Shown here: positions 1-64,000 of the stretch, in pieces
Position numbering within the stretch: the stretch's first letter is position 1
How the letters are laid out: every line of letters begins with the position of its first letter
Made by a program: the position numbers and the translations under genes
Notes under the pieces: model-generated
The model's input: the letters and a program-made list of their open reading frames with translations, nothing else
What the model was told of the DNA's origin: nothing
Database searches by the model: none
Assembly: GCA_964395315.1 (NCBI GenBank)
Contig: CAYNBI010000003.1
Coordinates: forward strand, 11,782-75,781
Direction: 5' to 3'
Origin: an uncultured Chromatiaceae bacterium
GTDB lineage: Bacteria > Pseudomonadota > Gammaproteobacteria > Chromatiales > Chromatiaceae
Length of the DNA stretch: 64,000 nt

Positions 1-719
1 AAGCTCTCAAAGAAACCCGACCCGTTGTCGAGGTAAATGGCCACGTACCAGGGCACCGCCACCACCAGAAACACCATCCAGCCCGAGGGCGCGAAGACCG
101 CTCGCCACCAATCCCGCAGGGCTCCCGCGGAGAGGAAGAACAGAAGGCTCACGAGCAGCGGAAAGAAGACCGCCACCGGTCCCTTGGTGAGGAAGCCGAG
201 CCCCATCCACAGATAGACCCGCAGCAGGGTGCCCCACCTCTGCCGCAGATACCAGCGATAGATGTCGAAAAAGCTCAGCGCGAGAAACAGGTTCAGCACC
301 GCGTCAGCCGTCGCCGCCTTGGCGATCAGCGAGACCTCCAGGGTCAGGGCCATGATCAGCGCGGCTACGGTGGCGGTCGGCGCGTCGAGGCGCTCGCGCA
401 CGAACCACCACAGGGCCAGGAGCCAGGCGGTCGCCGCCAGGGCCGAGGGCAAACGCAAGGCAAGCTCGTTCAGCCCGAGCAGCTTGACCGAGGCCGCCTG
501 CAACCAGTAGATGAGCACCGGCTTGTCGTAGCGCGGCTCACCGTCCTTGTGCGGGGTGATGTAGTTCCCGCTCGCAAGCATCTCGCGCGTGGCCTCGGTG
601 AAGGCCCCTTCGTCCAGGTCGTAGAGAGGCACCGCCCCCAACTGCCAGAAGAAGCTTAACAACACCGCGGCGGCGAGCACCCACGGCGATGCAAGCGACC
701 GGGAGAGGATCGGGCTCAT
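1..719 (-). CDS. Glycosyltransferase family 39 (ArnT/PMT-like membrane glycosyltransferase), 3' end cut by window edge
   Basis: Minus-strand frame is open from ATG at 719 to position 1; it is absent from the ORF track because it has no stop. My translation is MSPILSRSLASPWVLAAAVLLSFFWQLGAVPLYDLDEGAFTEATREMLASGNYITPHKDGEPRYDKPVLIYWLQAASVKL. It has the DLDEG loop and the YDKP.L motif typical of GT39. It starts 5 nt after the GT2 gene's stop. Confidence 0.75.
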   Translation of the reverse strand, partial: MSPILSRSLASPWVLAAAVLLSFFWQLGAVPLYDLDEGAFTEATREMLASGNYITPHKDGEPRYDKPVLIYWLQAASVKLLGLNELALRLPSALAATAWLLALWWFVRERLDAPTATVAALIMALTLEVSLIAKAATADAVLNLFLALSFFDIYRWYLRQRWGTLLRVYLWMGLGFLTKGPVAVFFPLLVSLLFFLSAGALRDWWRAVFAPSGWMVFLVVAVPWYVAIYLDNGSGFFES

Positions 720-724
720 CGCAC

Positions 725-1720
725 TCATGCGGGGCCGCGCCAGCCTGCCTGATCGCAATCGCTCTGCCAGGCGATGCAGTAGTTCGGCCGGTCGCGGGAC
801 TCGAAGAAGGTCCGGGCAAGCAGTTCCGCCAGCACGCCGGTGGTGAGGAACTGGACCGAAAAGACCAGGAAAAGGATGCCAGCGAACAGCATGGGGCGTC
901 GGCCGATATCCTCGCCGAAGCCGAACTTGATCACCGTCAGATGTGCCATGATCAACAAGCCGACGAGCCCGAAGACGATCCCGATGGAGCCGAAGAAGTG
1001 TCCCGGACGGGCCCGATAGCGCAGGAAAAAGAACGCCGTCAGCAGGTCGAGGAGGACGCGGAAAGTGCGCGAGATTCCGTACTTGGAACGGCCGAACTGG
1101 CGCGCCTCATGGTGCACCACCGTCTCGCCCATGCGCCGCGGGTCGGTCACGCCGGCCATCCACACAGGGATGAAACGGTGCATCTCCCCGAACAGACGCA
1201 CCCGCTTGATGATCTCCGCACGATAGACCTTGAGACTGCAGCCGTAATCGTGCAGACGCACCCCGGTGACCTTGGCGATCAGCCGGTTGGCGATGCGGGA
1301 CGGGATCTTGCGCAGCAACAGCCCGTCCTGGCGATCTCGGCGCCAGCCCTGGAGCAGGTCCAGATCGCGCTCGATGAGCTCATCGACCATGCGCGGAATA
1401 TCGGCCGGATCGTTCTGCAGGTCCCCGTCCAGGGTCGCGATCAGCTCTCCGCGCGCGGCGTCGAAACCCGCCTGCATGGCTGCGGTCTGACCGAAGTTGC
1501 GTTGCAGCCGGATGACGCGCACGTGTGGACCGAAACGCGCCGCCTGCTCGCGCAGTCGCTCGCCGGTGTCGTCGCGACTGCCGTCGTCAACGCAGATGAG
1601 CTCCCACGGCCCGGGATAGTCCTTCAATCCCTGGTGCACGCGAGAGAGCATCGGGAGGACGTTTTCCCCCTCCTCGTACATCGGAATGACGACCGACAGG
1701 CTGTGGGCGACAGGCGACAT
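725..1720 (-). CDS. GT2 polyprenyl-phosphate glycosyltransferase (ArnC/DPM1-like)
   Basis: LSVVIPMYEEGENV...CVDDGSRDDT...LDGDLQNDP...RDRQDG, with C-terminal TM helices. The track start at 1807 is a TTG; the ATG at 1720 (MSPVAHSLSVVIP) fits family N-termini. Confidence 0.85.
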   Translation of the reverse strand: MSPVAHSLSVVIPMYEEGENVLPMLSRVHQGLKDYPGPWELICVDDGSRDDTGERLREQAARFGPHVRVIRLQRNFGQTAAMQAGFDAARGELIATLDGDLQNDPADIPRMVDELIERDLDLLQGWRRDRQDGLLLRKIPSRIANRLIAKVTGVRLHDYGCSLKVYRAEIIKRVRLFGEMHRFIPVWMAGVTDPRRMGETVVHHEARQFGRSKYGISRTFRVLLDLLTAFFFLRYRARPGHFFGSIGIVFGLVGLLIMAHLTVIKFGFGEDIGRRPMLFAGILFLVFSVQFLTTGVLAELLARTFFESRDRPNYCIAWQSDCDQAGWRGPA

Positions 1721-1894
1721 GCTGATCTCGCGTGCTGGACCCGGGCTCCTTGGGACAGACACCCGAAGCGGAACGCGCAAGCTATACGGGCACCGGGGAA
1801 ATTTCAACCGCTCTTGGCCGCCTCGGACGAGTCGCGTTCACCACCCGCGTAAAGGAACCTGCCGCAGCCGCCGGTTTCGTGTATTTTGCCCGCC

Positions 1895-3226
1895 ATGAGC
1901 GATTCATTCTCCGACATGCCGCTTGCCGAGCCGCTGCTGCGCGCCGTCGCCAGGCAGGGCTTCGAGCGTCCCACTCCCGTTCAAGGCCGAGTGATCCCGC
2001 TTGCCCTGGCCGGCCGGGACCTTCTGGTCTCGGCGCAGACCGGATCGGGCAAGACCGCTGCCTTCCTGCTGCCGACGATGCAGCGATTCCTGGACCAGCC
2101 CGCGGCGGACACCGGCACGCGGGCACTGATCCTGGCGCCGACACGGGAGCTCGCGCGCCAGATTTACGACCACTTCATCCAGCTCGGCAGCTACACCCGG
2201 CTCACCGCGGGCGTTATCACCGGCGGCGCGCCGCTCAGCCACCAGGTAGCGACCCTGCGCAAGAACCCCGAGCTATTGATTGCGACCCCGGGGCGGCTGC
2301 TCGAACACCTGGAGAAGGGCAATGCGGCCCTCGACGAGCTGGAAATACTGGTCCTGGACGAAGCGGACCGAATGCTCGACATGGGCTTTGCCGCCGACGT
2401 GCTGTCCATCATCGGCCGATGCAACGTCCAGCGTCAGTCACTGCTGTTCTCCGCCACCCTGACCCATCGGGGCCTGAGACCCATCACCGAGCGGTTGCTG
2501 CGGGAGCCCGACGTGGTCACGATCGACGCGCCCCGGGAACAGCACCCCGACATCCATCACCAGGTCCTGCTCGCGGACGATCCGGACCACAAGCGCGCGC
2601 TCCTGATCCGGTTACTGACCGAGGAGACATTCGGCAAGGCCCTGGTCTTCACGAACACACGCGAGCAGGCCGCGAGCCTCGGCGGATTCCTGGCCAACAG
2701 CGAGACACGGGCCGCGACCCTGCACGGGGAGCTGGACCAGCGCGAGCGCAACCGGGTGGTGGAGCTCCTGCGGCGCGACCAGATTCGGGCCCTGGTCGCC
2801 ACGGACGTCGCGGCCCGGGGGCTTGACGTCCTCGGCATCGACCTAGTGATCAACTTCGAGGTGCCGCGCAGCGGCAAGGACTACCTGCATCGCACCGGCC
2901 GCACCGGCCGCGCCGGCGCGCGAGGACTGGCGGTCTCGCTGGTCGGCCCGCGAGAGTGGAACCACATGGAGAGCATCATCCGCTACCTGGGGCTCGCGGT
3001 GGAGCCGCGCGCCATCGCGGGCATGGAGGCCAAGTTCAAGGGACCAGGGCCCGCCAGGCGCACCAAGAAGCCGGTTGCGCCTAAACGAACAAGGCCTGCG
3101 TCGGAGAGGCCGGCCGCCAAGGTGAAGGACCGCCTGCGAGACCGCAAGAACAAGGGCAAGCGGCGCAAGCCGACCGGGGCGAATACGGTCGACGCCGGCC
3201 ACGGTCCGCTCAAGAGGCGCACCTGA
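1895..3226 (+). CDS. DEAD-box ATP-dependent RNA helicase (RhlE-like) with basic C-terminal tail
   Basis: Q-motif PTPVQ, AQTGSGKT, DEAD, SAT, HRTGRTGRAG, and a K/R-rich tail. ATG at 1895; the track start at 1886 is a TTG. Confidence 0.92.
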   Translation: MSDSFSDMPLAEPLLRAVARQGFERPTPVQGRVIPLALAGRDLLVSAQTGSGKTAAFLLPTMQRFLDQPAADTGTRALILAPTRELARQIYDHFIQLGSYTRLTAGVITGGAPLSHQVATLRKNPELLIATPGRLLEHLEKGNAALDELEILVLDEADRMLDMGFAADVLSIIGRCNVQRQSLLFSATLTHRGLRPITERLLREPDVVTIDAPREQHPDIHHQVLLADDPDHKRALLIRLLTEETFGKALVFTNTREQAASLGGFLANSETRAATLHGELDQRERNRVVELLRRDQIRALVATDVAARGLDVLGIDLVINFEVPRSGKDYLHRTGRTGRAGARGLAVSLVGPREWNHMESIIRYLGLAVEPRAIAGMEAKFKGPGPARRTKKPVAPKRTRPASERPAAKVKDRLRDRKNKGKRRKPTGANTVDAGHGPLKRRT

Positions 3227-3277
3227 GCGCCGTTCGCCCGAGGCTTCCTACCGCTTCAGGCCGGGATCCGCGGCGCG

Positions 3278-3970
3278 CTACACCGAGTCCTTCAGCATCA
3301 GCTCCTTGATGTGCCCGATGGCCTTGGTCGGGTTCAGACCCTTGGGGCACACCTCCACGCAATTCATGATGCTGTGGCAGCGAAACAGCTTGTATGGGCC
3401 CTCGAGCGCATCCATGCGTTCGGAGGACGCCTGGTCGCGGCTGTCGGCGAGGAAGCGGTAGGCGGTGAGCAGCGCCTGGGGCCCGAGAAACTTCTCCGGA
3501 TTCCACCAGAAGGACGGGCAGAAGGTAGAGCAGCAGCCGCACATGATGCACTCGTAGAGGCCATCGAGCTTGTCGCGCTCCGCCGGGGACTGACGCAACT
3601 CCTGCTCCGGGGTCGGCTCCTTGCGCTTGAGCCAAGGATCGACCGCCTTGTACTGCTCATAGAACTGGGTCATGTCGACCACCAGGTCGCGGATCACCGG
3701 GCGGCCCGGGAAGGGGCGCACCTCCACCGGGGCCTTGAGATCGGACACCCGGGTGATGCAGGCGAGCATGTTGCGCCCGTTGGCGTTGACGCCATCGGAG
3801 CCGCACACGCCCTCACCGCAGGAGTGACGGAAGGCGAAGGTCTCGTCCTGGCGCTTGATGTCCAGCAGGGCGTCGCGCAGCATCATGCCGCGATGGGTCT
3901 CGACCTCGAACTCCTGCATGCGCGGCTTCTGGCCGGACTCGGGATCGTAGCGGTAGACACGGAATTTCAT
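3278..3970 (-). CDS. sdhB: Succinate dehydrogenase iron-sulfur subunit
   Basis: The protein has three Cys clusters: CGEGVCGSDG, CIMCGCCSTFCP and CHSIMNCVEVCP. It lies downstream of sdhA. Confidence 0.95.
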   Translation of the reverse strand: MKFRVYRYDPESGQKPRMQEFEVETHRGMMLRDALLDIKRQDETFAFRHSCGEGVCGSDGVNANGRNMLACITRVSDLKAPVEVRPFPGRPVIRDLVVDMTQFYEQYKAVDPWLKRKEPTPEQELRQSPAERDKLDGLYECIMCGCCSTFCPSFWWNPEKFLGPQALLTAYRFLADSRDQASSERMDALEGPYKLFRCHSIMNCVEVCPKGLNPTKAIGHIKELMLKDSV

Positions 3971-4021
3971 AGTCGTTCCTCGGAACTGGGCTGTCGGATA
4001 CCGTCGGCGCGGGCCGCTGCG

Positions 4022-5782
4022 TCAGTACACGCGCTCTTTCGGCGGAAAGGTCTCGACCGTCAGCGGCTTGGTGCGCACCGGCTTGTAGTCGAGGCGATCG
4101 CCGTCGAGGAAATACAGCGAGTGCTTCATCCAGTTGGCGTCGTCGCGCTTCGGGTAGTCCGGCCGCGAGTGGGCGCCACGGCTCTCCTTGCGGTGCAGGG
4201 CGGACACCGCGATCGCCATGCCCACATCCAGCAGGTTCTGCAGCTCCAACGCCTCGACCCGGGCGGTGTTGAAGACCTTGGAATGGTCCTTGAGGCGCAG
4301 GTCGGGCATCCGCGCGCGCACCGCATCGAGCTTTTTCAGGCCCTCGGTCATGATCTCGTCGGTCCGGAAGACCCCGGCATGATCCTCCATGGTCCGCGTC
4401 AGCTCCTCGCGCATGGCGTGCACAGAGATGCCCTCGCCCTGCCGGTCGAGGCTGGTGAGCCGGTCCATCGCCCGGTCCAGGCTGGCCTGGTCGAGCGAGC
4501 GGTGGAAGGGGTTGTCGCGGACGTAGTCGACGATGTCCTTGCCAGCCACCCGGCCGAACACCAGGATGTCGAGCAGGGAGTTGCCGCCCAGGCGGTTGGC
4601 CCCGTGCACCGATGCGCAAGCACACTCTCCGGCGGCATAGAGCCCGGGCTGGGCCTCCTCCCCCGTGCCGGCGGGTACCACGACCCGCCCGTAACGATCG
4701 GTCGGGATACCGCCCATGACGTAGTGTGCGGTGGGAAAGACCGGGATCGGCTCCTCCACCGGATCGACCCCGGCGAAGATCCGGCTGCTCTCGCGGATGC
4801 CCGGCAACCGCTTGGCGATCAGGCTCTCCCCCAGGTGATCGACCTTGAGCATCACGTGGTCGGCCTTGGGACCGCAGCCGCGACCCTCCCGCACCTCGGT
4901 GACGATCGAACGGGAAACCACGTCGCGGCTGGCCAAGTCCTTGGCCTTGGGGGCGTAGCGCTCCATGAAGCGCTCGCCCTTGCTGTTGACCAGATATCCG
5001 CCCTCGCCGCACACACCCTCGGTAATGAGCATCCCCTTGCCGGCGATCCCGGTGGGGTGGAACTGGAAGAACTCCATGTCCATCAGCGGGATCCCCGCGC
5101 GCAGGGCCATCGCCATGCCGTCACCCGTGTTGATGTGGGCGTTCGAGGTGGTGCGGAATACCTGGCCGCAGCCGCCAGTGGCGAGCAGCGTGGTCTTGGA
5201 CTCGATCAGCAGCGGCTCACCAGTTTCGATCTCCAGCACCAGCGCGCCGCACACCACCCCTTCCTTGTCCTTCACCAGGTCAATGGCGAAGAACTCGTCA
5301 AAGAAATGGGTCTTGGCCCGGATATTCTGTTGATAAAGGGTGTGGAGGATGGCGTGACCGGTACGGTCAGCCGCCGCGCAGGTGCGGGCCGCCTGGTCGC
5401 CGCCGAAATTCTGGCTCTGGCCGCCGAACGCGCGCTGATAGATCTTTCCGTTGTCCAGGCGCGAGAAGGGAACTCCGCTGTGCTCCAGCTCGTAGACGGT
5501 GGGAATAGCCTCGCGGCACATGAACTCGATGGCGTCCTGGTCACCAAGATAGTCCGATCCCTTCACCGTGTCGAACATGTGCCAGTGCCAATTGTCCGGC
5601 AGCACGTTTGCCAGCGCCGCATTCACCCCGCCCTGTGCGGCGACGGTGTGAGAGCGCGTCGGGAACACCTTGGTGACCACGGCAACGCGCAGCTCCGCGT
5701 TGGCCAGCTGTATGGCCGCGTTGAGGCCGGCTCCCCCCGCGCCCACGATGAGGGCGTCGAAATGTCTCTTCTGCAATGGCAT
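4022..5782 (-). CDS. sdhA: Succinate dehydrogenase flavoprotein subunit
   Basis: DALIVGAGGAGL FAD fold, SHTVAAQGG (covalent-FAD His), HPTG, and the full-length 586-aa SdhA pattern. Confidence 0.96.
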   Translation of the reverse strand: MPLQKRHFDALIVGAGGAGLNAAIQLANAELRVAVVTKVFPTRSHTVAAQGGVNAALANVLPDNWHWHMFDTVKGSDYLGDQDAIEFMCREAIPTVYELEHSGVPFSRLDNGKIYQRAFGGQSQNFGGDQAARTCAAADRTGHAILHTLYQQNIRAKTHFFDEFFAIDLVKDKEGVVCGALVLEIETGEPLLIESKTTLLATGGCGQVFRTTSNAHINTGDGMAMALRAGIPLMDMEFFQFHPTGIAGKGMLITEGVCGEGGYLVNSKGERFMERYAPKAKDLASRDVVSRSIVTEVREGRGCGPKADHVMLKVDHLGESLIAKRLPGIRESSRIFAGVDPVEEPIPVFPTAHYVMGGIPTDRYGRVVVPAGTGEEAQPGLYAAGECACASVHGANRLGGNSLLDILVFGRVAGKDIVDYVRDNPFHRSLDQASLDRAMDRLTSLDRQGEGISVHAMREELTRTMEDHAGVFRTDEIMTEGLKKLDAVRARMPDLRLKDHSKVFNTARVEALELQNLLDVGMAIAVSALHRKESRGAHSRPDYPKRDDANWMKHSLYFLDGDRLDYKPVRTKPLTVETFPPKERVY

Positions 5783-5893
5783 TGTCGTTTTCGATCCTGT
5801 TATCGATTGTTCAGCGTGACGGCGGTGCGCCCGGACTAGCGGGACACCGAGGTCGTCCGGCGGCTTTGGGTGGCGCGCTGCAACACGCCGGAT

Positions 5894-6241
5894 CTAGGCC
5901 CCTGCGACGTGGGCAAGGACGACGACCTTGAGCGCCCACAGTCCGCTGGCCACCAGGCCGAAACCCAGCAGCGTCAGCACCGTGACCCGCGCGGCGATGG
6001 GGTGAACATAGTCGATCACCGCATCGCGAAAGCCCACCCAGGCGTGCAGCAGCAAGGCGCCGAAGAACAGCAGCAAGCCGATGCTGACCCCGGGCCGGCT
6101 CAACCAGGCGACCCACTGCGCGTGGTCCGAAGGGGGATTCGCGGACATGGCCAGAATCAGGTAAGGGAAGTAGAGCAGCAGATAGACCGCCGTGACGCGC
6201 TGCAGCACCCACGCCCGCAGTCCCGTTGCCTGGCGACTCAT
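5894..6241 (-). CDS. sdhD: Succinate dehydrogenase membrane anchor subunit
   Basis: 115-aa protein with 3 TM helices. It has an ATGA overlap with sdhC and sits in the sdhCDAB order. Confidence 0.85.
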   Translation of the reverse strand: MSRQATGLRAWVLQRVTAVYLLLYFPYLILAMSANPPSDHAQWVAWLSRPGVSIGLLLFFGALLLHAWVGFRDAVIDYVHPIAARVTVLTLLGFGLVASGLWALKVVVLAHVAGA

Positions 6242-6627
6242 GACAGCACCACCGTGAGCAGCAGGGCCAGCAATGGCGCCGCGGCCAGCACTGCGATCGC
6301 CGTTTGCTGATAGACGGGCTTATCGACACCGACATCCACATCCAGCAGCAGGTACCGAATGCCGGCCAGGAAGTGATGCATCAGGGCCCACAGCGCGAGA
6401 AACAGCAGGACCTTGAACGGGAGGCCCGTAGCAGTTTCCCGCACGGCGGCAAATCCCTCCGGACTGGATGTAGATTTGTCCAGGAGGTAGATCAGCGCCG
6501 GGATCCCGAGCACCATGACCACACCGGAGATGCGATGGCCGATGGACATGAGCCCGGCGACAGGGAGGCGGATCTTGGTCAGATCCAGGAATACAGGCCT
6601 ACGTTGGGCGTTGGTCGTCATTGTCAT
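6238..6627 (-). CDS. sdhC: Succinate dehydrogenase cytochrome b556 subunit
   Basis: 129 aa, RPVFLDL...SIGHRISG motif; first gene of the sdhCDAB operon. Confidence 0.88.
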   Translation of the reverse strand: MTMTTNAQRRPVFLDLTKIRLPVAGLMSIGHRISGVVMVLGIPALIYLLDKSTSSPEGFAAVRETATGLPFKVLLFLALWALMHHFLAGIRYLLLDVDVGVDKPVYQQTAIAVLAAAPLLALLLTVVLS

Positions 6628-7374
6628 TTTTCCGCTTGGAAAGGGCCCTGGTTGACCCCGCGAGGACCAGGGCTATTGTTATCCGCCGCCTGCGCGGCGA
6701 CGATGGGTTATCCCTCTTGGGCGGGTGATGCGCAGTCCCTTTGCGCCGCCGATTCTTGAGCCGTCCAGGAAGACGTCGATCCTACGGAGTTCATCCGCCC
6801 CGGCCATCTACCGGGCGATCGGACCTCGCTCCGCTTGACACATCCCTTGCTCGCTTCGACCGGGTCGACGCGCCTCGCGCCAGAGATCGGTGAGCTGCAA
6901 CCTACCGATTCAAACCAGATGCCAGTCCGACGGCGACTCCCAGTCCGAAGCCGAAATCCCGATCCCGTCGGTTCAGCATAGACAACCTTTTCGGAAAACG
7001 GGTTCCGGATTACGCACACCCGGTGACTCGCCCACGCCGAACCCCGACGTACTTCCGTGCGCATGGCGCGGGAACATCGCCCGGCTCGACGCGAATCCGT
7101 CGGGGCGAAACCATCGCACACTTTGTGCGCCGCAGCAAATTCTCGATTCCCCGATCACCCTGGCATCGGCCCGAGCCCACTCCGGAGGTCTTTTTCGACA
7201 CCGCTGCGGCAGGAATGGACCAAAGGGCACACCGGAATTTGCCGAATCGGGCCAAGATAAAGCCGATGGGGAGACGGGCCAGGAGAGCAGGCCCTTCACG
7301 CGGGTCGGAACGGAGAGTTTAGTAGAGGCCCTGGTGCGGACCAAGCGGGCGGGAGGCGGCAGGCCCCGGTGGCT

Positions 7375-7398
7375 GGCGGCCCCTGGGGCGGGGCCGCC
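7375..7398 (-). terminator. GC-rich hairpin 12 nt after the stop of the 63-aa ORF
   Basis: ggcggcccc/ggggccgcc forms a 9-bp stem with a 6-nt loop. There is no clear U-tract. Confidence 0.35.
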
Positions 7399-7410
7399 GT
7401 CGCAGAAAGG

Positions 7411-7602
7411 TCAGTCGGAATCGGCGCCCCAGGAAGCCATGGCGGACGAGGCGCCCGCGCCCGGGCGCATGTCGGCGAGGAAGCGCGCGATCTGGTGGGC
7501 ACTCAGCTCTTGCACTTCATAGCTCTGAAGCGTTCCCTCGAGGGAAAAATGCTCACTGGGGCGCTGCTCCGTCTTTGCGGTATTGCTCGTGCTCCGGCTC
7601 AT
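7411..7602 (-). CDS. Hypothetical small protein (63 aa)
   Basis: ATG is preceded by aagAGGAGcaatgag (a strong SD). GC3 is about 80%, like neighbouring genes, and a hairpin follows the stop. I recognise no family. Confidence 0.5.
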   Translation of the reverse strand: MSRSTSNTAKTEQRPSEHFSLEGTLQSYEVQELSAHQIARFLADMRPGAGASSAMASWGADSD

Positions 7603-7879
7603 CTCATTGCTCCTCTTGCGCGCTTCGGCGACTCTGTGTTCGTTTGGTCAGGCGTTGATCGGCGTGATCCATCCCGTTGATGCAGAGTGTGTACGCTCGC
7701 CCGCCAGGATTCCGAGACCTGTCGCACGAATTGCATGCATCGCCGGGGCTCCGGTGCATCGGGTCGATCCCGGCCGGTTGCAATTCGCAGGACCTCTGCT
7801 TCAATCGGGTAACGGACGGACGGCCTTCGTCTGGTCGCCGGCCCGAACGACCGTTCACAACCGCAGGCGCAATGACACC

Positions 7880-9562
7880 GTGTCCGAGCTCTTTACACCG
7901 AACCACAGACCGCGACCACAGCCCAGGGGCCGTCGCGCCGGACCCGAGACGCGGGCGCGTCTGGACGCGGTTCTCTGCGGCATGCCCCGGCGCCGGGACC
8001 TGCTCATCGAGCACCTTCACCGCATTCAGGATTCGCTCGGACATCTCCCTGCCGACCTGTTGACCGCGCTCGCCGACGCGCTTTCTCTCTCCGTGGTGGA
8101 GGTCTACGAGGTCGCGAGCTTCTATCACCACTTCGACCTGGTGCGCGAGCATGAGCACCGGCCTCCGGCCGTGACGGTCCGCGTCTGTGACTCGATAGCC
8201 TGCGCACTGGCCGGAGCGGAGGTCTTGGCAGAAGGATTGTCGGCAGGCCTGGGGCCTGAGGTGCGGGTTCAGCGGGTATCTTGCGTGGGGCGCTGCGACG
8301 CCGCTCCGATCGCCGTGGTGGGACGCCATCCGTTGCCGGCAGCGACGCCGGACCGCATCGCCGACGCCATCACGGCCGGCGAGCTCGAGGACAGGGTCCC
8401 TGCAGCGGAGGACTACCACGCCTACCGCTCCGCGGGCGGCTACGAGTTTCTGCGGGACCTGACCCTGCACGCCAGCGACGAGCGCCGGGAATGGGTCATC
8501 GCCGAAATCGAACGCTCGGAACTGCGAGGCCTGGGCGGCGCCGGCTTCCCCGCCGGGCGCAAGTGGCGAATAGTGCGCGCGCAGCCTTCACCCAGGCTGA
8601 TGGCCGTGAACCTGGACGAGGGAGAGCCGGGCACCTTCAAGGATCGATACCACCTCGAGACGCGCCCCCACCGCTTCCTCGATGGCATGCTGATCGCTGC
8701 CAACGCGGTGGGGATCGATGCGATCTACGTCTACCTTCGCGACGAGTACGCGGGCTGCCGCGCCCTGCTGGAGCGGGAGCTTGACCGACTCCAGGCGGAC
8801 CCGCCCTGCCCCATCCCGCCCATCGAGCTCCGACGCGGCGCCGGCGCCTATGTCTGTGGGGAGGAGTCGGCCATGATCGAGTCCATCGAAGGCCGGCGCG
8901 GCCTGCCCCGCCTGCGCCCACCCTACGTGGCCGAGCGCGGGCTTTTCGGTCGACCGACCCTGGTACACAACCTGGAGACCCTGCACTGGGTGCCCGAGAT
9001 CCTGCAACGGGGCGCCGACTGGTTCCTCTCGCACGGCCGCAACGGTCGCCGCGGTTTGCGCACGTTCTCCCTGAGCGGACGGGTGAATCGACCCGGCGTG
9101 TACGCGGCCCCGGCGGGCATCAGCGCCAGCGCGCTGATCGACGAGTACGGCGGCGGCCTGCCCGCAGGGAAGCGGTTGAGGGCCTACTTCCCGGGCGGCG
9201 CCTCGGGGGGCATCCTCCCGGCTAGCCTGGCGGACCTGCCACTGGACTTCGACAGTCTGCAGGACTATGGCTGCTTTGTCGGCTCGGCGGCGGTCGTCGT
9301 CCTCGCGGAAGGAGACAGCGTGCGCGAGGCGGCGCACAACGCCATGCGTTTCTTCGCCCGCGAATCCTGCGGTCAGTGCACGCCCTGCCGGGTCGGCTGC
9401 GACCGCGCGGCGCGCCTGATGGCCGCCCCCGATTGGGACCTGCCGTCCCTCCAGGACCTGGCCACGGTCCTGGCCGACGCATCGATCTGCGGCCTCGGGC
9501 AGGCCGCGCCCAACCCGCTGCGCTGCCTGATCCGGTATTTCCCCGAGGAGCTCGGCCGATGA
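7880..9562 (+). CDS. NAD-dependent formate dehydrogenase, fused gamma (NuoE-like 2Fe-2S) and beta (NuoF-like FMN/NAD/4Fe-4S) subunits
   Basis: The N-terminal part, EVASFYHHF...VCDSIAC...CVGRCDAAP, is NuoE-like. It is followed by GLGGAGFPAGRKW, EGEPGTFKDR, ESCGQCTPCR and ICGLGQAA, which are NuoF-like. The start is uncertain. The track start at 7583 gives a non-protein-like leader, and an in-frame GTG at 7880 is proposed. Confidence 0.85.
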   Translation: MSELFTPNHRPRPQPRGRRAGPETRARLDAVLCGMPRRRDLLIEHLHRIQDSLGHLPADLLTALADALSLSVVEVYEVASFYHHFDLVREHEHRPPAVTVRVCDSIACALAGAEVLAEGLSAGLGPEVRVQRVSCVGRCDAAPIAVVGRHPLPAATPDRIADAITAGELEDRVPAAEDYHAYRSAGGYEFLRDLTLHASDERREWVIAEIERSELRGLGGAGFPAGRKWRIVRAQPSPRLMAVNLDEGEPGTFKDRYHLETRPHRFLDGMLIAANAVGIDAIYVYLRDEYAGCRALLERELDRLQADPPCPIPPIELRRGAGAYVCGEESAMIESIEGRRGLPRLRPPYVAERGLFGRPTLVHNLETLHWVPEILQRGADWFLSHGRNGRRGLRTFSLSGRVNRPGVYAAPAGISASALIDEYGGGLPAGKRLRAYFPGGASGGILPASLADLPLDFDSLQDYGCFVGSAAVVVLAEGDSVREAAHNAMRFFARESCGQCTPCRVGCDRAARLMAAPDWDLPSLQDLATVLADASICGLGQAAPNPLRCLIRYFPEELGR

Positions 9563-12264
9563 GCACCGATATTCAGTTCCGCCTGGACGGGCAGGAGGTA
9601 TCTGCGCTCCCCGGAGAGACCATCCTTCAGGCGGCAGCCCGCCATGGCCGTGAGATCCCCCATCTCTGCCAGCGAGAGGGCATGCGACCGGACGGCAACT
9701 GCCGCGCCTGCGTTGTCGAGATCACCGGTGAGCGAGCACTGGCCGCAGCCTGCTGCCGCCGCCCGGCCGAGGGCATGGAGGTCGCGAGCGCTAGCGAGCG
9801 AGCGCGCAAATCCCAGAGGCTGGTGCTGGAGCTGCTACAGTCGGAGATCGGCGCGGGCAGCGGCGAGCTGGCGCGCTGGGCCTCGCTCCTCGGCCTTGGC
9901 AGCGCCCGGTTCGGGAACAGAGTCCAGCCCACGGCCGACACCTCCCACCCCGCCATCATCGTCAACCTCGACGCCTGCATTCAGTGCACCCGCTGCGTAC
10001 GCGCCTGCCGCGAGGTGCAGGTCAACGACGTCATCGGCATGGCCGGACGCGGAGCGGCGACCCGCATCGTCTTCGACCTCGAGGACCCCCTTGGCGAATC
10101 CAGCTGCGTTGGCTGCGGCGAATGCGTTCAGGCCTGCCCGACCGGGGCACTGGCGCCCGCCGTCCCGGCAGGGCGTGCGGAGCCCGAACGCATGGTCGAC
10201 TCCGTCTGCCCATACTGTGGTGTGGGTTGCCAGATCCGATTCCAGATCCGCGACGATCGAATCGTCGCCGTGGAGGGTCGCGACGGGCCGAGCAACGAGG
10301 GGCGCCTGTGCATCAAGGGCCGCTTCGGCTTCGACTACGCGCACCATCCGCAACGACTCACCCGCCCTCTGATCCGACGCCGGGACGCGCCCAAGAGGTC
10401 CGATCCCGACTTTGAGGCGGATCCCGGCGCGGTCTTCCGCGAGGCAACCTGGGACGAGGCCCTGGACCTGGCCGCAGGCGGTCTCGCTCGCGTCAAGCGC
10501 GCGCACGGACCAAGGGCGCTCGCGGGCTTCGGCTCGGCGAAAGGCAGCAACGAGGAGGCCTACCTGTTCCAGAAGCTGGTGCGCACCGGTTTCGGCAGCA
10601 ACAACGTGGACCACTGCACCCGCCTGTGCCATGCCTCGTCCGTGGCCGCCTTGCTGCAGATGATCGGCTCGGCCGCGGTCTCCAACCCGGTGGCGGACGT
10701 GAGCGAGGCCGAGGTCATCGTCGTCATCGGCTCCAACACCACCGAGAATCACCCGGTTGCGGCCACCTTCATGAAGAACGCCGCCCGCGCCGGAAAGACC
10801 CTGATCCTGATGGACCCGCGCCGCACCGCGCTCGCCCGCCACGCGCATTTCTTCCTGCCGTTCCGTCCCGACACCGACGTGGCCATGCTCAACGCCATCA
10901 TGCAGTCGGTGATCGAGCAGGACCTGGTGGACGCGGCCTTCATTGCCCACCGCACCGAGGGCTACGAGGCGCTCAAGGACCATCTGCGGGACTTCACGCC
11001 CGAACGCATGGCCCCCATCTGCGGCATTGACGCCGAGACCTTGCGGGAGGTGGCGCGGGTCTACGCGAGCGCGCCTGGCTCCATGATCTTCTGGGGCATG
11101 GGCATCTCCCAGCACGTGCACGGGACCGACAATGCGCGTTGCCTGATCGACCTCGCCCTGATGACCGGCCAGATCGGCCGCCCCGGCACGGGACTCCACC
11201 CCTTGCGCGGGCAGAACAACGTCCAGGGGGCGTCGGACGCCGGCCTCATTCCCATGGTGTTCCCGGACTATCAACCGGTGAACGACCCGGCGGCCAGGGA
11301 GTGTTTCGAGGACCTGTGGAACGCGCCCCTCGATGACCGCCCCGGACTCACGGTGGTGGAGGTGATGCACGCCGCGGTCCGCGGCGAGGTGCGGGGAATG
11401 TACGTCATGGGCGAGAACCCGGCCATGTCCGACCCCAACCTGAACCAGGCCCGCTCGGCCCTGGCCGCGCTCGAGCACCTGGTGGTGCAGGACATCTTCC
11501 TCACCGAGACCGCGTGGTACGCGGATGTGGTGTTGCCCGCCTCCGCGCTCCCGGAGAAGACGGGCACCTACACCAACACGGACCGCAGGGTACAGCTCGG
11601 CAGGCAGGCGCTCGATCCGCCCGGCGAGGCACGCCACGACCTGACGATCATCATCGACATGGCCCGGCGCCTGGGACTCGGCTGGGACTACGCCGGACCC
11701 AGGGCCGTATTCGAGGAGATGCGCCGAGCCATGCCGAGCATCGCGGGCATTTCCTGGGAGAGGCTGGAGCGCGAAGGTGCCGTCACCTACCCATGCCGGA
11801 ACGAGGGCGATCCTGGGGAGTCCGTCATCTTCACCGAAGCCTTCCCGCGCCCCGGCGGCAGAGGATTGCTGGTCCCGGTGGCCTTCACGAACGCCGACGA
11901 GCTGCCCGACGACGCCTATCCCTGGATCCTGGTCACGGGCCGACAGCTCGAGCACTGGCACACAGGTGCCATGACCCGGCGATCCGCCGTGTTGCACGCC
12001 ATCGAGCCCTGGCCCGTTGTCTGCCTGCATCCGCTGGAGCTCGAGCGTACCGGGACGATGCCCGGTCAACTGCTGCGCGTCCGCTCCCGCCGCGGCGAGG
12101 TGATCGCCTACGCTCGTGCGGATGACGGGCTGGCGCCCGGCCAGGTCTTTCTCCCCTTCTGTTATCGGGAGGCCGCAGCCAACCTGCTCACCAACGACGC
12201 CCTCGACCCCGACGGCAAGATCCCCGAGTTCAAGTTCTGCGCCGTCGCCCTCGCACCAGCCTGA
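9559..12264 (+). CDS. fdsA: Formate dehydrogenase alpha subunit (molybdopterin, Cys-type, with N-terminal 2Fe-2S/4Fe-4S domains)
   Basis: MSTDIQFRLDGQEV...CRACVVEI, the ferredoxin motifs CIQCTRCVRAC and CVGCGECVQACP, CPYCGVGC, and HCTRLCHASS with Cys in the Mo-ligand position. Its ATG at 9559 overlaps the upstream stop. The track start at 9376 is an out-of-context extension. Confidence 0.93.
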   Translation: MSTDIQFRLDGQEVSALPGETILQAAARHGREIPHLCQREGMRPDGNCRACVVEITGERALAAACCRRPAEGMEVASASERARKSQRLVLELLQSEIGAGSGELARWASLLGLGSARFGNRVQPTADTSHPAIIVNLDACIQCTRCVRACREVQVNDVIGMAGRGAATRIVFDLEDPLGESSCVGCGECVQACPTGALAPAVPAGRAEPERMVDSVCPYCGVGCQIRFQIRDDRIVAVEGRDGPSNEGRLCIKGRFGFDYAHHPQRLTRPLIRRRDAPKRSDPDFEADPGAVFREATWDEALDLAAGGLARVKRAHGPRALAGFGSAKGSNEEAYLFQKLVRTGFGSNNVDHCTRLCHASSVAALLQMIGSAAVSNPVADVSEAEVIVVIGSNTTENHPVAATFMKNAARAGKTLILMDPRRTALARHAHFFLPFRPDTDVAMLNAIMQSVIEQDLVDAAFIAHRTEGYEALKDHLRDFTPERMAPICGIDAETLREVARVYASAPGSMIFWGMGISQHVHGTDNARCLIDLALMTGQIGRPGTGLHPLRGQNNVQGASDAGLIPMVFPDYQPVNDPAARECFEDLWNAPLDDRPGLTVVEVMHAAVRGEVRGMYVMGENPAMSDPNLNQARSALAALEHLVVQDIFLTETAWYADVVLPASALPEKTGTYTNTDRRVQLGRQALDPPGEARHDLTIIIDMARRLGLGWDYAGPRAVFEEMRRAMPSIAGISWERLEREGAVTYPCRNEGDPGESVIFTEAFPRPGGRGLLVPVAFTNADELPDDAYPWILVTGRQLEHWHTGAMTRRSAVLHAIEPWPVVCLHPLELERTGTMPGQLLRVRSRRGEVIAYARADDGLAPGQVFLPFCYREAAANLLTNDALDPDGKIPEFKFCAVALAPA

Positions 12265-12408
12265 CGCTGGCGTGACGGGCGCCACAAAACAGCGGCGCAG
12301 GTTGCGCTGAAATTGGCCCATCAGTGGCAGTTTGCGCTAATCTTACGTCCCATCAAGCGGATACGGGTCCGCGCGCTTCGCCCTCCCGGCGAACCACGAA
12401 GCATACAG

Positions 12409-13629
12409 ATGCCCATGACCACCTCCTCCTGCAGGCCATCCCTATCCACGTCAGCGGCGGCCCTCATCGCCCTCTCCGCTGTCTTTTTGCTTTCTGCTTG
12501 CGCCCAGCTTCAGCCGCCCAAACCCCCGGCGGAGGCGCCCAAGGTGGCCCAGAAGCCACCGCCAGTCCCGCCCCCTCCCGAATCGGCGGCGCTCTACCAG
12601 TGGTACGGCGATGGCCGCACCGTGTCCCACATCGAGATCGACGTCGACAAGCAAAAGGCGGTTTTCTACGACGGCCCGCATCAGATCGGCTGGGCCATGG
12701 TCGCCTCGGGGATACGCTCCTACCCTACGCCCACCGGCCGGTTCGCGGTGACCGAGAAGATCGTCGAGAAGCGCTCCAACCTCTACGGCAAGATCTACAA
12801 CAGCAAGGGGAAGCTGGTCCGGCGCAACGCGGAAATGGGCGTGCACCCGATTCCGGCAGGCGGTCGGTTCGAGGGGGCGAAGATGCCCTATTTCATGCGC
12901 CTGACCAACGACGGCATCGGCCTGCATGCCGGCCCGATTCCAAAGCCCGGCCGGCCCGCGTCCCACGGCTGCATACGCATGCCATACGAGATGGCGCCTG
13001 TCCTGTACCAGCACGTGAGCATCGGCACACCGGTCAGCATCGTCGGCAGCGGACCGAGCTACGAGCGCTACCTGGCGGCTCAGCGCGCAAAGGCTAAGAA
13101 ACGGGCGCCCGCAGCCGCTGCGGAGACGACCGTCGCCGCAACGGCACGGCCAGAGGGCGCGCCCGCGACCGCGGAGTCGGAAACTCCGACCACTGCAACA
13201 CCGGTCACCGCCCAAAGCGAGACAGGTCCGAGCACCGCGCCGACGGTGAACGACGGCCCGCCGGAGCCCGCGACGGAACAGGCGTCCAGCACCTCGTCGG
13301 ATGCCGACTCAGGCGCGATACCCGCGCCGCCCGCCGCCACCGACACGACAGTCGAACCCGCGCCAGCGCCCCGCATCAGCGAGTCTCCCGACAACGCGCC
13401 GGCACCAGGCAACACCCCTACGCCGGCGGATACGGTCACGAGCCAGTCCGAACCCATCGGGCAAGAGTCCACCGTGCCGGCGGCTCGCACTCCCCCGGAT
13501 ACTCTCGGCGCACCAAGCACGCAGCCGACCTCCGAAGCGGGAATGGCTGGCGCGACCAGCGTCGGGACTGGGGCTGCGGCATCTCCGCCTGCGGCCCCGC
13601 ACGGGACCAGTACTCGGGACGAAGGCTAG
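12409..13629 (+). CDS. L,D-transpeptidase (YkuD domain) lipoprotein with long Pro/Thr/Ala-rich C-terminal tail
   Basis: Lipobox LLSAC, and HGCIRM catalytic motif within GLHAGPIPKPGRPASHGCIRMP. ATG at 12409 rather than the track start at 12313. Confidence 0.85.
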   Translation: MPMTTSSCRPSLSTSAAALIALSAVFLLSACAQLQPPKPPAEAPKVAQKPPPVPPPPESAALYQWYGDGRTVSHIEIDVDKQKAVFYDGPHQIGWAMVASGIRSYPTPTGRFAVTEKIVEKRSNLYGKIYNSKGKLVRRNAEMGVHPIPAGGRFEGAKMPYFMRLTNDGIGLHAGPIPKPGRPASHGCIRMPYEMAPVLYQHVSIGTPVSIVGSGPSYERYLAAQRAKAKKRAPAAAAETTVAATARPEGAPATAESETPTTATPVTAQSETGPSTAPTVNDGPPEPATEQASSTSSDADSGAIPAPPAATDTTVEPAPAPRISESPDNAPAPGNTPTPADTVTSQSEPIGQESTVPAARTPPDTLGAPSTQPTSEAGMAGATSVGTGAAASPPAAPHGTSTRDEG

Positions 13630-13673
13630 CCTGAGCGTGGACGCCGCAAGGCGGGGGACCGCCGATAGAGGCG

Positions 13674-14987
13674 TTACGGCTGGCTCTCCCCGGATGCGCT
13701 GACGGGAAACAGGCTGGTACCGGCTGAGAGCGAACGCACCCAGGGCTTCAACTCCACGAGTTCCGGCGCCAGGTCCTCCACAGCGCCCCGGCCTTCCTCC
13801 CTGGTCGCGAAGTTTCCGAGAAAAACGGAATACCAAGTCTGCCCCGCGCTATCCGAGAGCATGTAGCGGGCGTCATCGACGATGCCGTATCGCTCGGCGA
13901 AGGGCCGCACGCTGGACTCGCTGCGAAAGCTGATGAGCTGGATAGCGAAGCGCTCGTTCTCCAGGACCGCGACGTCAGGCCGGGCATCGGGGGTTGACGT
14001 TTCCTCCTCTGCTGCCAGCGGGGACGCATTCGGATCCATGGCCTCGCTCTGGGAAGCGTCCTGCGGTTGCTGCTGCCTTGTCGCGCCGACCGTGGCGGCT
14101 GGTTCGTCCGCCGACAGGGTCGACTCCTGCCCGTCGCTCTCTGGCGCGGATGCCACGGCCTCTGCCTCCGAGGCCTGATCGGGCACCCCGGACGCCCCAG
14201 TTTGATCCGACGAAGCATCGGCGTCGGGTGCTTGCTCCCCCGGCGGAACCTGATCGCCTGGCGAGTCTGGCTCAGTTTCCGGCGCCGGCGGAGTCGTGAC
14301 CTCCGGCGCGGGTTGCGAGGGCGCCCCGCTTCCCGGCCGGGCACCGTCCTCCCCTTCACCACCAAGGCTCCCAGCTTCCTGGGCCGGAGACGGAAGCTGA
14401 GATGGCTCGGCGGATGCTTCTACGGCCGAGCCGCCGCCTGGAACTGGCGACACGGGCGGGGATGCCGACCCCGGTTCGGGGACGATGCGACCGCCCTGAA
14501 TCCCAGCGTCTGCGGTGGCGGCCTGCGGCGCTTCGGCGCGCGTATCGCCTCCCCAACCGAAGCGGAGGGCCAGGAACAAGGTGACGATCAGCAGGCCGAG
14601 AACGACCTGACCGATCGCGACGCTCCGCTGGATACGACCCTGCGCAACCTCGGCCTTTTCTCGCGCCACTTGCTGCAGCCGTCGCAACTCGTCCTGGAGC
14701 CCGCCGAGCTCGTCCTCCAGGATGTCCAGACGCACGTCGATGCTGCCCGTGAAGCGGCGCACCGTGTCCTCCCACACGGTCTTCACCTCCGGCGTAATTT
14801 CCTCGCCGGACGCATCCACCTGGCCCTGGCGCTCGTCCGGTGGACGAGACTCGGGCTCCCGACGCAGGGCGAGCAAGACGTCGCTGAAACGTTGTTCGAG
14901 CTCCGCCAAGCGCGCAGAAGGGTTGGTCTGATCGGCGGAAACCGCGTGGTCTCCGCCTGCCTCGGTGTTGCCGGACTCAGGGTTCAC
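13674..14987 (-). CDS. SPOR-domain membrane protein (coiled coil, one TM helix, acidic/Pro-rich linker, C-terminal SPOR)
   Basis: C-terminus FAIQLISFRSESSVRPFAERYGI...WYSVFLGNFATREEGRGAVEDL is SPOR-like. TM helix IGQVVLGLLIVTLFLAL. GTG start. Confidence 0.75.
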   Translation of the reverse strand: MNPESGNTEAGGDHAVSADQTNPSARLAELEQRFSDVLLALRREPESRPPDERQGQVDASGEEITPEVKTVWEDTVRRFTGSIDVRLDILEDELGGLQDELRRLQQVAREKAEVAQGRIQRSVAIGQVVLGLLIVTLFLALRFGWGGDTRAEAPQAATADAGIQGGRIVPEPGSASPPVSPVPGGGSAVEASAEPSQLPSPAQEAGSLGGEGEDGARPGSGAPSQPAPEVTTPPAPETEPDSPGDQVPPGEQAPDADASSDQTGASGVPDQASEAEAVASAPESDGQESTLSADEPAATVGATRQQQPQDASQSEAMDPNASPLAAEEETSTPDARPDVAVLENERFAIQLISFRSESSVRPFAERYGIVDDARYMLSDSAGQTWYSVFLGNFATREEGRGAVEDLAPELVELKPWVRSLSAGTSLFPVSASGESQP

Positions 14988-15134
14988 TTCACAGGTCCAT
15001 CGCGTTGCAGTTGGCCGATCATAGTAGCGCCGCTCGGGGGTGTGAGAAAGGCCACGCCTGAACCGCGCGGAGCGGCGCTAGACCGCGAGACCGCCGCAAT
15101 CGATCCCGAGCGACGCCGCTGTGAGCCCGATGGT

Positions 15135-15143
15135 TGCTATACT
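15135..15143 (+). promoter_or_regulatory. Candidate extended -10 promoter element (TGcTATACT) for queD
   Basis: TGCTATACT lies 36 nt upstream of the queD ATG. There is no good -35 element. Confidence 0.3.
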
Positions 15144-15165
15144 GCGAACGCCGATCGGCGTTCGC
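15144..15165. promoter_or_regulatory. 22-bp perfect palindrome (operator or leader hairpin) between the putative -10 and queD
   Basis: GCGAACGCCGA|TCGGCGTTCGC, read directly from the sequence. Confidence 0.4.
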
Positions 15166-15178
15166 GCTTGAACCTGCC

Positions 15179-15604
15179 ATGACCGCGGAAGGCACCGATT
15201 TGTACAGCGTCACCAAAGAGATCCATTTCTGCTACGGCCACCGATTGCTGAACCACCGGGGTAAGTGCCGGCACCTGCACGGCCACAACGCGCGCGCGGT
15301 GATCCGGTTGGAGAGCGAGTCTCTCGACCCTTTGGGCATGGTGGTCGACTTCAGCGACATCGGCGACTACGTCAAGGCTTGGCTCGACGCGGAGATCGAC
15401 CACAACATGCTTCTGAGCCGCGAAGACCCGGCCCTGCCTCTGCTAGAAAGGGCGGGCGAGCGCGTATACGTCACGGAGGAAAACCCCACCGCCGAGCACA
15501 TCGCCCGCCTCATCTACGAATACGTGGAGAAGGGCGGCTATCCCGTGGTGGAAGTCGCCATCTACGAGACCGAATCCGCCTTCGCGAGCTACCGACGACC
15601 CTGA
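15179..15604 (+). CDS. queD: 6-carboxy-5,6,7,8-tetrahydropterin synthase
   Basis: CYGHRLLNH...CRHLHGHN...DFSD...DHNMLL are the QueD/PTPS Zn-ligand and catalytic motifs. ATG at 15179. Confidence 0.9.
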   Translation: MTAEGTDLYSVTKEIHFCYGHRLLNHRGKCRHLHGHNARAVIRLESESLDPLGMVVDFSDIGDYVKAWLDAEIDHNMLLSREDPALPLLERAGERVYVTEENPTAEHIARLIYEYVEKGGYPVVEVAIYETESAFASYRRP

Positions 15605-15694
15605 ACATGCGGTCTCGGCTCCGTCCCACGGGCGACGTCTCCGCGCCGGGGACCTGAAGGACCGGAGATTCCAGCGATACCGAAGGAGAAATCC

Positions 15695-15802
15695 ATGCCA
15701 CTGAACCTACCCGTCGACGTCTGGATCATGCTCGCCGGAGCGGGCGTGCTCTTCGCCCTCGCGCTGCTCGTCATCTTCGTCGCGTATCGCCTCCTGCGCT
15801 GA
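15695..15802 (+). CDS. Small single-pass membrane peptide (35 aa), below the ORF-track length cutoff
   Basis: AAGGAGaaatccATG is a strong SD. Translation is MPLNLPVDVWIMLAGAGVLFALALLVIFVAYRLLR, one hydrophobic helix with a basic C-terminus. Confidence 0.5.
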   Translation: MPLNLPVDVWIMLAGAGVLFALALLVIFVAYRLLR

Positions 15803-15872
15803 CCTCCGGCGCTTCGGAACGAACCGAATCGAAGAATCGCCGCGTCCCCCGCCCCGGCGGATTCGTGGGCCG

Positions 15873-17078
15873 CTACACCTCACCCCGATTGTAGTCGGGT
15901 TGTGCCGTGATCTTGTGAACCGCGAGATCGGCGCCCAAATACTCGTCTTCCTCGGAAAGGCGGAGACCCATCGTGACCTTGACCGCGCCGTACACGACCC
16001 CGCCCCCGACCAGGGCGACGGCCACCCCAGCAAGCGTTCCGGCCACTTGCCCCACAAAGGTCACGCCGCCGAGACCGCCCAGGGCCTCGAGTCCGAAGAT
16101 GCCTGCGGCGATTCCGCCCCAGACCCCGCACAGGCCGTGCAGGGGCCAGACACCGAGTACGTCGTCGATCTTCCACTTGTTCTGGGTTAGCGTGAAGGTA
16201 AACACGAACAGCGCCCCTGCAACGCCGCCGACGGCCAGAGAGCCGAGCGGATGCATGATGTCGGAACCGGCGCACACCGCAACCAGCCCCGCGAGTGGCC
16301 CGTTGTGCAGGAAGCCCGGGTCGTTCCTGCCGGCGACGAGCGCGGCGAGGATGCCGCCTACCATGGCCATGAGCGAGTTCACGGCCACCAGGCCGCTCAC
16401 CGCTTCGACCGTCTGGGCGGACATGACGTTGAAACCAAACCAGCCGACGGTCAGCGTCCAGGCCCCCAGGGACAGGAAGGGGATGGACGACGGCGGGTGC
16501 GAGGTCATGGCACCGTCCTTGCGGTAGCGTCCCTGCCGGGGTCCCAGCAGCAGGACGGCCGCCAAGGCAATCCAGCCTCCCACCGCATGGACTACCACCG
16601 AACCGGCGAAGTCATGGAACGGGGCGCCAAAGCTTGACTCGATCCAGGACTGGAAGCCGAGGTTTCCGTTCCAGATCATGCCCTCGAAGAAGGGATACAC
16701 CAGACTAACCAGCAGCAGCGACGCCAGCAGTTGGGGATAGAAGGCCGCCCGCTCCGCGATACCACCGGAAATGATGGCGGGAATGGCGGCGGCGAAGGTG
16801 AGAAGGAAGAAAAACTTGACCAGCTCATAGCCGTTCCGGTCGGTGAGCGTGTCAGCGGCGGAAAAGAAATCGATGCCGTAAGCGATGCTGTATCCGACAA
16901 AGAAATAGGCGATCGTGGACACCGCGAAGTCGCTCATGATCTTGACCAGGGCGTTGACCTGGTTCTTGGCCCGCACGGTGCCGACCTCGAGAAAGGCGAA
17001 GCCGGCATGCATGGCGAGCACCATGACGGCACCAATGAGAATGAAAAGGACGTCTGTGCCTGCCTGCAGGGTTTCCAT
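15873..17078 (-). CDS. amtB: Ammonium transporter
   Basis: METLQAGTDVLFILIGAVMVLAMHAGFAFLEVG...; the Amt signature runs the full length. ATG at 17078 with gaggaaaacaag upstream; the track extension to 17234 is rejected. Confidence 0.93.
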   Translation of the reverse strand: METLQAGTDVLFILIGAVMVLAMHAGFAFLEVGTVRAKNQVNALVKIMSDFAVSTIAYFFVGYSIAYGIDFFSAADTLTDRNGYELVKFFFLLTFAAAIPAIISGGIAERAAFYPQLLASLLLVSLVYPFFEGMIWNGNLGFQSWIESSFGAPFHDFAGSVVVHAVGGWIALAAVLLLGPRQGRYRKDGAMTSHPPSSIPFLSLGAWTLTVGWFGFNVMSAQTVEAVSGLVAVNSLMAMVGGILAALVAGRNDPGFLHNGPLAGLVAVCAGSDIMHPLGSLAVGGVAGALFVFTFTLTQNKWKIDDVLGVWPLHGLCGVWGGIAAGIFGLEALGGLGGVTFVGQVAGTLAGVAVALVGGGVVYGAVKVTMGLRLSEEDEYLGADLAVHKITAQPDYNRGEV

Positions 17079-17115
17079 CTTGTTTTCCTCTTGACCAAGA
17101 ACGGGCCAAGTGCAG

Positions 17116-17129
17116 GCAGAAATCGTGCC
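17116..17129 (-). promoter_or_regulatory. Candidate sigma-54 (-24/-12) promoter of amtB
   Basis: The minus strand reads cGGCACGatttcTGCc with GG-N10-GC spacing, against the consensus TGGCACG-N4-TTGCA. The -12 element is 38 nt upstream of the ATG. Confidence 0.5.
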
Positions 17130-17247
17130 GTCCTGTAACACATGCGCGGGATGCCCGCCGACACGCACTGAAATGGGGAATCGGGCGGGAAACCGACTAC
17201 ATGCAGGGCATGGGCGTGCCCCCCAGCGGTGCATCCCACCGCGGACC

Positions 17248-17263
17248 GCACCGAACCGGTGCA
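17248..17263. promoter_or_regulatory. Candidate NtrC enhancer site
   Basis: GCACC-gaacc-GGTGCA matches the TGCACC-N5-GGTGCA dyad. An extra GGTGCA half-site lies at 17228-17233. The site is about 130 nt upstream of the sigma-54 element. Confidence 0.45.
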
Positions 17264-17279
17264 GGCCTTCGCGGGGAGA

Positions 17280-17909
17280 TCAGATATCCGCCGGGAGCGG
17301 TTGGGTCTTCGGCAGTCGCCGTAACTCATCGGCGAGGTCGCGGCTGAAGGCGCCGACGGTCTCGCTCAACGCGGCGATCATGGCCTCACGCTCCGCTCCG
17401 GTCGCTTGTCGACGATAGGCGGTCTTCCGCACCACGAGTGCCTGCTCCGTGTAGGGATCCAGCACCGACCAGCGCACCCGCAGTACCGCCTCTCCCGTCG
17501 CCGTGCCCTCGAAGCTCAACACGTCCGCGATAACCCGGAAGTCCAGGGGGAAGCGCACATCCGCTGGATATACCTGGATCCGGCTCGTCCCCAAGAGGCG
17601 CGAAAGATTCTCACCCAGTACCCGCAGGAAATCGTCCTCCAAGGATCCTCCCCATCGATGCAGCTCGTCCACCTCGAGACGATTGGAGCCGGCGCGCGAA
17701 ACGATCTGCGGCCGTTCCAGGAACTCAGGGAATTCCACCGGTCCGAGACCGACCGCGAGACCACGGTCGCTCAGGGTCGACTGCCCCCCCGCCGCCGCAT
17801 CGAGGATGGGAGTAAGGGTGTAGAAGGTCGAGGGCGGTGTCGTCGCACACCCCGCGGCCAACAAGGCGACCGACAGAATGCTCGCGGCAAAAAGGATACG
17901 GTGATTCAT
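17280..17909 (-). CDS. pqiC: PqiC-type (ABC-transport auxiliary, DUF330) lipoprotein
   Basis: Lipobox LLAAGC, about 200 aa, with an ATGA overlap with pqiB. Confidence 0.8.
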   Translation of the reverse strand: MNHRILFAASILSVALLAAGCATTPPSTFYTLTPILDAAAGGQSTLSDRGLAVGLGPVEFPEFLERPQIVSRAGSNRLEVDELHRWGGSLEDDFLRVLGENLSRLLGTSRIQVYPADVRFPLDFRVIADVLSFEGTATGEAVLRVRWSVLDPYTEQALVVRKTAYRRQATGAEREAMIAALSETVGAFSRDLADELRRLPKTQPLPADI

Positions 17910-19576
17910 CGCAAATTCCCCTTCCCCTTCAACAGCGCTTCCGGATGGCGCTCCAGATAGTCCGCCATGCCACGAATGGAGCGCGCGGCGGCGGACAGCT
18001 CCCGCAGCAGCCGCCTGAGCTCGACATACAGCACAGAATCCTGCGACACGACGCCCTCCGCCGCCTTCAGCGTGGACCGCGTCTGATGCAGGGCCGCGTT
18101 CAGCCCGGGGATCACGTCCTGGTCGATACCCTTGGCGGTCTCTCCGATCTGCTTCAACGCCGTCTGCAGCTCCGTGACCGAGCTTTGCAGCGCTTCCGAG
18201 GTGGTGATGGCCTTGGCGCCCTTGATGGTATCGCGCAGATCGTCGCCGATCTCCTCCAACGGCAGCCCCTGGAGCGTGTCCAGGAGCTGGCTCGCCTTGG
18301 TGGCTATGGCGTCCAGGGGCGCTGCCAAGGTTGGGATCACCCGATAGTCACCCTGCGTGGTGATGGTGGCCGGGGGCGCATCGGGATGCAGGTCGAGGTC
18401 GACGTAGAGCTGGCCAGTCAACAGGCTACCCGTCTTCAGCTGGCCGCGCAGCCCCTGCTCGACCAGGCGCGCAACCACGTCCTGCTTCGCGAGCACCTCG
18501 GGGTCGCCCACAACGCCGATGCGGTCGGGCTCGAACTCGATCAGCACCGGGATGTAGAACTCGAACTCATCGACGTTGAACTTCAGCTGCACGTCCAGGA
18601 CCTGCCCGATCTTGATACCGTGGAGCATCACCGGCGCGCCGACACTGAGCCCGCGCACCGACCCTTCGAAGTGCATCAGATAGCGCTGCTTATCCAGGTA
18701 GATCTTCTCGTGGGCCTCGTCGCGGCTGCCATAGAGCGGGAAGTACTGAGCATTCGGTGCCGCCTCGCCACGCTCTTCAAGCGAGTCCGGGGTGTCGAAC
18801 GCGACCCCCCCGATCAGCACTGAAAGAAGGGATTGGGTGTCAACCTGGATGCCCTCGGCAGTGAGTTGGAAATCCAGGCCGCTCGCGTTCCAGAACCGGG
18901 TGTTGGTAAGCACCAGACGATCGTTGGGCGCGCCAATGAAGACCTCTATGCTGACCGCCTGGCCATCGACGTCCAACTCGTAGCCAACCACCTGCCCGAC
19001 TTGGATGCTGCGATAGTACACGGGTGAGCCGACGTTGAGCGAACCCAGGCTCTGGGAGCGCAGGACGAACTTCTTTCCGGGCTCGGAGGTGGTAAACAGG
19101 GGTGGATCTTCCAGGCCGACGAACTGGCGTCGCGGTCTTCCTTCGGTCACGGGGTCGATGGCGATATAGGCCCCGGAGAGCAGGGTTTCGAGACCGGAAA
19201 CCCGGCTCGCGGTCACCCGTGGCCGCTCGACCCAGAAGCGGGTGCCGTCGGTCAGGTAGGTCTCGGCCCCGAGAACCAGCTCAGCCGTGACCAGGACGCT
19301 CTGCAGATCCTTGCCCACCATGATCTCGGTGACCGAGCCGATCTCCACATCCTTGAACCTGACCTTGGTCTTCCCCGCCTGCAGGCCCGCCGCCGTCTTG
19401 AATTGAATCTGGACGGTCGGGCCCCTTTCGGAATAGGTCTTATAGGCCAGCCAGCCGCCGATCAGCAGGGCAACGAGGGGAATCAGCCAGACGATGGATA
19501 GCCGGCTCTTGGTTGCAACCAGCGCCTCCGGAAGGGCGTCAGAGGGCGGCGCGTCAGGGCCGTTCGTCTCTGTCAT
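17906..19576 (-). CDS. pqiB: Intermembrane transport protein PqiB (multi-MCE domain)
   Basis: N-terminal TM helix followed by repeated MCE modules (GLQAGKTKVRFKDVEIGSV, GSPVYYRSIQVGQV, GAPVMLHGIKIGQV) and a C-terminal helix. Confidence 0.9.
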   Translation of the reverse strand: MTETNGPDAPPSDALPEALVATKSRLSIVWLIPLVALLIGGWLAYKTYSERGPTVQIQFKTAAGLQAGKTKVRFKDVEIGSVTEIMVGKDLQSVLVTAELVLGAETYLTDGTRFWVERPRVTASRVSGLETLLSGAYIAIDPVTEGRPRRQFVGLEDPPLFTTSEPGKKFVLRSQSLGSLNVGSPVYYRSIQVGQVVGYELDVDGQAVSIEVFIGAPNDRLVLTNTRFWNASGLDFQLTAEGIQVDTQSLLSVLIGGVAFDTPDSLEERGEAAPNAQYFPLYGSRDEAHEKIYLDKQRYLMHFEGSVRGLSVGAPVMLHGIKIGQVLDVQLKFNVDEFEFYIPVLIEFEPDRIGVVGDPEVLAKQDVVARLVEQGLRGQLKTGSLLTGQLYVDLDLHPDAPPATITTQGDYRVIPTLAAPLDAIATKASQLLDTLQGLPLEEIGDDLRDTIKGAKAITTSEALQSSVTELQTALKQIGETAKGIDQDVIPGLNAALHQTRSTLKAAEGVVSQDSVLYVELRRLLRELSAAARSIRGMADYLERHPEALLKGKGNLR

Positions 19577-20837
19577 GGTCTCGCTCCCAAACGTCCCACA
19601 TCAACCGCGGATCGAAGCTCATGGCGGCGAACATCGTGAGCACCACCACCGCCGCGAAGAAGACCGCGCCCGCCTCGGCCTCGATAGTGGCCAGATTGCC
19701 CAGATGCACCAGGGCCACCAGGATAGTTACTACGTAGATATCCACCATGGACCAGCGCCCCACGGCCTCGGTGATCCGATAGAGGCGGGTGCGATCCCGC
19801 GGCCGCCAAGCCGACCGCAGTTGCACCGAGATCAGCAGGAACACCAGAATCACCAGCTTGAGCAAGGGCACCAAGACGCTGGCGACGAACACCACGAGTG
19901 CTAACGGCCACATGCCGTGGCCAAGGAGGAAGATTACGCCGCTGATGATGGTATCCGACTGGACCTGCCCGAGAGAAGTCACGCTCATGATCGGCAGCAG
20001 ATTGGCCGGGATGTAGCAGATCACGGCGGCGATCACCAGCGCCCAGGTACGCTGCAGGCTGGCTGGCTTGCGGTGGTGCAGCACCTCGCCGCACCGGGGA
20101 CAGTGGCGATGACCATGATCGAGCCGGGCGGCCTGCTCGGGGATCACCAGCTCACAGACGTGACAGGAGAGAACGCCCTCCCCCGCTCGCGGTGGCCGGC
20201 GCACCCCGTCGGGTACGGGCACCCGGGACCAGACGATATCCGGATCCAGGGCAGCCTGCGCCGCCGCGAGGACGAAGATGAGCGCCCCGAAAGCGAACAG
20301 CGACGTACCTGGGATGATGGTCGCCATGTCCGAGAGCTTCACTACCGAGACCAGGATTCCAAGCATGAACACATCCATCATGCCCCACGGCGTCAGGGTC
20401 TCCACGTAGCGGAACAGGGTCGGAAAGCCCCGTGGCAGCCGGTTCAACCTGATCGGGATCAGTACGATCAGCAGCAGCGCGAGCTGTATCCCCGGTGCCA
20501 GTATGCTGGTGAAAAACACGACGGCGGCCAGCTCCCACATGCCCTGACCGTAGAGGTCCTTGACCCCGGTGAAGAGGGTTGTCTCGGTGGTTTGCCCCTG
20601 CATCTGAAAGGACAGGAACGGAAAGCTGTTGGCCACGATGAAGAGGACGATACCCGCCAGGGTCAGCGCCAGGGTGCGGTCGAGGCTATCCGGCCGATTC
20701 CGGTGCAGGGTGTGCCCGCAGCGCGCACAGCGGGCCGCGCCGCCCACCGGCAGCGGCGGGTTGCGCTGCAGCAGGTCACATTCCTGGCATTGGGTCAGTG
20801 CGTCCCGAGGCATGGATCGACTGAGAACGAGGCCCAC
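19554..20837 (-). CDS. pqiA: Paraquat-inducible protein A
   Basis: Two repeats of a CxxC...CxRC zinc ribbon plus a TM bundle (CQECDLL...CARCGH and CHVCELV...CPRCGE). Start is either the GTG at 20837 or the ATG at 20813. Confidence 0.9.
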   Translation of the reverse strand: MGLVLSRSMPRDALTQCQECDLLQRNPPLPVGGAARCARCGHTLHRNRPDSLDRTLALTLAGIVLFIVANSFPFLSFQMQGQTTETTLFTGVKDLYGQGMWELAAVVFFTSILAPGIQLALLLIVLIPIRLNRLPRGFPTLFRYVETLTPWGMMDVFMLGILVSVVKLSDMATIIPGTSLFAFGALIFVLAAAQAALDPDIVWSRVPVPDGVRRPPRAGEGVLSCHVCELVIPEQAARLDHGHRHCPRCGEVLHHRKPASLQRTWALVIAAVICYIPANLLPIMSVTSLGQVQSDTIISGVIFLLGHGMWPLALVVFVASVLVPLLKLVILVFLLISVQLRSAWRPRDRTRLYRITEAVGRWSMVDIYVVTILVALVHLGNLATIEAEAGAVFFAAVVVLTMFAAMSFDPRLMWDVWERDHDRDERP

Positions 20838-20861
20838 CGGAAAACGGCTCGGCCCCTCTCG

Positions 20862-21626
20862 TCAGGCCTGATCTTCGACACTGGCGGGCTGCTGCTTGTG
20901 CAGATGCACCGGCTTGCCGCGCTTCTTGCGGGTGTAGATGTTGAGCATCTCCACCGCCACCGAGAAGGCCATCGCGAAATAGATGTAGCCCTTGGGGATA
21001 TGCAGGTCCAGCCCCTCTCCGATCAGGGCCACGCCGACCAGGATGAGAAAGCTCAGGGCCAGCATCTTGACGCTGGGGTGGTTGTCGACGAACTCTCCGA
21101 TGGACTTGGCGGCCAGCATCATGACGCCCACCGCGATGACGATGGCGATCACCATCACCGGGACGTCCCGCGCCATCCCCACGGCGGTGATGACCGAATC
21201 GAGGGAGAAAACGATGTCGATGACCGCGATCTGCCCCAACACCATGGCGTAGCTGGAGGCGACCTTGGGTTCCGCCTCCTCCTCTTCCGGCCCCTCGAGG
21301 CTATCCCAGATCTCCTGCGTGCTTTTCCACAGCAGGAACAGTCCGCCCGCAATCATGATCAGGTCCCTCCCCGAGATCTCGTACTGGAGCACCGAGAACA
21401 GCGGGCTGGTCAGCCGCATCATCCACGCCAGTGACAACAGCAGCAGGATGCGCGTGATCATCGCCAGGGCTAGCCCTTGGACACGGGCCCGGTTGCGCTG
21501 TTCCGGCGGCAGCCGACCGACGACGATGGAAATGAAGATGATGTTGTCGATCCCGAGCACGATCTCCAGGGCGGTCAGGGTGACCAGGGCGAGCCAGGCC
21601 TCAGGGCTGAAAATCCATTCGAACAT
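20862..21626 (-). CDS. TerC-family integral membrane protein
   Basis: LEIVLGIDNIIFISIVV and AVIDIVFSLDSVITAVGM are the duplicated TerC motifs. Confidence 0.88.
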   Translation of the reverse strand: MFEWIFSPEAWLALVTLTALEIVLGIDNIIFISIVVGRLPPEQRNRARVQGLALAMITRILLLLSLAWMMRLTSPLFSVLQYEISGRDLIMIAGGLFLLWKSTQEIWDSLEGPEEEEAEPKVASSYAMVLGQIAVIDIVFSLDSVITAVGMARDVPVMVIAIVIAVGVMMLAAKSIGEFVDNHPSVKMLALSFLILVGVALIGEGLDLHIPKGYIYFAMAFSVAVEMLNIYTRKKRGKPVHLHKQQPASVEDQA

Positions 21627-21656
21627 GATTATCCCCCTCGCTCGGCTTGCGTCGGT

Positions 21657-22514
21657 TCAATCGCTGAAACCGAACAAAAAGAAGACGGCACCGAGGAGCT
21701 CGGTCGGAGCCGCGTCCGCGCCGAACCAGCGGGCGAAGATGCGCTCGATCTCACCCGTGCGGTAGATCTGCGCCAGGCCACGATTCACCACCAAGCGAAA
21801 ATCCGCCTGGTTGCGCGGCATCGCGAGGGCGTAGGGGTCGATGGAGAACTCCGCGTCCAGGATGGAGAAGCGCTCCGGTTCCCCGGCGGCGGCGACCTGA
21901 CCGATGAGCACCAGGCGGTCCCCAGCCAGGGCGTGGATCGCCCCGGCTTCCAGCTGCTCCCGGCCGTCCTTCGCGTCCCTGATCGGCACCAGTTCCGCAT
22001 TGATCAGGCGCTCCCCTAAGGTGGCGCGCAGGCGTGTTTCCGTTGTCGTTTGCGGAATCACGCCAAGCTTCTTGCCCGCCAGGTCCGGCAGGGCCTTGAG
22101 TCCCGAATCCGACGACACGAGGATACCACCCGATTCCACGAAGACGATGTTGCTGAAGTCCACCACGCGCTGACGCTGCAGATTGATGGTGGTGGTACCG
22201 CAGTCCAGATCGGCCTCGCCGTTCGTGACCGCAGCCAGACGGCGCGGGGTATTTCCCTCCAGCCACCGAAGATCGAGCCTCTCGAGTCCCAGATCGCGCT
22301 GCATACCTGCCGCGATACGCCGGCAGAGATCCACCGAATAGCCATCGGGCTCGCCATCCTCGCCCCGGAACGAGATCGGGTACGAATTCGGCGCGAAGGC
22401 GATGGTCAGGCTCATGGTCGCCTTGATGCGGTCCAACATCTCCAGCGCCACGGCGGTCTGGAACGGTAGGTTCAGAACAACGAGGGCGATCAGTAGACGC
22501 GAGACGAATTGCAT
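21657..22514 (-). CDS. Periplasmic substrate-binding protein (SBP family 3, amino-acid-ABC type)
   Basis: Signal peptide, GYSVDLCRRIA, LDCGTTTINLQR and PIRDAKDG fit the SBP_bac_3 pattern. No permease or ATPase gene is adjacent. Confidence 0.75.
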   Translation of the reverse strand: MQFVSRLLIALVVLNLPFQTAVALEMLDRIKATMSLTIAFAPNSYPISFRGEDGEPDGYSVDLCRRIAAGMQRDLGLERLDLRWLEGNTPRRLAAVTNGEADLDCGTTTINLQRQRVVDFSNIVFVESGGILVSSDSGLKALPDLAGKKLGVIPQTTTETRLRATLGERLINAELVPIRDAKDGREQLEAGAIHALAGDRLVLIGQVAAAGEPERFSILDAEFSIDPYALAMPRNQADFRLVVNRGLAQIYRTGEIERIFARWFGADAAPTELLGAVFFLFGFSD

Positions 22515-22643
22515 GGACGGGTCCTGAGTTGAAAGTCGGGACAGTGCACGGTGCGGAAACCGGGACCGATCGCCGACATTCTACTCGCCAAATGCGGGGG
22601 CCGCCCATCGGGTGGGTCGGCCTGGGGGAATATGAGCTCCCCG

Positions 22644-22946
22644 TCAGAAAACCCAGGCGATGAGAAGCGTGAGGACGAGAAAGAAACCGAAAAAGCTCCC
22701 GAGCATGAACTGGATCTCGCCAAACACCCCGTCCCCGGCCACGAGCGCGAACAGGACGAACAGCGCCACGGTCACGCCGAAGCCCCAGACGGCGGCCTCC
22801 CTCAGGCCCACGCCCGGGGCGAAGGCAACTGCCATCTCCTGCAACAGCGGACCTCCGGCAAGGAACAGGACGGCGAGAAGCACCGCCGCCACCGCCAGGA
22901 CGATGGCGAAAATCTTGAGATCGCCGCGGGCGCCCGACTCAGGCAT
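22644..22946 (-). CDS. Hypothetical 3-TM membrane protein (100 aa)
   Basis: The ATG at 22946 overlaps the bPH gene's stop by 8 nt. Hydrophobic segments are IFAIVLAVAAVLLAVLFLA, GFGVTVALFVLFALVAG and FFGFFLVLTLLIAWVF. Confidence 0.6.
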   Translation of the reverse strand: MPESGARGDLKIFAIVLAVAAVLLAVLFLAGGPLLQEMAVAFAPGVGLREAAVWGFGVTVALFVLFALVAGDGVFGEIQFMLGSFFGFFLVLTLLIAWVF

Positions 22947-23427
22947 CCGCCTTACCTTGCCCCTTGATGTGATCGCGGATCGCGTCGGGGTCGGGCAGCC
23001 CCCGCACCACGAGCTCCGGCGCGTCGCCGGAGGTGAAGATGGTGACGTCGCCCGCATTCATCATCCGCTGCATCAGGCTCTGGTTGATCCTGACCGTCCG
23101 CACCGAGCCCATGCTGATCTCCACGTACTGCTTGTTCAGCAGGCCATGGGTCCAGATCAGCTCGTCCTCCTTGATCTTCAGACTGTCGACCTTGGTGGAG
23201 ACCCACCAGGACAGAAGGCGGAAGAAGCCGATCACCGCCAGCACGATGCCGACGATGCCGAAGACACGGCCATCCACCGCCTCCACCGGGACACCCAGCA
23301 TGCCGCCGATGTGACCGCCCGCGATCGCGATCAGGATGCCGAGCAGGACCAAGACGACCATCACCACGGTTCCGACCGGATTCATGCGGACCATCGACGG
23401 GCTGGCTTCGTAGAGGACGTTCGACAT
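22939..23427 (-). CDS. Membrane protein with bacterial PH domain (bPH_2 / YdbS-like)
   Basis: Two N-terminal TM helices, then LKIKEDELIWTHGLLNKQYVEISMGSVRTVRINQSLMQRMMNAGDVTI, which is typical of the bPH_2 fold. Confidence 0.7.
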   Translation of the reverse strand: MSNVLYEASPSMVRMNPVGTVVMVVLVLLGILIAIAGGHIGGMLGVPVEAVDGRVFGIVGIVLAVIGFFRLLSWWVSTKVDSLKIKEDELIWTHGLLNKQYVEISMGSVRTVRINQSLMQRMMNAGDVTIFTSGDAPELVVRGLPDPDAIRDHIKGQGKADA

Positions 23428-23574
23428 CGGGCAACCCCAACAACAGCTGTTGTCAACTTTCTGAAATATATGGAAATTTCCCTGCCCTTGCGGAGGGAAA
23501 GACGATGGATGTTACCAATTGTGGCGCCCGCTTGAAACCCTCGTCCCGAGCGGTCCCGGTTATAATCCGCGGCC

Positions 23575-25182
23575 ATGAGCCCCTCTCAACTCTTGCGCGC
23601 CTCTAGCGGGCACATCCGTTTGCGCCTGTTCCGCGACCTCGTGCTTCTGGTCCTGTTCACCGTCGGGGTGCTGGCGACCGTCAGCTGGCTGCTGATCACG
23701 GAGCTCAAGGAGACGGTAGCCGAATCCAAGATCACGAGCTTCACCGCCCTGGTGCGGGACGAGGTGACCAACCTGCTGGTGCCCGTCGAACGTCAGCTGC
23801 TGATCGTCAGGGACGGGCTGCGCAACGCGGGCCTGACGCCCGCAGACCGGCGACCGCTGGACCTGCTCATGGCCCCGGTGATGGGGCACCTGGACCAGAT
23901 CTCCGGCACCGCCTACGCCGACAGTTCCGGTTCCGAGCACTTCCTGGTCCGCGATGGAGACGCCTGGCTGACGCGGACACGCGCCGCCGGTGACGACGGC
24001 GAGGCCACCTGGGCACAGTGGACCACCTCCGGGCATGACACCACCTCCCGCGAGGGCACGCTGGACTACGACCCGCGTCGGCGCCCCTGGTTTCAGGCCG
24101 CGAATCCCGCCGATCCGAGCCCGGTCTGGACCGGACCGTACGTCTTCCACTCCTTGAAGGTGCCTGGAATGACAGCCGCCGTCGCCTGGGAAGAAGGGAA
24201 CCGGAAGCACGTGCTGGCCATGGACGTGGGTCTGGCGCGCATTGTCGAGACGGTCGAGACGATGCCGCTGGATCACGGCGGATTAGGATTCCTGTTCAGG
24301 GGCGACGGCGGGATCTTTATCCCCGGGGGTGACGAGGAGGCGAAGGACCCGCACCAGGGCGATCGTTTTTTCTCCGCCGAGGAGAGCCTCGGCGGCCCCT
24401 TGCACTTCGATGCCGTGGCCGCCTGGCGAGCCGGGGGGCGCGCCGCCGATCGCCTGTTCCGCTTCACCAGCGGCGGCAGGGATTGGTGGGGCGGTTTCCT
24501 GCCGCTCTCGGACGCGGCCGACACGGCGTGGGTCGGGGTGGTCCTGCCCCATTCCGAGACCTTCGGCATCATCCAGAGCCGCTGGCACGTCCTGGCCTCG
24601 GCGGCGCTGACGATCGTCGCCGCCGGCGTCGGGCTGGTCCTGTTGCTCATGGGGAAGTACAGCCGTCAGCTGCGTGACCTGCCCAAGCTCTCCATCGACC
24701 GGCGCGACGCCGAGCGGGACCTCTACGACCTGATCGGCAGCGGGGAGGACGCCCACCTCGAATTCAAATCCACGATGCGCACCAATCTGCACACTGGAAA
24801 ACCCGGGAAGGAGATCGAGCTCGCCTGGCTGAAAGGGGTATGCGCGTTTCTCAACACCGAGGGCGGCATCCTGCTCATGGGGGTGGCGGACGACGGGACC
24901 GTCGTCGGCATGGAGGCAGACGCCTTCGACAACGAGGACAAGTGCCGGCTGCACTTCAAGAATCTGCTCAACCAGCATCTGGGAGCGGAATACGCGCGCT
25001 TCGTGCGCTTCGAGCTTTACCAGTTGGAGGGCAAGACCGTCGGCGCCGTCGAGTGCGAGCGCGCCCATTCGCCCGCCTTTCTGCGCCACAACAACAATGA
25101 GTCCTTCTTCATCCGCAGTGGGCCATCCAATATCGAACTCAGCCTGAGCAAAGCCCTTAAGTACATCCGCAGCCGCTTCTGA
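23575..25182 (+). CDS. Membrane sensor: TM, periplasmic Cache-like domain, TM, then cytoplasmic AlbA_2 (Schlafen-type) domain
   Basis: TM1 is at about aa 20-43. The Cache hallmark is YDPRRRPWFQAA...VWTGPYVFHSLKVPGMTAAV. TM2 is at about aa 338-360. The C-terminus, HLEFKST...AFLNTEGGILLMGVADDGTVVGM...FFIRSGPSNIELS, matches AlbA_2. Confidence 0.8.
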   Translation: MSPSQLLRASSGHIRLRLFRDLVLLVLFTVGVLATVSWLLITELKETVAESKITSFTALVRDEVTNLLVPVERQLLIVRDGLRNAGLTPADRRPLDLLMAPVMGHLDQISGTAYADSSGSEHFLVRDGDAWLTRTRAAGDDGEATWAQWTTSGHDTTSREGTLDYDPRRRPWFQAANPADPSPVWTGPYVFHSLKVPGMTAAVAWEEGNRKHVLAMDVGLARIVETVETMPLDHGGLGFLFRGDGGIFIPGGDEEAKDPHQGDRFFSAEESLGGPLHFDAVAAWRAGGRAADRLFRFTSGGRDWWGGFLPLSDAADTAWVGVVLPHSETFGIIQSRWHVLASAALTIVAAGVGLVLLLMGKYSRQLRDLPKLSIDRRDAERDLYDLIGSGEDAHLEFKSTMRTNLHTGKPGKEIELAWLKGVCAFLNTEGGILLMGVADDGTVVGMEADAFDNEDKCRLHFKNLLNQHLGAEYARFVRFELYQLEGKTVGAVECERAHSPAFLRHNNNESFFIRSGPSNIELSLSKALKYIRSRF

Positions 25183-25200
25183 CGCCGCCGTTGCTTGCGC

Positions 25201-26415
25201 TCAATCCGTCGCCCGGATCGCGGCGATGCGCGCCTCGCGGATGCGCTTCGGGATCTTCGCCGGATCATCCTCCCCGCTGGCGATCACGCCGGCATCCACC
25301 GCGCGAACGGCGGCGAGCAACCGGCGCAAGCGCTGCCCCTGCGGGTAATGGCGCTCCTCGTAACCCGCCCGGCCGCGAAAGTCCGCCTCGCAGGAGGTGA
25401 TCATCTGCTCGAAGCGCTCCGGCCGGCGTATCGCGTCCGCCCCCTCGAGCATCTCCAGAATCGTCGCCGGCCTGAGCTCGTCCACCTTGTGCGCCAGACC
25501 ATGGTAGCGGGCCACGATCCGCGCCAGTTCGCAGTAACGGCGCGGCGCCTTGAGGCGGGCGCAGACATCCTCGATCAGCTCGACGCTGCGCTGCTCGTGC
25601 CCCTTGTGGCTCGGCAGGATCTCGGTCGGGGTCGTGCCTTTTCCTAAATCGTGGGTCAGGGCCGCGAAACGCACCGCCGGGTCCGCAGAGAGACGGGCAG
25701 CCATGTCGACCACCATCATGGTGTGAACGCCGGTATCGATCTCCGGATGCCATTTCGCGGGCTGGGGTATGCCGTACAGGCGTGACACTTCCGGCAGCAG
25801 CCGCTCGAGCGCGCCGCATGCCCGCATGACTTCGAAAAAGCGCGAGGGCCGGGCCTCGCCGAGGGCCTTTGCGAGTTCCTGCCAAACCCGCTCCGGCACC
25901 AGGGCGTCGACCTCGCCGGCGTCCGTCATGCTGCGCATCAGCTCCATCGTTTCCTCGGCCACGGTGAAACCGAAATCCGCGTAGCGGGCCGCGAAGCGAG
26001 CGACCCGCAGGATGCGCACGGGATCCTCGGCGAAGGCGGCGGAGATGTGCCGCAACACCCTGTTTTGCAGGTCGGCACGCCCGCCGTAGTAATCGATCAG
26101 CTCGCCGTCCTCGTCCTCGGCCAGGGCGTTGATGGTGAGGTCACGCCGGCGCAGATCCTGCTCCAGCGTGACCGTGGGATCGGCGTGGACCACGAAGCCG
26201 TGATAACCGGGAGCCGTCTTGCGCTCGGTGCGCGCCAGTGCGTACTCCTCCTTCGTCTCCGGATGCAGGAAAACCGGGAAGTCCTTGCCTACCTGCTGAT
26301 AGCCCAGGGAAATCAGGTCCTGCGGCGTCGCGCCCACGACGACAAAGTCACGCTCCGCCACCGGGCGGCCGAGCAGGCGGTCCCTGACCGCGCCACCGAC
26401 GAGATAGGCCTTCAT
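25201..26415 (-). CDS. cca: Multifunctional CCA-adding tRNA nucleotidyltransferase (with HD domain)
   Basis: MKAYLVGGAVRD...DFVVVG...ARTERK, and an HD region HTMMV...LTHDLGK. ATG at 26415; the track start at 26418 is a TTG. Confidence 0.93.
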   Translation of the reverse strand: MKAYLVGGAVRDRLLGRPVAERDFVVVGATPQDLISLGYQQVGKDFPVFLHPETKEEYALARTERKTAPGYHGFVVHADPTVTLEQDLRRRDLTINALAEDEDGELIDYYGGRADLQNRVLRHISAAFAEDPVRILRVARFAARYADFGFTVAEETMELMRSMTDAGEVDALVPERVWQELAKALGEARPSRFFEVMRACGALERLLPEVSRLYGIPQPAKWHPEIDTGVHTMMVVDMAARLSADPAVRFAALTHDLGKGTTPTEILPSHKGHEQRSVELIEDVCARLKAPRRYCELARIVARYHGLAHKVDELRPATILEMLEGADAIRRPERFEQMITSCEADFRGRAGYEERHYPQGQRLRRLLAAVRAVDAGVIASGEDDPAKIPKRIREARIAAIRATD

Positions 26416-27071
26416 CAAGGAGAGTCCCGGCGCGGGCCGCCGCCCTCATCCTTGGTCTCGTTCCCGTTCGGGCCACCCCCGCCGAAGAATCGGGCGATGG
26501 CGCCGAAAACCCGCTTGATACCGCGCCAAAGCAAGGGCAGCAGCCAGATCAGGAGCAGCAGGAAGCCGGCCAGGATGACCAGGAAGACGACCGGGTGACT
26601 CACCGCGGTAAGGAGCCCCCCCACCACCGCGAAGTCCTCGACGATGGAGGCCGTCCAGTTGGTGAAGGGCTCGGGGGAGGTGTTGATCAGGGCCCGCGTC
26701 CCGGACTTGGCGGCATGCGAGGCAGCGGCCATGCCGCCGCCCATCAGCGCCGCCGCAAGCTCGGCGCCGGTGCCCACGTCGCCGACCGCACCTGCGGCGA
26801 GCATGGCACCCGCGGGGATGCGAATGAAGGTGTGCAGCGTGTCCCAGACGGTATCCACGCCTGGCACCTTGTCGGCGAAGAACTCGACCAAATACATGAC
26901 GCCTGCCGCGAGCATCACCAGCGGGTCGGAGAGGACCTCCAGCCCCGCCGGCAGATCCATGCGGCCGGTAGCGCCGAGGAATCCGAGCACCAGCACGGCG
27001 GCGTAGAGATTGATGCCGCTCGCCCAGCCGGCGCCGAGGGTGAGCGCGAGGGTCTGTGTCAGGTCTTCCAC
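26415..27071 (-). CDS. DUF4126-like integral membrane protein
   Basis: GAGWASGINLYAAVLVLG...YLVEFFADKVPGVDTVWD. The GTG start and the one-nt stop/start overlap with cca suggest one operon. Confidence 0.6.
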   Translation of the reverse strand: MEDLTQTLALTLGAGWASGINLYAAVLVLGFLGATGRMDLPAGLEVLSDPLVMLAAGVMYLVEFFADKVPGVDTVWDTLHTFIRIPAGAMLAAGAVGDVGTGAELAAALMGGGMAAASHAAKSGTRALINTSPEPFTNWTASIVEDFAVVGGLLTAVSHPVVFLVILAGFLLLLIWLLPLLWRGIKRVFGAIARFFGGGGPNGNETKDEGGGPRRDSP

Positions 27072-27258
27072 GGGTGCGGGCTCCGATCAGATGCGCGTAG
27101 CGGAATTATCCCGCAATTCGCCCGCGGCGACGAAAAAAGCGGCCGCCCGGGCGGACGATCCGCCGCGGTGCCGCCGGTCACGAACGCCCGCTTCTTTCCC
27201 CCCGCGTGTCAAGTCCGCGACAATAGGCGCCAATGCCTTAGTAACCTGGGACACAAGC

Positions 27259-27747
27259 ATGCGTTTGCTCGGATATCTGTTTCTCATCGGACTCGTCGCT
27301 TTTGGCGCCTGGCCCTACTACCACCTGTTCCGCCTCGACGATGCCCTCGGCAGGAACGACATGACCGCGCTGGCGGAGTTGGTGGACGTGCAGGCGATAC
27401 GCGGCAACTATAAATCGCGGATCGAGAAAGGCCTCGGGCTGGGGGCGCTGCCACGACCGGAGGATCCCGCGAGTGCCCTGACCTGGCTGCAGCAGAACCT
27501 ACAACGGCTCGGGGATTCGGCACTCGAGCAGACGATCACCCTCGAATGGGCGCGGGACACCCTGAAGGCATCCGCCGCTCAGGCCACTGACAAGCAGCCG
27601 CCGTACTTCCTCGCAGGCGTCGATTTCGCCTTTTTCGAGTCCTTCGGCAGCTTCATCATCCGCTTAGGGGAACTCGGGCTCAACGCGACTCACGTGCGCA
27701 TGCGCCTGGAAGGCACCCGCTGGCGGGTGACGGACATCATTCGCTGA
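27259..27747 (+). CDS. DUF2939-like protein (N-terminal TM anchor)
   Basis: MRLLGYLFLIGLVAFGAWPYYHLFRLDDAL. ATG at 27259; the track extension to 27010 is rejected. Confidence 0.55.
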   Translation: MRLLGYLFLIGLVAFGAWPYYHLFRLDDALGRNDMTALAELVDVQAIRGNYKSRIEKGLGLGALPRPEDPASALTWLQQNLQRLGDSALEQTITLEWARDTLKASAAQATDKQPPYFLAGVDFAFFESFGSFIIRLGELGLNATHVRMRLEGTRWRVTDIIR

Positions 27748-27788
27748 GCCAACGGTGATTCTCCGGATCCTTACGCCGGCGCCGAACC

Positions 27789-28520
27789 TCAGGCGGCGAT
27801 GGACAGGGTCTCCACCGTGCCGCGGTTCTTCTCGCGGAGCAGGATCTTGAAGGTATCGAGGGGATAGCCCATCTCGCCGATCAGGCGCTTGATGATGCCG
27901 AGCAAGACCTCCGGGTCCACGTCCGCCTCGGCGAAAATGGCATCGGCGATGGGCAGGGGGTCGTCCAGGCGGTCCGGTACCCGGGCGAAGAGCGGCTTGC
28001 CCCGGTAGCGAAAATCGCCCGGCTCATCCGCCAGGCGTGAGATCCGCTCCGGATCGCGGCCGTAGAGCTCCTGCAGCAGGGCCTCGTAAAACAGGGGCCA
28101 GGCCGAGGCGCTGGTGAAGGTCTGACCGCCGAGCATGAAACCGAACGGGGCCTTCTTGTCGAGATCTCCCGCTAGCGCCGACGCCTGAATGCCGGAGTGC
28201 GCACCGGCATCGGAAGGTGCCGGGCGCTCCTCCGGCGCATCGGCCAAGGGCGCCTCGGGCGGAACCTCGGCCCCGGTTCCCGGCCCCGAAACCGGATATT
28301 CCGCCAGCAGGGCAAGCATCTCCGTCATGGCCTGATCGAGCGCGCTGCGGCGCTCGTTGTAACGCTGCTTGAAGCGCACGCCCGCCTCCAGCGCGGCGGC
28401 ATCTTCATGGTCGATGTCCTGCCAAATGGCCCTGGACAGGTTCTCCAGCTGGGCGCGCATCTGCGCCATCCTTTCCTTGACGGTCTCCAAGGTGTCACCG
28501 ATTCGCACTTGTTCGCCCAT
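27789..28520 (-). CDS. Hypothetical protein (243 aa): N-terminal coiled coil, Pro/Ala linker, C-terminal globular domain
   Basis: ATG at 28520 is preceded by gaAGAGGtatctgca. Codon bias matches neighbouring genes. I recognise no motif. Confidence 0.6.
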   Translation of the reverse strand: MGEQVRIGDTLETVKERMAQMRAQLENLSRAIWQDIDHEDAAALEAGVRFKQRYNERRSALDQAMTEMLALLAEYPVSGPGTGAEVPPEAPLADAPEERPAPSDAGAHSGIQASALAGDLDKKAPFGFMLGGQTFTSASAWPLFYEALLQELYGRDPERISRLADEPGDFRYRGKPLFARVPDRLDDPLPIADAIFAEADVDPEVLLGIIKRLIGEMGYPLDTFKILLREKNRGTVETLSIAA

Positions 28521-28587
28521 TGCAGATACCTCTTCGCTCGGCGTCCAGATCCGCTCCCATGACCCTTCCCCGCCGCTTCTCATTGGG

Positions 28588-28629
28588 GAGACGCTGACTA
28601 TTGGCCATCCTGGCCAGAATCAGCACGCC
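28588..28629 (+). repeat. REP-like palindromic repeat, copy 1 (core TTGGCCATCCTGGCCA)
   Basis: gagacgctgactaTTGGCCATCCTGGCCAgaatcagca is nearly identical to 61999-62036. Confidence 0.7.
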
Positions 28630-28851
28630 ACCCACGGAGCGCGGTTCCCGGATCGCTACATTTCCAAGCGCTTATGCGCTTCGAAATGGCGCCACATCCA
28701 TCTGCCGCAGGAAGCGCTGAATTGATCAGCGCATTTCCTGGGAAAACGCTGACACAGTGCGCTTTCCATCCGGGCCATGGCTGACTCGGCATTTCCGACT
28801 GCTGCACGCCTTTTGAAAACGGCGCGATTCAGGAGTCGCGCCTCGCGAATC

Positions 28852-28888
28852 GCGAGCTGATCAACGCCAGGATGGCACTTGATCCGCA
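28852..28888 (-). repeat. Diverged inverted copy of the REP-like repeat
   Basis: The minus strand reads tcaagtGCCATCCTGGCgttgATCAGCtCGC. It matches copy 1 at 22 of 31 positions, including the 11-nt core. Confidence 0.45.
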
Positions 28889-29002
28889 CCTCCACTGAGA
28901 AATCGCGTGGCCCGTATTCATTATGTGAGCCGCCCCTGCGCCGAACCAATAAGTAGCCCCTATATAGGAATAAACTGGCTCTCGCCTCCTGCTCGCGCGA
29001 TG

Positions 29003-29368
29003 TCAGTCCCGGACCAGCTTTGCATGGTCCAGCAACAACAGCCGGCAGCTCGCGCAGTGCCAGGCCATGTTCACCGCGGGCCGCAGGGACATGCTGATGG
29101 TGTTGTCCAGGGTGGCACCCAGGTGGGAGAAGGTTCCGGGCTTCGCCCGCGATCGCGAGGACCAGATCGCCCCCTTTCCCAGCAGTGCCCAGCCCTGCTC
29201 CATGGGCGTCCGGCATGCGGGACAGCGGTAGTCGCGGCCGGCCCACAACCGGCCATCGTCCGCCACGCTCCGGTTCTTGCGCTGGAGGTGCCGCACCAGC
29301 CACAAGAATGCCAGCAGCCCCGCGATCGCCGTCGCGGCGCCGGCGAAGAGAAAAACGTCGAACGTCAT
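29003..29368 (-). CDS. Hypothetical membrane-anchored zinc-ribbon protein (121 aa)
   Basis: AAGGAacaacgccATG provides an SD. TM helix FLFAGAATAIAGLLAFLWLV. CPAC...CASC could bind metal with four Cys. Confidence 0.55.
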   Translation of the reverse strand: MTFDVFLFAGAATAIAGLLAFLWLVRHLQRKNRSVADDGRLWAGRDYRCPACRTPMEQGWALLGKGAIWSSRSRAKPGTFSHLGATLDNTISMSLRPAVNMAWHCASCRLLLLDHAKLVRD

Positions 29369-29484
29369 GGCGTTGTTCCTTGCATCGAAAACGGAGAACC
29401 TACACGAAGTAATCATGTTTGGGCCCTGAGATCGATGGTTGCTTGAATGCACCCACATCAAATCTGGCAAGGCGGTAACGGGAC

Positions 29485-31923
29485 ATGATCCAGAACTTCA
29501 CCCAGCTCAGCACCAAGAAGGTGCTGCAGACCCTGGAGATGGCGGTCGCCGAGCTTGCGGGCATGCGCCAGAACCAGCTCACGCCGGATTTCATCCTGCT
29601 TGCCCTGCTCTCGCAGCCCGACGCCGAGCCGATGCGGATCCTGGAGAACCTGCTCTCTCATCCCGACGAGGCGGCGGTGCGCATCAAGGCACACATCCGC
29701 CAGCACTACCAGCACGCGACCCCGGTCCAGGCGACCCAGGTCGTCGCGACCCAGGAGGTCGCCGAGGTGTTCCGGATCGCGTACGAGGAGGCCAAACAGC
29801 TCGGCGACAGCTACATCTCCACCGGCACCCTGTTCATCGCCCTCTTCGACCCCAAGACCGGCCACACGGCTGAGCTCCTGCGCGATGAGGGCATCAATCG
29901 AGAGCAGGCGCGCAAGGCCCTGCACGAGCTGCGCGGGGGTCGGACCGTCGCCACCGAGGATGCAGAGACCGAGCCGGACGTGCTCGAGCGCTATACCCGC
30001 GACCTGACGGAGATGGCCCGGCGCGGGGAGCTGGACCCGGTGATCGGACGCGAGGAGGAGATCGCCCAAGTCATCCAGACCCTGTCCCGGCGCAAGAAGA
30101 ACAACCCCGCCCTGATCGGCGAGGCGGGCGTCGGCAAGACCGTTATCGTCGAGGGACTGGCGCAGCGCATCGCCGACGCCGACGTGCCCGACACCCTGCT
30201 CAACAAGCGCCTGCTCTCGCTGGACATGGGCGAGATCGTGGCCGGGGCCAAGATGCGCGGCGAATTCGAGGAGCGGTTGAAATCGGTGCGCGACGAGGTG
30301 ATCAAGGCCAAGGGCCGGGTCATCCTCTTCATCGACGAGCTGCACACCGTGGTGGGCGCCGGCGCCGGTGCCGGCGGCATGGACGCACCGAGCCTGCTCA
30401 AGACGGCGTTGGCCCAGGGCACGCTGCAGGTCATCGGCGCCGACACCCTGGACGAGTACCACCGATTCGTGGAGTCCGACAAGGCCCTGGAGCGCCGATT
30501 CCACCCCATCCTGGTGCGCGAGCCGTCGGTCGAGGACACCATCAGGATCCTCATGGGTGTCGCCCCGCGTTACGAGCGTCATCACCAGATCCAGTACGCG
30601 CGAGACGCCCTGGAGGCGGCCGCACAGCTCTCGGAGCGTTACATCAGCGATCGCCGGCTCCCGGACAAGGCCGTGGACCTCGTCGACGAGGCCGGCTCCC
30701 ACAAGCACCTGCGACTGATCTCGATTCCGCGCGAGGTCAAGGAGCTCGAACGCGAGCGCCAGCGCCTGTTGCGCGAGAAGACGGCGGCCTTCAACGGGCA
30801 GGCCTTCGAGCAGGCCGCCCGCCTGCAGATGGAGATCCTGAAGCTCGAGGAGCGTCTGGGCGCAGCGCGTGCGGATTGGGAGTCCGCCCGCGGTAAGGAG
30901 GATAAGCTCGTGCACCCGGAGGACATCGCCCAGGTCGTCTCGCACTGGACCGGCATACCGGTGGCCCGCATGGTCGAGACCGAGGCGGACAAGCTCGCCC
31001 GCATGGAGGAGAACCTGCATAAGCGGATCGTCGGGCAGGAGGATGCGGTGCGCGCCGTCTCGGACGCAATTCGACGCAACCGGGCCGGCATTACCTCCGC
31101 ACGGCGGCCCATCGGCTCCTTCCTCTTCCTCGGCCCCACCGGTGTAGGGAAGACCGAGCTCGCCCGCGCCCTGGCTGCCTTCCTGCTCGACAACGAGTCG
31201 CGCATCATCCGCCTGGACATGTCTGAATACATGGAGCGCCACGAGGTATCGAAGATGATCGGCGCGCCCCCCGGTTACATCGGCTACGGCGAGGGCGGCC
31301 AGCTCACCGAACGGGTGCGGCGCAATCCCTACACGGTGGTGTTGCTCGACGAGATGGAGAAGGCCCACCCGGACGTCTTCAACATGCTGTTGCAGATCCT
31401 GGAGGACGGCCGCCTCACCGATGCCCAAGGGCGGACGGTCTCCTTTCGCAACACCATCCTGGTCGGCACCTCCAACCTGGGCACTGAGGCTCTCTCTCCG
31501 GAGAAGCGGCCGATCGGATTCATTCAGTCGGCAATGCCCAGCTACGCGGAGGCGAGGGACCTCGTCCTGCACGAGGTCAAGAAGTTCTTCAAGCCCGAGT
31601 TCCTCAACCGGCTCGATGACGTCATTGTCTTCCACTACCTCGAGCCCGCGCACGTTCGCGCGATCGCGGTGATGTTCGTCGATGCGCTGGTGCGGCGCCT
31701 CGCGCGCCGTGAAATCGAGGTGACCATCGATGACGCGGTGCTCGACAAGCTGGCCGCGGACGGTTTCGATCCGGTCTACGGGGCGCGCCCCTTGCGCCGG
31801 GAGGTCGAGCGCCAGCTGGAGAATCCGTTGGCGATGAAGATCGTGGCCGGGGCGTGCCAGGAGGGCAGCCGGGTCCTGGTGCGGGTTGCGGACGGGGAAA
31901 TCGCTTTCGAGATCAGGAAATAG
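29485..31923 (+). CDS. ClpC-type AAA+ unfoldase (Clp_N repeats, two AAA modules, short UVR-like middle motif, ClpP-docking IGF loop)
   Basis: GEAGVGKT and GPTGVGKT are the Walker A motifs, and LFIDELH and VLLDEMEKA the Walker B motifs. [18 protein letters not shown] is the UVR-like motif, and KRPIGF is the docking loop. The protein is 812 aa. Confidence 0.88.
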
Positions 31924-32188
31924 GCACGGTTTCCCAGGTTCATGTCGCCCGTCCGAGCCCGAGCTGGACAAGCCGTCTATCCGGCTTTCAGGTATCCGTA
32001 CGCAACGAGCTCACCGGACCCTCTCCTAGCCACGATTCGGCCGAGAGGGCGATTGCTTACTCCCAAGAGCCGACAGTCGCCCGGATTCCCGTGACCCAGG
32101 GTCGGCCCGCGGCGTACCATGCAGACCTGTGGCGCGCCGCCGAGCCATCCGTCTTTCTTGTCGAACGCCGCACAGCGAGATTCGAGTC

Positions 32189-33688
<1,500 letters not shown>

Positions 33689-33730
33689 GCGCACCGCGCG
33701 CAGTGACGAGAGGACAGAGAGGAACAGAGC

Positions 33731-34615
33731 ATGAGCAAGATCGCCTTCATTGGCCTGGGCATCATGGGACGCCCGATGGCCGGACACCTCCAGGCCGGCG
33801 GACATCAGCTGTACCTGGTCAGGCACCGCTCGCCGCTGCCCGCCGAGCTGCTCGAAGGCGGGGCAGTCGTCTGCGCGTCCTGCGATGAGGCCGCGCGCCA
33901 GGCCGAGGTCGTCATCACCATGCTGCCGGATACGCCCGATGTAAAGCAGGTGCTGTTCGGCTCGGGAGGCGTCGCGGAGGGCCTGGCCCCCGGCAAGCTC
34001 GTGATCGACATGAGCTCGATTTCGCCGATCGAGACCAGGGGCTTCGCCGCGCGCGTCCGGAAGCAAGGCTGCGACTACCTCGACGCCCCAGTGTCCGGCG
34101 GCGAAGTTGGCGCCAAAGCGGCAACCCTGACCATCATGGTCGGCGGGACCGAGGCGGCCTTCGCGCTGGCGAGGCCTCTGCTGGAGTTGATGGGGAAGAA
34201 CATCACCCTCGTCGGTGACAGCGGCGCCGGCCAGACCTGCAAGGTGGCCAATCAGATCGTCGTGGCGCTGACCATCGAGGCGGTGGGCGAGGCGCTCCTG
34301 TTCGCCTCCAAGGCCGGCGTCGACCCGGGCCGGGTGCGGCAGGCCCTGATGGGCGGATTCGCGGGATCGAAGATCCTCGAGGTCCACGGGGAGCGCATGA
34401 TCAAGCGGACCTTCGACCCCGGATTTCGCATGGCCCTGCACCAGAAGGATCTCGGCCTCGCCCTGTCCGGCGCCCGTGCGCTCGGGCTCAGCCTGCCCAA
34501 CACGGCGGCCACGCAGGAGCTGTTCAACGCCTGCTCCGCCCACGACTGGGGCGATCTGGATCACTCGGCTCTGGTGAAGGCGCTCGAGGCGTTAGGAAAC
34601 CACGAGGTGGCTTAG
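33731..34615 (+). CDS. NAD(P)-dependent 3-hydroxyisobutyrate / tartronate-semialdehyde reductase family (MmsB/GarR)
   Basis: FIGLGIMGRPMA, DAPVSGGEVGA and KVANQIVVAL, with a DHSALVKALE tail resembling E. coli GarR. It lies downstream of mmsA. Confidence 0.88.
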   Translation: MSKIAFIGLGIMGRPMAGHLQAGGHQLYLVRHRSPLPAELLEGGAVVCASCDEAARQAEVVITMLPDTPDVKQVLFGSGGVAEGLAPGKLVIDMSSISPIETRGFAARVRKQGCDYLDAPVSGGEVGAKAATLTIMVGGTEAAFALARPLLELMGKNITLVGDSGAGQTCKVANQIVVALTIEAVGEALLFASKAGVDPGRVRQALMGGFAGSKILEVHGERMIKRTFDPGFRMALHQKDLGLALSGARALGLSLPNTAATQELFNACSAHDWGDLDHSALVKALEALGNHEVA

Positions 34616-34628
34616 CGCCAGATCGATC

Positions 34629-34646
34629 GGAATACCCAGGTATTCC
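34629..34646 (+). terminator. Hairpin 14 nt after the mmsB/garR stop
   Basis: ggaatacc-ca-ggtattcc, with no U-tract. Confidence 0.25.
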
Positions 34647-34725
34647 CGTACGCGTGCGGCCGGAGCGATGGGTTGGTATTCGCCCGGCTCTCCTGAAGGC
34701 CCCGTGTCCCGGCGCTGGCTATGGG

Positions 34726-35937
34726 TCAATCTTCCGCTTGGCTTGCGCTCTGATTGCGTCGAATCAACGCAAAGATTTCGTCCACGCCCACCGGCCTTCC
34801 GAGCGCATAGCCTTGCCCCATCATGCAGCCAAGGTCGCCGAGCAGGACCTTCTGCTCCTGTGTCTCGATGCCCTCTGCGATCACGGACAACTGCATGGAG
34901 CTCGCAAGGGCGATGATGCCGCGCACCACTGCCTCGCTGCGGTCCAAATGGCCCAGTTTGTGGACGAAGGACTGGTCGATCTTGATGGTGTCGACGTCCA
35001 GCGCCAGGAGCTGCGACAGGCTTGAGTATCCGGTCCCGAAGTCATCCAGCGCAACGCCGAATCCATGCCTTCTGGCGGCGCCGATCCAGGATGTGGCGTT
35101 GTCCTTGTCGATCACCTGACTCTCGGTCAATTCAAGCGTCAGTAAGGCGGGATTAACGCCAAAGTGTCCCGCCAATTCCTGCGCTCGATCGAGGTAGCGG
35201 GTATCGGCCAAGTGCCGCGGCGAGACATTGATGCAGACGAACGCGTGCGCGGCCTCTCCGATGACACCATTGATCAACTTGATATCCGCCAGCCCGCGTT
35301 TCAGGACGAACGCGTCTACCTCATTGATCAGGTTTGTTTCTTCTGCCAGGGAGATGAAGATGTTCGGCGGGACGATGCCGTAGCGAGGGTGCTGCCAGCG
35401 CAACAGTGCCTCGAACCCCATGAAGTGGCCGACTCTGAGGTCGATGATCGGCTGATAGACGACGGTCAATTCTCCGTCTGCAACCGCACTGCGCAGGTCC
35501 GCTTCCATCCGGAACTTGTCCATGACCAAGTCGCTTGATGAATCGTTGTCGACGAGGTCGTCCCACACCGAGTTGCCTGAACTGTACTTCAACGCATTCA
35601 ACGAGCAGCGGTAACGCTTCGCGATCAGGCGCATCAGCATGTGCAGAACCGGATCTGCCTGCTTCAATCGCTGCTGGAGCTGCTCACGTTGAATGACGCG
35701 CAGAGTCGCGTCCTCGATGACGACCGCGGTAGCGCTGCGCGGGGCATCGTCGATGATCGCCATCTCGCCGATGATGTCGCCCGGCCCCAGATGCCTTAAG
35801 ACCAATCGCTCGTCCCTGACGCTGGTCGATACCTCGAGGGTTCCCGACTCGATGAGATAGGCGCAATCTCCCGGGTCTCCCTCGCGAAACAAAAGGCTGC
35901 CGGCCTGATGACACTCGGTCGTGCCGTAGGTTTTCAT
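34726..35937 (-). CDS. Cyclic-nucleotide-binding domain fused to an EAL c-di-GMP phosphodiesterase
   Basis: The cNMP fold is shown by FREGDPGDCAYLIESG...GEMAI...RSATAV. The EAL catalytic set is intact: EALLRW, NVSPR, ELTES, DDFGTGYSS, KIDQSF, EGIET, QGY. Confidence 0.85.
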   Translation of the reverse strand: MKTYGTTECHQAGSLLFREGDPGDCAYLIESGTLEVSTSVRDERLVLRHLGPGDIIGEMAIIDDAPRSATAVVIEDATLRVIQREQLQQRLKQADPVLHMLMRLIAKRYRCSLNALKYSSGNSVWDDLVDNDSSSDLVMDKFRMEADLRSAVADGELTVVYQPIIDLRVGHFMGFEALLRWQHPRYGIVPPNIFISLAEETNLINEVDAFVLKRGLADIKLINGVIGEAAHAFVCINVSPRHLADTRYLDRAQELAGHFGVNPALLTLELTESQVIDKDNATSWIGAARRHGFGVALDDFGTGYSSLSQLLALDVDTIKIDQSFVHKLGHLDRSEAVVRGIIALASSMQLSVIAEGIETQEQKVLLGDLGCMMGQGYALGRPVGVDEIFALIRRNQSASQAED

Positions 35938-36221
35938 AAGTGTCGAAGAGTCCCGATCGCGATCGTATTACTTATTGGCGCTTCGAGAGATGCTGAATGG
36001 CGGCTCTTCCGACCATCACCCGCGACGCGCTTCCAGCCGAGCGGGAAACACCGATCTACGTGCGTTAGAAGCCCCACTGAGAGCAACAACCGCACGACCC
36101 CACGCTACCAGACGGCGAAAGGGGTGATCAAAATCGCGGATCCCACTTGGGTCGATTATTGCACATTCATCGGCGCAAGAAACGGCGCATCGTTTCCCTT
36201 CCGGTCTTCTCCACGGGTGGT

Positions 36222-37406
36222 TCATTGCCCGCCGGCCGCAAGAAAACGGCTGATCCTGTGAACCCCTTCCTGCAACGCATCCATGCCAGTGGTATAGGCG
36301 ATGCGCAGATGGAGCTCGGGGGCATTGCTCCCGAAATCGCGCCCCGGCGTCACCGCCACCGCTTCCTGCTCCAGCAGCGAGGCAGCGAACCTGTCGCTGT
36401 CGGTGTTGAATCCGTCGCATCGAGCATAAAGGTAAAAGGCGCCTTGCGGGACGACGCCAAAGCGAAAGCCCAGCCCAGCCAGCGCCGGGAGCAGAAAGTC
36501 CCGCCGGCGCTGAAACTCGCAACGTCGTTCCTCCAATATCGACAGGGTTTGCGGAGCAAACGCCGCCAATGCGGCATATTGGGAGAGGGTCGGGGCGGCG
36601 AGATAAAGGTTCTGGGCCAGGCGGTCTAGGGTATCGGCCGTCGTCATCGGAGCCACGACCCAACCCAAACGCCAGCCGGTCATGCCGAAGTACTTGGAGA
36701 AGCTGTTGACGACGAACAGCGCCTCCTCCCCCGCGGCCAAGGCGGTGTGATCGGCCACATCGTAAACCAGTCCCTGGTAGATCTCGTCGACGATGAGACT
36801 CGCGCCGCGCTCGCGCACGAAGCCGTAGAGGCGCGCAAGCGCTTCGGCGTCCAGCAGGGTTCCCGTCGGATTGGAGGGGCTCGCCACCATGACCACCCGC
36901 GCCCCCGGCGGCCACGCCGATGCCAACCTTTCGGCGGTGAGTTGGTAACCGCTATCCGGGCCGACCGGCACCGCGTGCACGACCCCGCCGAGGAGGCGAA
37001 CCAACTGGCGGTTGCACGGATAACCGGGATCGGCCATCACTACCCCGTCGCCCGGATCGAGGAGCCCGGCGAGCAATAACTGCAAACCGCCGGACGCCCC
37101 TGGGGTTATGAGTATTCGCGCCGGATCGACCGGAATGCCGTAACGCTGCCGGTAATGGCCAGACACCGCGTCCCGCAGCTCGGGCAGGCCGCGCGCCGGG
37201 GTGTAGCGCGTCCGGCCCTCATCGAGGGCCCGACGACCGGCGTCCAGAATCGGCTGCGCGGTTGGAAAATCCGGCTCCCCGATCTCCATGTGCACCACAT
37301 TCCTGCCGGCGGCCTCCATCGCCCGGGCGCGCGCCAGAAGCCGCATGACGTGGAAGGGCTCGACGTCGCCCGCCCGGCGCGCCAGCCCGCTCACGCGTTC
37401 AATCAT
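36222..37406 (-). CDS. PLP-dependent class I/II aminotransferase
   Basis: MEIGEPDF, NPTG and SFSKYFGMTGWRLGW (PLP lysine). The ATG at 37406 overlaps the upstream stop by 8 nt; the track start at 37550 is rejected. Confidence 0.88.
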   Translation of the reverse strand: MIERVSGLARRAGDVEPFHVMRLLARARAMEAAGRNVVHMEIGEPDFPTAQPILDAGRRALDEGRTRYTPARGLPELRDAVSGHYRQRYGIPVDPARILITPGASGGLQLLLAGLLDPGDGVVMADPGYPCNRQLVRLLGGVVHAVPVGPDSGYQLTAERLASAWPPGARVVMVASPSNPTGTLLDAEALARLYGFVRERGASLIVDEIYQGLVYDVADHTALAAGEEALFVVNSFSKYFGMTGWRLGWVVAPMTTADTLDRLAQNLYLAAPTLSQYAALAAFAPQTLSILEERRCEFQRRRDFLLPALAGLGFRFGVVPQGAFYLYARCDGFNTDSDRFAASLLEQEAVAVTPGRDFGSNAPELHLRIAYTTGMDALQEGVHRISRFLAAGGQ

Positions 37407-38178
37407 CGGCGAAGGCCCGCCGATGCATGGCATCCAGGGCCGCGAGATCGATGAAGTCCCCTTTCTCCAGCACGCCGGCGATGACGGATGAGGGCTCACC
37501 GGGACCTCCCAGCCGGTCGACGACCAGGGCCGCGCGTGAAAAATCCTCATCCCTGGTGTAGGAGCTCACGGTCACCAGCAGCGCCTTCAGTCCCGCCCCC
37601 AGGGCGGAGCGGACCCCGTTGTTGGAGTCCTCCACCGCGACGCACTCCTGCGCTGTCAGGCGCATCTGCTCCAGTGCGAGAAGAAAGATATCCGGCGCCG
37701 GTTTCTTCGCTGCGACGACATCACCCGCCGCGATGACGTCGAACCAGGCGGACAGCCCCGCTTCGCCACTGTACTCGAGCAGGGCCGTCACGTTCTCCGG
37801 AGTCGTTGTGGTGGCGATCGCCAGGCGCACGCCTGCATCGCGCGCCTGTCGCAGCAGGCGCATGACCCCTGGCCGCAGCGGGATGGCGCCCCTTCGCAGC
37901 ATGGCGAGGTAGTGCGCCGTCTTGCGCCGGTGGAGATCCGCGATGAAGCCGTCGAGATCGCTGACCGCAGGAAGATCCGGCCGCCAGCGATCAATGTAGA
38001 AGCGGATACGCTCCTTACCCCCCGTGACCGCCAGCAGCTCGCCGTATAGATCAGGGGACCATTCCCAATCCAAACCGGCCTCCGCGAAGGCCCGATTGAA
38101 GGCCGGCCTGTGACCGTCGCGCTCGGTGTCCGCCAGGGTGCCGTCGACGTCGAATATCAGTGCCTTGAATCCACGCAT
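37399..38178 (-). CDS. HAD-superfamily phosphatase, CbbY-like
   Basis: LIFDVDGTLADTE...GGKERI...LAIATTT...GDVVAAKKPAPDIF...EDSNNG resembles CbbY from recall. Confidence 0.8.
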   Translation of the reverse strand: MRGFKALIFDVDGTLADTERDGHRPAFNRAFAEAGLDWEWSPDLYGELLAVTGGKERIRFYIDRWRPDLPAVSDLDGFIADLHRRKTAHYLAMLRRGAIPLRPGVMRLLRQARDAGVRLAIATTTTPENVTALLEYSGEAGLSAWFDVIAAGDVVAAKKPAPDIFLLALEQMRLTAQECVAVEDSNNGVRSALGAGLKALLVTVSSYTRDEDFSRAALVVDRLGGPGEPSSVIAGVLEKGDFIDLAALDAMHRRAFADD

Positions 38179-38295
38179 CGGTGCTGCGTCCCGTCACTCG
38201 GTGACCAGTATCTGCGAAGGCTAAACCACCCTGAAGGCGAATGCATTCCCGATCCCGCATTGGCGCGTGGACATCGGCCCGTGCTCGCAAAATAG

Positions 38296-38324
38296 TTGCC
38301 GCCGGATAGGCCTTTTGGTATTAA
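38296..38324 (+). promoter_or_regulatory. Candidate sigma-70 promoter for dksA
   Basis: TTGCCG-N17-TATTAA lies about 100 nt upstream of the dksA ATG. Confidence 0.35.
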
Positions 38325-38422
38325 ATGCCCCTTTTTAGGATAAGGGCGAGCGGCCACCAAGCCACATTTCACGCGGCAGCGGGGGCGTTCGGGCCAGAAA
38401 ACGGCATTCTCGGGGGGTTGTT

Positions 38423-38857
38423 ATGGCGGAAGGTGAAAAGCAAGGTGCGAAGGCGTTCGGTTTCGCGCCCTATGCCGCGTCCGATAACGAGGAGTACATG
38501 AGCGCCGCCCAGGAAGAGCACTTCCGCGAAATCCTCCTGGCGTGGAAACGGAGTCTAATGGAGGAAGTGGACCGAACGGTCCACCACATGCAGGACGAGG
38601 CGACCAACTTTCCGGACCCGAACGACCGCGCGACCCAGGAGTCCGAGTTCAGCCTAGAGCTGCGGACGCGCGACCGCGAACGCAAGCTGATCAAGAAGAT
38701 CGACGAGGCGCTCACCCGCCTCGACAATAACGAGTACGGCTACTGCAGCGCCTGCGGCGTAGAGATCGGCATACGCCGCCTCGAGGCGCGCCCCACCGCC
38801 ACGCTCTGCATCGACTGCAAGACCTTGGACGAGATTCGGGAAAAGCAGCGCGGCTGA
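38423..38857 (+). CDS. dksA: RNA polymerase-binding transcription factor DksA
   Basis: The coiled-coil tip is DPNDRATQE, and the zinc finger is [25 protein letters not shown]. Confidence 0.95.
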
Positions 38858-38876
38858 GTTCCTCCGCGCGGCGCGT

Positions 38877-39803
38877 GTGCCACCGCCCGCTCCAAGACCA
38901 GTCTACCGGGGGCGATTCGCCCCCTCCCCCACGGGTCCCCTGCACTTCGGATCTCTCGTCGCGGCCCTCGGCAGCTGGCTTGAGGCGCGTCAGCGTCAAG
39001 GCGTATGGCTGGTCCGCATGGAAGATCTGGACTCCCCGCGCATCGTGCCGGGGTGCGGCGACGACATCCTTCGCACCCTCGAGGCCCTGGGTCTGGAATG
39101 GGATGGCACCGTCGTCTACCAGGACGCGCGCCGGGGTGACTATGCGGAGGCGCTCGAGTCGCTTCGACGCAAAGGGCTCTTGTTCCCATGCGCGTGCAGC
39201 CGCAGAGACGTCGCCATCGCTGGCCGCGACGGCGCGGAGGGTCCCATCTACCCCGGCACCTGCCGCCCGGGTCTGCCGCCAGGGCGGCGCGCGCGGACTC
39301 TGCGGATGCGAACGGAATCCCCACCGATCAGCTTTTCCGACCTCGTCCAGGGGGAACTCGCTCAGGACCTGCAGCAGGAGGTGGGTGATTTCGTTCTGAG
39401 GCGCGCGGACGGAATTCACGCCTACCAGCTTGCCGTGGTGGTCGACGACGCCTTCCAGGGGGTGACCGGCGTCGTTCGGGGCGCGGATCTGGTGCTCTCC
39501 ACGCCGCGCCAGATCTTTCTGCAGCGCGCGCTCGGTTTCGCCTCGCCGGAGTATGCCCATCTGCCGGTCGCCGTGGATGCCCTGGGTCGCAAGCTCAGCA
39601 AATCCGATGCCGCTGCGCCCGTCAATGCCGGAGATCCCTTGCCGGCATTGCTTCAGGCCTGGCGCTTCCTGGGCCAGCCTCCCTTTCCCGAGGCCCCGGC
39701 GAACCTGCGCGAGTTCCAGGAGCAGGCGCTGCAGAACTGGTCGATTCGGCGCGTACCCACCGCACGCGCCCTGCCCATCCCACCACGTCGAGGCAGGCTT
39801 TAA
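38877..39803 (+). CDS. gluQ: Glutamyl-Q tRNA(Asp) synthetase
   Basis: YRGRFAPSPTGPLHFGS...RMEDLD...LSKS. GTG start. It shows the conserved dksA-gluQ synteny. Confidence 0.9.
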   Translation: MPPPAPRPVYRGRFAPSPTGPLHFGSLVAALGSWLEARQRQGVWLVRMEDLDSPRIVPGCGDDILRTLEALGLEWDGTVVYQDARRGDYAEALESLRRKGLLFPCACSRRDVAIAGRDGAEGPIYPGTCRPGLPPGRRARTLRMRTESPPISFSDLVQGELAQDLQQEVGDFVLRRADGIHAYQLAVVVDDAFQGVTGVVRGADLVLSTPRQIFLQRALGFASPEYAHLPVAVDALGRKLSKSDAAAPVNAGDPLPALLQAWRFLGQPPFPEAPANLREFQEQALQNWSIRRVPTARALPIPPRRGRL

Positions 39804-39939
39804 GGCCTCGGCGCCCGATTCACCCGGCCGGCGGGGAGAGCGCCTTCAATCTGACCCACCACGACTCCGTCAGGGCGCTTGCGTACTACCCGTGCTATTT
39901 CCAGCATCGGGCTGAGGTTGGCGCCGTCCGATGCCGGGA

Positions 39940-42189
39940 TCAGGCCAACTCCACGCTCTCCACGCGCTGGAAGCCCCGCGGGAGCTTCTTGCCGCGGCGA
40001 CCGCGCTCGCCCTGATACTGATCGAGATCGGCGGGCTTGAGTGTGAAGTGACGCCTGCCTGATCGAATCGTCAGGCTCGCACCCTCGTGGACGACGGCCA
40101 GGACGGTGACGAATTCTTCCCTGGACCTGACCTTTGCCGCCGGGATGTTGATGATCTTGTTGCCCTTGCCCCGCGGCAACTCCGGCAGCTCCGAGACCGG
40201 GAAGATGAGCATGTGCCCGCTGTTGGTGATCGCGGCCAGCCTGTCGCTGTCTCTCTTGAAGATCTGTGCCGGGGGCAGCACCTGCGCGCCCGGGGGCAGG
40301 GTCAGCACTGCCTTTCCCGCCTTCGGCTTGGCGTACAGGGCCTCGAGCGTAGCGATGAAGCCATAGCCGGCGTCGGATGCCAGCAGATACTGCGTGGTCG
40401 CCTCGCCGCCGAGCACGGCCAGGAAGGCCGATCCGGGCGGTGGATCGAGCCGCCCGGTGAGCGGCTCGCCCTGGCCTCTCGCCGACGGCAACGTATGGGC
40501 CTGCAGCGAATAGCTGCGGCCGGTCGTATCCAACAGCACCACTGGCTGATTGCTGCGCACGAACGCCGAGGCGAGATAGCGGTCTCCCGCCTTGTAGCTA
40601 AGCCCCAGGGGATCGATCTCGTGCCCCTTGGCCGAGCGTACCCAACCCTTCTCCGACAGGACCACCGTCACCGGCTCGCTGGGGCTGAGCTCGGTCTCGT
40701 CCAGGGCGGCGGAGGCGGGACGCGCCCGGATGGGGGATCGGCGATCGTCGCCGTATTTCTCCGCGTCCTTTTTGATCTCCTCGCGGACGAGCCTCTTGAG
40801 CTCGGACTCGCTCCCCAGGGTCCTTTCCAGCCACTCCCGCTCCTTTGCCAGTTCCTCCTGCTCGGCGCGGATCTTCATCTCCTCCAGGCGGGCGAGCTGA
40901 CGCAGGCGCGTGTTCAGCACATACTCGGCCTGTGCATCGGAGAGCGCGAAGCGGGCCATGAGTACGGGCTTGGGCTCGTCTTCGCTGCGGATGATGCGGA
41001 TCACCTCGTCGATATTGAGGAAGGCGATCAGCAGACCTTCCAACAGGTGCAGCCGCTCCAGGACCTTGTTCAACCGGTGCTGCAGGCGCCGGCGGACGGT
41101 CTCGGTGCGGTAGCTCAGCCATTCGACCAGGATCTCGCGCAGGTCCATGACCCGCGGGCGGCCGTTCAGGCCGATCATGTTGAGGTTGACCCGGTAGTTG
41201 CGCTCCAGATCGGTGGTGGCGAACAGGTGCGACATCAGCCGTTCCACGTCCACCCGGTTGGAGCGAGGGACGATCACGAGGCGGGTCGGGCTCTCGTGAT
41301 CGGACTCGTCGCGCAGGTCCTCGATCATGGGCAGCTTCTTGGCCTGCATCTGGGCGGCGATCTGCTCCATGATGCGGTTGCCCGAGACCTGGTAGGGCAG
41401 CGCGGTGATGACGATGTCTCCCTGCTCCAGCTCGTAACGGGCGCGCAGCTTCACGCTGCCGCCGCCGGTCTGGTACATGCGCCGGATCTCGTCGGCGGGG
41501 GTGACGATCTCCGCGGCGGTCGGGTAATCCGGCCCCGGGACATGCTGCATCAGGTCATCGAGGGTCGCCTTCGGGTGCTTGAGCAGGTGAATGCAGGCGG
41601 CGGCGACCTCCCGCAGGTTGTGGGAGGGGATGTCGGTGGCCATGCCCACGGCAATGCCGGTGGCGCCGTTGAGCAGCACGTTCGGCAGGCGGGCCGGCAG
41701 CAGCTTGGGCTCCTCCAGGGTGCCGTCGAAGTTGGGCTGCCAGTCCACCGTCCCCTGTCCCACCTCGGCGAGCAGCACCTCAGCATAGGGCGCGAGCCGC
41801 GCCTCGGTGTAGCGCATGGCGGCGAATGACTTGGGGTCATCCGGCGAGCCCCAGTTCCCCTGCCCGTCGACCAGGGGATAGCGGTAGGAGAAGTCCTGGG
41901 CCATAAGGACCATGGCCTCGTAGCAGGCCGTGTCCCCGTGGGGATGGAACTTGCCCAGCACGTCGCCGACGGTGCGGGCGGACTTCTTGAACTTGGCGGC
42001 AGCCGAGAGCCCCAGCTCCGACATGGCGTAGAGGATGCGCCGCTGCACGGGCTTGAGGCCATCCCCCACGTGGGGCAAGGCACGGTCGAGAATGACGTAC
42101 ATGGAGTAATCCAGGTACGCCTTCTCGCTGAAGACCTCGAGCGGCATGCGCTCCAGGCCCTCGCTGTTGTAGACGGGTGTATCGGTCAT
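39940..42189 (-). CDS. parC: DNA topoisomerase IV subunit A
   Basis: [19 protein letters not shown]...HPHGD...AMRYTE (catalytic Tyr); 749 aa. Confidence 0.93.
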
Positions 42190-42334
42190 GTCGTTCGCGG
42201 CGGGAGACTTCGATCAGGCCGCGCATGATGCCGCAAAGGGGGCGGAAATCACAAATCCAGCGCCGCGGAATGGCGCCTGGCCACCACAGAGCACGCCGGC
42301 CATCCGGGGGGACGACGGGCGTGCTCGCGCTCGG

Positions 42335-43609
42335 TCAGCGCGCGGCCGCCAGCGCCTGGTCGATGTCGGCGACGATGTCGTCTATGTGCTCGATGCCGAT
42401 GGACAGCCTCACCATGTCCTCCGACACGCCGGCGGTAGCCAGCTCGGCAGGCGAAAGCTGGCGGTGCGTGGTAGTGGCGGGGTGACAGGCCAGGGTCTTG
42501 GCGTCGCCGATGTTCACTAGGCGCACGGCAAGCTGCAGGGCATCGATGAACTTCGCGCCCGCCTCACGCCCGCCCTTGATGCCGAAAGACAGGATGCTCG
42601 AAGCCCTGCCGCCCATGTACTTGTCCACCAGAGCCTTGTCGGGGCTGTCATCTAGCCCGGCGTAGCGCACCCATTCCACCTGCGCATGTTCCTTGAGGTA
42701 GCTCGCGACCGCGACCGCATTCTCGCAGTGGCGGTCCATGCGCACCGGCAGGGTCTCGATCCCCTGCAGCACCAGGAAACTGTTGAAGGGCGAGATGGCC
42801 GCGCCCATGTTGCGCAGCGGCACTACGCGGGCGCGGGCGATGTAGGCCGCCGGACCCAAGGCCTGTGTGTACACCACGCCGTGATAGGACACGTCCGGCT
42901 CGTTGAGACGGCGGAAGCGCTCGGCGTGATCGGCCCAGGGAAACTTGCCCGAGTCCACCAGGACGCCGCCAATGGTGGTGCCGTGCCCCCCCATGTATTT
43001 GGTCAGGGCGTGAACGACGATATCGCACCCATGCTCGAAGGGGCGGCAGAGATAGGGTGTCGGTACCGTGTTATCGACGATCACCGGTACGCCATGGGCG
43101 TGCGCCATGTCCGAGATGGCCTGGAGATCGGCGACGTTTCCCGCCGGATTGCCGATGGATTCGCAGAAGACGGCCTTGGTGCGCGCGTCGATCTTGGCGG
43201 CCATGCCCTCGACGTCGTTGGGGGCAACCATCCGTACCTCGATCCCCAACTGCGGCAGCGTATGGGCGAAGAGGTTGTAGGTGCCGCCGTAAAGGGTCGA
43301 TGTTGACACGATGTTGTCGCCGGACTCGGCGATGGTAAAGATCGCGTAGGTCGTGGCCGCCATGCCCGAGGCCAGGGCCAGCCCGCCGATGCCGCCCTCC
43401 ATCGCCGCCACCCGCTTCTCCAGCACGTCGCTGGTTGGATTCATGATGCGCGTGTAGATGTTGCCCTGGACCTTGAGGTCAAACAGATCCGCCCCGTGCT
43501 GGGTGTCGTCGAAGGCATACGAAGTGGTTTGATAGATGGGGGTGGCGACCGCCTTGGTGGTCGGGTCCGGCGCGAAGCCGGCATGGATGGCCAGGGTCTC
43601 GATCTTCAT
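42335..43609 (-). CDS. metY: O-acetylhomoserine aminocarboxypropyltransferase (sulfhydrylase)
   Basis: MKIETLAIHAG...YTRIMNPT...HALTKYMGGHG (PLP lysine). ATG at 43609. Confidence 0.9.
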   Translation of the reverse strand: MKIETLAIHAGFAPDPTTKAVATPIYQTTSYAFDDTQHGADLFDLKVQGNIYTRIMNPTSDVLEKRVAAMEGGIGGLALASGMAATTYAIFTIAESGDNIVSTSTLYGGTYNLFAHTLPQLGIEVRMVAPNDVEGMAAKIDARTKAVFCESIGNPAGNVADLQAISDMAHAHGVPVIVDNTVPTPYLCRPFEHGCDIVVHALTKYMGGHGTTIGGVLVDSGKFPWADHAERFRRLNEPDVSYHGVVYTQALGPAAYIARARVVPLRNMGAAISPFNSFLVLQGIETLPVRMDRHCENAVAVASYLKEHAQVEWVRYAGLDDSPDKALVDKYMGGRASSILSFGIKGGREAGAKFIDALQLAVRLVNIGDAKTLACHPATTTHRQLSPAELATAGVSEDMVRLSIGIEHIDDIVADIDQALAAAR

Positions 43610-44019
43610 CTGGTGTGTCCTTTGGTGGTTGTCGTTCTCATGGCACCACGGGTGCGTGGCGGGGAGCGCCTGCGCCATGTGCCGATGCCGTATGCACGGC
43701 CGGACAGGGTTCTGGGTCTCTGCGGCAACGCTGGAGAGATCCTCGCCTCACACGGTCGTGCCTGTTGGATGGTACTTTCGTGCCGTCGGGCTGTCGACGC
43801 CGGCACGCCGGAGTGACACTCGAGCCGTCCGCGCGACCCGGGCCGCCCAGTCCGACGCCCCAGCACCGAGAAATCCGCTCAAGCTTGTCCGAATCGGTCC
43901 AACTTTGTCGGCCATCGGTATTAGAATAGAAATGAATGCCCATGCTTCCCGCAGTGGCATATCCGGAAGGGCGCGGCTACTCTCTTGCGATCGGGCACAC
44001 CCGTTCAGAAGGGGCGAAC

Positions 44020-44874
44020 ATGATCGAGATCAGACACAAAGATACCGGAGACGTGCTCGAAACCTTGGAGGCGGAAACCCTTGTTGGCGCGGACTTGCGG
44101 GATATGCGCCTCAACGGGGCGGATTTTCGCGGCGCCGACCTGAGCGGTGCCAATCTCGAGCTGAGTGATCTCATCGAGGCCGATCTGAGCAGCGCTATCC
44201 TGCGCAACGCCGTCCTGCTCGGCGCGCACCTCGACCGCGCCAACCTCGCCGGTGCGGACCTAACCCGCGCGCGCCTGGGCTCGGAGCATCCATCGCGATC
44301 GGCGATGCTGAGCGGAGCCGACCTCTCAAGCGTCAATCTGGAGGGTGCGGACCTGCGTAACGCAGAGATCCGTCAGGCCAATCTGCAGGGTGCCAACCTC
44401 AGCGGAGCGGACTTGCGGGGAACGGATTTCTACGGCAGTAACCTTTGTCACGTGACCGCGCGCAAGGCCCTGTTCATCCGCGCCAACCTGCGCGAGACCA
44501 ACCTGTGCGGCGCGGACCTGCGCGATTCGCACCTCAACGACGCCAATCTCGTGCGCGCCAGCATGCACGAGGCCGACCTATCGAGCGTGCATCCGGGCGG
44601 ATTCACCGTCATCAACCTGGCGAACCTGGAGGGCGCGGACCTGCGGGGGGCGAACCTGCGCAATGTCTCCGCCCAGGACACGAACATGCGCAATGCCGAC
44701 CTTCGCGATGTGGACTTCAGCGAGGCGGTGCTCGGGGGAGCGATCCTGCGCCGGGCGAACGTCGCCAACGCCGACTTTACCGGTGTCGAATTGGCGAGCG
44801 TCACCATGGAATTCGCCAACTTCTCCAAGGCCCGCAACGCGGTGATTCCGGCGTACAAGAAGAACCTGCGGTAA
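44020..44874 (+). CDS. Pentapeptide-repeat protein (284 aa)
   Basis: A(D/N)L(x)x repeats are nearly continuous (GADLSGANLELSDLIEADLSSAIL...). gaaGGGGcgaacATG provides the start context. Confidence 0.85.
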   Translation: MIEIRHKDTGDVLETLEAETLVGADLRDMRLNGADFRGADLSGANLELSDLIEADLSSAILRNAVLLGAHLDRANLAGADLTRARLGSEHPSRSAMLSGADLSSVNLEGADLRNAEIRQANLQGANLSGADLRGTDFYGSNLCHVTARKALFIRANLRETNLCGADLRDSHLNDANLVRASMHEADLSSVHPGGFTVINLANLEGADLRGANLRNVSAQDTNMRNADLRDVDFSEAVLGGAILRRANVANADFTGVELASVTMEFANFSKARNAVIPAYKKNLR

Positions 44875-45047
44875 CGGACCGGCTCAGCCGCCCCGGCGAC
44901 CGGTAGCGTCGGCGCTGGTCACAGAGACTGCGTCGACGTAGCCCAACCCCGGCCGTCTGACCTGCCAGGGAAATGCGGCGATTGGGCGCCTCCGGGGGCG
45001 CGTCGACACGGCGCCGTTCTCAAGCGCCTAAGCGAGTGGAAACGGAG

Positions 45048-45075
45048 CCACCCAAGAACCGCGGTTCTTGGGTGG
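45048..45075. terminator. 28-nt perfect palindrome between convergent genes (possible bidirectional terminator)
   Basis: ccacccaagaaccg|cggttcttgggtgg, with weak T-tracts. Confidence 0.3.
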
Positions 45076-45206
45076 CGTGCTGACGTGTTCCCGGATGGCC
45101 ACCCTCAGCGTCTGGGAGGTCCGCTCTCCCGACTGGACGCCGACCGCTGCTCAGGACCCGCCTGGCCCCGGCCGCGAATACGGCGCATCAGCCGGGAGCG
45201 ATCCCG

Positions 45207-46394
45207 TCACTTCAGAGACTGATAGTAATCCATGAGTATCTTTGCCACCTCCGGACGGGAGAATTCCGGCGGAGGCGCGATGCCGTTGCCGAGCATCTCG
45301 CGCACTTTTGTGCCCGACAAAAGCACGAAGTCTTCCTTGGTATGGTCGGGCGCCTCGCGCATCATGACCACCTTGTTCAGCTTTTTCGAGTAAGCAGTGT
45401 GGTCTGCCTTGAAGATCTCGATCTCGAGGGCGCCCTCCGGCACCTCTTCGTCGAAGATCGTCTGGGCGTCGAAGGCGCCGTAGTAGTCGCCGACCCCGGC
45501 GTGGTCGCGACCGATGATGAAGTGGGTCGCACCCATGTTCTGGCGGAAGTAGGCGTGCAGGACCGCCTCGCGGGGCCCCGCGTAGAGCATATCGAAGCCG
45601 TAACCCGTGACCATGGCGCTGTTGGGCGGGAAATAGAGCTCGACCATCTTGCGGATCGCGGCATCACGGACCGGCGCTGGAATGTCGCCCGGCTTGAGCT
45701 TGCCGAGCAGCATGTGGATCACCAGACCGTCACATCCCAACCGGTCCATGGCCATGTGACAAAGCTCTTCATGGGCCAGGTGCATGGGATTTCGGGTCTG
45801 AAAGGCAACGACCTTCGTCCATCCGCGCTCTTGGATCTCGTTTCGGATCTCAACCGCCGTACGGAAGGTGTCGGGAAAGTCGTCCTGGAAGTACGAGAAG
45901 TGTAGGACCTGGACGGCTCCGGAAACGGCGAAACGGCCCTGGCTGTTGAAGGCCGCGACACCCGGGTGCTCCACGTCATCCGTACGGTAGACCTTGTCGG
46001 TCATGTAGGCCATCTGCTCATCCGTGACCTCCTCGATCGCCTCGACATCCATGATGGCAAGCACAGGGGTTCCCTCGACGTTCGGGTCACGCAACGCGAT
46101 GCGTTGTGCGCCCCGAATCGCGTCCACGTTCTCGAGCAGGCACATGACGGGAACCGGGAAGAAGGCGCCGTTGGTCATGCGCATGTTCTCGCAGGTGCCC
46201 ATGGCGTCGGCCACATTCATGAAACCGCGAAGCGGGCTGAAGTAGCCGCCCCCCATCATCACCGCATTTCCGGCGGCCTGGGAACTGATGACGACCGAGG
46301 GCAGTCCCTCTGCCTCGCTCATCAGCTCGTGGTGCTTGTCAGGATCGTAGACGAACAAGGGTTGCAGTTCATCGGCGCCGACTGGTTTGATCAT
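45207..46394 (-). CDS. sat: Sulfate adenylyltransferase (ATP sulfurylase, homo-oligomeric Sat type)
   Basis: FQTRNPMHLAHE...HFIIGRDHAGVG; AAGGAGaggcagaagATG gives a strong SD. Confidence 0.92.
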   Translation of the reverse strand: MIKPVGADELQPLFVYDPDKHHELMSEAEGLPSVVISSQAAGNAVMMGGGYFSPLRGFMNVADAMGTCENMRMTNGAFFPVPVMCLLENVDAIRGAQRIALRDPNVEGTPVLAIMDVEAIEEVTDEQMAYMTDKVYRTDDVEHPGVAAFNSQGRFAVSGAVQVLHFSYFQDDFPDTFRTAVEIRNEIQERGWTKVVAFQTRNPMHLAHEELCHMAMDRLGCDGLVIHMLLGKLKPGDIPAPVRDAAIRKMVELYFPPNSAMVTGYGFDMLYAGPREAVLHAYFRQNMGATHFIIGRDHAGVGDYYGAFDAQTIFDEEVPEGALEIEIFKADHTAYSKKLNKVVMMREAPDHTKEDFVLLSGTKVREMLGNGIAPPPEFSRPEVAKILMDYYQSLK

Positions 46395-46843
46395 CTTCTG
46401 CCTCTCCTTACGACCCTCTCTCGTGAACCCGGATGCCGTGGAAGACGACGTCCGGAACGCTGAGGAGCCTTGGTTTTGAAAGCTTTCGGCGGGAATCGCC
46501 GGGGACGCGCAACCGCTTCGTCACTCGGACCGAGACGGTGCAGGCACAACCGCCGAAACCTTAACACAGTCACGGGATTGACCATCCAAGGTTGTGTTTA
46601 TAGCGGCAACAAAAAACCTTGCCATTTCGCGTACAATGTCACGGCCAGCCGGCGCCACGAAGCGGGTTTGGTTAGGAGCCGGAAACGGCAGCGCCCGCGG
46701 ACGCTTACCGGCCGCGCCGATTTCGGATAACATTGCCGAAAAGCACAAAGACTCAGGCTTCACTGCGTTCCGCTTGCCGAACGCGGACGACCGCTTCAGT
46801 TTTCAGAACCGTATCTCGTCCAGTTGAGTTCCGAGAGCCCACA

Positions 46844-47062
46844 ATGCCCTACTACGTTTACCGGATCGCTCCGCCACTCGACCTGACACACATCGACACC
46901 AAAGATAATTACAAAGACGCTCGCGGCTTGGTACGCGGGTTGCGGGAGGGGCTACAGAATGGTGACGAAGTTCAGATTCGAATGGTGTTCGCCAGAAATC
47001 AGGCGGAAGCGGAGAAGCTGTTGTCTACGCCCCGCGATGAAAGGGTCATCGGAGAGGATTAG
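46844..47062 (+). CDS. Hypothetical small protein (72 aa)
   Basis: MPYYVYRIAPPLDLTHIDTKDNYKDARGLVRGL..., with GAGAG 8 nt upstream of the ATG. It has balanced, protein-like composition. Confidence 0.55.
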   Translation: MPYYVYRIAPPLDLTHIDTKDNYKDARGLVRGLREGLQNGDEVQIRMVFARNQAEAEKLLSTPRDERVIGED

Positions 47063-47182
47063 CCGCGAGCCGCAGCGTGAGGGGCCGCACCGTGCCGACC
47101 GACCGGATTCACCTGAAGCACTCGCGCGAAGGCGGACCACGCACCTGCCCGTAGGACCAGTTCAGAGCGCCCCGAATCAGCA

Positions 47183-49477
47183 ATGATCGAGACTAGACCG
47201 CACAGCACCTCGGATCGCAAACGTTATTCTGAGGTGCTGGAACAGTGCCGAGATATCGTGCTGATCTTCAGCAACTCCCAACTCTCCGAGCTGTTTGAGA
47301 ATGCTGGCTCCGCCCTGCTCGATTTCGCCGAGCGCGCGGAGAACAACGCCATTCAAGGGCGCTTCTTCGAGGCCATGGGCCTGGTGCAGCGGCGTCGCCC
47401 CGACATAGAGCATATCTATCGCCAGGAGATAGCCGACGGATTCGACAACTTCGGCCACATGGCACCGCCCTCCCAAGAGCACGAGTCAGGCGCCGCCGAC
47501 GGAGAAGATCCCGACGGCCTAGATTCGAAGCTGTCCCTGGTCGAGCCGGATGAGATGGAGGAATCCGTCGCCGCGGAGAACCTGACCATCAAGGCCAACG
47601 CGACCTACTTCCAGGAGCTCTACGCCCTCAGCCATCGCCTTGCGGTCATTAACGACGGCAAGAAGCTCAAGGAATACGAGATCCCCGCCGGCCCCCATCA
47701 TCTGGTGCGCGCCTATCGCCGGTCGCTCGCGAATCTCGACCTCGAGGTGAGGATCAAGATCATCCTCTACGCCTTGTTCGACAAGTTCGTGATGAAGCAG
47801 GCCAAGGGTCTGTATGACGAGCTCAACAGCAGCCTCAAGGCCGCCGGGATCCTTCCCAACCTGAAGCCCGTGCCGTTGCGCGGTGATCAGGCTGGCGCGC
47901 AAGCCGGCGCCAAACCGGATGCGAGCGAAGAGGAAGCCGAATCGCCTCCGGAGGGTCAGGAGGCGCCGTCGCTTGGCGCGGAGCTCTTCGACTCGATCAT
48001 CGACCTGATGTCCAATCGCCGCTTCGGCGGTCGTCGCCCCGGGGCGCGCCGGCCACGCGCGCCGGTCGATCCCTCCGTGGCTGCGGCGGAATCGCGTCAC
48101 CTCGTGTCCGCCCTCGGGAATCTGCAGTCGCAGACCAGCAGCGAATCCGTGTCGGCCCTGGTGGCCGAAGCGATCGAGATCCCGAACATCGAGGTCGATA
48201 CCGCCTTCATCGAAAAGGTCAAGACCACTCTGACCCAGGAACGGGAGCATGTGCTGTCGCAGATCGACCGCGACAAGCTCTCTCCGATGGATGCGGACCT
48301 GATCGATCTTATCGGCATGTTGTTCGAGTACATGCTGAACGACCCGGTCCTCCCGAACGTGGCCAAGGCACTGCTCAGCCACCTGCATACCCCGTACCTC
48401 AAGGTCGCGCTCATTGACCGCCGGCTGCTGGTGGATGTGAATCACCCGGCACGACGCCTACTCGACCAGATGGTCGAATCCGGCAGCCTGTGGGTGGAGG
48501 AGAGCAACCCGCAACGCGGTATCTTCCCCGCCATGCGGCGGATCGTAGACCGCGTGCTACAGGAATTCACCAACGACGTGTCGCTGTTCGAGGAGCTCCT
48601 CACCTCCTTCGAGCAGTCGATGAGCGAGCAGCAGCGGCGGACTGACACCACGGAGCAGCGCACCCAGGACGCCGCCCGCGGGCGGGAGAAGCTGCAATTA
48701 GCCAAGCGCAGGGCCAATCACCAGATTCAGCTCCTGCTGCAGAACGGCCCACTGCCGCCCCAGGTTGTTGCCTTTCTGAGCAAGACCTGGATGGATCATC
48801 TGGTATTTATCCTCCTCCGCGACGAGCACGAGGACCGCGGCGACGCGTGGAAGCAGGCCGTGACCACTGCCGAGAACCTGTTCTCGCTCTTTGACCCCGA
48901 TGCTGATGCAGCCGAGCGCAAGCGGCGGTACGCATCCATCCCGACGTTGCGCGAGGAGATCTCCGCCGCGATCCAACACACGGGCAGCTACACGCATGCA
49001 ACGCTTGATGCCCTCTACTCACTGCTGGAAGCACCCGACACCTGGGACCAAAAGGCCGCAGAGCGTGCCGCCGAGTCTGCTCCTCCGGCACAACAGCTGG
49101 AACCGCCTCCCGCGTTAGCCGAGGGCCCGTCGGCAGCGGATGAGCAGATCAGCGAGAAGGAGCAAGCAGTCATTAAACGACTGCGCAAGATGAAATTCGG
49201 AACCTGGTTCGAATTCAGCGGGGAATCCGGCGGACCGTCACGCAGGATCAAGCTCTCCTGGCTCAGCCCCCTGACCGCTACCTGCATGTTCGTGGATCGA
49301 TCGGGCATGCAGGCGGAAATCAAGACACTCCACGAACTGGCACAGGAGATCCTGTCGGGGCGCGCCAAGGTCATCCCGCGGCCCAAGCATCCGTTTATCG
49401 AGCGGGCGATGGTCTCTATCCGCAAGATGCTGCAGAGCGAGGACAAGAAACCCGCGGCAGCCCCCGGTCAGCGCTGA
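47183..49477 (+). CDS. DUF1631-family protein (764 aa)
   Basis: The N-terminus LSELFENAGSALLDFAERAENNAIQGRFFEAMGLV and the length are typical of DUF1631, from recall. Confidence 0.7.
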   Translation: MIETRPHSTSDRKRYSEVLEQCRDIVLIFSNSQLSELFENAGSALLDFAERAENNAIQGRFFEAMGLVQRRRPDIEHIYRQEIADGFDNFGHMAPPSQEHESGAADGEDPDGLDSKLSLVEPDEMEESVAAENLTIKANATYFQELYALSHRLAVINDGKKLKEYEIPAGPHHLVRAYRRSLANLDLEVRIKIILYALFDKFVMKQAKGLYDELNSSLKAAGILPNLKPVPLRGDQAGAQAGAKPDASEEEAESPPEGQEAPSLGAELFDSIIDLMSNRRFGGRRPGARRPRAPVDPSVAAAESRHLVSALGNLQSQTSSESVSALVAEAIEIPNIEVDTAFIEKVKTTLTQEREHVLSQIDRDKLSPMDADLIDLIGMLFEYMLNDPVLPNVAKALLSHLHTPYLKVALIDRRLLVDVNHPARRLLDQMVESGSLWVEESNPQRGIFPAMRRIVDRVLQEFTNDVSLFEELLTSFEQSMSEQQRRTDTTEQRTQDAARGREKLQLAKRRANHQIQLLLQNGPLPPQVVAFLSKTWMDHLVFILLRDEHEDRGDAWKQAVTTAENLFSLFDPDADAAERKRRYASIPTLREEISAAIQHTGSYTHATLDALYSLLEAPDTWDQKAAERAAESAPPAQQLEPPPALAEGPSAADEQISEKEQAVIKRLRKMKFGTWFEFSGESGGPSRRIKLSWLSPLTATCMFVDRSGMQAEIKTLHELAQEILSGRAKVIPRPKHPFIERAMVSIRKMLQSEDKKPAAAPGQR

Positions 49478-49709
49478 TATCCGCCAATAAGGGATCGGAG
49501 CAGTTCGCCCCGGCTTGCGGCGGGGGCAAGGACTTCCCTCCCCAGTTTTGGCTTGCGTGCAGGAACAAAGGCGTCTCGCCAGCTGAATTACCGGGTGTTC
49601 CACAGACGGCGCGCACGGAAGTGGACGCGAGTACGAGCCGAAGCAAATCGGCGCGGCCGCCGCAAGGGTTGAGGAATATCTCCCTGAGGAATGAGGGCGC
49701 TCCGCCCTC

Positions 49710-50366
49710 TCACGAACCCGCCGATGCCCTTTCAGCCCACAGGAACTGCAAGACCTTGCGCACGTAACGCTGGGTCTCTGGATAGGGGGGGATGCGATTG
49801 CCGTACTTCATGACCGCATTCTCCCCAGCGTTGTAGGCCGCGAGCGCCAGGCGGAGATCCTGCTCGAACAGGTCGAGCAAATGCCGCAAGTAGGTGGCAC
49901 CTCCCCTCATATTCTGTTCCGGATCCCAGATGTCCTGCACATTGAACCGCTTGGCGGTTGCCGGCATCAGCTGCATAAGTCCGATGGCGCCCGCCGAGGA
50001 AACAGCAGAAGGATTGTAGGCGGATTCCGTCCGCACCACAGCGTGCAGCAGTTCCGGATTCAATCCGTGTCGGCGCGCGGTGCGTTCGATCAGCTGCGCA
50101 TAGTCGGCACGTCTCGCAGAGGATTTGCGTGGCGACGGCGCCGCCCGCCGCCGTCCGATCGCGACGATCTTCTTGCTGTTCTCTGAGATGAGCTTCTTAC
50201 TCGTCCGCTTCCATTCGAGCCGATACTGCTTTCCCTGTAGCGGCGCATCGGTGAAATAGATCATGCCTTGGCTATCGACGTACTTATACACGTCGGCGCC
50301 CCCGGGGGATGCACCCAGCATCAAAAGCACGAGAAATCCAAACCTTGCGCCAGTCATCGCTCGCAT
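49710..50366 (-). CDS. Lytic transglycosylase (SLT domain) with N-terminal DUF4124-like module
   Basis: The SLT catalytic Glu and motifs are present in [29 protein letters not shown] and AYNAGENAV. There is a signal peptide, then [15 protein letters not shown]. Confidence 0.88.
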
Positions 50367-50656
50367 GAGGGCAGACTTTCTCTCCGGGCTGGAGCCGCCA
50401 CATCTGCTCGTATTTGGCGTTGAATCATACCCCCCGCTCAGGGAATTACCAAACTGTCAAGCCGACCTCAATCAACAAAAATCAAAATAAGGCGCGCGAG
50501 CGTGTCATCATGGCACATCCCGCACCATTCATGCGTCTGGCGAGCGATGCGCAACCCCGCCGGGATCGGGAGACGAGAGGCCCGGATACTATACAAAAGC
50601 CCGCGAGACGCAGAGCCTCGTGCGCGCCCGGAATACACCTATCCACGCCATCGCGC

Positions 50657-51265
50657 TCACGCGCCCCACACTTGGCGCAGCCTCTCCCGATTCATGGCCA
50701 ACCACTGGACCCCGATAATGGTCAATGCAGTATCGATTCCACCAGTGAATAATTTCTGAATCGCGGACGCAACATCGACAACGACCACGCGCGTGTCTTC
50801 GCCCTCGGCATCCACACCGAATGTACCCCCCGCTGCTGAGGCGTTGACGCAGCCACAGAATAGTCTTACCCGTTCAACGGAGGTGCCGGGACTGACGTAG
50901 TAACTGCCAATCGCTTCCAAGTGTTGGATTTCGCACCCCGCTTCCTCCATCGCCTCGCGCCGAGCGACTGACACCGGGTCCTCGCCATCCCTGATCACGC
51001 CCCCTACGGGCTCCAAGGTCCACGCACCGTGGCCGGCCTCCAGGGCGCCGATACGAAACTGTTCCACCAGCACCAACTCGTCGCGCCCAGGGTCATACAG
51101 CAACGCCGCCACTGCATTCAGGCCCTCTATTCGTTCGCGGACAAGAACGCGGCTACAACCGCCGGCGAAGAGACTGTGCCTAATACGAAAACGAACGACT
51201 TTCAAAAAGCCTTCGAAACAGGCCGTATTCGCAATCACGTCAACTGCATATTTCATCTGACTCAT
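50657..51265 (-). CDS. nudF: NUDIX hydrolase, ADP-ribose pyrophosphatase type
   Basis: The Nudix box is GGVIRDGEDPVSVARREAMEEAG. Confidence 0.8.
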   Translation of the reverse strand: MSQMKYAVDVIANTACFEGFLKVVRFRIRHSLFAGGCSRVLVRERIEGLNAVAALLYDPGRDELVLVEQFRIGALEAGHGAWTLEPVGGVIRDGEDPVSVARREAMEEAGCEIQHLEAIGSYYVSPGTSVERVRLFCGCVNASAAGGTFGVDAEGEDTRVVVVDVASAIQKLFTGGIDTALTIIGVQWLAMNRERLRQVWGA

Positions 51266-51422
51266 TCAGACAGCTAAAGGGTGGAATTCCGCATTCGCTT
51301 ACTCAAACGCACGCTTGAATCAATTGCTCGAATTTCCGCGTCCTTGGACGATTTGGTGTTGCAATTTCGGGCCAACACAATATAATGCGTCCATCTGCAA
51401 CACAGGCCACCATGAGGTAACT

Positions 51423-51950
51423 ATGAACCGGCGACACTTCCTCGGACTCGCCCTCTCAGCAGTAGTACCTCCCGCCTTCGCAAAAAAACAAAATAGCCAG
51501 CCTCGCATTCTCTCTCTCCGCCATCTTCACACCGACGAGAAACTCAGGATCGCCTATCGCGTCGGAGACCGCTATCAACGCGATGCGCTGCAGAAGCTCA
51601 GTCATTTTCTCCGCGATTTCCGCTCTGGGGAATCAACTGTCATCGACCCGAAGTTATTCGACATCCTCTATGACGTGAAGGAGAGAATGGGCCACCCCGA
51701 CGGTGTATATGAGGTCTTCAGCGCGTTCCGTTCACCGGGGACCAACGCCATGCTGAGGAAGACCTCTCGCGGTGTTGCCAAAGGCAGCCTGCATGTGTCC
51801 GGTCGTGCAGTGGACATTCGTCTCGAGGGAGCTTCCTTGCGAAAGGTCCGTGACTCCGCCGTGGCCTTGCACCGCGGTGGCGTCGGCTACTACCCAAAGT
51901 CGAGCTTCGTCCACCTCGACACCGGCAGTGTCAGACGGTGGGGCGCTTGA
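51423..51950 (+). CDS. DUF882/YcbK-type peptidase M15A (Tat-exported)
   Basis: The Tat motif is NRRHFLG, followed by SAFRSP.TN...SLHVSGRAVDI...FVHLDTG. ATG at 51423. Confidence 0.82.
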   Translation: MNRRHFLGLALSAVVPPAFAKKQNSQPRILSLRHLHTDEKLRIAYRVGDRYQRDALQKLSHFLRDFRSGESTVIDPKLFDILYDVKERMGHPDGVYEVFSAFRSPGTNAMLRKTSRGVAKGSLHVSGRAVDIRLEGASLRKVRDSAVALHRGGVGYYPKSSFVHLDTGSVRRWGA

Positions 51951-52102
51951 TCCAGACCGCCTGAGAGATTTTTGGCTAGATAACACTTCCCGCGAGGTGC
52001 GTGCCTCGGACAACCCGGATCCAGTCGCGTGAAACTGCCAGATTTGTTCAAGTATTTCCTAGAAAATATCAATATCTATTTGTTTTCAAAATAAATCTTA
52101 TA

Positions 52103-52624
52103 TCAAGATCTAACGGACATCGATTCCGTCGTATTCGCCTCCACCGACCCGATCTCCGCCTCCGGATGATGCCGGAGGATGGTGTTGCGCACCTCGCCCA
52201 AGCGCTGGCGCGGCACATCCACCATCAGCAGCAGTTTGCCCTCCGAGAAGGCACGCTGAAACGCGTCGAGCTGGTGGTTGTGCTCCTGACTGCCAAGCAA
52301 AGAAGTGATCAGGGCTCCGAATCCCGCCCCTGCAGCCGTTCCGGCGAGCAAGGCGCCACCACCGATCACGATGCCCGCGGGAGGGAAAGCCACGGCCAGC
52401 AATCCGCCCAACAACCCCGCGACCCCCCCAAGCCCGATACCCCAATCGATGCCATGCGCCAACTCGGTGCGCTGCCAAACGCTGGCCTCAGGCAAGTCCT
52501 TCAGCTCATGACTCAATCCCGCTATGACGTGCAGATGGCTGGCCGGAATCCCCGCCGCCTCGAGCTCCGCCACGACCGCTCGGCAACTCTCCTCGGTTGG
52601 CAGCAATGCATGGACTCTCTTCAC
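52103..52624 (-). CDS. Hypothetical membrane protein with Gly-zipper TM region
   Basis: The GTG start is preceded by acGGAGGtgggga. The central segment is GIDWGIGLGGVAGLLGGLLAVAF...GGGALLAGTAAGAGFGALI. Confidence 0.6.
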   Translation of the reverse strand: MKRVHALLPTEESCRAVVAELEAAGIPASHLHVIAGLSHELKDLPEASVWQRTELAHGIDWGIGLGGVAGLLGGLLAVAFPPAGIVIGGGALLAGTAAGAGFGALITSLLGSQEHNHQLDAFQRAFSEGKLLLMVDVPRQRLGEVRNTILRHHPEAEIGSVEANTTESMSVRS

Positions 52625-52734
52625 TCCCCACCTCCGTATCTGCTGGATTCGATTTGAGAAGCCCCTTTTCCGTGTAGACGCCGGGTTGGCCAGGTTCCCC
52701 GATGTTGCCGCATTCTCCTCTCTCCGGCACTACC

Positions 52735-54621
52735 TCAACTCACCGTAGCGTGGCCGAGCGTAAGAATATCCGGGTGCCCACTGCAGTTCAGCTCCAAGGC
52801 GATGGGAGTGTCCTGCGGGAATCGTTGCGCGACGATCCAAATCTGTACGATGTTGCCGCTCAACTCGGGAAGCAGCCTGAGCGCACTGCGCATCCTGGAC
52901 CCGTCGAAAAATGCGAACGGTTCGTCTAAGAAGGCAAACTGCCTATCCTTGACGAAGCGTGCCGCCAGTTCCTCGGCCAGAGCAAAGCGCAACGCCAACA
53001 GCGTCTGGCGCTGCATCCCGCTGGAAACCTCGTCGGAGCCGAGAAAGCCGCGCTTGTCCTCCGAGTAGACGCGCACCTGCAGGTCCTCGTCCACCTCGAG
53101 GTGCCCGTAGCGCCCCTCGGTCAATCTCGGCAAAGTCCTGCGGATACTGGCGTGCAACTGCCGGTTGAAGTGATCAGAAGCGCGCTCGGCCGCCCCCTCC
53201 AGCAGCTTGCAGGCAAGCCGGCGTGTATCGAGGCCCTGTAACAAAACCTCCTGTCTTTTCTGAAGAGTCCCTTTTTCGTGATTATTTTTACTAATTTTTT
53301 CTTTATCTTTGTTCGCTCGATCGAGCGTGTCTTCCAGAATCCGATGCTGTCCCCCGAGCTCCTCCAGCAGCCGACCGAGCCATGCACTCTCGTGCTGCGT
53401 GGCCGCACGCACCTCCGGCGGAGATGCCTCCAGCGCCAGGATCCGCCGGGCCTGGCGAGCGCGCCGCTCCGCGTCCGGTTTGTCCACCGGCGTAACCCCC
53501 TGCAACGGCATCTCCCCCGGGACGAGCAAATCGTCGGCCTTCGCATCCACCCTTCCGCCGCCGACGGTACCAGGCTCGTCGATACCGAGCAGCACCTCGG
53601 CCAGGCGGCGTCCCCGCGCCCGCCGCTCACGGTCCTGCAGTCCGAGCGCGAGGCTCCCGATCAGAACTGGGACAAGCAGGATCCCGAGCACGACAGCCCC
53701 GTAGGCCGCCACCGTTTCCGCGGGCAGACCCCGGGTAGCCACGAATCCCTCCAAAGATTCCCGTAGCGCTGAAACCGGCCATAGCCGCGGATGAAACCGC
53801 AGCAGAAGCCAGATTCCTGTGACCCCGAGGACGGCGAGCAGCAGGAGACTCTGGGTCAGTCTGACCGCGCCACGCCGGAACCCGTGCATTCGGGTCCGGC
53901 GACTGGCCTCGCAGTAAGCCTCGGTCGCGGCATTGAGCTGTTCGATGCGTTGCCCGACCGCCTGCTCCCGTTCGGTGGTCTCGGCAAGCGACGCCTTGAG
54001 GATCGTCGGATCGGCGGAATCAGCCTCGAGAAGACGAAGCCCTTTCTCGATCTCGGCGAGGCGTGTCTCGATCTCCCGTAGCGATTGCTCGTCCCGCTCC
54101 ACCTCCTGGTGCAGATCCCTGGCGCAGCGCTCGAGGAGCGAGATCCCCGCCAGCCGTGTCACCGTCGGGCTGTGCGGATGGGGCGCGGCGATCTCGCGCT
54201 GGGCCAGATAGAAGGTCTCGACGTATTCGTCAAAGCCAAAGCCAAGGAGCCGCCGTAACCGTTCATTGACCGCTTCCGGTCCGCGGGCCAGCGGCGGGTC
54301 GGGCTGATCACTGGAGCTGAGGCGCGCCAACTCACCGCCGTCGCGAGCTAGCTGTCGCTGGACCTCGTACTCAATCCCGCCCGCCGCGAAGCGCATGGTG
54401 ACGGCGCCGCGTGGGGCACCCCAGCGCAGCAGCTTGCGCAACCGGCTTGGCTCCAGGGCGTAAGTGCGCCCGAACAACGCGAAGCAGATGATCTCGCCGA
54501 TCGCGCTTTTTCCGGTCTCGTTTTCCCCGCTGACCGCGATGATGCCACGCTCCGGGAGATCGGTCAGACGCAGCGTCCGGTACTTGAGAATATTCTCCGC
54601 CGCCAGAGTGCGAATGATCAT
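52735..54621 (-). CDS. Rad50/SbcC-like ABC ATPase with a transmembrane helical hairpin inserted in the coiled-coil region (628 aa)
   Basis: Walker A is SGENETGKS, the Q-loop YLAQRE, the signature SSGMQ and Walker B FAFLDEPF. Two hydrophobic helices, LLLLAVLGVTGIWLLL and YGAVVLGILLVPVLIGSLALGL, lie at aa ~258-328. The ATG at 54621 overlaps the upstream stop as ATGA. Confidence 0.8.
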   Translation of the reverse strand: MIIRTLAAENILKYRTLRLTDLPERGIIAVSGENETGKSAIGEIICFALFGRTYALEPSRLRKLLRWGAPRGAVTMRFAAGGIEYEVQRQLARDGGELARLSSSDQPDPPLARGPEAVNERLRRLLGFGFDEYVETFYLAQREIAAPHPHSPTVTRLAGISLLERCARDLHQEVERDEQSLREIETRLAEIEKGLRLLEADSADPTILKASLAETTEREQAVGQRIEQLNAATEAYCEASRRTRMHGFRRGAVRLTQSLLLLAVLGVTGIWLLLRFHPRLWPVSALRESLEGFVATRGLPAETVAAYGAVVLGILLVPVLIGSLALGLQDRERRARGRRLAEVLLGIDEPGTVGGGRVDAKADDLLVPGEMPLQGVTPVDKPDAERRARQARRILALEASPPEVRAATQHESAWLGRLLEELGGQHRILEDTLDRANKDKEKISKNNHEKGTLQKRQEVLLQGLDTRRLACKLLEGAAERASDHFNRQLHASIRRTLPRLTEGRYGHLEVDEDLQVRVYSEDKRGFLGSDEVSSGMQRQTLLALRFALAEELAARFVKDRQFAFLDEPFAFFDGSRMRSALRLLPELSGNIVQIWIVAQRFPQDTPIALELNCSGHPDILTLGHATVS

Positions 54622-54821
54622 TGCCCTTCGCCTCGCTCCAATGCCCGGAGCCGTTCCAACGCGAGCTCCATGGCAGCGCGGAACCGTTGCTCGTCGAAGG
54701 CAGCGCCGGAGTCCCTCGCCCGTTCGAGCTCCTCGCGACAATAGATTTCGAACGCGCGTGAGGGGCGGTCCCTGTCCTCTTCACTCGGCTTTCGACCAAA
54801 GGGGAGCCTGATCAACGACAC
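54618..54821 (-). CDS. Hypothetical small helical protein (about 55-67 aa), translationally coupled to the ATPase
   Basis: In-frame GTG at 54821, or TTG two codons later. The C-terminus is FEIYCREELERARDSGAAFDEQRFRAAMELALERLRALERGEGQ. GC3 is about 73%, and the stop overlaps the ATPase ATG. The start is uncertain. Confidence 0.45.
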   Translation of the reverse strand: MSLIRLPFGRKPSEEDRDRPSRAFEIYCREELERARDSGAAFDEQRFRAAMELALERLRALERGEGQ

Positions 54822-54915
54822 ACCTGCTCGCGCACGGACTGACCCACTACCCCTTCCGGCATTGCCCTGATTCTCAGAACGGCCGCCAGGCCTCCCCCAA
54901 CCTTTTCGAAGGCCG

Positions 54916-56742
54916 TCATTCCGACGCCCGGAAGTAGCAGGTGAGCTCGGGAACATCGATCTCCCGCGCCGCCAATCCCACGCTGGCGTTGAGCGGCGGA
55001 TCGCCACGCAGGCGGACCCTCGCCTCCAGCGCGCGCTGCGGGATCAGAACCACCGACTTGCGCTCCTCCTTCGCGACCAGGACCCCCTCTCCGCGCCACC
55101 GTTCCTGGCCACGCAACCAAACCAGCTTCCAGTGCTGGTTCGACAGGCGCTCGGCGCGCCGTACCGCGGCCGCGGCAGCCTCCGCCTCACCGACGCGCCG
55201 CGCCACCTCCTCGGTGTCGAGTGGCGCCGAGCCGGCCAGATGCGCCCGGATCTGCTGATGCACCAGGAGATCGGAGTAACGGCGAAGCGGGCTGGTCGCG
55301 CGCGTATAGATCGGGAGGCCCAGGCCGAAGTGGGGTGCGGGCTCACTCACGAGGCGCGAAGGCTTGAAGCGGCGGCGGTACGCGTACATCGCGGCCATGT
55401 CCTCGGGCTGCTCGACCTTGTCTGGCGGCGGTTGCGTGACGTACGGGATGGCGATGCATTTGTCCTGACAGAATCGGGCCGCCGTCTCCCCGGCCATGAG
55501 CATGGCATCGGTCACCAGGTTCCGGCTGCGCAGGCGTGGCAGCGGCCGAATGACCACCTGACCCTCGTTGACCCGCACGCTGACCTCGGGCAGCTCGATG
55601 TTCGCCGCGTCCTGGGCATGACGGCGGGCACGAAAACGCTGGACCGTCGAATCGAGGGACGCGAAAGGCTCCTCTCCCATGCGCCCATCTACCTCCTCGT
55701 AGCTCAACCGCTGCACCCGCACCCAGGTTCGACGGATTTCGATGTCGGACAGCTCGCCGGATTCCGAGCATCGAAAGCCGAACGACAGCGCCGGGGAGAT
55801 CTCCCGCAGGCCCAGCCCCAGCCGCAGGGTGACCTCCTCGGGCAGCATGTTGACGGTGCGCTCCGGCATGTACTGATTGGCGCCGCGGGAACGCGCCTCG
55901 CGGTCCAGCTCGCTGTCCGGCGTCACCAGGGCCGCGACGTCTGCCACGTGCACCCAGAGCCTGTCACCATCCAGACTGAGCGCATCGTCGGGATCCCGAT
56001 TGCCCTCATCGTCAATGGCATAGGCCAAGAGATGGCTCAAATCCAGACGATCCTCCTCGGGCAGATCGGGCACGTACAGATCGGGATCCGATTCCGGAAG
56101 TCCATTGCGCGCCGGGTGAGGGTTGTGATCCGGCGACCAATGGCCCACCTCGATCAGCGCGCGGTGCGCGTTCTGGGGCGTCTCCTGGTGGCCGAGCGCC
56201 TGCAGGATCCGGCTTCGCTCGGATCGTCCGAGCGCCAGGCGCTCCACCTCGACCAGGCGCTCCGCGTCTTTCGGTGCCGGGCTCGACCGCGCCATGCGCT
56301 CGAGGAACTCCTGCCACGCGCGCTCCGATTCCGCCTTGGCCTGTCGCTGCGCCCGGTCCGACTCCACCTGCTCGCGGGTTCGGACCTGTATCGCTGCCGG
56401 GGTACCCGAAAAGTAGAGCCCTTCCGCCACGACCTTCCAGACCGACCATGCCGCCGCAGGCGAGAACTCGTCGTAAGCGAGCTCGGCCAGCTCCTTGAGG
56501 CTCGTCTCCCCGCCCTCGAGCAGCTCCCAGGCGGCGACCAGCTCGCCCTCCATCGGGGCCAGCTCGCCCAGGCTCTTGATCGGACCCGGGTGCAGCAGCT
56601 CGATGTCCTTGGGACGGACCCGCTTGACCTGGCCGCCGTCGAGACCAATCTCGATCTTCTCGCCCAGAGACAACACCCGCGCGGGATGAGTCTTGTAGAG
56701 CACCAGGCTGTCCACCCGGACATTGGATTGATGAATACTCAA
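54916..56742 (-). CDS. RNB-domain (RNase II/R family) exoribonuclease
   Basis: The RNB motifs are AIDDEGNRDPDDALS...HVADV, ATSPLRRYSDLLVHQQ and the rest of the RNB set. The only full-length start is a TTG at 56742. Confidence 0.85.
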   Translation of the reverse strand: MSIHQSNVRVDSLVLYKTHPARVLSLGEKIEIGLDGGQVKRVRPKDIELLHPGPIKSLGELAPMEGELVAAWELLEGGETSLKELAELAYDEFSPAAAWSVWKVVAEGLYFSGTPAAIQVRTREQVESDRAQRQAKAESERAWQEFLERMARSSPAPKDAERLVEVERLALGRSERSRILQALGHQETPQNAHRALIEVGHWSPDHNPHPARNGLPESDPDLYVPDLPEEDRLDLSHLLAYAIDDEGNRDPDDALSLDGDRLWVHVADVAALVTPDSELDREARSRGANQYMPERTVNMLPEEVTLRLGLGLREISPALSFGFRCSESGELSDIEIRRTWVRVQRLSYEEVDGRMGEEPFASLDSTVQRFRARRHAQDAANIELPEVSVRVNEGQVVIRPLPRLRSRNLVTDAMLMAGETAARFCQDKCIAIPYVTQPPPDKVEQPEDMAAMYAYRRRFKPSRLVSEPAPHFGLGLPIYTRATSPLRRYSDLLVHQQIRAHLAGSAPLDTEEVARRVGEAEAAAAAVRRAERLSNQHWKLVWLRGQERWRGEGVLVAKEERKSVVLIPQRALEARVRLRGDPPLNASVGLAAREIDVPELTCYFRASE

Positions 56743-56867
56743 GGCCTCAATAACTCTCCGTCGGGGCGGACCGGCGATGGACGCCGCGCCTCCCGATCAC
56801 TCTCGCGGTCCCGAAAGAGGTTGCGGTTTGGGTATGATAGCCGGACCCTTGTCGCCGGCCGTAGCCG

Positions 56868-57941
56868 ATGAACGCGCCGCCCCCAATCGACCTGCGGGAG
56901 AGCCCCATCAACATGAACCCTCAGTGGAAAACCTTCCTGGAATCCCAATCGGCCAAAATCGACGATCAGGGCAATGCGACCTTCCCCGGGGCCCCCGACA
57001 GCGCCGAATGCGCCCTTTGCGACCTCAGCCGGCTGGCCCTGATCGCCGTCACAGGAACCGACGCAGAGCACTTCCTCCAGGGACAGCTCACCAACGACGT
57101 GCGCGAGCTGAGCGCGACCCACACCCAGCTCAGCTCCGCTTGCAGCCCCAAGGGCCGCATACTCACCGCCTTCCGCGTGCTGCGCCTGCACGATACCATC
57201 TATCTCCAGCTCCCGCGCGCCAAGCTCGAGGCGACCTTGCAGCGCCTGCGCATGTTCGTGCTCCGCGCCCAGGTGAGGCTGGAGGTAGCTGATGACCTGG
57301 TCGCGCTCGGCCTCGCCGGCTCCTGCGCCGATGCACTACTGGCAGCTGATTTCGATGCCCTCCCCGCGCTTGAGAACGACGCCGCGCGCCGCGGCGCGTT
57401 GGCGGCGATCCGAATGCCCGGAGCGACGCCGCGTTTCCAGGTCGTTGGCCCAACCAAGACGGTCGCTGACCTGTGGCACCGACTCGCGCCAAAGGCGACG
57501 GTGGTAGATCCCGACTACTGGCGATTGCTCGACATACGCGCCGGAATCCCAAGCGTCTATCCGGAGACCACGGACGCCTTTGTCCCCCAGATGCTCAACC
57601 TGCAGCTCATCGACGGGGTCAGCTTCACCAAGGGCTGCTATACCGGCCAGGAGGTCGTCGCCCGGATGCAGTACCTCGGCAAGCTGAAACGCCGCATGTA
57701 CCGCGCCGAGGTGGCAACGGACATCGCCCCGAGGCCTGGGGACGAGCTGCATTCCGCGACCAGCAGCTCGGAGCAGGCCGCGGGCCGGATCGTCGATGTT
57801 TGCCCCACCGGCGGTGGCCGCTACGAGCTGCTCGCGGTAGTGGAGATCGCCGCCGCCGAAGCGGATGATGTGCGCCTCGGCGCGGACGGGCCGCGGCTCA
57901 CCCTCGCGGAGCCCCCTTACGGTTTCGACGCGCGAAAGTGA
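56868..57941 (+). CDS. ygfZ: Folate-binding Fe-S cluster repair / tRNA-modification protein YgfZ
   Basis: GTDAEHFLQGQLTNDV and KGCYTGQEVVARMQYLGKLKRR. The start is either 56868 or the ATG at 56913. Confidence 0.88.
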   Translation: MNAPPPIDLRESPINMNPQWKTFLESQSAKIDDQGNATFPGAPDSAECALCDLSRLALIAVTGTDAEHFLQGQLTNDVRELSATHTQLSSACSPKGRILTAFRVLRLHDTIYLQLPRAKLEATLQRLRMFVLRAQVRLEVADDLVALGLAGSCADALLAADFDALPALENDAARRGALAAIRMPGATPRFQVVGPTKTVADLWHRLAPKATVVDPDYWRLLDIRAGIPSVYPETTDAFVPQMLNLQLIDGVSFTKGCYTGQEVVARMQYLGKLKRRMYRAEVATDIAPRPGDELHSATSSSEQAAGRIVDVCPTGGGRYELLAVVEIAAAEADDVRLGADGPRLTLAEPPYGFDARK

Positions 57942-58117
57942 CTGCCCCGACCGTACCACCGTCGTCCGCCATCCGCCGCGTCTTCGGGCGGCGCCGATTG
58001 CGGTCCCTCCAAATCCAGATCCGCGCCATCACGGATGGCTGGCCGGGCTTTTCCGATGCCGAGTTGATGGTGGCTTAACCCGACCGGACATCACTGCGGA
58101 CCCGCGTTCGGCCTGCT

Positions 58118-59620
58118 TCACTCCTCCGGGCGCATGTGCGGGAACAGCAGCACGTCCCGGATCGAGGCGGAATCGGTGAACAACATCACCAGCCGGTCGA
58201 TGCCGATGCCTTCCCCCGCGGTCGGTGGCATGCCGTGCTCGAGGGCGCGGATGTAGTCGGCATCGAAGTGCATGGCCTCCTCGTCCCCCGCCTCCTTCTC
58301 CGCGACCTGCTTGCGGAAGCGCTCGGCCTGATCCTCGGCATCGTTGAGCTCCGAGAAGCCGTTGGCGATCTCCCGTCCGCCGACGATCAGCTCGAAGCGG
58401 TCGGTCACGGAGGGATCGCTGTCACTGCGCCTGGCTAGCGGCGAGACCTCCGTGGGGTACCCGGTGATGAAGGTCGGGTCCATCAGCTGGTGCTCCACGG
58501 TTTTCTCGAAGATCTCGATCTGCACCTTGCCCAAGCCCCAGCTGTCCTTCAACGGGATGCCGAGACGCTGGGCCGCCTCCCGCGCCGTGGCAAGATTGTC
58601 GACATCCGAGGGCGCGAGACCCGGGTTGAAGCGCAGAATGGCCTCGCGCACCGTCATGCGCGCGAAGGGCTTGCCGAAGTCGTAGGCGTCGCCCTGATAC
58701 GGGACCTCGGTGCTGCCGAGCACCTCCCGCGCCATGCTGCGAAGCATGTCCTCGGTGAGATCCATCAGGTCCTCGTAGTCCGCATAGGCCTGGTAGAACT
58801 CCAGCATGGTGAATTCGGGATTGTGACGGGTCGAGAGCCCCTCGTTGCGGAAGTTGCGATTGATCTCGTAGACCCGCTCGAAGCCGCCGACCACCAGCCG
58901 CTTGAGGTAGAGCTCGGGGGCGATGCGCAGAAAGAGCTGCATGTCCAGCGCGTGATGATGCGTGATGAAGGGCCTGGCCGCCGCCCCGCCGGGGATCACT
59001 TGCATCATGGGGGTCTCGACCTCCAGGTAGCCCCGCGCGTCGAGGTACTGCCGCATGTACTGCACGATCCGGGTGCGGGTGCGGAAGGTCTCCCGAGCGC
59101 ACTCGTTCATGATCAGGTCCAGGTAGCGCTGGCGATAGCGGCTCTCCTGGTCGGTGAGGCCATGGAACTTCTCGGGCAGGGGGCGCAGGGACTTGGTGAG
59201 CAGGCGCAGGCTCTCGACCTTGACAGAGAGTTCTCCGGTCCTGGTCTTGAACAGGGTGCCCGCCGCGCCGACGATGTCGCCGATGTCGAGCCCTTGCTTG
59301 AACCAGGCGTACGCCTCAGCGCCGAGTTGGTCGCGCTGCACGAACAGCTGGATGCGTCCGGACATGTCCTGGATATGGGCGAAGCTCGCCTTGCCCATGA
59401 CGCGCCTGCTCATGAGCCTGCCGGCGAGCTTGACCCGCAACGCCGCCGATTCCAGCTCCGCCGCGTCCTTCTCCCCGTACTCGGCGTGCAGCTCGCCCGC
59501 CACCAGGTTGCGGCGGAAGTCGTTGGGGAAGGCGTTGCCCTGCTCCCGCAGCGCCTTGAGCTTCTCGCGCCGCTGAGCGATGAGCTTGTTCTCGTCGAGT
59601 TGCTGGTCCTGGTTGGTCAT
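58118..59620 (-). CDS. lysS: Lysine--tRNA ligase (class II)
   Basis: [13 protein letters not shown] and GIGIDRLVM are the class II motifs. It shows prfB-lysS synteny. Confidence 0.95.
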
Positions 59621-59636
59621 GAAGCTGCCATCCGCG

Positions 59637-60735
59637 TCACAAGCCGCCCTTCAGGCTGGCCTCGATGAAGGGGTCCAGATTGCCGTCCAGGACCGACTGG
59701 GTGTTTCCGATCTCGACGTTGGTGCGCAGGTCCTTGATGCGCGACTGATCGAGCACGTAGGAGCGAATCTGGCTGCCCCAGCCGATATCGGACTTGGTGT
59801 CCTCCAGGGCCTGCTGGTCCTCGCGCCGCTTCTGCATCTCCAGCTCGTAGAGCTTGGCCTTGAGCTGCTTCATGGCCTGGTCCTTGTTCTTGTGCTGGGA
59901 GCGGTCGTTCTGGCACTGGGTCACGATATTGGTGGGCAAGTGGGTGATGCGAACCGCGGACTCGGTGCGGTTCACATGCTGGCCACCCGCGCCGCTGGCA
60001 CGGTAGACATCGATCCGCAGGTCCGCCGGATTGATCTCGATCTGCACCGAGTCGTCCACCTCCGGCGAGACGAACACCGCAGCGAAGGAGGTGTGGCGCC
60101 GGTTGCCGGAATCGAACGGGGACTTGCGCACCAGGCGGTGCACGCCGGTCTCGGTGCGCAGCCAGCCAAAGGCATACTGCCCCTGGAAGCTGATGGTGGC
60201 TGACTTGATCCCCGCCACTTCACCGGGCGAGACCTCCATCAGCTCGGTCTTGAAGCCGTGGCGCTCGCCCCACCGCAGATACATGCGCAGCAGCATCTCC
60301 GCCCAGTCCTGAGCCTCAGTGCCCCCTGAGCCGGCCTGGATGTCGAGGAAGGCGTTCTTGTCGTCCATCTCACCGGAGAACATGCGGCGAAACTCCAGAT
60401 CCGCCACCCTTTTTTCGTAACCGGCCAGGTCCGCAATCACCGCATCTACCGTGCCCGCGTCGCCCTCTTCCACCGCCATGGCCAACAGGTCCGCGGCGTC
60501 CGCGAGACCCGATTCCAGGACATCAATGGTCTCGACGACCACCTCCAGGGCAGCGCGCTCGCGTCCAAGGGACTGCGCCCGCTCCGGGTCGCTCCAGACA
60601 TCGGGCTCTTCGAGCTCGCGCAGGACCTCGGTCAGGCGCTCCTTCTTCTCCGGGTAGTCAAAGATACCCCCTAAGGGACTGTGTGCGTCCCTTGAGGTCG
60701 TTGATCTGTGAAACGATCGGGTTGATGTCCTGCAT
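59637..60735 (-). CDS. prfB: Peptide chain release factor 2, requiring a programmed +1 frameshift
   Basis: Frame 0 gives [25 protein letters not shown] followed by TGA (60735-60661). The +1 frame continues DYPEKKERL...SPF...GGQHVN (60659-59637). The join is complement(59637..60659,60661..60735), giving 365 aa. Confidence 0.93.
60657..60672 (-). other. RF2 autoregulatory frameshift site
   Basis: The minus strand reads AGGGGG TAT CTT TGA C, an SD-like element plus the CUU UGA C slippery/stop context. Confidence 0.9.
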
Positions 60736-60882
60736 GGACGCCTCGGCATCTGAAAAGCTGATCATGTTAGCGCAAACCATTGTTCGGGAGAAAGAAAGAT
60801 CCGGCGCGGTGCCCGGGAACATGAGCGTACGAGCGTCGTCTATACTGATGTCACTCCAAATCGATACGCTCCGACCCCCATC

Positions 60883-61620
60883 ATGGCCCGCCTTCCCCGA
60901 TTCGTTCTGCCCGGCTACCCGCAACACGTGATCCAGCGGGGCAACAACCGACAGCGCATCCTGTTCGACGAGGCCGACTACTGGTTCCTCTGGGAGAAAC
61001 TGAAGGCCGCGGCGGAGAAATTCGGTTGCGACATTCACGCCTACGTACTCATGCCGAACCACTTCCACCTGCTGCTCACCCCCTGGCAGGAAGACGGCAT
61101 CGGCAAGCTGATGCAGTACGCAGGGCGCTACTACGTACAGTACTTCAACCGTCGCTACGACCGCACAGGGACGCTGTGGGAAGGACGCTACCGCGCCACC
61201 CTGCTCGACCCCAAGGCCTACTTGCTCGATTGCAGCCGCTACGTCGAGCTCAACCCGGTACGGGCCGGACTCGTCTCTTCGCCGGCGGATTACGACTGGT
61301 CCAGCTACGGCGCGAACGCCCACGGCCGGGACGACGGGCTTATCACCCCCCATCCGCAGTACCGCAAGCTCGGACGGTCGCGCAAGGCACGCCAGGATGG
61401 GTACCGCGGCTTATTCGACGCACCCTTGGACGACGCGCTGCTGACCAAGATCCGCGAGTCCACCAACAAGGCGTGGGTGCTCGGGGACGAGAGCTTCTGC
61501 CATGCCATCGAGCAAAAGCTCAACCGGCGCGCCACGCCACGGCCCAGGGGCGGAGACCGGCGGTCGGCAGCCTACCGCAAAGCGGCAGCGGCAGCGGCAG
61601 CCGCCAGCCGCAAGCAATGA
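60883..61620 (+). CDS. REP-associated tyrosine transposase (RAYT; IS200/IS605-type Y1 HUH transposase)
   Basis: VIQRGNNRQRIF, the HUH motif MPNHFHLLL, and the catalytic Tyr region YVELNPVRAGL. Confidence 0.85.
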   Translation: MARLPRFVLPGYPQHVIQRGNNRQRILFDEADYWFLWEKLKAAAEKFGCDIHAYVLMPNHFHLLLTPWQEDGIGKLMQYAGRYYVQYFNRRYDRTGTLWEGRYRATLLDPKAYLLDCSRYVELNPVRAGLVSSPADYDWSSYGANAHGRDDGLITPHPQYRKLGRSRKARQDGYRGLFDAPLDDALLTKIRESTNKAWVLGDESFCHAIEQKLNRRATPRPRGGDRRSAAYRKAAAAAAAASRKQ

Positions 61621-62000
61621 GGGGCCCGGGTGCGCTCATCTGCCATCCGCCGGAGGAAGAGGAATACAACACACCCGAACGCTGCCGGATCCTGGAGAGC
61701 TGGAATCGAGAGGACGATCCTGCCGTATCGATCGCCCGCGCCCGGGTCGCTCCCGGCATTACGACCCGCCTGCATCGGCTGGCGGGTATCACCGAGCGTT
61801 ATTTCATCCTGGCCGGTGAGGGATTGGTCGAGGTGTCGGACCACACCCCCCAGCCCGTGAGGGCCGGGGATGTGGTCTATATCCCAGCCGGTTGTCCGCA
61901 GCGCATCCGCAACACGGGCCAGGACGATCTGGTCTTCCTCGCCGTGTGCGCCCCGCGCTTCGTCTCAAGCGCGTACGAGGACATCGACCCCGATCGCTGA
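61617..62000 (+). CDS. Cupin-domain protein (127 aa)
   Basis: The ATG at 61617 overlaps the RAYT stop as ATGA. RLHRLAGITERYFILAGEG...GDVVYIPAGCPQRIRNTG is cupin_2-like. Confidence 0.7.
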   Translation: MRGPGALICHPPEEEEYNTPERCRILESWNREDDPAVSIARARVAPGITTRLHRLAGITERYFILAGEGLVEVSDHTPQPVRAGDVVYIPAGCPQRIRNTGQDDLVFLAVCAPRFVSSAYEDIDPDR

Positions 62001-62036
62001 GACGCTGATCGTTGGCCATCCTGGCCAAAACCAGCA
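61999..62036 (+). repeat. REP-like palindromic repeat, copy 2
   Basis: gagacgctgatcgTTGGCCATCCTGGCCAaaaccagca starts within the cupin stop codon. Confidence 0.7.
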
Positions 62037-62050
62037 GATGTGTGCGCCGC

Positions 62051-62066
62051 TGGCCTTCCCTGGCCC
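62051..62066 (+). repeat. Degenerate second palindrome next to copy 2
   Basis: TGGCCTTCCCTGGCCC compared with the core TGGCCATCCTGGCCA. Confidence 0.3.
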
Positions 62067-62078
62067 GAAACCCGGCTC

Positions 62079-64000
62079 CTATTGGGCATCCAGCAACACC
62101 GCGTGCGCCGCCGCCAACCGTGCGACGGGAACTCGCGGCGCCGAGCAGCTCACATAGTCCAGGCCCGCCCTGTGGCAGAAGGCAATGGACTCCGGGTGCC
62201 CCCCGTGCTCGCCGCAGATGCCGACATGCAGTTCGGGACGCACCTGCTTTCCCCAATCCACCGCCAGCTGCATGAGCTTTCCCACGCCCTTCACGTCTAG
62301 CACCTCGAACGGGTTGTCCTGGAGAATGCCCGATTGATTGTAGAGCGGCAGGAACTTGTTCTCCGCGTCCTCCCGGGAGAAGGAGAAGGCGGCTTGGGTG
62401 AGGTCGTTGGTGCCGAAGGAGAAGAACTCGGCCATTTCCGCCAGGGACTCGGCGCGCATGCAGGCGCGCACCACCTCGATCATGGTGCCGAACTTGAAGC
62501 TGACCGGGTGCCCGTAGCGCTGCGTGACCTCCTCGTGGATGGCGTCCACGTAGGACTTCACCTTGATCAGCTCCTGCTTGGTGCACACCTGCGGCACCTT
62601 GATCTGGGGATGGACCTCGATGCCCATCTTGGCGCAGTCCGCCGCCGCCTCCAGGATGGCGCGGATCTGCATCTGGTAGATCTCCGGAAAGGAGATGCCC
62701 AGGCGGACGCCGCGATGACCCAGCATCGGGTTAGTCTCGTGCAGGGCGCGCACCTTGCGCAGCATGGTCTCCTTCTTGGCGATAGCGTCTTCCACCAGGG
62801 CCGGATCGACCAGCTTGCGCATGGAGTCGATGTCGTGACGGACCGTGTCGTTCGCGTGCAGCAGGCCGAGGGTGCCGGCGAGGACGGCCATGCCGCGGGT
62901 AGTCTCGCCGAGGCGGTGCAGCTCCGCGAGCTCGCGCGCGAGCTGGTGTTCATCCGGCAGGAACTCGTGGATCGGAGGATCGAGCAGGCGGATGGTCACC
63001 GGATTGGGAGACATGACCTCGAACAGCTCACGAAAATCCTTGCGCTGCAGCGGCAGCAGCCTGTCCAGGGCCGCCTGGCGCTGCTCGGGGGTCTCGGCGA
63101 CGATCATCTCGATGACGATGGGCAGGCGCTCGACATCGTTGAACATGCGCTCTGTGCGCGCCAGACCGATTCCGACCGCGCCGTACTTGATGGCACGGCG
63201 GGCGTCGTCGGGGGTGTCTGCGTTGGCCATTACCTTGAGCCTGGCGACCTGATCCGCCCAATCCAGCAGCGTGTTGAGCTCGGAGGAGAAGTCCGGCTCG
63301 ACGGTCGGGATCTCGCCCAGGTAGACCTTGCCGGTGGTGCCATCGATGGTGATGACGTCTCCCTCGCGAAAGCTGGTCTCGCCCACATAGGCCTCGCGCC
63401 GGGCGACATCGACGCTGATGCCCTCAGCCCCCGCGACACAAGGCTTCCCCATGCCGCGCGCGACCACCGCGGCGTGGGAGGTCTTACCCCCGCGCGAGGT
63501 GAGGATGCCCTGGGATGCGAAGAAGCCGTGGATGTCCTCGGGTTTGGTCTCCTCGCGCACCAGGATGACCTTCTGACCCAGGTCCTTACCCATCTGCTCG
63601 GCCCGGTCCGCATCGAATACGGCCGTGCCCGAGGCCGCTCCCGGAGAGGCCGGCAAGCCCTGCGCCACGGACTCGGCACGATGGGACGGATCCAGGCGGG
63701 GGAACAGCATCTGCTCGAGCAGATCCGGCTTGATGCGCAGCAGTGCCTCCTCCTTGCTGATGAGGTTTTCGCGCACCATTTCCACCGAGGTCCGCACCAT
63801 GGCCTGGGCGTTCATCTTGCCGTTGCGGGTCTGCAGACAATAGAGCTGGCCGCGCTCGATGGTGAACTCGAAATCCTGGATCTCCCGGTAGTGGGTCTCA
63901 AGCTTGTTGCGCAGCTCTTCGAGCTCTTTGGCCATCTGCGGCATCTCGGTGGCCAGGCGGTCGATCGGCTTGGGCGTGCGGATGCCAGCGACCACGTCTT
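62079..64000 (-). CDS. ppdK: Pyruvate, phosphate dikinase, N-terminus beyond the window
   Basis: GGKTSHAAVVARGMGKPCV contains the phospho-His. The PEP-utilizer C-terminus is FFSFGTNDLTQ...CGEHGG. The frame stays open to the window edge. Confidence 0.93.
   Translation of the reverse strand, partial: DVVAGIRTPKPIDRLATEMPQMAKELEELRNKLETHYREIQDFEFTIERGQLYCLQTRNGKMNAQAMVRTSVEMVRENLISKEEALLRIKPDLLEQMLFPRLDPSHRAESVAQGLPASPGAASGTAVFDADRAEQMGKDLGQKVILVREETKPEDIHGFFASQGILTSRGGKTSHAAVVARGMGKPCVAGAEGISVDVARREAYVGETSFREGDVITIDGTTGKVYLGEIPTVEPDFSSELNTLLDWADQVARLKVMANADTPDDARRAIKYGAVGIGLARTERMFNDVERLPIVIEMIVAETPEQRQAALDRLLPLQRKDFRELFEVMSPNPVTIRLLDPPIHEFLPDEHQLARELAELHRLGETTRGMAVLAGTLGLLHANDTVRHDIDSMRKLVDPALVEDAIAKKETMLRKVRALHETNPMLGHRGVRLGISFPEIYQMQIRAILEAAADCAKMGIEVHPQIKVPQVCTKQELIKVKSYVDAIHEEVTQRYGHPVSFKFGTMIEVVRACMRAESLAEMAEFFSFGTNDLTQAAFSFSREDAENKFLPLYNQSGILQDNPFEVLDVKGVGKLMQLAVDWGKQVRPELHVGICGEHGGHPESIAFCHRAGLDYVSCSAPRVPVARLAAAHAVLLDAQ

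Follow-up and report, generated by a model that had tools for sequence, protein, structure and literature searches.

The window, by which we mean the whole stretch of 64,000 nucleotides that was analysed, bears on its forward strand an open reading frame for a protein of 535 aa whose start is the first ATG downstream of a stop codon (Table 1). The gene is considered real because relatives 90-94% identical to it were present in syntenic MAG loci and hundreds of full-length homologues were found. When hydropathy was evaluated (Kyte-Doolittle, 19-residue windows), the two maxima reached 2.6 (aa 23-41) and 2.47 (aa 339-357), and the charges at the N-terminus (Table 1) together with the six K/R residues in the 20 aa past the second transmembrane helix (TM2) indicated an N-in/C-in topology with about 290 aa outside, as expected from the original prediction that two hydrophobic helices bracket a region of this size. 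Only 175 aa are C-terminal to TM2, and they are taken up by an AlbA_2 domain. Its distance from the membrane had been underestimated at about 20 aa, since the LEFK motif actually lies about 30 aa past TM2; the first helix of the domain begins at aa 379. No kinase, MCP, GGDEF, HAMP, ATPase or HTH modules were detected in the protein by Pfam and NCBIfam at E<=1, which bears out their proposed absence, and at the same threshold the region past TM2 gave no Pfam/NCBIfam match to HisKA/HATPase_c, MCPsignal, GGDEF/EAL, Pkinase or HAMP. Comparison of the whole protein with NCBIfam and PADLOC yielded no meaningful match, so it is covered by no curated name or defence model.

Table 1. Features of the gene and its predicted product, with positions in the window.
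Feature	Position	Strand	Basis or remark
-10 box TATAAT	23561..23566	+	Separated from the ATG by 8 nt; SD absent
CDS, 535-aa TM-dCache-TM-Schlafen protein	23575..25182	+	Stop codon included
Short cytoplasmic N-terminus, aa 1-20	23575..23634	+	4 K/R, 0 D/E; positive-inside rule
TM helix 1, aa ~21-43	23635..23703	+	Hydropathy and model; runs on as the periplasmic stalk (helix 13-85 of the model)
Periplasmic dCache-type sensor, aa 44-337	23704..24585	+	Distal PDC ~aa 92-228, proximal PDC ~aa 237-325
Putative amino-acid-binding motif region (Y165, R170, W172, Y189, D217)	24067..24225	+	PctA/PctB alignment
TM helix 2, aa ~338-360	24586..24654	+	Hydropathy and model; same layout in relatives
Cytoplasmic linker, aa 361-385	24655..24729	+	YSRQLRDLPKL conserved; HAMP and coiled-coil modules absent
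Cytoplasmic Schlafen/AlbA_2 domain, aa 386-535	24730..25179	+	Pfam, Foldseek and PDB sequence matches
Predicted catalytic motif E391-D-A-H-L-E396-F-K398 (Ex4ExK)	24745..24768	+	Aligns with rSLFN13 ESASIEFK (E205, E210)
D439 codon (GVADDG)	24889..24891	+	Counterpart of rSLFN13 catalytic D248

The match of the periplasmic part to Pfam dCache_1 (PF02743) was below threshold (18.2 bits, E=0.0019, where the cut-off is 45); this family is a precomputed match in many homologues, and in both of the homologues checked closely it was flagged as weak. As the Pfam score alone is insufficient, the assignment depends on matches to sequences and on structure. The phmmer comparison with ligand-binding domains among PDB sequences gave E=3.4e-9 for PctB and E=1.9e-6 for PctA, and the AF2 model (pLDDT 83) displayed, between the two TM helices, a long stalk helix followed by two alpha/beta PDC modules. 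Each of the best 50 Foldseek matches of this model in the PDB was a dCache ligand-binding domain, with E values down to 1.1e-11 and target-normalised TM-scores not above 0.76. Judged by its modelled fold and these PDB sequence matches, and not by Pfam, aa 44-337 is a double-PDC dCache domain, so that the Cache sensor foreseen from the sequence was upheld.

In the alignment with PctA and PctB, the residues Y165, R170, W172, Y189 and D217 were in register with Y121, R126, W128, Y144 and D173 of PctA, which form the AA_motif of dCache_1AA domains, with its short inter-part spacing (PMC8915833); the offset from W to Y is 17 in the window protein versus 16 in PctA. The last four residues were invariant in 42 Chromatiaceae-type homologues and retained in 65-91% of 117 distant representatives, which suggests that the sensor belongs to the amino-acid-binding dCache type and points to a ligand of this class. 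Y165 was not constant even within Chromatiaceae homologues, and R170 or D217 was missing from about one third of the distant members, so the ligand does not seem to be uniform throughout the family.

The C-terminal domain, which the original prediction had assigned to AlbA_2 (PF04326), was recognised as such by Pfam SLFN_AlbA_2 over aa 391-522 (E=6.6e-21; 75.5 bits, the cut-off being 25.3), the match covering positions 1-117 of the 118 of the profile. With the model of this domain (pLDDT 77.6), Foldseek ranks 1-20 were all AlbA_2/SLFN structures with E values from 1.2e-5 to 6.8e-3 and modest TM-scores (0.3-0.5), and everything beyond rank 20 had E>0.2; among PDB sequences the domain matched SLFN12, SLFN13 and SLFN5. 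E391, E396 and D439 aligned with E205, E210 and D248 of rSLFN13, whose catalytic role has been described (PMC5862951), and the motif residues also aligned to SLFN12. The Ex4(E/D)xK motif is the catalytic motif of pSlfn (PMC13056530; residue roles also in PMC13462974), and prokaryotic Schlafen domains bearing it are demonstrated tRNases (PMC13056530, PMC13462974). No substitution of E391, E396, K398 or D439 occurred among 42 close homologues or among 117 diverse full-length relatives; from its sequence, the predicted active site, of the metal-dependent Ex4ExK plus Asp type, is intact. Certain eukaryotic Schlafens retain the acidic residues with weak or absent tRNase activity, so an intact motif is no proof of activity. 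RNA cleavage is nevertheless clearly favoured by these residues over mere nucleic-acid binding, and the earlier suggestion of a ligand-gated, membrane-tethered protein that would bind or cleave nucleic acids is strengthened by the invariant motif.

Homologues detected at E<=1e-30 formed 436 clusters (50% identity), with members from Chromatiaceae, Thermodesulfobacteriota and Pontiella, one homologue (P0074) being from Thiorhodovibrio. The best 150 of the 436 clusters were mostly about 500-560 aa long and aligned end to end, and nearly all of the 150 representatives repeated the two-TM layout; the architecture of about 535 aa occurred in hundreds of independent genomes and metagenomes, complete genomes among them. 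Mean identity to the window protein in 117 relatives was 53% for the nuclease domain versus 23% for the sensor. A common, already characterised family would have counted against the original prediction: common it is, but we found no paper in the literature characterising the combination of Cache with Schlafen/AlbA_2. Relatives are named in databases as 'putative DNA binding domain-containing', 'RNA-binding domain-containing' or 'transcriptional regulator'. Other N-terminal partners of the TM-Slfn module were seen in just two cases, an AAA_22 (P0257) and a GNAT (P0184) domain, each of which may be a gene-call chimera, and other sensors on this module were discarded as candidates.

We propose that the gene codes for a one-component, ligand-gated transmembrane Schlafen RNase, switched by its receptor part, with tRNA as the probable substrate and a physiological role, and we give this reading a probability of about 0.6. 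The periplasmic dCache_1 domain of amino-acid type between the two TM helices would be the sensor, and TM2 would couple it, through a linker of about 25 aa with no HAMP, kinase or other module between, to the output, a single-lobe Schlafen (AlbA_2) nuclease with a putative metal-dependent Ex4ExK plus Asp site. The RNA-binding groove of Schlafen nucleases requires two lobes or subunits, and with a single lobe per chain pairing between subunits would be required; by analogy with dCache receptors, the protein would work as a homodimer or higher oligomer. Ligand bound in the distal PDC module would shift the TM2 helices, and this shift would alter the packing of the adjacent Schlafen domains below the membrane, switching the RNase on or off. 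We infer this oligomeric mechanism by analogy, oligomerisation or dimerisation being what activates prokaryotic and human Schlafens (PMC13462974). The RNase would probably act on tRNA, possibly also on rRNA, as do the assayed Schlafens SLFN13, CbCash and RorSlfn5, and tRNA cleavage would bring about a fast change in translation capacity or growth. The expected role would be to adjust the tRNA pool to the status of amino acids or nutrients outside the cell, and not classical phage defence.

Prokaryotic Schlafen nucleases with varied sensors were published in 2025-26 as phage-defence effectors, and their tRNase activity has been shown in this setting only (PMC13056530, PMC13462974). As every characterised prokaryotic Schlafen acts in phage defence, a defence reading is favoured a priori: in anti-phage abortive infection, the dCache domain would sense an envelope or periplasmic attack cue (for instance a protein of the phage, fragments of the cell wall or a metabolite linked to infection), and the Schlafen tRNase would then halt translation. 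The pattern of a conserved nuclease with a variable sensor, which is that of the studied effectors, was also present in this family, as the identities given above indicate. However, the gene is solitary and flanked by housekeeping genes, and PADLOC detected no known defence gene in the window neighbourhood; within +/-10 kb, the locus lies neither in a defence island nor beside known defence genes. Among the neighbours, PADLOC picked out just a Clp ATPase, with generic AAA+ matches, and a DUF2939 protein near the gene, with a weak match to the candidate model PDC-S55 (E=3.2e-6). In Marichromatium, in other Gammaproteobacteria and in distant members, six more distinct neighbourhoods held housekeeping or signalling genes according to Pfam annotation, and no defence genes were found in the seven neighbourhoods, a small sample and not a statistical survey. 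Synteny with pqiAB, cca and DUF4126 was kept inside one Chromatiaceae clade, and the GC and GC3 of the gene matched those of its neighbours, which speaks against a recent horizontal acquisition. These observations, the nutrient-type amino-acid motif of the sensor, and the published pSlfn survey, in which 30.4% of the genes lack a link to defence and are regarded as possibly non-immune (PMC13056530), make abortive infection unlikely. The solitary position of the gene among housekeeping genes and its local synteny argue for a physiological role of the ligand-gated RNase.

A functional tie to the convergent cca gene (CCA-adding enzyme) was rejected as a defining feature, because cca adjoins the gene in 11 loci of one lineage, whereas Marichromatium, other gammaproteobacterial MAGs and every distant member lack this adjacency. 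No neighbour was common to different clades, which discarded an operon partner, antitoxin or immunity gene, and no tRNA or structured RNA genes were seen close by.

A non-catalytic regulator tethered to the membrane in the manner of ToxR or CadC, in which AlbA_2 would just bind DNA or RNA for ligand-controlled transcription or RNA sequestration, seemed less probable still. It would agree with the database names of the relatives, with the closest bacterial structures (2kyy, 3lmm) being AlbA_2-ATPase-HTH proteins of no assigned activity, and with several mammalian SLFNs that bind nucleic acid and whose nuclease activity is unclear (PMC13462974). However, an HTH or other DNA-reading module is absent, the gene has no conserved adjoining operon that could be its target, and the four catalytic residues are conserved together with many surrounding ones in 117 of 117 relatives across phyla, which is the signature of an enzyme rather than of a generic binder. 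The idea that the two halves do not cooperate, having been joined by faulty annotation or assembly or surviving in a decaying gene, could draw on the two odd N-terminal partners and is effectively refuted by the end-to-end architecture in so many independent genomes, by the lack of frameshifts, and by the conservation of the start position and the upstream -10 box.

The systems closest to the proposed receptor RNase are pSlfn, among them RorSlfn5 (Slfn with an Ig-like sensor) and CbCash (Slfn with a Csx15 cA4 sensor). In common with them, the window protein has a single-lobe SLFN_AlbA_2 nuclease with Ex4(E/D)xK and a sensor on the same polypeptide, the nuclease being conserved and the sensor variable, and activation through oligomerisation by the sensor is expected in both. 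Known pSlfn are soluble, cytoplasmic proteins with an N-terminal nuclease. They respond to phage proteins or cyclic oligoadenylate within the cell, and the majority are encoded in defence islands. In the window protein, by contrast, the nuclease forms the C-terminal end and is anchored to the membrane through two TM helices, an extracytoplasmic dCache of amino-acid type takes the place of the sensor, and the gene lies among housekeeping genes. In the main texts of PMC13056530 and PMC13462974 there is no mention of a membrane, a transmembrane (Perez Taboada et al.) or a Cache fusion. With the dCache_1AA receptors PctA/PctB/PctC, Mlp24, Tlp3 and CtaA (Gumerov et al. 2022) the window protein shares the TM, double-PDC, TM layout and the full AA_motif (Y, R, W, Y, D) in register; their known outputs are MCP, histidine-kinase, GGDEF/EAL, Ser/Thr kinase or phosphatase, and cyclase modules, whereas the output here is a Schlafen domain and HAMP is missing. 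No dCache_1AA receptor with an RNase or Schlafen output has been reported in the literature.

The N-terminal core of mammalian SLFN11/12/13/14, a metal-dependent tRNA/rRNA endonuclease, belongs to the fold family of the window protein and has the catalytic acidic residues in common with it. It is soluble and has two AlbA_2-like lobes per chain (a pseudo-dimer) followed by linker and helicase domains, in contrast to the one-lobed, membrane-anchored and receptor-coupled protein described here. The AlbA_2-HATPase_c_4-HTH proteins ('HisKinase-HTH' pSlfn class; PDB 3lmm, 2kyy), which provide the closest solved bacterial structures and belong to the same Pfam family, are cytoplasmic, with a GHKL-type ATPase and HTH, and are often beside RM, BREX or CRISPR; the window protein has none of these. 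In Ire1 and RNase L, a lumenal or ligand-binding sensor domain controls an RNase on the other side through oligomerisation, and the RNA pool is altered directly, with no phosphorelay to a transcription factor. The analogy is functional only and implies no homology, as the kinase/pseudokinase and KEN RNase of these proteins are absent from the window protein.

Cache domains are the commonest extracellular sensors of prokaryotes, and to our knowledge their documented outputs are all kinases, chemoreceptor arrays, or cyclic-nucleotide or phosphatase modules. A Schlafen RNase output, if true, would extend these to direct RNA cleavage, and would give prokaryotes an equivalent of the Ire1/RNase L logic in which translation capacity is set with neither phosphorelay nor second messenger. 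The widespread architecture suggests a direct link from an external chemical signal to the cleavage of RNA, probably tRNA, in bacteria; it may bear on how the tRNA pool is adjusted to nutrient status and could provide an enzyme for the tRNA degradation that starvation induces in bacteria and to which no enzyme has been assigned. We advance only tentatively the stronger proposal of an unrecognised class of signal transduction, in which extracellular amino acids sensed by dCache_1AA would directly gate a Schlafen tRNase, a housekeeping and non-immune role that would be the first for a prokaryotic Schlafen. The hundreds of clusters in several phyla, the invariant active site, the amino-acid-type sensor and the housekeeping context make the family a testable candidate for such a function, and the predicted ligand class and catalytic residues are ready handles for mutagenesis and biochemistry.

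Finally, reading of the sequence upstream of the gene confirmed the original description of the TATAAT, of its distance from the ATG, of the missing SD and of a TTGAAA (23532-23537) separated from the -10 box by a 23-nt spacer. A canonical promoter on the + strand was not found in the scan, there being no -35 at 16-18 nt, and a terminator was not found either. Because of the missing -35, the evidence for the -10 box depends on its conservation across loci: of 22 homologous loci, 17 had TATAAT or TATACT at 6-8 nt 5' of the ATG, although between clades the remaining upstream DNA did not align. The locus L016 likewise conformed after correction of its start. A conserved -10 box so close to the start codon supports the leaderless mRNA that had been raised as a possibility, and suggests that the Schlafen-receptor gene is likely to be transcribed into such a messenger.

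The open reading frame listed in the table encodes a protein with exactly two strong transmembrane (TM) segments, at aa ~21-43 and ~338-360, where Kyte-Doolittle values over 19 residues reached 2.6 and 2.47. Four K/R and no acidic residues were found in the N-terminal 20 aa and six K/R in the 20 aa downstream of TM2, consistent with both ends being cytoplasmic (N-in/C-in) and the ~290 aa between the helices periplasmic, so that hydropathy and K/R distribution bore out the original prediction of two TM helices bracketing such a region. The LEFK motif lay ~30 aa downstream of TM2 instead of the ~20 aa first proposed for the start of the cytoplasmic domain, although the other motif details were correct. 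No NCBIfam or PADLOC model covered the protein, and the Schlafen domain alone was found computationally after TM2, in agreement with the claim that no further output module follows.

Features of the Schlafen receptor locus (window nucleotides) and of its product (aa, AlphaFold2 model)
Feature	Position	Strand	Remarks
Small membrane-protein pair (bPH_2 + 137-aa ORF)	22644-23427	-	divergent from Schlafen gene
bPH_2 membrane protein, 162 aa	22939-23427	-	divergent from Schlafen gene
TATAAT	23561-23566	+	8 nt before ATG
Schlafen receptor CDS, 535 aa	23575..25182	+	first start codon following in-frame stop
CCA-adding enzyme gene (PolyA_pol head + RNA-binding + HD)	25201-26418	-	convergent, 18-nt gap
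DUF2939 protein	27010-27747	+	
264-aa ORF	27789-28583	-	no Pfam or PADLOC match
DUF6487 protein	29003-29470	-	
ClpA/B-type ATPase	29485-31923		
TM1 + stalk long helix	aa 13-85		
Alpha/beta PDC modules	aa ~92-228 and ~237-325		
TM2 helix	aa 337-367		

The Pfam SLFN_AlbA_2 model matched aa 391-522 (E=6.6e-21, 75.5 bits against a cut-off of 25.3). In a PDB sequence search EDAHLEFK (aa 391-398) aligned with ESASIEFK of rat SLFN13 and ESTHVEIK of SLFN12, and GVADDG with GVDDES of SLFN13; once the 13-residue tag of entry 5yd0 had been allowed for, E391, E396 and D439 corresponded to E205, E210 and D248 of rSLFN13, which are essential for tRNA/rRNA cleavage according to Yang et al. (PMC5862951). Prokaryotic Schlafens bear this motif, in the form Ex4(E/D)xK, as their catalytic signature (PMC13056530), and in the phage-defence protein CbCash it makes up the E17-D22-K24/Mg2+ centre observed on tRNA by cryo-EM (PMC13462974). 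When the C-terminal 170 aa were modelled separately (pLDDT 77.6), only AlbA_2/Schlafen structures (2kyy, 3lmm, SLFN14, 13, 11 and 5) occupied Foldseek ranks 1-20, past which there was a sharp fall-off in E-value to >0.2. The proposed AlbA_2 (PF04326) identity was upheld by Foldseek and by a Pfam score well over the cut-off. All sequence and fold criteria tested place the protein in the SLFN_AlbA_2/Schlafen nuclease family, its cytoplasmic part being a Schlafen nuclease domain in which the predicted active site is intact.

Both dCache_1 (18.2 bits against a cut-off of 45) and MCP-like_PDC_1 (E=0.021) scored below the Pfam thresholds, so independent support was needed for the Cache call. Searched alone against PDB sequences, the periplasmic part matched the ligand-binding domains of PctB (E=3.4e-9) and PctA (E=1.9e-6), two amino-acid chemoreceptors of Pseudomonas. 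An AlphaFold2 model from 42 homologues (mean pLDDT 83.2) had the canonical dCache layout, and its best 50 Foldseek matches in the PDB were all dCache ligand-binding domains (best E=1.1e-11; target-normalised TM-score <=0.76). Thus, although the Pfam match was too weak, sequence matches, fold and Foldseek agreed on the Cache domain initially proposed. The only low-confidence stretch of the model was a loop of the membrane-proximal PDC module (aa 252-273); at the same loop, one subclade of homologues of 578-586 aa (P0098, P0102, P0104, P0111 and P0113) carried a 40-50-aa low-complexity Ser/Pro/Gly/Asn/Ala-rich insertion (alignment A1 columns ~370-440).

In the dCache_1 amino-acid motif described by Gumerov et al. 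(PctA numbering), Y121, R126 and W128 bind the ligand carboxylate and Y144 and D173 the amino group, R126A reducing and D173A abolishing binding (PMC8915833). Y165, R170, W172, Y189 and D217 of the window protein were in register with this motif in HMMER alignments to PctA and PctB (YDPRRRPWF...PY...AMD versus YDPRSRPWY...PY...GGD); by fold and motif, then, the protein carries a predicted sensor of the amino-acid-binding dCache_1AA type. In a 42-sequence Chromatiaceae-type alignment Y165 was variable and the other four residues were invariant, and the motif residues were kept in 65-91% of 117 distant representatives (R 76/117, W 107/117, Y 87/117, D 82/117). This pattern points to amino-acid sensing in most of the family and to a probable change of ligand in a minority; for the window protein itself we put amino acids at about even odds. 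Thiocystis violacea had both P0040 and P0062, apparently two paralogues of the receptor in at least one species, which hints that ligand specificity has diversified within one genome.

dCache receptors are dimers in which ligand binding is transmitted via TM2 displacement, and Schlafen RNases require two lobes. In the mammalian SLFN core two AlbA_2-like lobes make up a pseudo-dimer, which dimerises further around one tRNA; CbCash is active only once a cA4-driven filament aligns neighbouring Schlafen domains, and RorSlfn5, also a phage-defence protein, oligomerises upon trigger binding (PMC13462974). The window protein has a single Schlafen lobe only ~25 aa from the membrane, and no HAMP or coiled-coil. 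In the simplest model, how its TM2 helices, two or more, are placed relative to each other would determine if neighbouring lobes can build a groove able to bind RNA. tRNA would be the most likely substrate, and the outcome a fast change in translation, reversible or growth-arresting. We assign a probability of about 0.6 to the protein being a receptor-gated Schlafen RNase, for which eukaryotic Ire1 or RNase L would be the nearest functional analogy, not homology. Given this predicted activity, the known outputs of Cache receptors would gain an RNase; the outputs on record for dCache_1AA receptors comprise chemoreceptors, histidine kinases, c-di-GMP enzymes, Ser/Thr kinases and phosphatases, and cyclases, and include no nuclease (PMC8915833). 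No paper pairing AlbA_2 or Schlafen with Cache was retrieved by a full-text literature search. Cache or transmembrane fusions were absent from the main texts of both 2026 surveys of prokaryotic Schlafens (PMC13056530, PMC13462974), whose supplementary tables may list the architecture; the main text of Perez Taboada et al. (PMC13056530) also lacked the words 'membrane' and 'periplasm', and that of the Cash paper (PMC13462974) had only two 'membrane' matches, one of them in a reference title about Cam1.

The protein may work like the sensor-Schlafen fusions of phage defence in joining a sensor to a Schlafen domain, but its sensor is extracytoplasmic, its predicted nuclease C-terminal and membrane-tethered, its predicted ligand a nutrient-type small molecule, and its gene outside defence islands. 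An anti-phage role like that of those fusions is unlikely. None of the neighbours compared across the clades examined was conserved throughout or was a known defence gene, and the GC (0.662) and GC3 (0.864) of the Schlafen gene matched those of flanking genes, indicating a stand-alone, natively composed chromosomal gene. In PADLOC the Clp ATPase showed generic AAA+ similarity only, and PDC-S55, a candidate model, weakly matched the DUF2939 protein (E=3.2e-6), which probably reflects no more than the shared DUF and is no evidence for a defence system. The gene belongs to the ~30% of prokaryotic Schlafens lying outside defence neighbourhoods, for which Perez Taboada et al. suggested possible non-immune functions (PMC13056530); the chances of a non-immune role here seem to us evenly balanced.

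The gene is syntenic within one Chromatiaceae clade, with the window arrangement shared by the nearest MAGs (90-94% identity) and the wider clade but lost in other lineages; more distant window neighbours were pqiAB, terC, an SBP_bac_3 protein, DUF4126, DUF2939 and the Clp ATPase. Neighbours were GGDEF-EAL, LTXXQ and UvrA-like proteins in Marichromatium, Usp and an NtrC-type two-component pair in other gammaproteobacterial MAGs, and, in distant members, PhoD, an outer-membrane barrel and MarC; Omp85, patatin and a two-component pair; or purF, cvpA, folC and gpmI. Adjacency to cca was kept in 11 related loci, including Rhabdochromatium, and lost in Marichromatium and distant members; a tRNA-repair enzyme adjoining a putative tRNase is suggestive, yet looks like lineage synteny. 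Only one clade kept the bPH_2/137-aa ORF pair beside the Schlafen gene; the 137-aa membrane ORF had no Pfam match and, as listed, overlaps the bPH_2 gene by ~119 nt, its true start probably being later. The 264-aa ORF and the DUF6487 gene, between the DUF2939 and ClpA/B-type ATPase genes, were kept in the nearest MAG loci.

When 117 full-length representatives were aligned with the window protein, E391, E396, K398 and D439, as well as R402, N427, G430, G431, G436, G445, H460, R514 and G516, were each conserved in 117/117, and mean identity was 53% in the Schlafen domain and 23% in the periplasmic domain. Relatives were named hypothetical protein, 'RNA-binding domain-containing', 'putative DNA binding domain-containing', 'AlbA family DNA-binding', 'Schlafen, AlbA_2', 'ATP-binding protein', 'ATPase AAA', 'AAA-4 family' and, once, 'putative transcriptional regulator with HTH domain', none of which reflects a characterised function. 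Alongside the invariant predicted active site, a non-catalytic membrane-tethered binder, of the kind that the binding-type names might describe, is quite improbable.

The family was large and uniform. A word-indexed search gave 677 relatives, of which the best 120 were all ~535 aa, 46-90% identical (most >=50%) with mostly full-length coverage, and came mostly from purple sulfur bacteria (Marichromatium, Thiocapsa, Thiocystis, Thioflavicoccus, Thiorhodococcus, Thiohalocapsa, Rhabdochromatium and Thiorhodovibrio). When 1.84 billion cluster representatives were scanned exhaustively with HMMER, 436 clusters reached E<=1e-30; the best 150 were nearly all 500-560 aa and aligned end to end at identities down to 25-30%, with TM1 near aa 15, TM2 near aa 330 and the ExxxxE(F/L/Y)K onset ~35-65 aa (typically ~50) past the TM2 start. 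An artefact can practically be discounted for so stereotyped a layout. Named members outside the gammaproteobacteria included Desulfocapsa/Thermodesulfobacteriota, Pontiella/Pontiellaceae and the unclassified 'bacterium SCSIO 12741'. The Cache+AlbA_2 layout, whose frequency the first reading had left to be checked, thus proved common, although the literature search found no paper characterising it; the widespread family is immediately testable for activity, ligand and physiological role, all of which we infer here. Two homologues, P0257 (477 aa) and P0184 (385 aa), retained the TM2-linker-Schlafen module at ~53% identity with the dCache sensor replaced by an AAA_22 ATPase or a GNAT acetyltransferase, and could be true alternative architectures or chimeric gene calls.

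Finally, the position of the TATAAT, the missing SD and a TTGAAA 23 nt upstream, all noted at first reading, were confirmed in the sequence. A generic promoter scan called no + strand promoter at the Schlafen gene, as no -35 lies at a spacing of 16-18 nt. TATAAT or TATACT was present 6-8 nt ahead of the ATG in 17/22 homologous loci, including Marichromatium gracile, M. purpuratum, the L004-type clade and L012-L014; the hexamer, with no SD, was noted in the window (23561-23577), L004-L009, L012-L016, L018, L021 and L022, L016 also fitting after its start was shifted 24 nt upstream. We estimated from base frequencies that TAnnnT would occur by chance in a 3-4 nt positional window at 65% GC in roughly 2% of cases. 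The hexamer was kept between clades whose upstream DNA was otherwise unalignable, which, together with this low expectation, suggests that a leaderless or near-leaderless mRNA is a conserved trait of the Schlafen receptor gene in Chromatiaceae.

Follow-up and report, generated by a model that had tools for sequence, protein, structure and literature searches.

A Rad50/SbcC-type ATPase with a membrane hairpin at its coiled-coil tip and a 65-aa helical protein form a conserved two-gene unit in sulfur-oxidising Gammaproteobacteria

In the usual picture, Rad50 and SMC proteins are soluble machines for handling DNA, and a hook or a hinge forms the end of their arms. In Rad50 and SbcC the ABC head is split by an antiparallel coiled coil, with arms of 200-500 aa, a zinc hook at the tip and a His in the H-loop, and the partner is encoded by an Mre11/SbcD gene. 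SbcE/YhaN of Bacillus subtilis is SbcC-like but without the CxxC hook, and contains a hydrophobic, insoluble central domain between two heptad regions; it functions in transformation and in the repair of double-strand breaks, collects at the cell poles during competence, and its gene adjoins yhaM, a gene for a 3'-5' exoribonuclease (PMC2811018). SbcE is a protein of 963 aa whose arms measure about 300 aa, and it is paired with the SbcD-like SbcF/YhaO. Rad50/SMC-type heads, coiled coils and small partner proteins also occur in defence systems, with LmuB in Lamassu, JetC in Wadjet, Mad3/Mad8 in MADS and AriA in PARIS. A literature search returned no paper on a membrane-anchored Rad50/SMC-like ATPase.

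A gene for an ATPase of this kind was found in the window, which is the whole 64-kb stretch of DNA analysed, together with a small ORF directly upstream. It shares with Rad50/SbcC the ABC head split by an antiparallel coiled coil, the full set of head motifs and the nearest solved structures, and it differs in the two-helix membrane hairpin at the tip, the short arms (about 80-100 aa), the Gln at the H-loop, its own 65-aa partner and the lack of an Mre11/SbcD gene nearby. The closest known analogue is SbcE/YhaN, in a resemblance of layout which does not imply homology: SbcC-like heads, a hydrophobic centre, no CxxC and an exoribonuclease gene nearby are common to both, whereas the ATPase here is short-armed, with a small helical partner, an H-loop Gln and no SbcD-like gene in the vicinity. 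The YhaN-family Pfam model AAA_27 gave no match to the ATPase at E up to 0.1. No SMC hinge domain was detected at the tip (SMC_N 26.8 bits versus the Pfam threshold of 40 bits). Among the defence ATPases, no best-matching solved structure is described as membrane-embedded, and none of their partner genes (LmuA/LmuC, JetA/B/D, AriB, mad1-8) was present at the locus. MacB, FtsEX and ABC transporters have a multi-helix membrane domain with coupling helices, whereas the ATPase here has only the two-helix hairpin at its tip.

The ATPase gene (52735..54621, -) encodes 628 aa and was delimited by homologue starts, Pfam, PDB profile, AlphaFold2 and Foldseek. The ORF at its full extent (52735..54741, -) has 668 aa and opens at an upstream TTG; the start was placed at the ATG at 54621 (MII...), which is used in all homologues. 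The small partner gene (54618..54815, -) gives 65 aa from TTG 54813-54815, or 67 aa from GTG 54819-54821. The TTG is preceded by AGGTG 5 nt upstream and is aligned with the ATG of the closest relatives, giving the family-typical length of 65 aa. Just upstream of the small ORF lies a gene for an RNB-family 3'-5' exoribonuclease (54916-56742, -). Downstream of the ATPase gene, at a distance of 110 nt, lies a gene for a YflT-like protein of 173 aa (52103..52624, -), which gave a weak Pfam YflT match and contains a membrane segment rich in glycine; peptidase M15 and NUDIX genes complete the neighbourhood in the window. No promoter-like site was found between the genes, terminator-like sites were no commoner than chance, and no Rfam structured RNA was detected in 50-62 kb.

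The large protein belongs to the Rad50/SbcC type of ABC ATPases. Pfam AAA_23 matched at 7e-10, Rad50 was the best relative of solved structure by sequence (3e-18 with the single sequence, 3e-35 with the profile, PDB), and NCBIfam Rad50 models gave partial matches. The AlphaFold2 monomer model (mean pLDDT 78.6) had its best Foldseek matches in Rad50, SMC and SbcC heads, and also in LmuB and JetC; the split-head assignment made in the original prediction was thereby supported. All head motifs lie on the minus strand and are spread over the N- and C-terminal lobes as in Rad50/SbcC: Walker A GENETGKS (aa 32-39, 54505-54528), the Q-loop YLAQRE (aa 138-143, 54193..54210), the signature SSGMQ (aa 533-537, 53011..53025), and Walker B FAFLDEPF (aa 562-569) with the D-loop AFFD (aa 570-573; both in 52903..52938). 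The alignment also revealed a family motif PHPHSP (aa 147-152, 54166-54183) after the Q-loop. Conservation of the head motifs reaches at least 93% across 188 family members, which applies to G32, N34, E35, G37 and K38 of Walker A and also to Gln599 near the C-terminal end. Judged from the sequence, the residues that bind ATP and those that build the usual ATP-sandwiched head dimer are all retained.

The H-loop position reads IWIVAQ (aa 594-599, 52825..52842, -). The profile alignment with Methanocaldococcus jannaschii Rad50 stops at V597, opposite the last Ile of QMIII, and with the Rad50 motif taken to be xxx-S/T-H, Q599 falls at the position of the H-loop His. Gln closes the motif Q.W..[ASGT]. 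in 146 of the 149 family proteins in which the motif was found (202 examined), so that the departure from His first noticed in this one sequence is family-wide, its placement on the His extending two residues past the end of the profile alignment. As for DNA contacts, R100 is aligned with K99 of Thermotoga maritima Rad50 and R113 lies one residue before K115, both of them DNA-contacting residues of that protein. The family positions opposite Rad50 K108/K109 are acidic or proline-rich rather than basic, and a Rad50-like DNA-binding surface is therefore only partly kept.

The two halves of the head are joined by a short antiparallel coiled coil, about 12-15 nm long. The ascending arm (aa ~161-241, 53899..54141, -) consists of AlphaFold2 helices H161-201 and H205-241, and the descending arm (aa ~401-500, 53122..53421, -) of H401-500, preceded by H384-395; fold matches include head-plus-coil structures. 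No CxxC zinc hook occurs at the tip of the coiled coil, where two hydrophobic helices stand instead. Transmembrane helix 1 (aa ~252-278, 53788..53868, -; AlphaFold2 H246-276) is preceded by the K/R-rich stretch RRTRMHGFRRG, and transmembrane helix 2 (aa ~301-330, 53632..53721, -) is followed by RERRARGRR. Between them lies a short loop which is predicted to be periplasmic (aa ~279-300, 53722..53787, -), near-neutral in charge, with an LWP motif and a short helix (H283-297). Kyte-Doolittle 19-residue means reach 2.1 in the first and 2.7 in the second helix, and the flanks carry a net charge of +4 each. The membrane assignment relies on hydropathy, together with the pattern of charges and the helices in the AlphaFold2 model. 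Paired hydrophobic helices with this charge pattern were present in 17/17 aligned homologues, and in 172 of 202 family proteins at a strict threshold. Thus a membrane hairpin of two helices takes the place of the hook at the end of the coiled coil, as had been proposed; the spacing between the hydrophobic cores is about 20-22 aa instead of the roughly 26 aa originally given. Since K/R clusters stand at both cytoplasmic ends, it can be argued that both termini are inside and that the heads hang in the cytoplasm beneath the inner membrane. Transmembrane helix 2 is joined to the descending arm by a disordered linker of variable length (aa ~350-383, 53473..53574, -), with pLDDT 33-42 and many indels in the alignment. 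The motif DxPDxERRxRL...EVRAA..HE.AWL (aa 380-416) and the membrane-proximal start of the arm are near-invariant among closer homologues.

The 65-aa partner is a helical hairpin made through coupled translation. The stop codon of the small ORF overlaps the ATPase start as ATGA in the window; 76 of 80 genome loci show such an overlap, ATGA or GTGA, with the stop beginning 1 nt past the first base of the ATPase start codon. The small ORF is directly upstream of, and abuts, the ATPase gene in 85 of 88 related loci; 205 free-standing homologues of 52-71 aa were collected, and dN/dS values of 0.17-0.48 indicate purifying selection. The AlphaFold2 model consists of helices H20-38 and H44-62 with pLDDT above 93. 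The tiny ORF of the original prediction is accordingly a real, conserved and translationally coupled gene. Condensin-type SMC proteins have a kleisin partner that bridges the heads. The helical hairpin here has no detectable similarity to anything: searches of Pfam, NCBIfam and PHROGs, and of the PDB by both sequence and fold, gave no relatives. The best PDB sequence match, Cullin-3 (E 0.04), was judged to be chance, and a 221-aa protein encoded upstream of a distant ATPase relative (P0060) had no detectable relation to it.

Small ORF and ATPase gene constitute a real, conserved and hitherto unstudied two-gene unit of sulfur-oxidising Gammaproteobacteria. The pair was found in at least 400 species genomes, and the best 80 matches were all from Gammaproteobacteria, chiefly Chromatiaceae and Sedimenticolaceae. 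It is chromosomal and vertically inherited: it occupies one fixed place among core genes, in a block with prfB, lysS, ygfZ and RNB, down to 35% identity, and its sequence identities rise and fall with those of RNB, LysS and YgfZ (rho 0.53-0.67). Searches of plasmids and phages gave no member of the family, only N-terminal-lobe matches to true SbcC, and a mobile origin was rejected for this reason. In Thioflavicoccus mobilis and Thiocystis violacea the order prfB-lysS-ygfZ-RNB-peptidase M15-SLT is kept with the small ORF and ATPase gene absent between. The pair is dispensable, since it is missing from its usual place in these two cultured Chromatiaceae, and this would fit an accessory as well as a housekeeping role.

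The gene following the ATPase gene varies. The YflT-like gene, possibly an optional accessory, comes immediately next on the same strand in 17 loci, which belong to several lineages, and is missing in many others. Small membrane proteins of three unrelated kinds are often encoded there, none of them universal, and a universal downstream membrane-protein partner was discarded, as the position varies and is often empty of one. An apparently conserved downstream ORF of 430-450 aa had biased composition, gave no SbcD match and was regarded as a spurious high-GC ORF.

A nuclease partner could be missing simply because the locus is a degenerate or split SbcCD, with an ordinary SbcC that has lost its neighbour and SbcD encoded elsewhere. 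This agrees with the label 'exonuclease SbcC' given to the ATPase in public sources and with an N-terminal lobe resembling SbcC and Rad50. However, the protein has 628 aa versus about 1050 aa in SbcC, a conserved membrane hairpin replaces the CxxC hook, the 65-aa partner is its own, and the scores are far under the NCBIfam cut-offs (19 versus 478 bits for sbcc, 52 versus 1087 bits for the Rad50 equivalogs). Moreover, tblastn with SbcD-type queries from Escherichia coli, Pseudoalteromonas and Miltoncostaea, together with a small HMM, detected no SbcD/Mre11-like gene anywhere in the window (64 kb) nor, at the 87 related loci, up to about 8 kb from the ATPase gene (0/87), and no adjacent YhaO/SbcF-type gene either. 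The absence of a nearby SbcD partner stated in the original prediction therefore holds within this range at the homologous loci too, and a split locus is very improbable. The RNB exoribonuclease, suggested in the same prediction as a substitute nuclease, would form with the pair a membrane-tethered RNA/DNA-processing unit. It is encoded upstream on the same strand in 45 of the 64 loci with sufficient flank (about 70%; median gap 116 nt), no terminator-like site separates it from the small ORF in the window, an HrpB-like RNA helicase gene is directly downstream of the pair in Thiodiazotropha-type loci, and the analogous sbcE/yhaN also adjoins an exoribonuclease gene, yhaM (PMC2811018). Nevertheless, the two are separable in both directions: the block retains RNB without the pair in the two Chromatiaceae mentioned, and the pair stands without RNB in 19 of the 64 loci and in a branch of about 750-aa ATPases. 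In several loci insertions of 0.4-9 kb lie between RNB and the pair, the linkage of RNB and ATPase is not above that of ygfZ-RNB or prfB-lysS, and like searches return far more RNB homologues (at least 3907 clusters versus 60 for the ATPase). The expected co-occurrence of the three genes thus held for small ORF and ATPase and failed for RNB, which was ruled out as an obligate partner and is improbable even as a working one. Because the downstream gene varies, no SbcD-like gene was found and RNB is separable both ways, the core unit would comprise only two genes, with no nuclease that consistently accompanies them.

An accessory anti-phage or anti-plasmid system was also considered, in which the ATPase would be an SMC-like sensor of foreign DNA and its own hairpin or a downstream membrane protein the abortive-infection effector. 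Lamassu and Wadjet are built round SMC-like ATPases and their LmuB and JetC are among the Foldseek matches; the distribution is patchy, given the empty site in T. mobilis and T. violacea, and a housekeeping annotation is absent. PADLOC gave partial head-domain matches, the best to mad3 (8e-16, aa 428-598 in the C-terminal lobe), another to LmuB (aa 18-52); the MADS paper contains no domain detail for mad3. Yet no PADLOC model matched the ATPase at full length and the neighbouring genes gave no relevant match, with no nuclease, methylase or other defence gene among them; PHROGs matches were likewise partial and confined to the head domain, and a known defence system was rejected as the identity of the pair. 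Defence systems lie in islands or on mobile elements, whereas the pair keeps a single place among core genes, although it is absent at that site in two genomes, diverges along with host genes and has no plasmid or phage copies. The branch of about 750 aa lies among unrelated chromosomal genes without recognised defence or mobile-element genes. The hint of a defence system in the original prediction was thus not borne out, and such a role appears quite unlikely. A further explanation is a mechanical role at the membrane in which nucleic acid has no part. In mitofusin, atlastin and bacterial dynamin-like proteins, a head that dimerises in a nucleotide-dependent way is combined with a helical stalk, a membrane hairpin and a helix leading back. 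The layout of head, stalk, hairpin and stalk seen here resembles theirs, on an ABC head; their heads are dynamin-type GTPases, and the comparison concerns layout only, not homology. ATP-driven head engagement would pull on the arms and hairpin and pass a signal or force across the inner membrane, or would tether or remodel the membrane. In the AlphaFold2 model the ascending arm runs almost directly into transmembrane helix 1; the LWP motif of the loop is partly conserved, the Rad50 DNA-contact positions are kept only in part, and the three kinds of downstream membrane protein would suit such a role. But family-wide conservation resides in the heads and not in the hairpin or loop, the loop has only about 20 aa, force would be poorly transmitted from transmembrane helix 2 to the descending arm through a flexible linker of about 35 aa, and the downstream membrane proteins are not universal. 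The mechanical role is considered unlikely.

The architecture is a matter of observation, and the substrate and role that we infer for the pair are as follows. The reading preferred here, which is given an even chance, makes the pair an ATP-gated dimeric clamp tethered beneath the inner membrane. Its substrate would probably be nucleic acid, and the small protein would serve as an adaptor of the head or the arm. Two membrane-anchored copies would engage their heads on ATP, so that a small ring or clamp is closed against the membrane. The 65-aa partner may bind the arm base or the head, like the Rad50-binding helix-loop-helix of Mre11 or the end of a kleisin. TAP1 carries a Gln at the H-loop His position, and by comparison with such ABC proteins the H-loop Gln could slow hydrolysis and make the protein a long-lived switch or tether, not a fast motor. 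Rad50 heads and B. subtilis SbcE suggest, by analogy, that the likeliest cargo would be nucleic acid held at the face of the membrane. More tentatively, and with less than an even chance of being right as a whole, the pair might represent a new SMC/Rad50 class: an integral inner-membrane, nuclease-free protein with a 65-aa subunit, forming a homodimeric ATP-gated ring between heads and membrane, which would retain nucleic acid at the membrane or pass it on, or would link the engagement of the heads to a transmembrane event, as a Gram-negative counterpart of the hydrophobic centre of SbcE/YhaN.

With a membrane anchor in place of hook or hinge, its own small subunit and no nuclease in the core unit, this family of at least 400 species departs from the usual picture of Rad50/SMC proteins. 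If the clamp is true, this type of ATP-driven clamp could also operate fixed in the membrane, with DNA tethering, handling of incoming DNA or transmembrane signalling as possible roles, and the short arms and two genes would offer a simple system for the hydrophobic centre of SbcE/YhaN. The family-wide change of H-loop His to Gln provides a natural variant for studying how fast clamp ATP hydrolysis must be. The motifs, hydrophobic helices, ATGA overlap and SbcD absence of the original prediction were all reproduced, with only the loop length slightly off. The ATPase has a distant 901-aa relative with a membrane hairpin, whose gene is followed by a ComF-like gene in two lineages that are 54% identical. 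This neighbour, the SbcE/YhaN analogy and the alignment of R100/R113 are leads toward DNA at the membrane.

On the minus strand, the gene for the Rad50/SbcC-like ATPase overlaps a small ORF located directly upstream. The mechanical ORF of the ATPase (52735..54741, minus strand) had a TTG start and 668 aa; in homologues the start is always the ATG at 54621 (MII...), so the ATPase is a protein of 628 aa (52735-54621). ATP-binding and dimerisation motifs are intact, with Walker A (GENETGKS), Q-loop (YLAQRE), signature (SSGMQ), Walker B (FAFLDEPF) and D-loop (AFFD), and the H-loop position reads IWIVAQ. When the coordinates were re-checked, the motifs named in the original prediction were all found where it had listed them. 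Pfam detected AAA_23 (7e-10), with SMC_N and SbcC_Walker_B both sub-threshold, and NCBIfam gave only partial matches to archaeal Rad50, in the N-terminal lobe and far under the curated cut-offs. Rad50 was the closest relative of solved structure (3e-18 with the single sequence, 3e-35 with the family profile), and the top fold matches of the AlphaFold2 model (44 homologues as input, mean pLDDT 78.6) were the heads of Rad50, SMC, SbcC, LmuB and JetC. The ATPase has a Rad50/SbcC-type head.

The arms are short and carry a membrane hairpin at their tip. Two stretches, aa ~252-278 and ~301-330, reached mean hydropathies of 2.1 and 2.7 (19-residue), and were joined by a loop of ~20 aa with a charge near neutral. 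Their outer flanks are basic, with RRTRMHGFRRG ahead of the first stretch and RERRARGRR behind the second. The hydrophobic pair with its basic flanks was present in 17/17 aligned homologues and, at a strict threshold, in 172 of 202 family proteins, most of the others having one clear segment. In the AlphaFold2 model, ascending helices (aa 161-241) lead to a first membrane helix (aa 246-276), a short helix (aa 283-297) and a second membrane helix (aa 301-348), followed by a disordered linker of variable length (aa 350-383), a helix (aa 384-395) and a descending helix of 100 residues (aa 401-500). The charge pattern would place both ends of the protein inside and the heads in the cytoplasm; taken with hydropathy and the model, it implies that the heads would lie ~12-15 nm under the membrane.

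In the profile alignment with Rad50 of M. jannaschii, V597 was the last aligned residue of the ATPase and faced the final Ile of QMIII. With the Rad50 motif, which we take to be xxx-S/T-H, Q599 falls on the position of the H-loop His. Of 188 members of the family, at least 93% kept this Gln, and the same holds for C46, R52, W67, R89 and C613. A distant ATPase relative of 901 aa (P0060) has VTIH in the H-loop region and appears from its sequence to keep the His, so the Gln looks like a derived trait of the family.

The small ORF ends in an ATGA over the ATG of the ATPase. It could start at a GTG (54819-54821, minus strand; 67 aa) or at a TTG (54813-54815, minus strand; 65 aa), which has AGGTG 5 nt ahead and matches the ATG start of the closest relatives, 65 aa being the norm of the family. 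An ORF of ~65 aa adjoined the ATPase start in 85/88 loci, and its stop overlapped the ATPase start codon in 76 of 80 genome loci. With dN/dS of 0.17-0.48 against eight relatives (one comparison saturated), the ORF is under purifying selection, and the small overlapping ORF of the original prediction is borne out as a real protein. Its conserved core is F..YC..E.ERRRNSGE.FDE..Y..A..L.L.RL..LE.EG., and a profile search found 205 free-standing proteins of 52-71 aa. AlphaFold2 predicted a disordered N-terminus of ~18 aa and then a helical hairpin (H20-38/H44-62, pLDDT >93). Searches of Pfam, NCBIfam, PHROGs and PDB, by sequence and by fold, detected no relative. Six homologues of 61-71 aa (P0357, P0359, P0421, P0426, P0450 and P0469) are named 'nodulation protein E' at NCBI; this is apparently a misnomer that has been propagated, NodE being a much larger enzyme.

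At least 400 ATPase relatives were found in a scan with one genome per species, and the best 80 of these belonged without exception to Gammaproteobacteria, namely Chromatiaceae, Sedimenticolaceae (including Thiodiazotropha), Thiosymbion, Achromatium, Thiolapillus and Solemya symbionts. When 1.84 billion representative proteins were searched with a profile, 466 ATPase clusters scored E <=1e-30; they fall into length classes of ~620 aa and ~750 aa, the latter with longer arms. In most loci, as in the window, the genes were arranged as prfB, lysS, ygfZ (opposite strand), an RNB-family exoribonuclease gene, the small ORF and the ATPase; beyond it, the window and its closest relatives had peptidase M15, NUDIX, lytic transglycosylase and DUF1631 genes. 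The setting is chromosomal, and ATPase identity across loci tracked that of RNB, LysS and YgfZ (rho 0.53-0.67), which fits vertical inheritance. In Thioflavicoccus mobilis 8321 (locus L090, 7001-9573) and Thiocystis violacea (L091, 7001-9594), the prfB-lysS-ygfZ-RNB-peptidase M15-SLT block was kept, the small ORF, ATPase, NUDIX gene and the 173-aa gene described below were all missing at the block site, and no gene separated RNB from the peptidase M15 gene. Because the block persists in these species without the pair at that site, the pair behaves as a cassette that can be present or absent.

The gene after the ATPase differed between loci, and in many none was obvious, so the conserved core consists of two genes. 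In the window, a 173-aa membrane protein gene (52103-52624, minus strand) lies 110 nt downstream; its product has a glycine-rich membrane segment and, at the N-terminus, a weakly YflT-like domain. The gene followed the ATPase in 17 loci, the window and 16 others (Chromatiaceae, Achromatium and a Thiodiazotropha-like genome), and other loci were without it. Right after the ATPase, Sedimenticolaceae had a two-helix membrane protein of ~62 aa that bears the motif C..C.FMR (L018, 9930-10118), and the Endothiovibrio type a 114-118-aa three-helix membrane protein overlapping or abutting the ATPase stop (L082, 10220-10576; L087, 8225-8569). The Thiodiazotropha type had an HrpB-like DEAH-box helicase directly downstream (L054, 3246-5762; also L063, L064, L079 and L048), a second neighbour from RNA metabolism besides RNB. 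Seven loci of the Thiolapillus/Sedimenticola type (such as L027, 4235-7786, and L030, 11686-15195) had a canonical smc gene (~1170-1180 aa) further downstream, 1.8-3.7 kb from the ATPase.

The ATPase may work like a Rad50/SMC clamp. Two anchored copies whose heads engage on ATP would form a small ring closed against the membrane. TAP1 has Gln at the H-loop His position, and by analogy with it the Gln of the ATPase could slow hydrolysis and make the closed state long-lived. The small hairpin might dock on the head or arm base, like the Rad50-binding domain of Mre11 or a kleisin end. The most likely cargo would be nucleic acid at the membrane face, a reading to which we give an even chance. It is suggested by the homology of the heads to Rad50, by the precedent of SbcE, and by the ComF-like gene (double zinc ribbon and phosphoribosyltransferase) behind P0060-type genes in two lineages (stretches L084, 7861-11327, and L093, 285-4598). 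The P0060-type proteins (901-903 aa) bear a membrane hairpin midway along the coiled coil; the ComF-like gene is immediately next in L084, and a PIN-like ORF intervenes in L093. Hydrophobic at its centre and lacking the CxxC hook, SbcE of B. subtilis functions in transformation and in the repair of breaks, and collects at the poles of competent cells (PMC2811018).

Counting against this cargo, the Rad50 DNA-contact positions are basic only in part in the ATPase. A role in membrane mechanics that involves no nucleic acid would make use of the same hairpin, and is unlikely. It is rather unlikely that the pair is an accessory defence system: it behaves as a cassette and the ATPase shares its head fold with LmuB and JetC, but PADLOC matched no system to the ATPase, and the family was absent from the 72,556 plasmids and 50,697 phage records searched.

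A unit coupled to RNB (54916-56742, minus strand; Pfam RNB 1e-57, plus HTH_RNase_II and S1) is improbable. RNB lay upstream on the same strand in 45/64 loci with at least 5 kb of flank (median gap 116 nt), and B. subtilis sbcE/yhaN likewise adjoins yhaM, a gene for a 3'-5' exoribonuclease (PMC2811018). The pair was, however, without RNB in the other 19 loci and in the ~750-aa branch, an insertion of ~9 kb with an IS110 transposase parts the two in Thiosymbion, RNB homologues far outnumber those of the ATPase, and the linkage was not tighter than that of other, unrelated block neighbours. Given also the two species with the block and no pair, RNB was rejected as an obligate partner, and the suggestion that it serves as the nuclease was not supported. 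We regard RNB as a neighbour by descent and not as a core component; a looser functional tie may exist. The Thiosymbion insertion carries IS110-family transposase and two-component regulator genes (L081, 4049-5041). A split SbcCD locus would suit the head type, yet is hardly credible: as originally predicted, no SbcD/Mre11-like gene was found, either in the window or at 87 loci over ~8 kb around the ATPase, and no nuclease is conserved with the pair.

The ATPase departs from Rad50/SbcC in three defining features, the hook, the H-loop His and the nuclease partner, and from SMC in the missing hinge. SbcE/YhaN, likened by description, is the nearest described relative in layout, but differs in arm length, partners and H-loop. 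To our knowledge, its hydrophobic centre has never been explained. A literature search found no paper on the ATPase family. With its two genes, the pair is a simple system in which to ask what a Rad50-type clamp fixed in the membrane does.

Beside the cassette, the stretch 50001-52000 with the NUDIX and peptidase M15 genes had a G+C of 0.576, against ~0.65 across most of the window. The prfB gene (release factor 2) contains a programmed +1 frameshift site of the classic kind, AGGGGG TAT CTT TGA C (60657-60672, minus strand), which explains the N-terminus of the mechanical ORF 59637..60749 that looks out of frame.
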